DNA of 63,327 nt, counting the filler, from Collodictyon triciliatum (taxonomy: Eukaryota), in assembly GCA_043381765.1 (NCBI GenBank). It is 5 parts of 5 records of this genome, joined end to end, with 100 filler letters (N's around TTAATTAATTAA, not from the genome) between each part and the next. Parts side by side here need not be neighbours in the genome. Positions count along the whole stretch, not along the records: positions 26,280 to 41,159 come from JBHJMP010001769.1; 4 more parts are not named here. The stretch is one strand, 5' to 3'. A program made the translations under genes and the position numbers. The notes beneath the pieces are model-generated. The model made no database searches and was not told where the DNA came from. It saw only the letters and a list, made by a program, of their open reading frames with translations. Below, piece after piece: positions 1 through 63,327 of this stretch (its first letter is position 1; each line of letters opens with the position of its first letter).

Positions 1-19511: not shown

Positions 19512-21140
19512 ATGGAGGCTGTAGAAGTCGACCAGAGCCACTCTTCTCTGGCACGAGACCAGAACAAACAGGCAGATGCTACCGAAGGCGAGCAGGTTGG
19601 CTCGGGCCCCGCAACCGAAAAGAGTCAGCAGCATAGCACAAAACAACAGCCCTTCGATGACTTGTTCCATGTCAACCAGCAAGAATATCCAAATGAAATA
19701 GGGAGCTTGGAGAGCGAAAAGCAGAATATACAAAGAGTGATGGTTGCTCAGCAAAATATGGTTGAAGAGCGGACTGGCGGGATGTTGTGTTGGGAGGAAT
19801 CAACCAAACAAGCTTACATCATCTGGTTTCGGTGTATTTCCATGATAATATACATTCTTTCGGCTAATCTACTCTTTGTTTGGATCTACTATATGCCGGT
19901 CGTCGTTCTTTCTCCTAATATTCTCCAACACGTCAAAGAGATATTGTATGTTACACTGCGTGATATTTTGAGTTCTTTTTCGTTTTGGTCTTCTGTCAAC
20001 CTGGCGGGTATTGAGATTTTTAACTTTCAGTTTTCTATTCATGCTTCAGCCCGTGTATTGGCTCCAGGCTATCTATTAGATAACGTTTTCAATCAACTAT
20101 ACCAATCAAATGGCATATTTCTAAATATTCAAGGTCTCTCGTCTTTACTTTTTATTGGAGGTGGTCTGTGGGTTATTTATAAATCTAAGAGACCAAAAAT
20201 AATGAGTGTTGAAATGGAAGAGCACTTCGTTTTGACAAAGGATGGCTCAGTCTCAGCTTTATTCAAAGGGCTCATTGCATTTTATATTCTGGTGAAGTTT
20301 CTGTTTTTCAATATTCTGGCCATCTACTTAAAATCATCGATTTTCGTTCAACTAATATTCCGGTTTTTCATTTTCCCTATAAGTTTTAACATATCCAACT
20401 GGATTCAAATGAAGCTCATTCAAAATCTATCAAAAGAACAAATAGACAAGAGGCTGATTGCGAACAAAATTTGCAACCACTATATCCAATTACTTGGAAG
20501 GGTCTTGGTTTCGAATTTTTCTGCGGATAGTGCTCTCTCATTTGAGTTTATCTTAGTAAACCTTGCTGCAGCTATGATTGATGTGATTTCGACGTCCACA
20601 TTCAGATATCGAATGATGATAGTATTCCAAGCTCAAAGCGCAGCTGGAACAGTCTACTCAAGGATGAAATGCTTATCAAATTGGAAAAGAATTTTTCCTA
20701 TGCCTCCTGAAGAAAATGAACCGCATTTGCGACAATTAAGGGAACTTTCTCCAGTCGAAAATGGATCTGCGACTTCTGATATGCAGGAAAAGTTCATTCA
20801 AGAGATTATATATCTCAGAGCACGATCTATTTGCGATAGCCTGGTTTCAGAGATGTACTCAATTATATTTGCCCCATTACTGATGTATTTTGCTCATTCT
20901 TTGGTGGACTCATCATCTTTTGGCTCGATACACTCACTTGAAGAATGTCTTTACCAAGTTATGATTCAATTTTTATTTAAGTTTGTCTCTGATATCATCA
21001 CCCTGGCAATCGAAGTTCGCTATGGTCGCATTAATATGAAAAACTTCAGGTCGTGGAGTCCTATGAATCATTCAATATTGCTTCTTTGGTCAAATTACTG
21101 TGTTTTTTCAATGCTCTGGGCCATCATTTACAATTCGTGA
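19512..21140 (+). CDS. Intronless 542-aa multi-pass membrane protein of unknown function
   Basis: Single long ORF with a Q/E-rich hydrophilic N-terminus followed by many hydrophobic segments. Confidence 0.75.
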   Translation: MEAVEVDQSHSSLARDQNKQADATEGEQVGSGPATEKSQQHSTKQQPFDDLFHVNQQEYPNEIGSLESEKQNIQRVMVAQQNMVEERTGGMLCWEESTKQAYIIWFRCISMIIYILSANLLFVWIYYMPVVVLSPNILQHVKEILYVTLRDILSSFSFWSSVNLAGIEIFNFQFSIHASARVLAPGYLLDNVFNQLYQSNGIFLNIQGLSSLLFIGGGLWVIYKSKRPKIMSVEMEEHFVLTKDGSVSALFKGLIAFYILVKFLFFNILAIYLKSSIFVQLIFRFFIFPISFNISNWIQMKLIQNLSKEQIDKRLIANKICNHYIQLLGRVLVSNFSADSALSFEFILVNLAAAMIDVISTSTFRYRMMIVFQAQSAAGTVYSRMKCLSNWKRIFPMPPEENEPHLRQLRELSPVENGSATSDMQEKFIQEIIYLRARSICDSLVSEMYSIIFAPLLMYFAHSLVDSSSFGSIHSLEECLYQVMIQFLFKFVSDIITLAIEVRYGRINMKNFRSWSPMNHSILLLWSNYCVFSMLWAIIYNS

Positions 21141-22340
21141 ATTTCGATTTCGATATTGCCCGGGAAAATATATTCATCAAAACTAGTATGTTTTGCTTGC
21201 TATTTTCTTTTATAAGCTGGGAGAACTAGACTATACCATCAAGTCTCAGGAAACTAGACACCGGCTCCTGTTACTGAATTATTAGTTCTCCTTTCTTGTT
21301 TTGTGTTGGAGAAAATGATTTATGTTGCATAAGTTGTTTTTCGGAGACTACTCAGCATTGAGAGTAACTTCTTTTTTATGCTCCTCAATATAAATGAAGT
21401 AAATTTAATGTCCATTTGATGATAATAGTGCTGTCATGTGCCTCTTATTATGATATTATCTATAAGGATACGGTGGTTAATCGATTATATGAGGTTAAGC
21501 AAGAGTGATGAAATCATCAATCGACTTGGACTTTTTTATTTTATTTTGTTTATCATTTATTCGATTCAAAGTGACCGTAATTATACTATAACAAAAAAAA
21601 GTCTTTCGATATCCCGAGAAATTATCATATCGAAAGGATGTGAATTGTGTAATCGCTACACATTATTTGCCCATATCTGACAAAAAAGTTAAACCTTGTA
21701 TTTTTAGGTCGCCTTGTGTCAAGCAAGGACATTCTTATTTTCGTAAATACATAATAACCTATCAACCTTACTGAAGGATGTTTAATTCACTTATGTAGCA
21801 TCAAATGCTATCAACCCAAAATTGATGAGAAAGTATCATCGGTAAACTAGTCCACAGCCGAAGGTATAGGTGCCGAAATGTTACATTTCTCGGCAGATTC
21901 GGTCAGAATCCTGTCCTTGCAGATGATTTAGATGCGTGAGATTAGACCGCCACAATAGATTCATTACCGAGCGGTATGGGTTGAGACATTGAATATCATC
22001 CAACTTAAAGAGTTTTATCAAAAATATAGCATCGTTTTTTTTTTTTTTTTTTTTTTTTTTGGCTGAGCTATTAATATTAGCGATGTGCGTCTCAAGATGG
22101 CGCACTAACTAAATTATACTGAAAATACTATGATATACTTCTCTGGAGGGAAGAAAAAGCAAAGGCTAACTTGTTATCTCCGCGACTTCTCACCCGGCCA
22201 GCGCTCCTGTCAAAAAGCTGTCATGAATGTCATTTGGCGTGGTGCATTCGGGTTGCATCTTAGTACCTGTTGCTGGTGGTGATTCTATTGCTTTCGTGGT
22301 ACAAACAAATTGGATAATGGAACCCACTATTTCCCTCTTT

Positions 22341-22880
22341 TCTATCTTTCTTTTTTATCTTTTCTTCTCTTTTCTTCTCTTTTCTTCTCTTTTCTTCTCT
22401 TTTCTTCTCTTTTCTTCTCTTTTCTTCTCTTTTTTTTTTCTTCTCTTTTCTTCTCTTTTCTTCTCTTTTCTTCTCTTTTCTTCTCTTTTCTTCTCTTTTC
22501 TTCTCTTTTCTTCTCTTTTCTTCTCTTTTCTTCTCTTTTCTTCTCTTTTCTTTCTTTTCTTCTCTTTTCTTTTCTTTTCTTTCTTCTCTTTTCTTCTCTT
22601 TTCTTTCTTCTCTTCTCTTTCTTCTCTTCTCTTTCTTCTCTTTTCTTTCTTCTCTTTTCTTCTCTTTTCTTTCTTCTCTTCTCTTTTCTCTTTTCTCTTT
22701 TCTCTTTTCTCTTTTCTCTTTTCTCTTTTCTCTTTTCTCTTTTCTCTTTTCTCTTTTCTTCTTTTTCTTCTTTTCTCTTTTCTCTTTTCTCTTTTCTCTT
22801 TTCTTCCTTTTCTCTTTTCTCTTTTCTCTTTTCTCTTTTCTCTTTTCTCTTTTCTCTTTTCTCTTTTCTCCTCTCTCCTC
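22341..22880. repeat. Polypyrimidine tandem repeat (TTTTCTTCTC / TTTTCTC units)
   Basis: Read directly. Confidence 0.95.
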
Positions 22881-23003
22881 TTATCAAAAAGAAACCATCC
22901 TATTTTCTACTTTCTCCTTTATAAATCACTGCATTACTAATCCAAAGAATAAAAAACAAAAACATGTGTTCTGTGCAGGTGTTCCTTGGGAGATAAACGG
23001 CGA

Positions 23004-26000
23004 ATGAAGAGAGAAACCTTCTATGTCAGTAGGTTATCTGCGTCGAGCAAAATAACGCGCTATATCCGCTCACTTCTTTGCCTCGCTGCGTTCATAAGTA
23101 TATGCTTGTCTATGCAAGCTACCTTTTGTGAAATGCAGTTTACTTGCGCGCATGACTATTATCTACAATACCACTCCGGGCTCGCCAAGGCACCCCAAAG
23201 TTACCTCCTAAACTCTGTAAGTAAATATGTATGTGCTTTTCGGCCGCTTTTTTGGTTAGCAATGATTATTTTGATGAGAACTTGATTAAAGTTCCAAATT
23301 AAATCCAAGATTGCTTTTTTTTTTATTATATTGTAATTTTCTTGTAATTGCATTATAGTTTATAATTTATTATGGTAGTTGTTTACATCGTTTCTTTTTT
23401 TCATTTGTTTGGAAGGCACTTATCTCTTTCATGACATCGTCCTATATTTGAAGGCTGTACGAAAACTATCTATCATATATGATACGCAATATCTATTGGA
23501 TTCAGCATACACCTGCATCGAAGCTGGATCGATTGTTTTTGTCGGTTTGTCTTTGAATCTTGTTTTTCATACTTTGAGAATTATGTGATTGTGAATACCT
23601 TTGTATACATTGAAGTTTTTTTCTTTTTTAATTTCAACCTTCAAACCTGCTCCTAGGGATGGATAGATCTATTATGTACTTTAACTCAAGTCTGGACTAT
23701 CCTTTTTGCTCTTCAAAAGTGTCTGTAAATTGTTGGTATACATGCTCTGAGGTAAGGAAAAGATATCATTAATTCAATTCGAAATCGACTCATCCCAGCT
23801 ATTCTGTTGATTTAATTTATTTTTGTATTCATTTGTTTGAACAGCTAATGATAAACCAATATAAATAAGTAAATAAATAAAGAGTGATATAGTTTCAGCT
23901 ACCTTTAAGAGTCACCTCATTGCCTCCATGCTATCCGTTTCGTCCCTGATATCCTCAATCATACAAGTTACGCCAACAAAAAACAGGTGGAATATATACA
24001 AAAATATTACAATCAATACAATATATTAGTCAATATGTATCAATAAATAATCACCCTGATATACTCAAAATAAGTCTTGTTCTTCCTGCTGGGACATGTG
24101 GAATATTGCAAGGGATACATGTTTCTCCCGAATATGTTGCAAAATTCGCGTCGCATGCAGATCTTGTTATTTTCCTAACTGCCAGGTGGATATAGAAATG
24201 AGCAGATATTTATATACAGTTCGTCTGTTAAACAAAACTAAACATTACAAAGCTGCTCGAAATTACAGCAACCAAACAAAAATAATTAAATAATTAACTG
24301 TCATCATTCGACAGACCTGTGACAGTAAAGAACTCTCCATCATACGGCACAAGCTGCATTATCGACCAAGATGGGCGTCCGCTTGTAGGTCATATAAATA
24401 TTGTTCCTGGTAGATGGAAAAAGGATGTAGCCACATCAGCGCCATTGAAATCTGTTCTGTTGCATGAAACAATACATGTGATGGGGTTTTCTTCATTAAA
24501 GTACCTGCCAAAATCAGTAACAAATGAATATTTGATAAATCCCGTTGCAATTTTATATCATCTATTTTGGTATTTGCAACCAGATGAATCTATTAGTTTT
24601 TTAAAAAAAAATTATCATACACGAAGCCTATTGCTTTTTGGGAATAGCAAAATATTGAACTTCATCGGGCCAAACGCCGGGGCTCATCATTTCTACGAAT
24701 GGACAGACCCAAATATGATTAATGTAATTATAATGTATATGTATATATATGTAATCCCTACTTGAATTTCGAAGTCATCTAAAATTATTTTCTAAATAAA
24801 AATTGTGATAGTATGCGAGAAACCAATTCCAATGCCCTCAAATAAAATCTGCTTCTTGGGAAAATTCAGAAGACACTGTATCTCATTGGGAGCAATGTAA
24901 ATATGAATAAATGCACATATTTTGGATTATTTATACAAATACCATTTCTGAAAAAATTGAAGAAAAAAACACAATCCAGTTTACTTTGAAGGAGAAATTA
25001 TGTCACCATCTTACTCCGGCCGCTCACTCATATCATATCTGACCTTGTCCTACTTTTCAGAAAGTGGTTGGTATCAGGTCTTTTTTATCTTAAGGTTTTT
25101 TAATTAATCTAATTGGATCTAATTTACCAATTTACATTATTTAAAAAAATAATCTTTTTTAATAATTATCTGGGGGATTCATGCTGTATTCCTTTCTCAT
25201 GCATTTTTTTTAAAAAAAAAATGTTGCCTATAAATGATATCTTGTGCATTTATAATTAGATTAAAAATTTAAAAATGGATAAAATTCTATTTGGATATCA
25301 TTTGGTATGAAACTCGAATAACTTATTGCATGATATATTCGATGAGCACATTGTGGAGATGAAAATTTTGTATTTTTTTTTTTGATGATACACATTCCTA
25401 TTCATATGGTTTTTAAATCAATTAGGGATGTGATTTTTACAAGAGCTGTCAATCTCGAACTCAGAGAGGATATCTATGCGTAGAAAATAATACAATGGCA
25501 TGTACATACGATTATCAATCCAAGGTGCCTTGAATATTTTTGTTGAATTTTGGTATATTTACGTGTTCTCAACGCCGATTACAATTCATCGAATTCCATG
25601 AGGCATCTCGCCCGATTACTTAATTTCATGCAATTTTTCTAGGGGCAGTGCATCCTGGTTGAGTATTTCAACCCCCTTCCAATTGAGTATCAATATTTCC
25701 ATAATCCTTTGCTTGGTGGGCGTTCGCCACATGCAAACTATTGCCCTTTTTATGAACCTGTTGAGGGTATTTTTATTCTTATATACGATTAAGAAGTAAT
25801 TCCCTTTCTTGCCTTTTGTCCTGTTGAAATAACCTCGTCTTCTCTAAGCAAGGTAAAAGAGAATATATATCGTAACTTTGGAATATTTATCCTCAAAGAT
25901 TGTTCGTCGTTGAGCTTTACAGATCGAAATTATGGGGAGGAAAGCACACCAAACTCAAGCTGTTTCATGAGCAATATTAAGCAGAAGACACCAGCATCGA

Positions 26001-26068
26001 ATGCTCACATTCAAAATAGAACGCCCATCTGCTATCATTCTATATGTATCGCCGAAGATATTATAAAG
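23004..26068 (+). CDS. Multi-exon leishmanolysin/invadolysin-like zinc metallopeptidase (peptidase M8); 3' end cut by the contig end
   Basis: Hydrophobic N-terminal segment then CAHD propeptide motif; ADLVIFLTARP; CIIDQDGRPLVGHINI; HExxH as LLHETIHVMGFS; third zinc ligand in SHWE; Met-turn GEIMS; LTLSYFSESGWY; Cys-rich C-terminal region (ANYCPFY, SSCFMS). Confidence 0.85.
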
Positions 26069-26179
26069 GTTTTTACATTATTTATTATTTGTTATTTATT
26101 ATTTGTTATTTATTATTTGTTATTTATTATTTGTTATTTATTATTTGTTATTTATTATTTGTTATTTATTATTTGTTAT

Positions 26180-26279
26180 NNNNNNNNNNNNNNNNNNNNN
26201 NNNNNNNNNNNNNNNNNNNNNNNTTAATTAATTAANNNNNNNNNNNNNNNNNNNNNNNNNNNNNNNNNNNNNNNNNNNN
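26180..26279. other. Artificial contig-joining linker
   Basis: N44-TTAATTAATTAA-N44. Confidence 0.97.
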
Positions 26280-26282
26280 TAC

Positions 26283-26361
<79 letters not shown>

Positions 26362-27466
26362 GAAAGCAGTGTATTTGAGGTAAATTATAGATTCCTTTGT
26401 GAGGTATTATGTATCTAGTAAGGTTTAAGCAATGAGGTGCTAACCAATCAAATGTTTACATGTTCGATCCTTTACGGAAATGGGGTGGGTAGATACTGAG
26501 AGCTTATGGATGTGTGCCATTCCATATAACTAACGCTAATCTTCTAAAGGGCCACAATCTGTATTGCGGGCGAATAATGATCAATGGCTGGAGCATGTAG
26601 TGCACCCCGAGCGAGTGGTTTGTTAGCAACAAACAGACACATTTGGATGCAATAAGCAACTCAATCGGACATTTCCACCCAAGCTTGCTGTCAGACAATT
26701 TTTCATTTCCACAACAAAGGCTCAGTGCTGTCAATCTTCACGATTGTCGGGACGCTTCTCTACCGAGAGCGCCTTGAGAAATTACACAGTAATTAGATTC
26801 TGTCTGGAACACATGGAACAACAGAAAGTATAGTCTGTTGCATGGACAGCAATAGTATTCTCAAGTCCGAAAGGCTTGACAGAACAGAATGAGTGGTGAT
26901 GGATAAAATGGAAAGGCCAACCAGAAATTATGCGGACGATTAGAAATGAAACGAAAAGGCAAACTGGAGCGTTGGTGTGTTGCCCTGCTTCAGCCAAGGT
27001 TATGTTTGGAAAATGTAATTTCCAGAAAGTAAAAGTATACCAAATATGTGCATAGATCCAACGGCTCTACTGTGATTCCTCATTAGGATGATGTTTTCAT
27101 CTTTCGAACGTTTGAATTTTTGAATGTCTCGCCGTTGGAAATAACCCTTTCGATTGATCACAAATATTCTAAACCGGGTTTCTTTACTGAATATAAAGTA
27201 AATTAAATCAAATATGGATTTTCTTAAGGAAAGCCTGGGCGGACAAGTATATTACCTTTCGTAAGTCCTTCCTATCTTCTCAACCAGCAACTTCGAGCAG
27301 GTGCCAATTTTTTTTTCATAAGATCGCTGGGGATCTGCTCGCTCTAAGTCAGTCTACCAATGAGCGGAGGCTCCAGCCAAAAGAAATACCAGCTGTATCG
27401 CTCTTCCAACTGAAACGGTGAAGGCGGCGAGAATCAGAGGTGGCGATCGGACACGATCACACTAGT

Positions 27467-27587
27467 TTGTTTTGTTTTTGTTTTTGTTTTTGTTTTTGTT
27501 TTTGTTTTTGTTTTTGTTTTTGTTTTTGTTTTTGTTTTTGTTTTTGTTTTTGTTTTTGTTTTTGTTTTTGTTTTTGTTTTTGTTTTT
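27467..27587. repeat. (TTTTTG)n microsatellite
   Basis: Read directly. Confidence 0.95.
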
Positions 27588-28170
27588 CAAGTGTGGAGGA
27601 GGTTGTGACAAACGGAGAGGCCGCCCCAACAGAAACGAAGGCTTTAAACGCGAAATAGACCAACCCAAATACCCGCCTCTTCCGTTGTCGAACCCGTGGC
27701 TCTCGCTTTCTTGTCGTTGGCTGGGTGCTCGGCTTCGACTAATGATACACTGAAAAGCCTCATAACTCGTCGACTTTTCGGTGAATCAGTTGCCCACAGG
27801 GGGGCGGAAGAGTCGTCACAACGCGGTCTTATATGCCTATGACGGGTGTTTCCTTCTAGTTGTACACTATGATAACGAGAGGAAATCAAAGCCGAATAGG
27901 CAGCCTCAAAAGAAAAGCAGAAACGGGGGAGTGCTTTGACTCTCACTGACTTTTGAAGATCGTGGAGTTGACTTGGTTCAACCCTATTGCTTTTCCTTCC
28001 CCTTCCCCCTATCACCTTCATAACTCCACTCTGGCTATTCACCTGTCTCAGAGGAAGAGGAAGAAGAAAGAAAAAAAGGAACCTTGAGGTGATGCTTGGT
28101 TCAGAAGCCGAATACCCAATCTCCACAAGTTACTCACCCCGCTATTCACTCCAGAATATTGGAATCAAGA

Positions 28171-30134
28171 ATGTCTGAACAGAACGCCTATGACGGCTCA
28201 TTCCCTTCCCCAAGCATGAGGAGCTCCGTAATCCTGCCTCTCACCCAGCAGCCCATGGTTCCCCACGACTTTGCCTCGCCGGCGCAAACCACCTTGAAGC
28301 TCCAACCACACATCACCCCGAAGCCCCCGTCAGTTTCTAGACAAGGCACAGCTGGATTTTCTCGCAGCCTCTTTTCCTCTCAAGCCCAACAGGCTCCTAA
28401 CGGACGCGCCACACCGAACATATCCCTTGACCTGTCCAATGCCTCGCAAGTCTCTTCTCTCTCGTATGGATCTGTATGCAGCATCTACTCCCCTGATACA
28501 CACGGCCCAAACGTGGTTAGTCCCCTCAGTCTCTAAATTTCTTCCTGGGCTTCTTTTCCTTTCCTTCTCGTAAACAGTAAAAGCTATGTGCGAGAGAGGA
28601 TGGTATAGTTGCTAATCAATTTTTCCAAACCTTGTAGAGTTGCTTACAAGTAGACGACCAGTCTCTAGCCTCTCCAGCTAGCAATCCTATTGATAAGATG
28701 ACTCAAAAGCGACAACTTCCTTTAGAAGATAGGGCTACCACACCAACACCAAGAACACACTCCATACCTGTTGGTAAGTTACATACACGCCCAGTTCTAG
28801 TGAGAAGAATTGCCTCTCATACCCAGGCTGTCCACTTTACTATTAGGGCAATACCCTGTTGACGTCTGTCAAACATGCGATGCATTTAACCCTTGACATT
28901 TTCCACCTCTACCGTAGATATGTTTGAGTCTCCCGGGAAGGCATTCCCTCCTCCTCCTCCTCTCACTCCTATTCCAAATGTTCGTGAAGATACGAGAGAG
29001 AATACATTCGTGGAGTATGTAAGTTGACTGATTGTCGCTTTTGCCGACACTTTTGCTTTATTTTCTGTCCATTCCAATATATAAAATTCATGTTTTAAGT
29101 GAGTAATCTACTACACCACGAAGCTAACTATCGAACATCAGGATTCGCCTCCCCGTTATCCCAACCGAAGCACAAAACCGCCTATGACTGTCGCTCGGAC
29201 ATCAGCAGCCTTATATGACCGTTTTGACCAGAACGTAATGCCACAAACCCCATGTAAGCAGAACAAACGGCAATGCTTCTCTCTACCCCACACACCCAAC
29301 AAGCAGACACCAAAGCGCTCGTTGCTGGCCGATTTGCAAGGTATATCCCTCGCGGGTGAGTATCTCATTCTTGGTAACCTTCATGTATATTTCGACATCC
29401 CGTAATCGACTCCTTCACGAATTCTTAACCCTAATGAATTATACCCCTCCTCAAGAAAACCTTGACGGAAACGTGGAGCAACCTGCACTAGCTCTCCAAG
29501 GACACAATCCAGACTACGATGTCCTCCAAGAATCACCCAGAATCATGTCACGGCCCACGCATGCACCTTATACCCCTGGCGCTCCACACCGGCTGTGAGT
29601 TATTTTTTTTTTAACAAAAAATGAAATAATAAATTTCCCCTGGGTGAGTTCATGATCATTGCAGCCAACTGTCAAAGTATGAATGATTTGAGGCTTACTG
29701 AAGACAATTGGATCAAACATTTCATTTCTTCACAGAATATATATATTATTTGCTTCACTCATTCTGTTTATTAATAGAAATCGTTCAAACCACGGACACT
29801 TTGCTGACAGTTCACTTTTTAATGACCCGGAGATGACAAGCTATTCCGAGCATCAGTACTCTCCTGTCAGGAGGCATGATTCTATAGATCCTCTTTATGA
29901 CCCAGATGAAATCCGGATCTCTGGTGGCTCAACTCCTCTACGAACTCTCGCACATCATGTCCCTAATCACTCTAATCCACCGACCACGCCATTTTCTCAC
30001 ATTTCGCCGCGAAATTTGAGTGCTGTCAACTTCAACATATATTCTCCAAAGAATTTGAGTAGTATCATGGGCAGAGAGAAGAGTGGTGATTCAGGGCCTA
30101 CTAGAAGCTTCGAGTTTGGTATAACGAAAATTTG

Positions 30135-30208
<74 letters not shown>

Positions 30209-32520
30209 AAGTTCTCCTTGCTAGAGATTGTATGTTGAATACACGGTATTACTACCTTTCAATTCACAACTCATATGTCCTATTGTCTGGTTGAACAACA
30301 ATCACAGATCAAGCTGAGCTAGATCCAAAGTTTGTTGATGAGTTTGCTGTGTCTGAGGTTTGTTACACAGTTAGTACATAAAGACGTTGGAGGCCCCCAT
30401 ATACCCCAACAAGACTCATGATCACAGGACCAGTATTATATATTTCTTTTCTCAAATATCTCCATCACACTGTTTATTTATTTCTCCATGTGTCTAGGTC
30501 ATTGGGAATGGAAGCTTTGGCACGGTCTATAAATGTTTGAAGAGGCTGGACGGATGGACCTATGCAGTCAAGAAATCAAGAAAGAAAGTGAAGGCCATTG
30601 GATCGTAATATTTTCTTATTTGCTCTCTCTCTCTCTCCTACATTTTACATTTGGAAGGAGGTCGCCTTCTTTATTCCGCTATTTTGAGACAACCCCAGGC
30701 TGAGCCATCCTTTTCGATCTCCTACTCTCCCTTAGTGAACAATTCAATGAGATCTACGCCCTAGCTGCTCTGGCCGACTCTCCTCACATTGTCCGTTACT
30801 ACAGCTCTTGGGTGGGAGATGATGGTCATATTTATATCCAGATGGAGGTATATTAGAACAAACTCTATTCCTATCGTTTCAGGCTACATTTACGTCTTCT
30901 CTTTGAGTGGAAACTGATACACTTGTTTTTCTTTTTGACTGCCCAGTACTGTGACCATCCAAATCTCGACAAACTCCGCCGGGATGGTCAGACTTTCTCT
31001 GAAGATAAATTGTGTGAAATTCTCCGACAGATGGCGCTGGTATGTTATGATTCATAAAATTATCGCCTGATTTTTTTTTCATTTGTTTTATTTTTACCAT
31101 CTCAGCTGTCTCATTATACATTGCTCATATTTGACCGAATAATTTTCCAAGTCTAACACCAACTAACTATAGGCGTTGAAGCTAATGCACGGAAGAGATA
31201 TTGTTCATCTAGACATTAAGGTATCATTTGTAGAGTAATTCGTTCGAGAACAAGAGGATACTTTTACCATATCTGCAATAACTTTATGAAATTTGAATCA
31301 TCGCTTTTCACTAAATTATCACGTATTCATACGCACACGCCCAGCCCGAAAACATATGTGAAAATAAAGGCCGCTATGTGCTCCTTGACCTTGGATTGTG
31401 TGTCCCGTCAACAAGGAGCGTTAGTGATCTGGCTGACGAAGGAGATTGGTAATTTGACAATGAGCATAGTATTCCTTTAGTAGCTCTGGGTCAACATGAA
31501 GCCTAGATACTTTTTTTTTGAAAAACAAGTGGAATGGTCGTATCTTTAACCCCCAATTATTATTATTATTATTTTATTATTTATAAAATAAAATAAAAAA
31601 AACCCACACACCAATAGTCGCTACTTAAGTCGTGAGATATTGCAAGACCCCAAAGCCGAGCTGTACAAGGCCGACATTTTTGCCCTGGGCATTAGTATAT
31701 ATGAGCTGGTAAGATTATTTTTTTTTGGGAGGGAGCGTACGAACGTCAAACTTTTTATCATATTTGTACTCAAATGAGGGAAATTATATTTGTAAGTGTA
31801 TATTTTTATCCTCGCGATGTCTAATGTCTTCCTCTTTATTCCATGTGTAATCTATCAGGCATTGGGGAAGTCGCTGCCTAAAGGAGGAGACGATTACCAA
31901 TCCTTGAGGGATGGCAATGTACCTTTTCCACCCGGCTTCACCGCTGACTTCATGGCTGTCATTCGGGTAAGACATAATTATTGACTGCTTGTTGGACATG
32001 TGTTTGCCTCGTTTTCATTTATGGGACAATCACCTCTGTATTCTTCATTTATTCGATTTATAGGAAGAAACATAATATTTTAATTATTGAAGCAATCCTC
32101 CTGGTGATCTTATTCCTCAATTATACATATTTCTGTATAATTCAAATGATAGCTGTATATATTCCGAATGAAATTAGAGAAGATATTAACAGTAGATAAT
32201 GCAATGAATTCGAGTCTGGTTTGGGTTGTTCTTGTCTGATTACTTATCCATTTATTTATTCTTGACTACAGAGCATGATGGATCCAAACCCATCGCTGCG
32301 CCCGACAGCCAAGGCGCTTCTTGAGACCCCTATCCTTGTGCTGGAAGAGAAGCATCAAGCCGAGGTTCTCCAAGTGGAGCTGAACCACGAACACTCGCTT
32401 GTGGAGAAGTACGAGCGGCAGCTGGCCGAAAAGAACCAACTGATTGAGCTCCTAGTAGGTCACGTCCACTCACTTGGGCATGAGCTACCTGCTGGGCTAC
32501 GAGGCTTTCTCGGGCAGTAA
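28171..32520 (+). CDS. WEE1: Multi-exon Wee1-family protein kinase
   Basis: The kinase domain splices in frame with GT-AG introns: IGNGSFGTVYKCLKRLDGWTYAVKKS, EIYALAAL, HIVRYYSSW, IVHLDIK|PENI, DLG, EGDC|RYLSREIL, KADIFALG. The N-terminus is rich in SP/TP sites and the C-terminus is coiled-coil. Stop at 32518-32520. Confidence 0.88.
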
Positions 32521-32796
32521 AGCACGTCGCTGTTGCCCTCCATCCCACCAGCCAGCCACGGCGGCCTCAGCATCCGGTATGTAAGCGTCCTGTGCGCCTG
32601 TGTATTATATGTCAGCGCACATGGGTGGTGAAGAATCAGCGCATGGTACCTATCTTGTTCTCGTCGGCGTTGTTCCACTGCCGCATCTTTTGTCTTTCAT
32701 TCTCCCCCTTTTGCGATGGTGTTGGTCATTCTAAGCCGCACCTCACCTTTTGTCTATCTGCGTCTATATTTAAAGTCTCTCCCTTCCTCTCTCTCT

Positions 32797-32881
32797 CTCA
32801 CTCACTCACTCACTCACTCACTCACTCACTCACTCACTCACTCACTCACTCACTCACTCACTCACTCACTCACTCACTCAC
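32797..32881. repeat. (CTCA)n microsatellite
   Basis: Read directly. Confidence 0.95.
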
Positions 32882-33872
32882 TATCCCTCCCTGTGTTCCT
32901 GTTTCCGAATTGGCAGCACCACCCTTGTCTGTGGCAAAGCTAAACTAAACTAAACCTAACCCGGAAGCCTCATCTTATCAAGAGGGGGGAAAGACCCATC
33001 GAGCTCTTTGGAAAAAATAATAATAATAAAGGCGAGCAAAAAAAGACCTATCGAGCTCAAGCCACCGACCCACGGGCAGCAAGATAATTATGATTATGGT
33101 GCTCAGTATTAGTTGCTCTGATTCATTTATCTTCTTTCTTTTTCTTTTCTTTCTCTTCGGTCTCATTCAGACTGTAAATGGATAAACTTTATTACAAAGG
33201 TTGCGACGAACTTGGTTTTATCCCTTTCAAGCCACAACACTTTTCATACAACGAAAGTGTACCCGCATATAGCAGTTTATCGCGCAGACAACCATCAAAT
33301 TTAATATGGATTGTCAAAAGCAGGAGCCTTAATGAATCCAAGAAGCAACCTGAATAATATAATAGTATGATTAGTATATAATAAGATTAAAAATACTTAA
33401 TACCCTTATTCTATTCCTATAATCAATTTAATTTTATTTACCATTTAAGTAATATTAATTAAAAAAATTAAAAAAAAATCCAAACAAGCTGATGCCTTGG
33501 CCCAGACAGAACCCACCCCTATAAACCTGCCACCAAACATACATTTCAAAAAAGCATTCTATCCACACTTGCGGCGGTAATCATGTTGTTTGGGGCCGAT
33601 GTGTTGACTTACAGTCGCAATGGTTATACGGCTGTCCTTTCGAACTCGCCGAATCGGCTCTCAACATTTTCTCTCAAATCACCTATAAAAAAAAACTTTG
33701 TGTGTTTGTTTGCCACAATTCGCACATTTTGAGAGTCTCGGTAGATGCTTGATTTTACCTGAATTGATTTTGTGGAATTTTATATATATTAAATTGACTG
33801 ATTGCCTAAAGATTTATTAAAATTGAAAACTCGGTGGTTTTCTAAAGGAAAAAATAAAATTAAGACTTTCAG

Positions 33873-35756
33873 ATGAAGAAAAGAAAACGTCTTGAGTTTG
33901 AGAATCTAAAGTCTGTTAAACCACACTATCGAAATGTGAAAACATCTCAAAAGTCGATTGTAAAAAAATGCGTATGACTATTACAAAATCAACGATACGG
34001 TTTTATTGTGTCATAATTTGGTTACCGATACTTATCTGTTTGCAAGATGTTACGTATTGAAATCACAACCACTCCCAACAATCGATGAAATGATTTTTTT
34101 TTTTTTTTGTACGCTTTAAAGGCAGTCGGAGTAGTTTCACAAGATAGACCCGCAAGATTAAAAAAACCAGAAATGAGTAAAGACGTGATGACTTTTACCC
34201 CAATGATTTCCGATTCCTTTTTGTCCCGAGAAGAATGCTTTCCGTTGGTCGGACCGTCTCATGTATTACCGTACTTGGCGAGGCAAATGTTAACAGCTTA
34301 TCATAATAACATTAAAGAATTTTTTGTAAAGAGGTTACTGCACTTTATAAACCAAACAGTTCCTAAAAGATGAGAATATCACGGAAGTTAAAAAAAGCCA
34401 TCTTTATGAAACTCGAAATACCAGAACAATACAAAGAATGGGCTATAATGCATTTGCATCATATCATTCCCAGCGATATTGTAAATGGTATCGAATATGA
34501 CGCCAAAGTCAATCAAAATAAGTGCATTTCACGTCTGATTTTCATGAATCACATTCTTGGGGACATAGGAACCAAACTGTTTCAACCAATCTCTATAAGA
34601 ACTGACAATATACCATGTCATATTACTCTAGCTACTGCATGTTTGATAGATATATTAGTATTATCTAGAAAAAAAATCATTAATGAAGAATATATCAGGA
34701 TGCAAAGAGACCCTATGGGATAAGTTCTTTGAAATGAAGAAGAGGGTCTTTCATCATAGAGACTACAATTTTAAATACATGATGCAAACAGACGGCTTGG
34801 CGGCGTCATTATTGTTTGAAAAGAAAGGTATTTCAAATTCAAAATTCCAATATAAAATCAAAAAAACAAGAATATGTTTATATAGATGAACTTTCCGAAG
34901 AGCAGTTATCTTTATTAGCGAAAAAAAAATACTTAGATTGGATGCAGGCAAGTTTAATTTTGTTTACATGGTGGGCGAGACAGGTAGGAAATTACGTTGC
35001 ACGGCACACCAAACAAGACATGATAACAAATCTCTTAAAAACCACAAAATACTCTCGCGCGAGAAAAAAAAAAGTACAATGCTTCAGGGATATGCATGGC
35101 AACAGATTTTTACAAAGTACTATTTCTTTTGGTCACACTACTTTTGAAGAGAATCAGTAGTTTGAGACATTAAGGGTATCTTTAATCGATTTAGAGACAA
35201 AACTGAGTAAACATTTTTTTTTTCCTTTATTCGAAAAACTGAGTAAACATAATTCATGCACGGTCGATTACGAAAAATGTCGAGAATAAGTATCTATGAA
35301 ATCAAGATACCAGAAAAAATTTCCAGATTTTATGAACACGCAACTTTTCGAAAGATGAGATGGAGACAGTATGTTAACACAAAAAGAAGTGTACAATTGT
35401 TTATGGACCGAATCGAAAAGACATTTGGCAAGGATGTTGTACTGGTATATGGAGACTGGAGCAGAAAATCTTCGAAGTAACATTTTACGCCAACAATCGG
35501 AAGAGGATTACGAAAAATACTATCCAAACGTTTTGAAACAGTCCGTGTAGATGAATTTAGAACGTTCAAGATGATTCGTAACTGCGAAAAAGAACAGGAA
35601 TATATGAAACTGATAGAAGTACAAACAAAAAAAAAAATGTATAGATGTCTCATGTGTAAATAATGCAATCTTTCAGAAAGCAAACAAAGTGTATTCTTGA
35701 CAAGGGAATTTAACAGCGGCAACAATATAGTCAAGAAAGTTCTATTAATTCTTTGA
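33873..35756 (+). pseudogene. Degenerate Fanzor1-type RuvC nuclease gene (eukaryotic TnpB relative)
   Basis: Stitching frames gives MKKRKRLEF...YRNVKTSQKSIV, INDTVLLCHNLVTDTYLF, KLFQPISIRTDNIPCHITL, MQTDGLAASLLF, RuvC-I LDAGKFNFVYM (D 34941), FRKMRWRQY, VLVYGDWSR, RuvC-II VDEFRT (E 35553), Cys remnants and RuvC-III-like TREFNSGNNI. Frameshifts occur at homopolymer runs, with in-frame TAA at 35478 and 35661. Confidence 0.85.
35199..35250 (-). mobile_element. Extremely 5'-truncated poly(A) retroposon insertion with a 16-bp target-site duplication, inside the Fanzor gene
   Basis: AAAACTGAGTAAACAT at 35199-35214 and 35235-35250 flanks a 20-bp insert that reads TCGAATAAAGG(A)n on the minus strand. 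Confidence 0.75.
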
Positions 35757-35784
35757 AATATTCCTACACCTTCCTCTAAAAAAA

Positions 35785-35917
35785 GCAGGCTGTCGGGGCA
35801 TTCCAGGCGGTCTTCGCCACTACATAATCTTTGTGAAAAAAGTGGTGAGACCTTGGATACTAACAGACCAAGTTTACCAATCTTTCGATTGGTATGAGCC
35901 CTTCAAGTCTCAACTAG
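35785..35917 (+). ncRNA. Candidate Fanzor omegaRNA scaffold / element right end
   Basis: Directly 3' of the Fanzor ORF: a long imperfect stem (35802-35821 with 35841-35857) and a perfect hairpin TACCAATC-TTTC-GATTGGTA (35875-35894). Boundaries are inferred. Confidence 0.55.
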
Positions 35918-36258
35918 TTTAGCAAAATATTGAAAACAACTGGGTTAGCGAAAGACACTGGCAGCTGCGCCTCCCCTCCCACTGGCGAGTGTGACCTGAC
36001 CCGGGCTTGCAAGCAAAAGCAAAAGCAAAAGCAAAAGCACAAGCGAAGCGAAGGAGGGGCCAGACTTTGAGATGACGACTGGAGTGGGGCCAAGCCGACC
36101 GGCCAGCGTCATCCCGGCGGAGATGCTGGTGGGGCAGGGGTAGCGAAAGGGGCTGTGCCCAACGCAGCTCCGCATCCTTCGATTCCGCAGCAGTGTCGCT
36201 TGGATGATTTTTATTGACGGGTGGACGACGCATGTCGCTCAAAAGAGAAGGGGGAGCA

Positions 36259-36292
<34 letters not shown>

Positions 36293-36372
36293 GTTGAGTA
36301 TGGTTGAGTATGGTTGAGAGCGACAGACATAGAGGACGGACGGAGGAGAGGGCTCTGGCAGGGCGCCGCGTG

Positions 36373-37428
<1,056 letters not shown>

Positions 37429-37491
37429 TTATTTGTCATTTTGTTTTTTTTGTTTTTTTTTGTTTTTTTTGTTTTTTTTTGTTTTTTTTTT

Positions 37492-37537
<46 letters not shown>

Positions 37538-37555
37538 NNNNNNNNNNNNNNNNNN

Positions 37556-37632
<77 letters not shown>

Positions 37633-37975
37633 TTTTCTTTTTCTTTTTGGACTGGTCCCTCATAACTTTTTTTGTTTCTTTATGAATAGACGATCAAGTT
37701 TATATAGTGAGCATTGATGATTATATATGTATACTTTTCCTGACCTTTACATGGACTCAGGAAGCTTGCATCAGCTTGAAGAAGAGTAAGTAAACTACAA
37801 GTTTGGTCTACTCAGAGCAGAGACCCAAAGGTGTACTGAAAAGCTTTTGTCAACATGTCTCGCCGGCCAACTTATGTACGACCTTTTCTTTTCTTTTTTC
37901 TTTTTTCTTCCACTTTTAATATGTCTCCTTTTTTTAACCCAAATTAAATGAAATTACATAAATCATATTTTCGAT

Positions 37976-40917
37976 ATGCATGAGCTCTTGTGTTCAGTAC
38001 GGTGGATATCTAACCACTTCTTAAATCCACAGCCATATGAATACCAACGAAGTGACAGCCACCACTTCAATTGGTTAGACAGGATATTTTCAAATCAGTC
38101 CGCTGAGGTCCCAATGACTAGCCTGATGAATACAAGCATTCAGGAGGAATCTGAGAACGAGGTGAGGCAAGCTTTACCTCAACCTCAACCCCAACCCCAA
38201 AATCAGCCCCAGCCTCATTCGAATCCAAAGGGAGAAGACCGTAATCTTACCCCAAAAACACGTGATAAGAAATATTCAAAGGTACCAAATGCCTCATCGA
38301 CATCACATTACGAGAGTTTTCATATTCTCTCCGAAGTGCAAAGGCCAATCAGAAACATTATGGGAAACGAAGAATCATATTCCGAACCGCATAAAGAGAG
38401 AGTTACCCACCTGTCCATCAATATGGATAAACGTGGATCCGTAATTGGTTCGCCAATTATAGATCAGACAAGTATATGTGAATTAACTCTCACGTGCAAC
38501 AAAGAGCGTGATGTAAATCTTCCAAAAGAAATCAGTCAACTAAGCAATTTATGTCGAGTTAATATTATTTTCAAACAAAAAAGTGAATCTATTGAGACTG
38601 GTGCTGGTGTAGGGAGAGGTGTAGATGACACAGGCTCAAAAATATCACAATTGGACCATCTTAGCAAAGCTCTGGAAGATTCTATACGAAATCTACTACC
38701 ACTAAACAATCTCACAAGGCTCACCCTTAAAGATGCTCCAGTTACGTCTCTCCCAGAACAAATTACTATCATGGACCAATTAATTAAATTGGAGGTTCCT
38801 GGTGGGAGATTAATGAAACTTCCTTTCACAGATTTTGTGCCGCGCTCTTTAGTAGGATTAGCTCTTGAGGGGAATCCTGATGTAGCTAAATTAATCTTAC
38901 CTCTAATCCACATTAAAGCTAATGTCATCGTTCAGCTGGACTACGACGACGATGAAGACACCAGGATTCGAGTGACTTACGGGTGTCGCTCTAGGATTCT
39001 TACAGTTCAGACAGAAAAATACAATCTATGCGAAGATCGGACTAAAAAATATTTAGAAAATGAGGACTTATGCTCTCATATTAAGTATCTATCATGGAGG
39101 GCAAATAAACTCTCAGAAATCTCGCCTGTCATCTCAGAATTATTACACAGTCGAAGTCATGTACGAACCTTCGATCTTACGCACAATCAATTGAAGAATA
39201 TTGACAACCATCTTGGCAATTTTGTACACCTTAAAGAACTTTTGTTAACGGGAAATAAAGAATTGGACCTTACACCAAAGCTCAAAGAATTTATGTTCAA
39301 ACTTGATTATTGGGAAACTGATAAAATGCATAAAGATGAATATAACATCTACGCATCCTTTTTTAAGGGTGGGAGATACGTTTTGGACCTGAACTCATCC
39401 CATATTATTCAGTCAGTCGAGGAGAAATCGTTTCTCGATGGAATCCGTTCTTTAGATTTAAGAGAAAAACAAATCATCCGAAATGTCACTTGCTTATCAT
39501 CTCTTGACCGAATCACAAGTTTGTCACTAAAGAAGTGCAGTGTACTTGAAGTTGATATCCCTTTTTTATCGGTTCTTACCGCTTTGTTGGTTCTAGATTT
39601 ATCTGAAAATCAATGCGTCAGTCTGAATGCTCTTGCAATCACAACTCTGCGTAGTTTAGATGTTTCCAGAAATAAGATCACGGACATGAGCACACCCTTA
39701 AACTCTCTACAAAATCTTGAGAGACTGAATCTATCCTCAAATCAAATATCTGAAATCCCAGAAAAATTCCTAAAAAAACATAGTTCGCTGACGTTTCTTG
39801 ATCTATCCAAAAATAAAATATCATATATTAGCAAGGATGTTTTTCTATCCAACTGCCTATGTGATCTTATTTTGAACAGCAATATTATTGGGACAATAGA
39901 AAGACCTCCTAGAAGAGTCAGTCATATTGATGGAATGAAAAAGACAAAAAGAGGAGTAAAAATTCATCGAGATCATTCACATGAGGCATCTTCTATTACA
40001 AAACTGGAGCTGAATGAAAATAAAATGACTACGATAGACGGTCTTTGTGGCCTCAGTAAACTGAAAGTTTTAAGATTAGGCTCCAACGATTTGGTTACAC
40101 TCGATGGTATAAAATCTCTTTCATATCTAGAATCCTTGGAATTGACATTTAATTCGATTTCTAACATCCCAGACGAGATGGGGTGCCTAACACACTTAAC
40201 CGAGCTTAACCTTTCTCGAAACATGTTGAAATCTGCAGATATTTTATTCAATATCCCATCTCTGCGCATACTGGATTTTTCTTGGAACCGAATCGAAGAA
40301 CTTCCAAATGTACATGAAGAGAACGCACATCTTGCTTTTCTGTCGATTCATGGGAATACTGTTGGGAATTTGCCTCATACTTTTACCAATTTTCAGAACC
40401 TCGCAGTTTTGATACTTTCATCTAATAACTTCTCATCAATTCCATCTGAGCTATCTACTTTGAAGCGCCTGCGCGTATTAGATATCAAAGGAAACACCTT
40501 TAACGAAATCCCACAGAACATTAGAGATTTTTCTTCGATAGAGTCGATTAATATCACATGCACAGACAAGAATGAGACGGATCTTTGGAACTGCTATTGT
40601 AGAGAAGAACCCATTCTTAACATGTCGAATAGGAGCCTAAATTTCATAGCCCCTTTCACTCAAAATCTGCTTCATCTTACATGCATTGATTTGTCGCTGA
40701 ACCGTTTTGTGAGATTCCCTGATGAACTTCAGTATTTGACGAATCTTCAATCAATCAACCTCAAGTCGAATCGCATCGCTTCTATTCCCTCTTTCATATC
40801 AAATTTTACTGGATTGACTCATCTAGGCATGCAAAATAATAAGTTGGCTATATTGCATAATCCAACAATCAACAATAAAGATGATCCGTCGATGTGGTAT
40901 ACAAAACACGAAGTTGG
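37976..40917 (+). CDS. Large leucine-rich-repeat protein, one exon of about 2.9 kb; gene probably continues beyond the contig end
   Basis: The 982-aa ORF has many LxxLxLxxNxL repeats. A GTAAGT donor near 40917 precedes the ORF stop. Confidence 0.85.
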
Positions 40918-41159
40918 TAAGTGACCATTACAATCTAATATGTTACTGACGGCGATGATTCTTTCGCAAATTAGTTTTAACAATACCATCAAAATACATT
41001 ATGTATATTGAATATACAAATCATTTTGATATACATTCTGATTTATTTCATTTTAACACTCCTTTTCTTCCTTTTCTTCCTTTTCTTCCTTTTCTTCCTT
41101 TTCTTCCTTTTCTTCCTTTTCTTCCTTTTCTTCCTTTTCTTCCTTTTCTTCCTTTTCTT

Positions 41160-41259
41160 NNNNNNNNNNNNNNNNNNNNNNNNNNNNNNNNNNNNNNNNN
41201 NNNTTAATTAATTAANNNNNNNNNNNNNNNNNNNNNNNNNNNNNNNNNNNNNNNNNNNN
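41160..41259. other. Artificial contig-joining linker
   Basis: N44-TTAATTAATTAA-N44. Confidence 0.97.
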
Positions 41260-41517
41260 CGAAAAAACGAAAAAACGAAAAAACGAACAAACGAAAAAAC
41301 GAAAAAACGAAAAAACGAAAAAACGAAAAAACGAAAAAACGAAAAAACGAAAAAACAAAAAAAAGAAAAAAAGAAAAAAAGAAAAAAAGAAAAAAAGAAA
41401 AAAAGAAAAAAAGAAAAAAGAAAAAAAGAAAAAAAGAAAAAGAAAAAGAAAAAGAAAAAATAAAACATAGAAAAAAGAAAAATAAAAGAAAAAAGAAAAA
41501 AGAAATAGGAGAAGCCA

Positions 41518-44500
41518 ATGTCCATGGAGCCGAGCCACACACGGGCGGGTCAGTTTCTCCTCCGCGATCAAATGCGGATGCACGACAAGTTTCCTCTGGC
41601 CATCTCCACAGACCCCGCTGCTGCTGGAGACAATCACCTGCTGTCCATCACAAACATCCAAGTCCCTGTCGGAAACGCACCAAAGCCAACGACGCCAAGC
41701 AGGTTGTGCATTGTAGCAGACTCCTCTTCTTGATTTGTCCTTAGTTTCATGAGTAATTCGAATACTGTAGCGAAATATATCCACCATTTGAAAAGGAACG
41801 ATACAGTGAACAATATGAAGGGGGTGTGATGAATAATATATTTGGAATTTATAATATGTACATCGTAAAGTGTGAGTGCATTTTGTATAGTTTATGTAAT
41901 ACAGAAACTAAATAGCCTTTGGATACTATTATGATGAGATGAAGTACGGAAAATGAATTGTGATTTATAAGATTGTATTTTTTTCATCCTTCCATTATTT
42001 ATTGTTCTTGGCTTCCTGTAATCATTCTTATCATAGCCTTAAAGACTCAGCGCCACGACGTGTACCAACAAGAGAAATGGCAAGAGTTGCGCGGTCAACA
42101 GCAACATCCCCAAGAATAAAAGTATTTCTCTCCCAATCTCGAAAATATTGCATCGCCCATGATACCAAACCTCCCTATTTATTCTAGTCTCAGCATCATG
42201 AAGAACATAACTCCCCAGTCCACTCTCCCGGTCGTTCCAGGTAATCTGTCCTCAACTCGATTATTCCATACCATAAGCTGCATATACAGATTCTGATATA
42301 ATTCTAATTATTCGCATGCTGTCATCAAAAAATCAACAACAAATAAATACAATATGAATAAAAAAAACAACTCAAAGCCGCCCACTGTCCATGGATACTC
42401 CGATGGGAATCTATGAACAGGTTTGATGGAGTAACTCGTTCGAGCATTCATTGTTCTTGTGTGTTAAGAGAGGGAGAGGGGTTGTAATTTGCACATAGTT
42501 TCTCTTTTTGAGTGAGTTATAGTTCCCTAAAGTTATTAAAATCGAGGCAAATGTGTTATCGTTCATGCAAAAATGAAAACTTGAAACATTGAAACCTCAC
42601 GGTTGCCCATCCGTTTCACAGAAAATTCCCTCCACAATATCCAAGACGCCGATACTGGATGAAGACAGTCAATATGTACGATTATCATTATAACATAGCG
42701 ACTTGACAGCATTTTACCAAGAAAAACTATGAGAAATTTGCTTGTAGACTATGTCTTTGCATCTGGTATGTATTTTTCATTCCAACTCGAATAGATATTA
42801 TTGTCGCAGCACGAGCATATACTGGAAGAGAGAACACATCAGTTGACAAAAATATTTCAGGTATTGTGTAGAAAAATGTATGTCTGCAACTTGTTCAGAC
42901 ACTCATGTATTTATTATTAAGAAATCATCCTCGAGTAAGCCTATTCAGTAATCTCGGTCGCATTTAATTTTTTACTGTGGTCGTTAGGAGAAACTTGAAA
43001 GCCAATACGTGATGATGCAAAAGAAACTGGAGGTATATGGGTCTTCCAGAAAAACTGATAGCATACCTTGCTATCTGTTTCTGCAGGCCATATTTTCAAC
43101 AACTTTTCCAGAATAATTTTTATGTGTGTGTGCTTATCGATAACTTCGCAAGGAACTGGTGAGAAAGTTTCGACAACAACTGATTGAAGCGCAAAACGCT
43201 GGTGATCAGAAACTTGAATCGTTGGTTCAAAAATATTCAGACGGACGAGATGCAGAGCTTAAATTGCAAGTAATACCTCATAGCAATAAATATCTCGAAA
43301 ATCACACGCACGATTCATATTCCTTTCTCACAACATGCTTCATTTTATTAGGTAATACCAGCTCTATGATTTTCGTGACTTAAAACAAAAAAAAATGATA
43401 ATAATATAGGATTCGCGAAATCAACTCAAAGAGGTGAAAAAAGTGATCGAAAAGCACAAAAAAGAGCTTTACAACCTCGAGCAAGAGGTTTGTTCTGCAT
43501 TCCAAAAGAATTCCACGTTTGTTGGAATTGCACAAATATCGCCTTCAAAGACACATCAATTCATACGGTATACGCACCATTATTTTCCATTTGGCTGAAC
43601 AAAGCTTTCCGAATTAAATGTTGACTAGACCCTGAGATTGAAAGAGTTGCAGAAAATCCAGGAAGAAGCAAGGCTAATCAGTCTCCGAGCTCAATTTGCG
43701 AAAGAAACGCAGGTCAGACACATTTTTTTTTTATTCATCATATTGTAATCAATTTATAAAATCAATTTTTTTTTTTTGGTATTTGGATGAGAGGCATTAT
43801 CAAATTTTATATTATGACATCCAAGGAAAGAGAGCAAGAGCTCAATCGCCTAAAAGAACTTTTGAGTGGACAAGCAGATTGTAATATTCTACCAGAACAA
43901 TTGAAAAACGAAAAACGAAAATTAAAAATAAAATTGATGGAAACAAATATCTCATCCTCTGGCTGTTTTTATACTATTTTACATAAATAGTATTGGATAG
44001 ACAGCAGCAATTCAAGACCAAACAAATCAAAAGTGCGCAGGAAACCCTCTCTCAGCTTGAAGAAATTATGGAGGTTTGCTGTAGCTCGGATAAAATAAAA
44101 AGAACATCCCAAAGAAATATAGCTAGTAATAGCAACTGATGATTCAATTTTATATTCCGATGCAACCCTTTGTTCTACCCTTCTTACGGCAGGTTGACTT
44201 GACGTGCTCCAGATGTCTCGGGATATTTTGCAATCCAGTGATAATCATCCCATGCGGTCATACCTACTGCCACAAATGCGTCCTGGTAAAAAAAAAATAA
44301 TATGTTTTGCAATTGACGCAGCACATCAATAACGACACAACAGCACCGATTCGAACATTCATCTGAATCATTCTTTTTGGATGCAATCAAGATTTTGTTT
44401 GATTTTATTCGAAATAAAGATAGTCACACTTTTCTTTCTCTCTATTGAATCTAAAGGATGTTAACCGACCCTATTGCGATGAATGCCCTGAGGCAAATAA

Positions 44501-44828
44501 CGTCGGTGTCATCCCAAACTATGCTGTCGATCTCATCGCCCTTCGCTACGAGTCTCGCAAAATGTACATGAAGGTAAACCGACACCACCCAACTCGCCAT
44601 TGGTTACAGCCATCAGATGTGTTCATGACGCCCTTCCCTTTATTTTTATTTTTTTCCATCCTCGAATCGTTTTTTTTCTTACAACCAAAATTTTCTCTAT
44701 TGATTGCTCGGCCACAATGAATACAGAATATGACAGAGCTGCTGGCCAACCTATCCGAGGAGATTGAAAACATCCGAGTGGAAGCAACCCAACTTGTTCG
44801 TCCCCAAGAGCAAGACACAAGCCAATAG
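41518..44828 (+). CDS. Multi-exon coiled-coil protein with a C-terminal C3HC4 RING finger (putative E3 ligase); 5' exons uncertain
   Basis: Coiled-coil exons (KFRQQLIEAQNAGDQKLESLVQKY, ETLSQLEEIME) lead to VDLTCSRCLGIFCNPVIIIPCGHTYCHKCVL|DVNRPYCDEC..NYAVDLIA. TAG at 44826-44828. Confidence 0.65.
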
Positions 44829-45215
44829 CAACTCTTTCATTCCCCTGTTTTCCCTGTGCATAAATAATCCGCGTATCTATTTCGAAGCCCTGTCCCTTGA
44901 CTACCGGCCATATCCTGTTCCGGTCTTAATCGATCTAATTGCGGAATATAATTCTTATGGGCACACTAATCCATTCCAAGAACTTTTGATCAATCACGAA
45001 AAATCGCTTGATCGATCGCCCGCTTTCTCCGAGGCAGTGAAACCAACCTCACATCAGCGCCACGCAACGAGTCGCAAACCCACCCAAAGATCATGGGACT
45101 TAACAAATAGAAAAAGAAAAGAAAAAGAAACAAAAAAAATGAAAAATGAAAATAAAAATTAGAGGAAAAGAAAGTAATTCCACTAAAATCTTCATGAATA
45201 ATAAGCCCCAAACAG

Positions 45216-48200
45216 ATGGAGACGCGCAATGGCTACAAAGTCTCCACAGCCGCTTCAAAACCGCAGGAAAAACTGCCGCAAACAACGCCGTCCGGTAAGT
45301 GTTTCAGTCGTAGCCTTTGCGACTCTGATCGCCCTCCCTTTTTTCCTCTCTGCTAGTCTTTGCCCTCATACTTTGACTCAATATCGCCGCCTTCATCCAC
45401 AACTGAACGAGCCTTTTCATTTCTGCACTTTTTTTTTTTTTTTTGCTCTGTCCCGTCTGCGTCCTACAAAAATAGTAAAAAAAATAAAATAAAATAAGGG
45501 AAGACATAATATTTTGTAATATGTCCGTAATCTCACCCAGATCAAAAGGCCGCTTCTGCGTCTACAAGCTCAGCCGCAGCCCCAGCGCGGTTAGTCAGCA
45601 CACCATCGTTTCGCCGCGAAGAAAGTGAGACATATTTTTCTTCCGCTTCTTCTATTTTCTTTTCTTGTCTCTTCCCATTCTTTATCGTTCTCTGTCAACT
45701 TATTGATTTTTATTTTATTTTTATTTATTCATCACCCAGCAACAGCACAACCGCAATACACACCCGCCCGCACTGTTGCTGGACTGGGCCAAACCACATT
45801 GCAAACCCCGGCATCAAAAGGCAGCTACTTCACAAAGGCCTCCACCCAGAGTCCTGCCGAGAATCTGATTCCCGAGGCATTCCAAGGCATTGTCTCCGGC
45901 ACCGGCGATTACTACGACCCACCACCCCGCGTTTACTACCCGGACCCAGCCTTGAATCAATTCTATGCGCAGCCGATCCCCCAAATGCAGCCGATGGGCC
46001 ACCACGTCGCCCAGCCGCAGATGGTTTACTATGCGCAGCCCGGCCCGCATGGCCAACTCATTTCAGTAGCGGGTGCACCGCGCTCTGTCCCGTCGCTCGG
46101 CCTATCCTTCACTGGTGCTTTGCCTGCTCCAGCCATCAATGCATCTGTTCCTCTGCCTACATCGCCACACAGTGCAAATATTCCTCCGCCAAGGTACGCA
46201 GTTCCCAATGACGTGCAGGCCAGTCCCCGTGTCTCTGCCCAGGCGAGTCCCCTAGTTTCTCAAGTGCAGCCCAGTCCCCGTGTTTCCACCCAGGGTGATG
46301 CTGCATTCCTGACCTCTTCTGGCTCGACCGCTGCATCTGGTCCGGTCGTTCGCACATCGTCATTCCGTACTTCATCTGGCGAAGTCATCTCCGTTGTTCC
46401 GCAAATTATTGGCACAAGTTCGGGTGTGACAAGTGCATCTGGCATTTCGTCCAGTTTGATGATGCCTGTGTCTGCAGCGCCAACAACATCTGCAGCATCC
46501 ACACCAACTGGGCCCACTGCAATGACGGCTCAAAGGTCGCAGACGCCGAGCTCCGGCCCAGTCATTCGCACATCGTCATTCCGCACAACTTCAGGCGAAG
46601 TCATATCCGTTGTTCCGCAAATTATTGGCACAAGTTCGGGTGTGACAAGTGCATCTGGTATTTCATCCAACTTGATGATGCCAGTCTCGTCAGGTGCTTT
46701 AAGTGGTCAGCCTATCATTCTCTCTCCGCAGGGTTCCACGGCACCTAATTCAATCCCAGCTCCACACACAACGACCATCCGCACAGCATCTGGTGAGATT
46801 ATCACGGTGCTCGCACAAGCCAGCAATCCAAATGCAAGCGTCCTGACATCTTCTGGAAGTGCATCGCCTGCACAGACACCAGCCACAACAAACGCTACCA
46901 GCGGCGAAAAGATGCAGCGCTCATCGTCATTCCGTGCCTCTGACCCGTCCATGATTCGTTCGTCTTCTCTTCGGACAAATCTTGGCGTTGCACAGGTTGC
47001 CGATTCACACGCACCTGCCACTTCATCGACGCCGACAGGAGTGAAGTCTGGGATTCCAGGCTCATGGATGACATCCAGTTTCAATCCTGGCTTGGTTGCA
47101 ACAGAAAATGGAGCACATATTCCTGAAGCGAAGGGCAGCGAGCTGGAGAGGCAATTGTCGTTCCGTTCCCAGGCGATTGCAGAGCAGTCACTTTTGGCTA
47201 AGGCTCAGGAGTTGACGGGTGATCGAAAGCCCAAGGGGGAAGTGGAAAGGCCCAGTGAGACTATCCTGCCTCTTGAAAACCAGTTTGTCAAGTTTGGACC
47301 TCTCTTATTCGAGACCGCAAGGAAAGTCGGCACATATGAGCCCCCAGAAGGTGATAATTTTCCTCATTCAAACTCATGAATGCCAATATAATCTGATAGA
47401 ATTATCCGTTGTAAAGCAGCTCTAGACAATAAAAAAAAAACATTTTTAATTTAAGTGGAACAATTAAGTAGTTTCTACTTTAGCCTCCCTTTCCCTCGCT
47501 TTCTTATCGCTTATATATTGTCATCAATAAATTTAATTCAAACATTATTTTAATGAACAGCGTCAATTCTTCTCTAACCCAACATTATTATCGCCACTCA
47601 GATAATTCTGCTCAAAATCGCACTGATGACTTGAGCCATACGAGAAGTCCTGCACCTCGGGGCGTTGTCAAGTTTGGATTTTGAGTCTTTACTTATTGAG
47701 AATATATAAATATATTGTAACCTAGCACCAAAATCGAATAGAGTATTACTGTGCCTGCCTCTTGTATTTTACATCGCATGTTGTTAGGTGCACTTATTTT
47801 TCAATGATTAATCATTTTCTTAGCGTATCGTCAAGCTACACCCCCTCAGAACCAGAAAGACCTATCGTGTCGGGTATTACACCTTTTCTTTCCTTCACAT
47901 TCTTTATTCTTTGAAAAAAAATAGGAGGGTCTTCTCTTAATTGATTATCACTCGATATTTGTCCTTGACTCGAACCAAACAATCCTACCAAATAAGTGCC
48001 TGGGTTTCTAGTCTTGAAGTTTCACGCTAATCTTTTGGTAGCTACCGATTTCTCAGGCTTGGCTATTTATTTTTTTTCTTCTCGAAAAGCAGCACGTTCA
48101 TACGGCGCAGGCTCAACAAAACACTCTCTTCTGTCTGACACAAATGTTGAAATTGCAGAGTCTGCAGCTGAAATAATTGCAATCAGGTTTTGTGATAGCT

Positions 48201-49955
48201 CTCATTGGCAGCTCAATATGTACTCATCGATATCTACGCTGAGATTTCACGATATCTTATTTCTCTGCCTCCATATGCTTTTCAAATATTCCAAATCAAA
48301 CAGCATTGAAAAGGGTGGGCAAAGCCTCAGCCTTCGTTTCAAGGGATTATTAACCATTCCTGTGGAAGTCTTCAGCATGCGACATCTGCAAGTTCTGAAT
48401 CTGTCCAAAAATGAGGTTTTATTTTATAGATTTATTTTTAAAAATTATAATCAAGGGTATTAATTCAATAAAAGTTGTTTTTATTTGTTTAAATGAAAAG
48501 TAAAATAATTGCGAAAAAATTATTCCTGAATCTGCTTTTTTTTTCTCGATAATTTTTAAATTAAATTATCTTATGATTAAATGAAACCCTGCATCATTGC
48601 AAACAAGCTTGAAGAGCTACCAGCATCAATCAATGCCCTTCAACGCTTGATTGCACTCGACATCAGCTCCAACCGCATCTCATTCCTCCCGGCTACTATC
48701 GGCGACCTGATTTATCTTCAAGAGCTGGCCATGGCTGATAACTCCATCTCTACCGTCCCTCCAGAGTTTGTGAGGCTGCAGGTGTGTAACATAAGATGAT
48801 TGCAGCATAGATTGTGTGCATGTCCATCTCGTTGAAAGCATAAACCATCATTTCGATTTATAATACTATATTTGTTTTTTGTTTTTGTTTTTTTTTTTAA
48901 AAAAAAAAGTAACTTAGTTACATGCATCATCATATTATCCATATTTATGCATCTCGTGTTGAAACAGAGACTTTGCGTTCTGGTTGCGGCGAGCAACAAG
49001 TTCTGCGATATCCCTGTAGAATTCTACCAATTACGCTCGCTTGTGAAACTGGATTTGAATGGCAATGACATCCGACTGGTTTCTGAGAGCATCCAAAATC
49101 TGGCCAATTTAACAGAGTTGAACCTGAGCGGAAATCAGCTGACTTTGGTGCCGAACGAGCTCTGCAATCTCCCCGCCATTCGCGAGCTCAATCTCTCCGT
49201 CAACTCCCTCAGTTACATTCCCAACGACATTGGGCGATGCACAAACTTGGAGGTTACAACTCACATTTTCTGTTTTCATGATTTTCTATTTTCTATTTTC
49301 TATTTTCTATTTTCTATTTTCTATTTTCTATTTTCTATTTTCTATTTTCTATTTTCTATTTTCATGATTTGCTTTTATGATCGAATTTTAGTCTCTCATC
49401 CTGAGCGTCAATCTGTGCCAATACATCCCACCATCGGTCGGCAATCTTGTGAATCTCGGGGAGTTACGTATCGAAAGCAACCGTCTTGTGGAGCTGCCCC
49501 GAGAACTCGCAAATCTCACAAACCTCCGCAAGCTCACTTGCAGCGGAAATCCAATTCAGGTATGTCTTTAACCCCTCTTTCTTTTTCTTTTTCTTTTTCT
49601 TTTTCTTTTTCTTTTTCTTTTTCTTTTTCTTTTTCTTTTTCTTTTTCTTTTTCTTTTTCTTTTTCTTTTTCTTTTTCTTTTTCTTTAAGAAGTTAATTCT
49701 TTTGAACGTGCGTCATTCACAACAGCAAACCGTCTCTCCTTTCCATACCTCCCCTTGAAAAGAATTAGAATGAAATTACTAATTATATTTTTAAAAAAAA
49801 ATTAAACAAATAATCGCATCGACAATATCACTTTTTGCGAACCCCCATTTCGAATTCTAAATTGTTTGTCATACACGCCACATCAGAACCCGCCTCAGGA
49901 AATCTGCCGTAAAGGAAGAGCAGCCATCCTCAAATATCTGCACGACTTTAACTAA
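45216..49955 (+). CDS. Multi-exon protein with a long disordered S/T/P/A-rich N-terminus and C-terminal 23-residue LRRs (SHOC2/RSU1-like repeats)
   Basis: A large exon at about 45740-47350 is followed by LRR exons (LEELPASINALQRLIALDISSNRISFLPATIGDL, LTELNLSGNQLTLVPNELCNL) and the LRR cap NPPQEICRKGRAAILKYLHDFN*. Joining of the middle exons is approximate. Confidence 0.7.
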
Positions 49956-50279
49956 AAAGCCACCACCACCACCACCATCAACAACAACAACGGAGACAGA
50001 TGCTGTGTTGGGGCGGTTGTCGACGCCCATTTGGTTTTCTTTTGCTTCAACAAAGTCACCCGCTACTTTCCACATTCCCATTATGAAAATATATGGAGTG
50101 CAACACCATTTCTTTTTCTGTTTTCTTTCCTCTTCCTCTTTTTCCTTAACTTTCCTTTCCATTCCCCACTTTATTTTTTTTTTTATCGAACGACTGCACT
50201 GCAAAGCTCGAATGAAACAAACGACGCCTTCCAGATATCGAAGACCCAAATCATCTGTCTCGCTTAAACAAAATGCACA

Positions 50280-50440
50280 CATACATACATACATACATAC
50301 ATACATACATACATACATACATACATACATACATACATACATACATACATACATACATACATACATACATACATGCATACATACATGCATACATGCATAC
50401 ATACAGAAATACATACATACAGACACACACACACACACAC
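50280..50440. repeat. (TACA)n + (CA)n microsatellite
   Basis: Read directly. Confidence 0.95.
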
Positions 50441-50805
50441 AAAAAAAAAAAAGGCTTCACAATCACATATTATCCATCCTTCTGAACTCATCACCACCCC
50501 AAGAACATGCATTTATCTATAATTTACATTTTCATTCACGCCTGCGTTTCTACATCTCCGCGAAAACAATACTAATCACGTCATCGTCATCATCATCACT
50601 ACTACTAATAATTATAATAAGTACATAATAAAAAAAAAAGCAGCAATAACCACCCGAGAACAGAACAGAACAGAACAGAGCAATACAAACATCAACCAGA
50701 CAAAAGGCAAGACAAACATCATACATCAACCACCAAACACTTAAAAGAAACCATCAAAAATTAAAATCAAACTCTAAACACCACGCGACAGTTTAATTGC
50801 CCAAA

Positions 50806-53800
50806 TCACCTATAGGTGCGCCCCTTCTTGCAGACAATAAAGTCCTCCAGGTCTGCATAGTTGTCCCACCCGTCCTCCTCCTCCAAAGCCTGGTCGATGT
50901 ACGGATTGCGGCTCCGCAGGCGTGCCTTCCTGCGCCCCTTCGGCCTCGCCTGTCCTTGCCTCCGCCCTTGCCTGTCCTCCGCCTGTGCGCCCGCCTCGTC
51001 GCCTACCGCACCCGCAGCCAACTCTGCATTCTCTGCCAAGCGACTCTGCTGCCGATTCCTGCGCGCACTATCCCTCTGCGACGCGCCGCTCACGCTGCTT
51101 TGCTGGGCGCTGACGAGTGACTCGATGAACGGTGTGGCGCAGAGTCTGCCGCTCAGCAGCATTTGCTGCACGAGGATGTGAGTCTGGACCCACTTTGCCC
51201 GCAGCCTGGGGAGATCAGTCAGCGAGAAGGCTGACTCCGGATGGTCGATGTGCTCCACAAACGCCGACAGGAAACCCAGCGAGTTGTGCAGATAGCTCGT
51301 CTGCGCGTCGCTCAGGGTTTCAAGCCGAGCCCAGCGTGCAATTGCAGTGCAGAGCGCAATGCTGAAGCGCGCAAGAGCAGAGTCCACGGGCGCAACTTGA
51401 GTCCTGTATTCTCGCAGCAACCGGCACAGATGATGGAAGATCTTGTCGTCCAGAGCCGGACCAGTGGCCGTGTCGCTGTCCTGCGCAGGAGCGGCTCTGG
51501 CTGACAACAGACTCCTTTCATGATTTATCAGACACTTCCATGCACTCAAAAAGCCACGAGGAAGGCTGCCTGGTGCTTTGCTGCTGCTGCTGCCGCCACC
51601 GCCTTCTTCTCGGATTTGTTCTTCTTGCTCCACTGCTCTATTCCCGGGTGCCGGGGCGACGGGTTCGGATGCGTACCTCCACAGTTTCGAGCGGAACTCT
51701 TCCAGTCCGTCTCTTGGGAGATGCTGGAGAAGGATGCTGTAGACCTGCGACAAAACAATTCTGTGGTAGACTTCGTAATCCATCGCAACGGTGCTGAAGA
51801 CAGCCAGGTTCCTTCGCTGCGGCGATTCTCTGGGAATCCGCCGAAACCACTCCTCCAGCCGGGCAAGTGTTGAAATCAGGGCAGGCGAGGAAATCCCTTG
51901 CTGTATCCAGCCGGAAACATAGTGGCAAATCCTTCCAAGGCGCTCCTCGTTCTCTTGGGTCAACACTGTCGTGGCTGCAGCCAGGCTGTTCAACGGCACT
52001 GCTTCCATAAAGGATGCAGGTAGCTTGTCCAGTGGAAAGGGGGTTTCCACGGGCAGTGTGTGATGAATCGGGAGTTGATTCGGGACTTTCTGGTGCAGAA
52101 ATGCGTGGTTTATCAACTTAATCAGCAGGAAACGCACGTAGTAAACACGGCGGTCTGCTGACCAGTCTTTGGCCTTGATGAGTTGGCATACTAAATCAGA
52201 CAGTTCTCGAGTATAGATGCGTAATCCGTCCTTGGCTTCCTGCCTGAAATGCTCAATGCCCCACTCCTTTGTAAGCTCAAGAAAGCTCCATGTCAAATCA
52301 TTGAGTTTGTCGATGCGATTACTAGGGTGCGTTGATCCATTCATAGCTCCTTTTTCATCAGACTCTGCGGTCGAATCTGAGCAATAACACGACATGAACT
52401 CCAGTCCCAATTGAGTGAGAAGAACCATTTCATAGGCGGCTTTTTTACGAGACGATTCAGAAACACATTCATTCACTTTCTTGTTTATTTCAAGCACTTG
52501 CCCGAGTATGTAGCTGCCGCATTCCCACGCTCTGTTTGGGCACAACCCAAATATCAGCGTCAATGGAGACCTCTTCATTCCCTTCTCAAAAATTATCTCT
52601 GCATCATACAGAATAGCAGTGTTCCAAACAATATTCTTGAGAGAACTTTGGAGAATCTGGTCGGATGGAAATAGCACAATTTTGTTGGAAAGGTATGATA
52701 TGAGCCCACTATTTACTCCGCACCAGAAGGCTATCACATTTTTGTTCAATAAATGGTGGCCAATTGCCTGCGAGGATGCAGTGGGTAATGTTTGATTGGG
52801 TTTCGCTCTAGGTGGAGTTGATGTGTTGCCTTTATCATGCGCTTTGTTTTGCTCAATGGCTCCTCCAGTTTGTGTGCTACCGAGTGAGTTGGATTGCTGA
52901 ACGGCATGATTATCAAAGATGGATAGCCATATAAGATAATCGAGAGACGATACTTGATTTTGAAACGTTTCACAAACAGTCATCAAGTCCTGGAGCGTTG
53001 TTTGTGTTTCAATGATGTCTGGATGAGGCTTCGCCAGGTCACAGAGAAGCAGTAAACAATGCAAGAGCTCAGGAAGACTCTCTCTGGCCACTGCTCTGCG
53101 TTCGTCACAACTTTCTAGGCACACATTTGGATTCAATTTGTATGCAGCGCTCGGTTCCGTTCCAGTGGGGCTGTTTGTGGTATCCATGTACGGCCGAATG
53201 CACGATAAGAATAACTCCCCTGTTTGATTGCACAAAATCTCGAGTATAAGCCCTCTTTTGCTTAAATCTAAAATATTGATCTGAATCCATCGTAAATATT
53301 CCAGCAGCGAAGAGAAGAGCTGATGTCGCAATCGGACGGAAAAAGAAGGAAAGGGGATTCTAATCATCGCTAGCACGTCGATCAAGTCACTTTCAGTAGA
53401 CAAGCGGCTGGTGTGGATAGACCGGATGAGGCCTTTAAGAGCTATGCTATGTACTTGCTCGACGGACTTCTGAGGAATGTTTGGGCGATAATGAAGGAGT
53501 TTTCTCAAAAGCATGACAAAGGTATGCCGAAATCTGTCATCATTCATCGACAAACCCAGACAAATGTCCAGAATCTTGCATGATACAGTTGAAGTGTAAT
53601 GCGTCATATAGCTTGCCCAGTCGAGGATTTTTGCGTGGAAGTCAACCATAGTACGTGGAACGGATTGGCAAATATGGCCAAGTATGTCGCAGGCGAAGCC
53701 TTGAGCGAAAGCGCTCGGGTCACTGGAAATCATTTGCAGCAAATAGTCAATAAACTCGGCCCTGCAAGACGGCTTCTGAAGAAACATTTCAATAAATAGA

Positions 53801-55794
53801 CGAAAGATATATTTGTAAATGTCTGTGTTGGGCTGCTTCGTTCTTAAGGATGTTTCAAAGACGTAGCTTAGAAATTCAAATATGACGGACGAGCGGGACT
53901 CCATCTCGGGCATTTGAATCACCTCGTACAGCGGTTTTATTTGCCATGTAAGCTCGTTTGCTGAGGAATACGCTTGTTGGTTGGATTGATATAGTATGGT
54001 CGCGGCTGTTTCAAACATTTTGTCTTTAATTGTAATGTTCCGCGCCAATGAAAATATGCATAGATAGTCGCACCATGTGAGATGGACACGCTCTTGCTTT
54101 TTCATTATTCCACTGAGGTCTGTTTCTAAAAAACTGGGGACGTTCTCTTGATTGTATAGCTTTTCAAGATTTGTGTCAGCGATTGAATTTTCTTCGGATA
54201 TGGGGACAGAGCCTTCAAGAGTTGCCACGGGTGCGCTTTTATGAAACCTATGTTTCGATGACTTTTCGTGTCTTTTAGGTACTGAAGAACTCCGTGAAGA
54301 AATCAATTCGTTGGCAGCAGGTAAATCTTCGCATCGATGGTCAATAGATGCAGACTCTTCACGATGCTCCTCTCTTCTCCTTCTTTGTGTTTTTCTGTCT
54401 GAATACAAAGCAGACTCTGTGTCGTTTGCGTCTGTGACAGCAGTCTCATCAACATTAAAGAAAGGTGCAGTAGTTTTTGGTTGGAGTGATATGTTTAGTG
54501 GGTCGCATTCACTCATGCTTGTGCCTGTCTGTGCTTCTTTTGAGGTGTCGGTAAAGCTCTTGTAGAGTTCTAAAAAGACCTGACTTACTTTCGGTGACTG
54601 CTGAATCGTCATTTCGAGCAAGAGAGCGGCAGACTCGAGGTTTTTGTGAGAACAGTTCCGAAGAACTTGGTGAATCATCTGCAAGATACATTCTGAATTC
54701 AGCTTGCCAATCAGCTTAATCAAGCACCTTAGCAAAGTAACGTGGTCAACAGATTCGCTGGTGATATTTTCCGTCACCCACTTTTTCACCTGCATTGTGA
54801 ATATGTCCCTGTGGAACTTGGAAGTTATTATCTGTGGCACAATATCAGCTAATTCAAGTAGAAGACCAAAATCCCAAGGTATAGAGGCGAAGAAAGCAAG
54901 CAGGCCAGCATCCATGTCGTGAAGTATTCTGTCGCCTCGTGGAAGAGAAGAAAAAACATTGCGGATGTGAATCGATTTCACGAGAGACCAAAGGTTTGGG
55001 AGCAGATCCAGTAGGGAAATACACATTTGCCAGTCCCAATCGAAGCTCCACCCAGGGTCGGTTCCAAGATACCCACACAAACCAACAGTTTTGTCCTGTT
55101 CAGTAAATAGTTGATTTATTCTTTGCGCATTGTCCATCACATGAAACGGAGAGAGCAAGTGAAGAACAAGGTGTGCCCACGTGGAGAGGGCAGGGCATGA
55201 TATTTCGACAACCAACACACTTAATAGATTAAGTATGAAAGGCTGCTCGGTTAGTGTTTGGCGCGGTAGTATCTTTTTCCTTCGATTGCATCCAACTTCC
55301 TGAGTGCAGGACACTGTCAGTTGCTGAATCCCGCGCTGGAGTTGAGTCAGTTGTGCAAAGGAGGCAAGCGATGCGAACCGTGATAATCTAGATTGGTTAT
55401 GGGCGGTGGCCGAAGTTGTCTGGAGCGTATTGAGTGCCTTCAGCAATGCTATTCTGCAAGTGTTTGGACTCTGGACAAGGCTCTGGAAAAGTTGTATGAC
55501 TTTGGAGGAGGTGCAAAGCAGATCTGAAGCGCTGTTTGGCGAGCGTTCGAAGAGGGTGGCGAATAAGTCGGTTGTGCTTGTATCGAAAGTGCTTTTGGGA
55601 TCGTCGTGTTGTTCGCTTTCGTTGCGATCGGAGGTCGAGTCGTGATCGGTGTTGTGGCTGGAAGTTTCCGAGTGGTGGACACTGTGGTGGAGGAACGAGC
55701 TTGATCTGCTTGTGGCTGGGCTGCCGAAGAAGAGGGAGTCGTGTGTGTCCCCGTTTTGCGAGATTTGCAGCGTGCGCTTTGGTCGGTTCATCAT
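50806..55794 (-). CDS. Intronless 1662-aa FANCI-like helical solenoid protein (divergent)
   Basis: The central segment CRAEFIDYLL...ILDWASYM...FRHTFVMLLRKLL...IALKGLI...LRHQLFSSL...ESLPELLHCLL recalls, from memory, the FANCI region around its LRK ubiquitination lysine. Not confirmed by search. Confidence 0.65.
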   Translation of the reverse strand: MMNRPKRTLQISQNGDTHDSLFFGSPATSRSSSFLHHSVHHSETSSHNTDHDSTSDRNESEQHDDPKSTFDTSTTDLFATLFERSPNSASDLLCTSSKVIQLFQSLVQSPNTCRIALLKALNTLQTTSATAHNQSRLSRFASLASFAQLTQLQRGIQQLTVSCTQEVGCNRRKKILPRQTLTEQPFILNLLSVLVVEISCPALSTWAHLVLHLLSPFHVMDNAQRINQLFTEQDKTVGLCGYLGTDPGWSFDWDWQMCISLLDLLPNLWSLVKSIHIRNVFSSLPRGDRILHDMDAGLLAFFASIPWDFGLLLELADIVPQIITSKFHRDIFTMQVKKWVTENITSESVDHVTLLRCLIKLIGKLNSECILQMIHQVLRNCSHKNLESAALLLEMTIQQSPKVSQVFLELYKSFTDTSKEAQTGTSMSECDPLNISLQPKTTAPFFNVDETAVTDANDTESALYSDRKTQRRRREEHREESASIDHRCEDLPAANELISSRSSSVPKRHEKSSKHRFHKSAPVATLEGSVPISEENSIADTNLEKLYNQENVPSFLETDLSGIMKKQERVHLTWCDYLCIFSLARNITIKDKMFETAATILYQSNQQAYSSANELTWQIKPLYEVIQMPEMESRSSVIFEFLSYVFETSLRTKQPNTDIYKYIFRLFIEMFLQKPSCRAEFIDYLLQMISSDPSAFAQGFACDILGHICQSVPRTMVDFHAKILDWASYMTHYTSTVSCKILDICLGLSMNDDRFRHTFVMLLRKLLHYRPNIPQKSVEQVHSIALKGLIRSIHTSRLSTESDLIDVLAMIRIPFPSFSVRLRHQLFSSLLEYLRWIQINILDLSKRGLILEILCNQTGELFLSCIRPYMDTTNSPTGTEPSAAYKLNPNVCLESCDERRAVARESLPELLHCLLLLCDLAKPHPDIIETQTTLQDLMTVCETFQNQVSSLDYLIWLSIFDNHAVQQSNSLGSTQTGGAIEQNKAHDKGNTSTPPRAKPNQTLPTASSQAIGHHLLNKNVIAFWCGVNSGLISYLSNKIVLFPSDQILQSSLKNIVWNTAILYDAEIIFEKGMKRSPLTLIFGLCPNRAWECGSYILGQVLEINKKVNECVSESSRKKAAYEMVLLTQLGLEFMSCYCSDSTAESDEKGAMNGSTHPSNRIDKLNDLTWSFLELTKEWGIEHFRQEAKDGLRIYTRELSDLVCQLIKAKDWSADRRVYYVRFLLIKLINHAFLHQKVPNQLPIHHTLPVETPFPLDKLPASFMEAVPLNSLAAATTVLTQENEERLGRICHYVSGWIQQGISSPALISTLARLEEWFRRIPRESPQRRNLAVFSTVAMDYEVYHRIVLSQVYSILLQHLPRDGLEEFRSKLWRYASEPVAPAPGNRAVEQEEQIREEGGGGSSSSKAPGSLPRGFLSAWKCLINHERSLLSARAAPAQDSDTATGPALDDKIFHHLCRLLREYRTQVAPVDSALARFSIALCTAIARWARLETLSDAQTSYLHNSLGFLSAFVEHIDHPESAFSLTDLPRLRAKWVQTHILVQQMLLSGRLCATPFIESLVSAQQSSVSGASQRDSARRNRQQSRLAENAELAAGAVGDEAGAQAEDRQGRRQGQARPKGRRKARLRSRNPYIDQALEEEDGWDNYADLEDFIVCKKGRTYR

Positions 55795-56071
55795 GCAACG
55801 CTCTATTTTATGTGTTTAAAGTCTTTGATAAAAGTCTTTGTTTTTTTGTTTGTTTTTTGTAAGTTTTATTATTTTACTGTTTTATTGTTTTATTGTTTTA
55901 TTATTTTATTATTTTATTATTTTATTATTTTATTGTTTTATTGTTTTATTGTTTTATTGTTTTATTGTTTTATTGTTTTATTGTTTTATTGTTTTATTGT
56001 TTTATTGTTTTATTGTTTTATTGTTTTATTGTTTTATTGTTTTATTGTTTTATTGTTTTATTGTTTTATTG

Positions 56072-56171
56072 NNNNNNNNNNNNNNNNNNNNNNNNNNNNN
56101 NNNNNNNNNNNNNNNTTAATTAATTAANNNNNNNNNNNNNNNNNNNNNNNNNNNNNNNNNNNNNNNNNNNN
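56072..56171. other. Artificial contig-joining linker
   Basis: N44-TTAATTAATTAA-N44. Confidence 0.97.
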
Positions 56172-56900
56172 TAAAATAAAATAAAATAAAATAAAATAAA
56201 AGAAAAGAAAAGAAAAGAAAAGAAAAGAAAAGAAAAGAAAAGAAAAGAAAAGAAAAGAAAAGAAAAGAAAAGAAAAGAAAAGAAAAGAAAAGAAAAGAAA
56301 AGAAAAGAAAAGGAAAGAAAAGAAAACAGAGGCGGCTCACCAGAGATCCTCAAATGGCGGCCGAATGAGGCACACAAGCTCTGCAGCATGGCACAATGCT
56401 TCTAAGACGCAGTTCATAGCGTTAGGACTGAACAATAATCAACGTTCGATTATCGCACTTGGGTTTCTTTCTCCTTTTCTTTTTGTTTCTTAGTTGGGCT
56501 GAATCATCCGATGGATGATGGCGAGGAGATTAATCTTGTCGTGTGGGTGATATTCCTTCCTATATTGGATTTGATTGAAATAGTTCGATTGAAATTATTT
56601 GTGGAATATATTTTACAAAGGAATTGTTTCAAAGTATCATTCGATTATTTCCTAAAAATTATATAATTTTAATATATAATATGCTCAATATATATTAAGT
56701 TCCACAATGCAGTTCCATTTGCCACTTGTAGGGTGATGCAGGTACGGTTCATTTGCGTTGTAGGCCATCACCAGATTCAATCCTCAAAATAATATGTTTA
56801 ACTTCATGAGAGAGCAGGGATGAGTGAATGGAAGGGATTGTGTCAAGTTTTAAAGCACATCAGCTGACGTACAGTCCACTAGAATAGATATACAATTATT

Positions 56901-56961
56901 AACAATCATATAATTACCTTTGAATCGAATAAAGGAAAAAAAAAAAAAACAATCATATAAT
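56901..56961 (+). mobile_element. 5'-truncated poly(A) retroposon insertion with a 14-bp target-site duplication
   Basis: AACAATCATATAAT at 56901-56914 and 56948-56961 flanks TACCTTTGAATCGAATAAAGG(A)12. It has the same 3' end as the insert in the Fanzor. Confidence 0.8.
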
Positions 56962-57058
56962 ACCGTCGCTAGAGAGACTCGACACCAGAGATTGTCCTGA
57001 CGAGCAAGTAAGCCAATTGAGTTGTTTTAGGGACATCAAATGTTGGAATGATACTGGA

Positions 57059-57165
57059 TATAATGCGCGATATTTTTTTTAATTCTTCCATTCAACTTTG
57101 TGCAGGACCGTGGGGATGTTTTGGCTTTGGTTCGCTAGCCATCGTTTGTATAATGCGCGATATTT
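57059..57165 (-). mobile_element. Short retroposed insertion with a 17-bp target-site duplication
   Basis: TATAATGCGCGATATTT at 57059-57075 and 57149-57165 flanks a 73-bp insert with an 8-nt A tail on the minus strand. Confidence 0.6.
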
Positions 57166-58547
57166 CTAGAAATTGTCATCGGTTGTGGTAAAACAGAAAA
57201 GAACGTGAATAAAAGCAGGTCATCCCTTAATCCACGAGATATTGCAAATTTGGTCGCTTTTGATGCGATTCTATTTATTTAAATTTTTTCGTATTTTCGA
57301 CGAATAAGCCAGCGTCTCTGTTTAGTGAGACTGATAAGAAAATAGTCGTGCCTTGATTTCGAATTAGACATGATTTATTAAGAAAAATAAATATATATGC
57401 TTGCATTGGATGATGGCCAATTTTTTTTAATTATTCATATTACTCAATTTTTACTTGGAGCCGCGTTAAGATTTATTCGGGAGGACTGAACCATTTGAGT
57501 TTTTGGTTTTCTTTTTTTCGTTCCCGCTATTCAAAGAGGAGCTATAATTCAAAAAATATTTCTTTTTACTACGGAACAGTTCGACTTTTTTATTTTTCAA
57601 AAGAAAAATGAGACCACCATGAATTCAAGCTGTTGGCAGATACGGAGAGTTAATCAATCATATCACATCCTTATCTTTTCTCTTTTTCCTTTCTGGTAGG
57701 TTAACACAATAAATTTTGTCATGCAAAACAGACATAACTTGTATTAACTGCATACTCTCTTTTGAAACAAAGAAAATATGCAAGCAATCAACTTTTCACG
57801 CAAGCCAAAACTTCACAAATGAGGTATCGCGGCGTATAAGTTCCTCGGAAAAAGCTCTCACTAACAGGCATTGTTTGCAAAACGAGTTTCGGTGAACCTG
57901 ATTGAAAAAACAAACAAACATTAATCTCATGGTATTGAATTTGAGAGAGGGCATTACTCCAAGATGATAATATTTTTATTATATCACGCTTTGTAGAATA
58001 AATTTACAACATGCTTTTGAACCAAGAATTTATACATGGTGATATCGATCTCCATGAGAAGCACGAGTTTCGGCAGGCTTCCAACGATGCAGAGCGCGCT
58101 GGTTACTTCGTTGTTGTGTGGCTTATGCCCTTTTCAAACTTTGATTCAAAGAATCATTTCTCATATGGTATGAATAAAATCTAAATGTTTGTGTGGCGAG
58201 CTTCGACCTTTTCGCATCTGATTCATGTCGAGTCTCTTACACTCCGCTCGTTTTCTCTCTAATCGGGTGAGCTTGTCTTTGCGGAGTCCAACCACAAAAC
58301 CACTACTGATGTGGGCGACTGGCCGTGCTCCAGACTGAAGTCACTTTTATACTATTGAATAATAAAAGGCATAAAAAAAAAGAAGAGAAAAATTGAATAA
58401 TAAACAAGAACCCTGTCTCGTAAAGACCACATGAGTATTGCTGTTTTTTTGGATTTTTTTTTTTTTTATTCATAGCGACGAGCTGAACACCGCCCCTTCA
58501 AGAGGATACCACGATAAGCTTAGAGATTAAAGAAAAAATCTTCGGCC

Positions 58548-60265
58548 ATGGACGAGCTTATTCGGTTGAAACCGGACTATTCTCCAGACGGCGTATTTTG
58601 TCGCTTGGTCTCTGCCACGGAAATGCATCTCCGTACAAAGAACATAGACGAGGCGCCCGAGGCTTTGTCGCTGATCACACGGCTTCGAATTTTAGTATTG
58701 GCTGGGAATATGGTGATCACTATGACTACTTTCCCTTTCCCTTTCTTTTCTTTCCTTTCCTTTCCCTTTCCCTTTCCTTTCCCTTTCCTCTCTCCATGAA
58801 ACTGTAGTCCATCTTGTTGATGCCATATGCAACCATGATACTAAATTGTATCTACTTACTTGATAGTTATCTACGCTTCCCTTATCATACACAGCTCTGA
58901 AGAAGCTAAACTATCTTGATTTAAATAGCAATCAGGTTTCCTTCAATGATTTCTTATCTAACCATTTCTTTTTTTTTTTCAGTGATGAACTAATAGTGTC
59001 TTACATAAGTTCCCTAGTGTCCCTCCATGTATTCGAGAGATGAAACAGTTAAGTGTTCTACGCATGGCCAACAATCCAGTATGCATCTCCCTGACCACTT
59101 CACTTATGATATAATACCGAAAAAAATGATAAACATAAATTAGCGGCCATAATGGATAATTAATTTAAAATTAAAATAACCATGAATGAAAGCCTACGAG
59201 AATAAAAACAAGGTTATGATTATACACATAGATAACAGAGATAGACCCCTGGATAATTGACTTGGGCCAGCTTAAAGTGTTTTACCTTTCTTTCGACAAA
59301 ACACGTCTAGCTTATGATATAGTCAGACATCTAGGAGACTCCATGCCGCCATGGGTATCTGATCCGCGTTACTTTTATATGGATAGTGAAGAAAGTTCAT
59401 CAGAGCCCAGATCAAGACAATTATCCATAGTAATACTCAAATACAACCCCACATCTCCAACCCGATTTTTTCTTATTGTTATCCAATTACATGAGGCTCG
59501 ATTGATGTGTAGTTTTTTTTTTTAAAAATGGTAAATTTAAACTAATATCACCGAAACAATATACATCAACTATCCGTGATGACCAGGAGAGCGGAACCGC
59601 ATGTATAATCTTAATTTTATAAGACTACTTATGTACGAGAATATACATCATCATGCCGTGATATAGTCTGAAAAAAAAATCGCTAATATCTACGGTAATT
59701 CTGAAATCAAAGCATTGAGTATTCAAACTGGTGATGGATTAGGTAGCATATGCCTTTAATGTATTTTTTTTTTAATAAACTGTTCTCCCTCAAATTATGT
59801 AATTTTTGAATAACATATTCCGTCATTTTAAGTCATAATTGCTTTACATGTTTTTATTTGCACCGGCAATATTTTCTAATTATTACTTACGTATGCAAAC
59901 TTATTCACTTCTATAATAATTATCACCAAAATTCAGACGCTTTCCCAGTAAGTCAAAATATCCATAATTTAATATAGAAAGGCCATTTTCTTAACACGTC
60001 TTTCATATTTATAATCTAAACCCTGGCAAATTAAATTTGAATTATTTTTAGACAGCTTTCGTTATCGCTGTAGCTACTCGGACAGGTATTTTTTTTTCAA
60101 TACTAGATTGATTCCATAATAATAGCGAAAGACTGTTGGTGATTGAAAACTCTGGTAGGTTCCACCGTCGATCAAGTGTCGTTCTCTTCAAATGATGTCA
60201 TGACGTACCTGGAAGAATATTCCACGTAAAGTTCCAGATAGTGTCTTTTCTTTTTTCTATATGCC

Positions 60266-60320
<55 letters not shown>

Positions 60321-63197
60321 TGCACCCTTCATCATACAATTTGTATATTTCATTTCAAATTTGTGTTTAAAAATCACTCTCAATGACCCTAGAGAACATT
60401 ACAAAGTCGAGTTAAATGAAAAAATTGCTATCATACCAAAGCACTGTGTCAAATTCGTCCCTCATCATCTTTTGAAGTTTTCCATAGCAGGTAAAATTAT
60501 TTGAATACTGAACACAATATATTAGCGAACCGCGCATTACAGCTTATTATTGAAACCATCTTTACTCTTACTCTTTTTTCTCTAACTTTCATAATTTTTT
60601 TTATTATTTATGCACTGTCATGCAATTTCGACTTATTCTTATTACACAATATAGACCAGCTCCGTAGAAATGAAAGTATCAAAGGGTTTCAAGTTCTTTT
60701 TAGGAAATCAGTAGGAAAATGATTATGAACTTATATACTATGTTTTTTTCATTTTCGCCCATAAACGAGTATGAGGTCAAGATTCTTTCTATGCTACTCC
60801 TTTAATTATTATTTATTTTTTTTTAAAAAAAAGGCCGGTATTTCATGCAGCAGTGTCAACTTATGTCTTTGTAATTCTATTTGTGGGATGTGTCTCTCCA
60901 CTGATACGGATATGCGATACCTACCATGCCAGCATATCTTTTGTTATGGATGTATTCAAAACGCTCTAGAGCGTTCTGGAGATTCGCCTCCCTATGCTTG
61001 TCCATATTGTCTTTACACTTTTCATATAGACTCAAAGTCTCTACGCAAGCTGCCTCGAAAATCAGCTAAACCTTCGATTCGCAATATTGCCCCCTCAACT
61101 GAAGAAGAGCTTCACGAAAGATTCTGGAAACATAACCAGTGTTCCGTGTTGGGTTGTAGCGACTTCCCCTCTCACATTTGTACATCATGTAAAGAAGGAG
61201 GTCTCTTTTGCGCAAAGCACACGAAAGACCATGATGAATTATTAGGAGATGTCCATAAAATGGAGTAAGTAATTAAAATATAATAAAATTATCAAGATTA
61301 TTCTGGAACAAGTGCATTTTTTTTATCTGAAAAAAAGGGCAGGACATCCCATTTATGTTTCCCAACAGTAAGATAACACCGTCCTCTCTCAGGGAATATC
61401 AAATGTCTCGTGCAGTAGGGCAAGTGCAATATAACAATAAATGTGAGATTCACCCGTACTCAAAAGTCAAGTATTATTGCATGAGTTGCCCTAAAACAAC
61501 ACTCAAGTGCATAGAATGTGTCATAGATGACCGAAGGAATGACAAGCCTTATACATATACCACCATCGAAGATTTTCCCTCACATCAAGAAAGTTTAATT
61601 GGTTCGCTATCAAATACTCTCGACGAAAAGATTGAGATTTTATCAAGTCAAATTAATCGCATCGATAGCCTTTTGGAAGAGGTAAATTCAAGTTTAGCTT
61701 CTTTTTTTTTCCCCCTTCTCTTTCTCTTTGTTCAAGTTACCATTTGAAGGAATAATATATTTTAATCACACTTGGCCTATTCTCAGAAATATGACACACG
61801 TGACAAGAAACAGAAAGATTTGAATATTCTTTTCGAACAACTTCAAATGCAGCTTTTAGCCTTGAAAGATAAGGCCTTAGAGCAGGTTTGATCGATTAAT
61901 AAACTATGCTTACACTCAAGGCATGCTCATTTATTCATTTTTAAAATACGAAGGAATAAAACTCATCAGAACCATTATCTCCGGATAGCTCTCAGATATA
62001 GGCAGCTTGGTAATCAAGCCATTAGAGGATAAAAAAGACTGTTTGAGAATGCAACTCGACCAAGCTATCTTAGCAAAAGAGGCATTGAAAAAAGCCCATG
62101 AAACTGTCCATATGGACTCTAAAGTCTATAGCCTTTTGCATGCAGTCAAGTTTGCTAATCAGGTCATGATGTCCAAAGCTGAAGATTCGCTTTTACTTAA
62201 CAGGCAATATATCGTTTCTCGGTTGCCATATGAGATTCTTGATGAACTTCAGAAACTGAATGAATCATTTATGTTTGGAATATCCTCACATGAATCCTCA
62301 GAGAGAGGTGCACATGACTCAAGCTCTAATCAGGCATGTATTCCTCGCAGTGTTATCGTGGTGGAGCCATCCAAGATGGCAACAACTCCACAATTCCAAC
62401 TGAAACAATCAAACATCCCAGAGAAACTGAAGCAACCATGGGGGATATGCACTCATCCAATGACTGGTGATGTATACATAACTGATGAGGATGCACAGAA
62501 AGTGATTCAATTCGACATGAATCTAAAATTCATAAAGTCAGAATCCACTGCGTCTGCTGTGCCAAGACCGCATCACGGACCAAGAGGCATCGCAATATCC
62601 AACTCTGGGAGAATCGCAATAGCAGACTGTGAGGGGCATTCTGTTAAGATTTACAACGACGAACTCGTCCTACTTCATGTAATTGGCGGTCAGAAAGGGC
62701 GTGAAATTCGTCAATTTAATCGACCTTATTCAGTTGCCTTTGACTCTATGGAGAACCTCTATGTTGCAGACTCTGGAAATGCAAGAGTTCAAAAGTTTGA
62801 TAGGACTGGGAAGCATCTACTGGCGATAGGAAATGCTCCAGAAAGCAATGGGATGCTCTGTTCGTTGGTTTGCGGGGTCATGGTTGATGATGAGGATAAG
62901 CTCTTTGTCTTGTGCACAGGTTCTAACCAAGTTCGAGTCTTCTCTGCAGACGGAATCTTTGAAAAGTATATAACTATCCCACGCTCCGTTGGTACAAAAA
63001 ATTATACAACCATTTTCCGCGGGCCGAGCGGATTCTTTGGATTGTGCGATAGTGAAGACGAGAGTATATCTTTCTACAATTACGATGGTATTATCCACCA
63101 CATAATGCAGCTAGACGATTGCAAGAGTGCGGTTTTTGGTTTGAAAGGTGTACTGTATGCTGTTAGTGCCTCAGATAAGTCAATATCTGTCTTCTAA
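58548..63197 (+). CDS. Multi-exon TRIM-NHL-like protein (RING, two B-boxes, coiled coil, NHL repeats), probably with N-terminal LRRs
   Basis: LRR exons at 58548-59400 (LRILVLAGNM|LSTLPLSYTALKKLNYLDLNSNQ); RING CGMC...LPCQHIFCYGC...CPYC; B-box-like CTSC...FCAKH..DH and CEIH...YYCMSC; NHL repeats PWGIC, GPRGIAIS and FNRPYSVAFDSMENLYVADSGNARVQKF. The LRR-RING connection is inferred. Confidence 0.75.
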
Positions 63198-63327
63198 TTA
63201 TCATAGTCGAACGCAGTAGCTGCCATGATGAATCCCTTCGGTATGAAAGTTAAAAAAAAAAAAAAAAAAAACCCATAAAAAAAAAAAAAAGGAAAACAAA
63301 AACAAAAAAAATTTTTTCTTTTTTTTT

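What the first reader, a model, noticed from the sequence alone, without database searches (positions are those of the whole stretch)
33873..35756. Hidden Fanzor1-type RNA-guided nuclease gene, split across several small ORFs
Seen: the ORF fragments at 34107-35480 plus unlisted frames join into one colinear protein with TDG, LDAGK (RuvC-I), GDWS, VDEFRT (RuvC-II) and REFNSGNNI, where the RuvC-III Asp reads as Glu. Known: this motif order is typical of Fanzor1, the eukaryotic omegaRNA-guided TnpB/Cas12 relatives. Inferred: this copy is dead (frameshifts, in-frame TAA, an insertion), but intact relatives may exist elsewhere in the genome and could be a new Fanzor lineage. No transposase lies next to it, so it looks non-autonomous.
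Basis: partly seen in the sequence, partly recalled or inferred. Interest (0 to 1): 0.85.

Follow-up and report, generated by a model that had tools for sequence, protein, structure and literature searches.

The report
Dead Fanzor1 nuclease gene relic
This is a decayed, non-functional copy of a Fanzor1 RNA-guided nuclease gene from a mobile element, lying between two ordinary host genes; this kind of element is already well described, so the copy itself is ordinary.

Summary
Window 33873-35827 (+) is colinear with an intact 648-aa metagenomic protein, P0180 (residues 1-642, 378 of 635 aligned residues identical). The match needs 13 frameshifts and reads through 5 in-frame stops. The frame-0 read-through alone finds 1414 relatives at E<=1e-3 (best 9.3e-56) and solved Fanzor1 structures (PpFz1 3.5e-10). 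A profile of intact relatives hits SpuFz1, PpFz1 and GtFz1 at 1e-89 to 1e-67 and no Fanzor2. The P0180 model superposes on SpuFz1 at TM 0.74-0.79.

The copy is dead. It has lost 15 of 65 family-invariant residues, including the RuvC-III Asp (now Glu), one zinc-finger Cys and the Pro of DPG. No transposase or terminal inverted repeat is detectable.

Other broken copies exist in public assemblies. About 350 contig pieces per run in two related organisms cover the element at 80-99% likeness. The nearest large group of intact relatives lies in giant-virus contigs, often beside a Tc1/mariner-type transposase.

This is a new member of a known kind, not a new Fanzor lineage. Interest is low to moderate.

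The parts
33873..35827 (+). Fanzor1 pseudogene, from the ATG to the terminal TAA. It has 13 frameshifts and 5 in-frame stops relative to P0180.
   Evidence: Frameshift-aware alignment. Colinear tblastn pieces.
33600..33872 (+). Upstream non-coding stretch that belongs to the same repeated element. Contigs of related copies cover it. The left end of the element was not reached.
   Evidence: read laying: tables 2 and 8, and a loose end at 33602 that continues the window's own sequence.
34788..34796 (+). T-D-G motif, the WED-domain hallmark of Fanzor1. Intact.
   Evidence: Motif meaning from PMC10711439.
34941..34949 (+). RuvC-I D-A-G. The catalytic Asp is kept. The invariant Pro of DPG is replaced by Ala.
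   Evidence: DPG is invariant in alignments A1, A2 and A3.
35075..35175 (+). Segment of about 32 codons after R-E-K-K-K. It is shared with P0180 and absent from the giant-virus homologues. It holds TAG 35158 and a frameshift near 35108. Whether it is a coding insert or an unspliced intron is unresolved.
   Evidence: The matching P0180 residues 417-437 have pLDDT below 50.
35200..35250 (+). 36-nt insertion specific to this copy, bounded by a 15-nt direct repeat (35200-35214 and 35236-35250).
   Evidence: Contigs of other copies skip 36 nt from 35200 to 35237 (table 5).
35451..35462 (+). G-D-W-S. Gly sits at the canonical RuvC-II Glu position, which is the rearranged active site.
   Evidence: PMC10530073.
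35547..35567 (+). V-D-E-F-R-T-F. The alternative RuvC-II Glu at 35553 is kept. The invariant Ser is replaced by Phe at 35565.
35574..35666 (+). C4 zinc-finger region. The first Cys is replaced by Ile (35574). Cys is kept at 35583, 35655 and 35664. TAA 35661 lies between the last two.
35703..35729 (+). RuvC-III R-E-F-N-S-G-N-N-I. The catalytic Asp is replaced by Glu (GAA at 35706).
   Evidence: P0180 and P0072 keep Asp.
35828..35948 (+). 3' flank still covered by some contigs of related copies. This is the expected place of the omega-RNA and right end, but there is no positive evidence for either.
   Evidence: table 2. The fold of 35700-35990 is not better than shuffles (z -0.43). No Rfam hit.
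30501..32650 (+). Left neighbour: a multi-exon protein-kinase gene of the host. The end coordinate is approximate.
   Evidence: Six-frame Pfam scan: Pkinase at E 9.7e-6 and 3.8e-5 in two frames.
36373..37428 (-). Right neighbour: GAPDH, 351 codons open, GC 66.7%.

Best explanation
Window 33873-35827 (+) is a pseudogene. It is a decayed copy of a Fanzor1 gene, the eukaryotic and giant-virus branch of the TnpB/Cas12 superfamily of omega-RNA-guided RuvC DNA endonucleases. It once rode in a multi-copy DNA element and landed in the 3.4-kb spacer between a host kinase gene and GAPDH.

Intact family members are inferred to work like SpuFz1. This inference rests on homology and fold; it was not shown here. 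In SpuFz1 the protein binds an RNA made from the 3' end of its own element, recognises a short TAM plus about 15-20 nt of guide-complementary DNA, and cuts with a D / alternative-E / D RuvC site.

In giant-virus relatives the gene sits inside a Tc1/mariner-type transposon with about 30-bp TIRs flanked by TA, next to a DDE transposase.

The window copy can do none of this. Its frame is broken 18 times, three catalytic or structural residues are replaced, and neither a transposase nor element ends remain. It is evolving as neutral DNA.
For: Homology and family:
- 1414 relatives at E<=1e-3, best 9.3e-56.
- PpFz1 3.5e-10, SpuFz1 3e-5, GtFz1 0.046.
- a profile of 30 intact relatives hits SpuFz1 at 1.7e-89, PpFz1 at 1.1e-87 and GtFz1 at 1.1e-67. 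The next hit is 1.5e-3, and no Fanzor2 is among the 10 hits.
- the P0180 model (pLDDT 86.5) matches SpuFz1 at TM 0.74/0.79. Fanzor2 (9b0l) scores 0.22/0.29 and ISDra2 TnpB (8h1j) 0.25/0.39.

Colinearity and lesions:
- 13 frameshifts and 5 stops.

Relaxed constraint:
- 15 of 65 columns invariant in 15 intact relatives are lost, two of them to stop codons.
- D604E, C562I, S559F and P365A.
- The five stops align with different residues in relatives. Where closer copies can be compared, TAA 35478 lies opposite Lys and TAA 35661 opposite Glu. This pattern is not a recoded stop.
- Four long host ORFs have no internal stop and end in TAG, TGA, TGA and TAA.

Multi-copy family:
- ORF calls P0072 and P0101 (NCBI-sourced, on contigs of 582 and 513 bp) switch frame against the window at 67-80% identity, so they come from other broken copies.
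- 350 contig pieces (X1) and 349 (X2), both runs from one study, lie on 33600-35948 at 80-99% likeness. A third run from another study, X8, gives 73 pieces.
- Several of those contigs lack the window's extra bases at 33962, 34851 and 35107, carry an extra A at 35321, or skip the 36-nt insertion.

Element type in relatives:
- L001 4631-7952 has about 30-bp TIRs, a DDE_3 plus HTH transposase, and the Fanzor ORF.
- 48 of 154 held viral loci have a relative of that transposase within the flank. Some loci are the same place fetched twice.

Literature: the same arrangement is described in PMC3627910 and in 10.1101/2024.09.03.611062.
Against: - 6 of the 13 frameshifts lie within 12 nt of a homopolymer of 6 or more bases. 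Some could therefore be assembly errors. No run holding this exact locus was available to check them (best share of words 0.09).
- Neighbouring host ORFs hold only 12 runs of 6 or more bases and none of 8 or more. They are a weak control for homopolymer accuracy.
- No TIR, TSD or transposase was found in the window. That this copy arrived as a transposon is inferred from relatives.
- No omega-RNA signal was found.
- The host organism and its full copy complement are unknown.
Confidence: 0.9

Rival explanations
1. The gene is alive. On this view the frameshifts are homopolymer assembly errors and the odd segments are introns, so the organism makes a working Fanzor1 from this locus.
For: - 6 of 13 frameshifts lie next to runs of 6 or more bases.
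- The host has many short introns (kinase gene).
- The segment at 35074-35174 begins with GT and ends with AG.
Against: - Five nonsense codons are substitutions, not indels.
- 7 of 13 frameshifts are not at long runs.
- 15 of 65 invariant residues are lost, including the RuvC-III Asp, a zinc-finger Cys and the conserved Ser.
- Removing the putative intron does not restore the frame.
Confidence: 0.03
2. The locus is a relic of an integrated giant virus (an endogenous viral element), not of a transposon copy. On this view the Fanzor gene is the last recognisable piece of a larger viral insertion.
For: - The nearest large group of intact relatives is in giant-virus contigs. 511 of 522 candidate stretches in IMG/VR are relatives, and the best identity to P0180 is 44-47%.
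- GC is 33.9%, against 66.7% in GAPDH.
- Virus-to-host sharing of Fanzor elements is described in 10.1101/2024.09.03.611062.
Against: - Host genes lie 0.5 kb to the right and about 1.2 kb to the left, so there is no room for more viral DNA.
- Other host ORFs are also AT-rich; the LRR gene is 37.8% GC.
- The element is present as hundreds of diverged contig pieces in two related organisms, which is the pattern of a dispersed repeat.
- Two unknown ORFs in the window have no close relative in IMG/VR. This is weak evidence, because that method finds close relatives only.
Confidence: 0.06
3. The in-frame TAA codons are read as an amino acid in this organism under a variant genetic code.
For: 4 of the 5 in-frame stops are TAA.
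Against: - The stops align with different residues in relatives. Where closer copies can be compared, TAA 35478 lies opposite Lys and TAA 35661 opposite Glu.
- The 13 frameshifts would remain.
- The NHL-repeat ORF ends in TAA, and none of the 4 long host ORFs has an internal stop.
Confidence: 0.01

Closest known systems
SpuFz1 (Spizellomyces punctatus Fanzor1; PDB 8gkh, 9ceu-9cez), PpFz1 and GtFz1
   Same: - The same family by profile (E 1.7e-89, 1.1e-87 and 1.1e-67) and by fold of the intact relative P0180 (TM 0.74-0.79 to SpuFz1).
- The same TDG, DPG, Gly-for-Glu and alternative-Glu, zinc-finger and RD-x-N signature in intact clade members.
   Different: - Only about 20% identical in structure-based alignment.
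- The window copy is broken and has lost the RuvC-III Asp, one Cys, the Ser of T-S and the Pro of DPG.
- Its clade carries an extra, low-confidence segment of about 32 residues.
Giant-virus Fanzor1 elements with an IS630/Tc1/mariner transposase. Examples are PGv-1 in PMC3627910 and families A-C of the Chlamydomonas endogenous giant virus in 10.1101/2024.09.03.611062, which also reports a Fanzor fragment in a host chromosome.
   Same: - The closest large group of intact relatives is of this type. L001 4631-7952 has TIRs flanked by TA, a DDE_3 transposase and a Fanzor1 ORF.
- Degraded, Fanzor-only and fragment forms, and host-genome fragments, are described in that preprint.
   Different: - The window clade is at most 47% identical to any viral locus fetched and forms its own branch.
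- No transposase, TIR or TA duplication is recognisable in the window.
Fanzor2, IS607 TnpB and Cas12f
   Same: - The same superfamily, with a RuvC domain split by a zinc-finger (TNB) domain.
- 8 of 10 intact relatives give a PF07282 hit at E below 0.01. Only P0005 reaches the curated cut-off, at 28.8 bits against 26.3.
   Different: - No Fanzor2 chain is among the profile hits at E<=1.
- Fold TM is 0.22/0.29 to ApmFz2 and 0.25/0.39 to ISDra2 TnpB.
- No IS607 TnpA is present.

Membership tests
Fanzor1 | Significant sequence similarity to experimentally characterised Fanzor1 proteins over the whole length | tested here: met
   - Window read-through against PDB: PpFz1 3.5e-10, SpuFz1 3e-5.
- Profile of relatives: SpuFz1 1.7e-89 over profile positions 4-599 of 612.
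Fanzor1 | TDG motif in the WED domain (PMC10711439, passage read) | tested here: met
   T-D-G at 34788-34796. T is invariant and D and G nearly invariant in A3.
Fanzor1 | RuvC-I catalytic Asp inside a D-P-G motif | tested here: met
   Asp is kept at 34941. The Pro is replaced by Ala in this copy only. DPG is intact in P0180 and P0034.
Fanzor1 | Rearranged RuvC-II: Gly or Pro at the canonical Glu position, with an alternative Glu downstream (PMC10530073) | tested here: met
   Gly at 35451 (G-D-W-S) and Glu at 35553 (D-E-F), 34 residues apart.
Fanzor1 | RuvC-III catalytic Asp (R-D-x-N) | tested here: not met
   GAA (Glu) at 35706. Asp is invariant in A1, A2 and A3 and is kept in P0180 and P0072. 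The locus descends from a member but is not a functional one.
Fanzor1 | C4 zinc finger between RuvC-II and RuvC-III (PMC3627910) | tested here: not met
   3 of 4 Cys are kept. The first is Ile at 35574, and a TAA lies inside the finger at 35661.
Fanzor1 | Fanzor1 fold, including its REC insertions, as opposed to the compact Fanzor2 or TnpB fold | tested here: met
   Tested on the intact relative P0180, not on the window copy. TM is 0.74/0.79 to SpuFz1 and 0.65/0.69 to GtFz1, against 0.22/0.29 to ApmFz2.
Fanzor1 | Open reading frame that can give a protein | tested here: not met
   13 frameshifts and 5 in-frame stops.
Fanzor1 | Cognate omega-RNA (reRNA) encoded at the 3' end and right end of the element | tested here: inconclusive
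   - No Rfam family matched.
- The fold of 35700-35990 gives z -0.43.
- No sequences of other copies were available for covariation.
Fanzor1 | Carried by a eukaryotic-type transposon with TIRs, a TSD and, in autonomous forms, a transposase | tested here: not met
   - Window: the best inverted match between the flanks is no better than shuffles (85 of 200 shuffles score as high).
- No relative of the viral DDE_3 transposase is found anywhere in the window (best E 2.9).
- No transposase domain is found in six frames of 30500-33872.
- The feature is met in viral relatives.
Fanzor2 / IS607 TnpB | Closer similarity to Fanzor2 or TnpB than to Fanzor1, and an IS607 TnpA neighbour | tested here: not met
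   No Fanzor2 is among the PDB profile hits. Fold TM is 0.22-0.29. There is no serine-recombinase domain in the flank.

The most novel reading that the evidence does not exclude
The window copy is a fossil of a still-active, multi-copy Fanzor1 transposon lineage: the P0180 clade, at most 47% identical to any sampled giant-virus Fanzor1. On this reading the lineage lives in an uncharacterised group of eukaryotes and was exchanged with giant viruses. Intact members such as P0180, with their extra segment of about 32 residues, would be a new programmable nuclease and a marker of virus-host transfer of selfish DNA in that group.
Probability: 0.35. Interest if true: 0.4.

Novelty: new member of a known kind. 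Interest (0 to 1): 0.25.

Why it matters
For annotation, the locus should be labelled as a Fanzor1 pseudogene or repeat, not as a set of small ORFs.

It adds one more case of a Fanzor1 lineage shared between giant-virus-type elements and a eukaryotic genome. It also points to an intact relative, P0180 (648 aa), and to organisms that carry many copies. Those are where a working enzyme and its guide RNA could be sought. The dead copy itself has no functional importance.

Tried and rejected
- **Pfam on the window.** The eight separate ORF pieces and the read-throughs gave no relevant family. The intact relatives carry a precomputed PF26935.1. That model is not in the local Pfam copy, and I do not know its name.
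- **Whole-genome search.** No assembly is held.
- **Second copy in the window.** None was found by blastn or tblastn.
- **Inverted repeats.** Nothing beyond chance.
- **Rfam and tRNA scans of the window.** Nothing found.
- **Sequencing runs.** No RNA holder is listed.
- **Read laying.** No contig of the four runs lies on 35949-36000. Cover thins after about 35718, with loose ends there in X1 and X2. This hints at a right end but is not evidence for one. Many single-contig joints are listed, including one at 34825-34917 with GT..AG ends. I read these as internal deletions in other copies, not as splicing. The skipped part is conserved coding sequence in all relatives, and the kind of the runs (RNA or DNA) is only a guess. 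X3 gave only 2 pieces, one of them 144 nt and identical; I do not take this as evidence of habitat.
- **JGI metagenome scan with P0180.** One distant locus at 21% identity.
- **Word-based search with the C-terminal read-through, longer proteins.** Only P0180 was found.
- **Homopolymer control on neighbouring ORFs.** Too few long runs to be informative.
- **Intron reading of 35074-35174.** Unresolved.
- **Host identification.** Not attempted beyond noting eukaryotic genes with short introns.
- **Supplementary tables.** The supplements of PMC10432273, PMC10530073 and PMC10711439 list Fanzor loci and could already include this lineage. Supplements were closed, so I could not check.
Full report
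**1. What is there**

The window is eukaryotic nuclear DNA:
- An intact GAPDH gene lies on the minus strand at 36373-37428 (Pfam Gp_dh_N and Gp_dh_C).
- A multi-exon protein-kinase gene lies on the plus strand at about 30.5-32.6 kb.
- There are LRR, FANCI-like and NHL-repeat ORFs.

Between the kinase gene and GAPDH lies an AT-rich stretch (33.9% GC, against 66.7% in GAPDH). Its three forward frames each hold pieces of one protein.

**2. Check of the observation**

Frame 0 of 34659-35756, read through with stops as X (P0001), was scored against 1.84 billion representative proteins. It found 1414 relatives at E<=1e-3, 470 at <=1e-10 and 22 at <=1e-30. The best was P0003 (634 aa, E 9.3e-56). Against PDB chains the same query hit Parasitella Fanzor1 (3.5e-10), Spizellomyces Fanzor1 (3e-5) and Guillardia Fanzor1 (0.046).

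A word-based search starting from the partial relative P0034 found P0180, an intact 648-aa protein from a 2.6-kb environmental contig. My frameshift-aware alignment puts P0180 residues 1-642 on window 33873-35824, with 378 of 635 aligned residues identical. The path crosses:
- 13 frameshifts, near 33963, 34093, 34191, 34220, 34368, 34393, 34679, 34851, 34918, 35052, 35108, 35323 and 35751;
- 5 in-frame stops: TAG 35158 and TAA 35287, 35478, 35661 and 35777.

The frame ends at TAA 35825-35827. The more distant P0003 gives the same colinear picture (230 of 568 identical).

Its end is 71 bases short. All its motifs are where it said.

**3. Family**

A profile of 30 full-length relatives (A1) hits:
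- SpuFz1 at 1.7e-89, over profile positions 4-599 of 612;
- PpFz1 at 1.1e-87;
- GtFz1 at 1.1e-67.

The next chain (LaTranC) is at 1.5e-3, and no Fanzor2 is among the 10 hits at E<=1.

An AlphaFold2 model of P0180, built with a 51-row alignment, has mean pLDDT 86.5 and pTM 0.84. It superposes on SpuFz1 at TM 0.74/0.79, on PpFz1 at 0.66-0.70 and on GtFz1 at 0.65/0.69. The best non-Fanzor1 chain reaches 0.32. Mimivirus Fanzor2 scores 0.22/0.29 and ISDra2 TnpB 0.25/0.39.

The signature named in the literature is present in the clade:
- TDG in the WED domain and DPG at RuvC-I (PMC10711439, passages read);
- Gly or Pro at the canonical RuvC-II Glu position, with an alternative Glu downstream (PMC10530073, passages read);
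- [TS][TS]-x-x-C4 zinc finger and RD (PMC3627910, passages read).

So GDWS and VDEFRT in the window are the two halves of the known rearranged RuvC-II.

The local Pfam copy gives nothing for the window. For intact relatives it gives only PF07282 hits at E below 0.01, in 8 of 10. Only one of those reaches the curated cut-off.

**4. The copy is dead**

Of 65 columns invariant in 15 intact relatives (A2), the window keeps 50 and has lost 15:
P221Q, E236G, D260A, P365A, L370F, R388T, E391D, F463C, Y466stop, N506D, Q528S, S559F, C562I, D604E and F627stop.

These include the RuvC-III Asp, one zinc-finger Cys, the Ser of the T-S pair and the Pro of DPG.

Closer copies keep what the window lost. P0180 and P0072 have Asp at RuvC-III. 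P0072 has Glu where the window has TAA 35661, and P0101 has Lys where the window has TAA 35478.

The five stops face different residues. Four long host ORFs have no internal stop and end in TAG, TGA, TGA and TAA. A variant genetic code is therefore not the explanation.

Six of the 13 frameshifts lie within 12 nt of a homopolymer of 6 or more bases, so a few could be assembly errors. No run holding this locus was available to test that. The nonsense and missense changes cannot be explained that way.

**5. The 'insertion'**

Relative to the viral homologues there are about 47 extra codons, in two parts:
- About 32 codons (about 35075-35175) are shared with P0180, where they are open in frame and modelled with pLDDT below 50. 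P0034 ends inside this segment, and P0011 has a different insert at the same place. It is a clade-specific variable segment. The window sequence begins with GT and ends with AG, so an unspliced intron is possible. I could not decide this.
- A further 36 nt, bounded by a 15-nt direct repeat (35200-35214 and 35236-35250), are specific to this copy. Contigs of other copies skip exactly 36 nt there.

**6. A multi-copy family**

P0072 (136 aa) and P0101 (84 aa) are NCBI-sourced and lie on contigs of 582 and 513 bp. Each matches the window partly in the Fanzor frame and partly in a shifted frame, at 67-80% identity. They are ORF calls on other broken copies.

I laid the contigs of four public runs on 33600-36000 at 80% likeness or more:
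- X1 gave 350 pieces, split 36/77/120/117 across the bands 99% and above, 95-99%, 90-95% and under 90%.
- X2 gave 349 pieces, split 33/76/131/109.
- X8 gave 73 pieces.
- X3 gave 2 pieces.

X1 and X2 are two coded organisms from one study. X8 and X3 are from two other studies. X1 and X2 each cover 29 of 30 bins, including the 273 nt upstream of the ATG.

Several contigs lack the window's extra base at 33962 and 34851 and its two extra bases at 35107, or carry an extra A at 35321. At least some of the window's frameshifts are therefore private to this copy.

The only full-length protein that shares words with the window's C-terminus in 5.8 billion clusters is P0180 (63% identical).

**7. Relatives in giant viruses and the element type**

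In IMG/VR, 511 of 522 candidate stretches encode relatives of the family. Many lie on giant-virus MAG contigs of up to 289 kb. All 80 loci kept have open ORFs of 573-896 aa. The best identity of any viral locus to P0180 is 44-47%.

I built a maximum-likelihood tree of 71 rows, made up of:
- the window read-through, with X at each break;
- 46 full-length representatives, chosen from the 96 stored proteins of 560-720 aa by rank or presence;
- two partial ones (P0034 and P0011);
- 22 of the 80 viral ORFs (the first six plus every fourth).

In this tree the window groups with P0180, P0034 and P0011 (SH-aLRT 99). That group lies next to two clades that hold the viral sequences (join support 86). 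The root is not known, so no direction of transfer can be stated.

Comparing viral loci L001 and L002 bounds a 3.3-kb unit at L001 4631-7952. It has:
- about 30-bp terminal inverted repeats flanked by TA;
- a 346-aa DDE_3 plus HTH transposase on the opposite strand (PF13358, E 1.3e-13);
- the Fanzor ORF, ending 15 nt before the right repeat.

48 of the 154 held viral loci have a relative of that transposase in the flank. Some of those loci are the same place fetched twice.

This is the Fanzor1-in-Tc1/mariner arrangement already described for algal giant viruses in PMC3627910. It is also described for an endogenous giant virus of Chlamydomonas in preprint 10.1101/2024.09.03.611062. That preprint also reports Fanzor-only forms, degraded forms and a host-chromosome fragment (passages read).

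**8. What the window lacks**

- No relative of that transposase occurs anywhere in the 63 kb (best E 2.9).
- No transposase domain occurs in six frames of the 3.4 kb upstream.
- There is no inverted repeat between the flanks beyond chance (score 20 against a shuffle mean of 19.3; 85 of 200 shuffles score as high).
- There is no second copy in the window.
- There is no Rfam or tRNA hit.
- The 3' flank shows no unusual folding (z -0.43).

**9. Verdict**

The claim of a new lineage is not supported at the level that would matter. This is one decayed member of a sub-clade within a large, already described family. The virus-host sharing it hints at is already documented elsewhere.

The mechanism given for intact members is inferred from homology and fold to SpuFz1. 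Nothing was tested functionally here.

Papers: for PMC10432273, PMC10530073, PMC10711439, PMC3627910 and 10.1101/2024.09.03.611062 I read passages found by term search. I did not read whole texts or supplements. Other titles were seen only as listings.

Noticed in passing
window 11280-11379, 26180-26279, 41160-41259, 56072-56171: Four identical N patterns (44 N, 12 bases, 44 N) recur about every 14.9-15.0 kb. There is also a 409-N run at 6746-7154 and an 18-N run at 37538-37555. They look like scaffolding or masking artefacts, not biology.
   Followed up: no
L001 4631-7952 (IMG/VR giant-virus MAG contig): A complete 3.3-kb Tc1/mariner-type transposon in a 254-kb giant-virus contig. It has about 30-bp TIRs flanked by TA, a DDE_3 plus HTH transposase (4638-5678, minus strand), a 69-aa ORF of unknown function (5740-5949) and an intact 634-aa Fanzor1 (6001-7905). 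The same unit occurs at 74% DNA identity in another viral contig (L002, L003, L005).
   Followed up: partly
protein P0004: A 378-aa Fanzor1 fragment is named '6-pyruvoyl-tetrahydropterin synthase' by its source. This is very likely a mis-annotation.
   Followed up: no
window 22227-23007: Long Lys/Glu/Arg-rich low-complexity repeat that is open in several frames on both strands. It gives spurious tblastn matches to the basic linker of Fanzor proteins.
   Followed up: no
window 30501-32650 (+): Protein-kinase gene split by several short introns of roughly 60-120 nt, with exons in alternating frames. The last exon encodes a coiled-coil-like tail. It shows that the host has short AT-rich introns.
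   Followed up: no
window 32773-32906, 36011-36040, 36255-36295, 37440-37665: Microsatellites around the locus: (CTCA)n, (CAAAAG)n, (GT)n and a long poly-T/A tract interrupted by Ns just upstream of GAPDH.
   Followed up: no
window 36373-37428 (-): The GAPDH ORF has GC3 of 92.6%, while neighbouring ORFs such as the LRR gene are 37.8% GC overall. The GAPDH frame has no Met before the conserved INGFGRIGR start, so a small 5' exon is likely.
   Followed up: no
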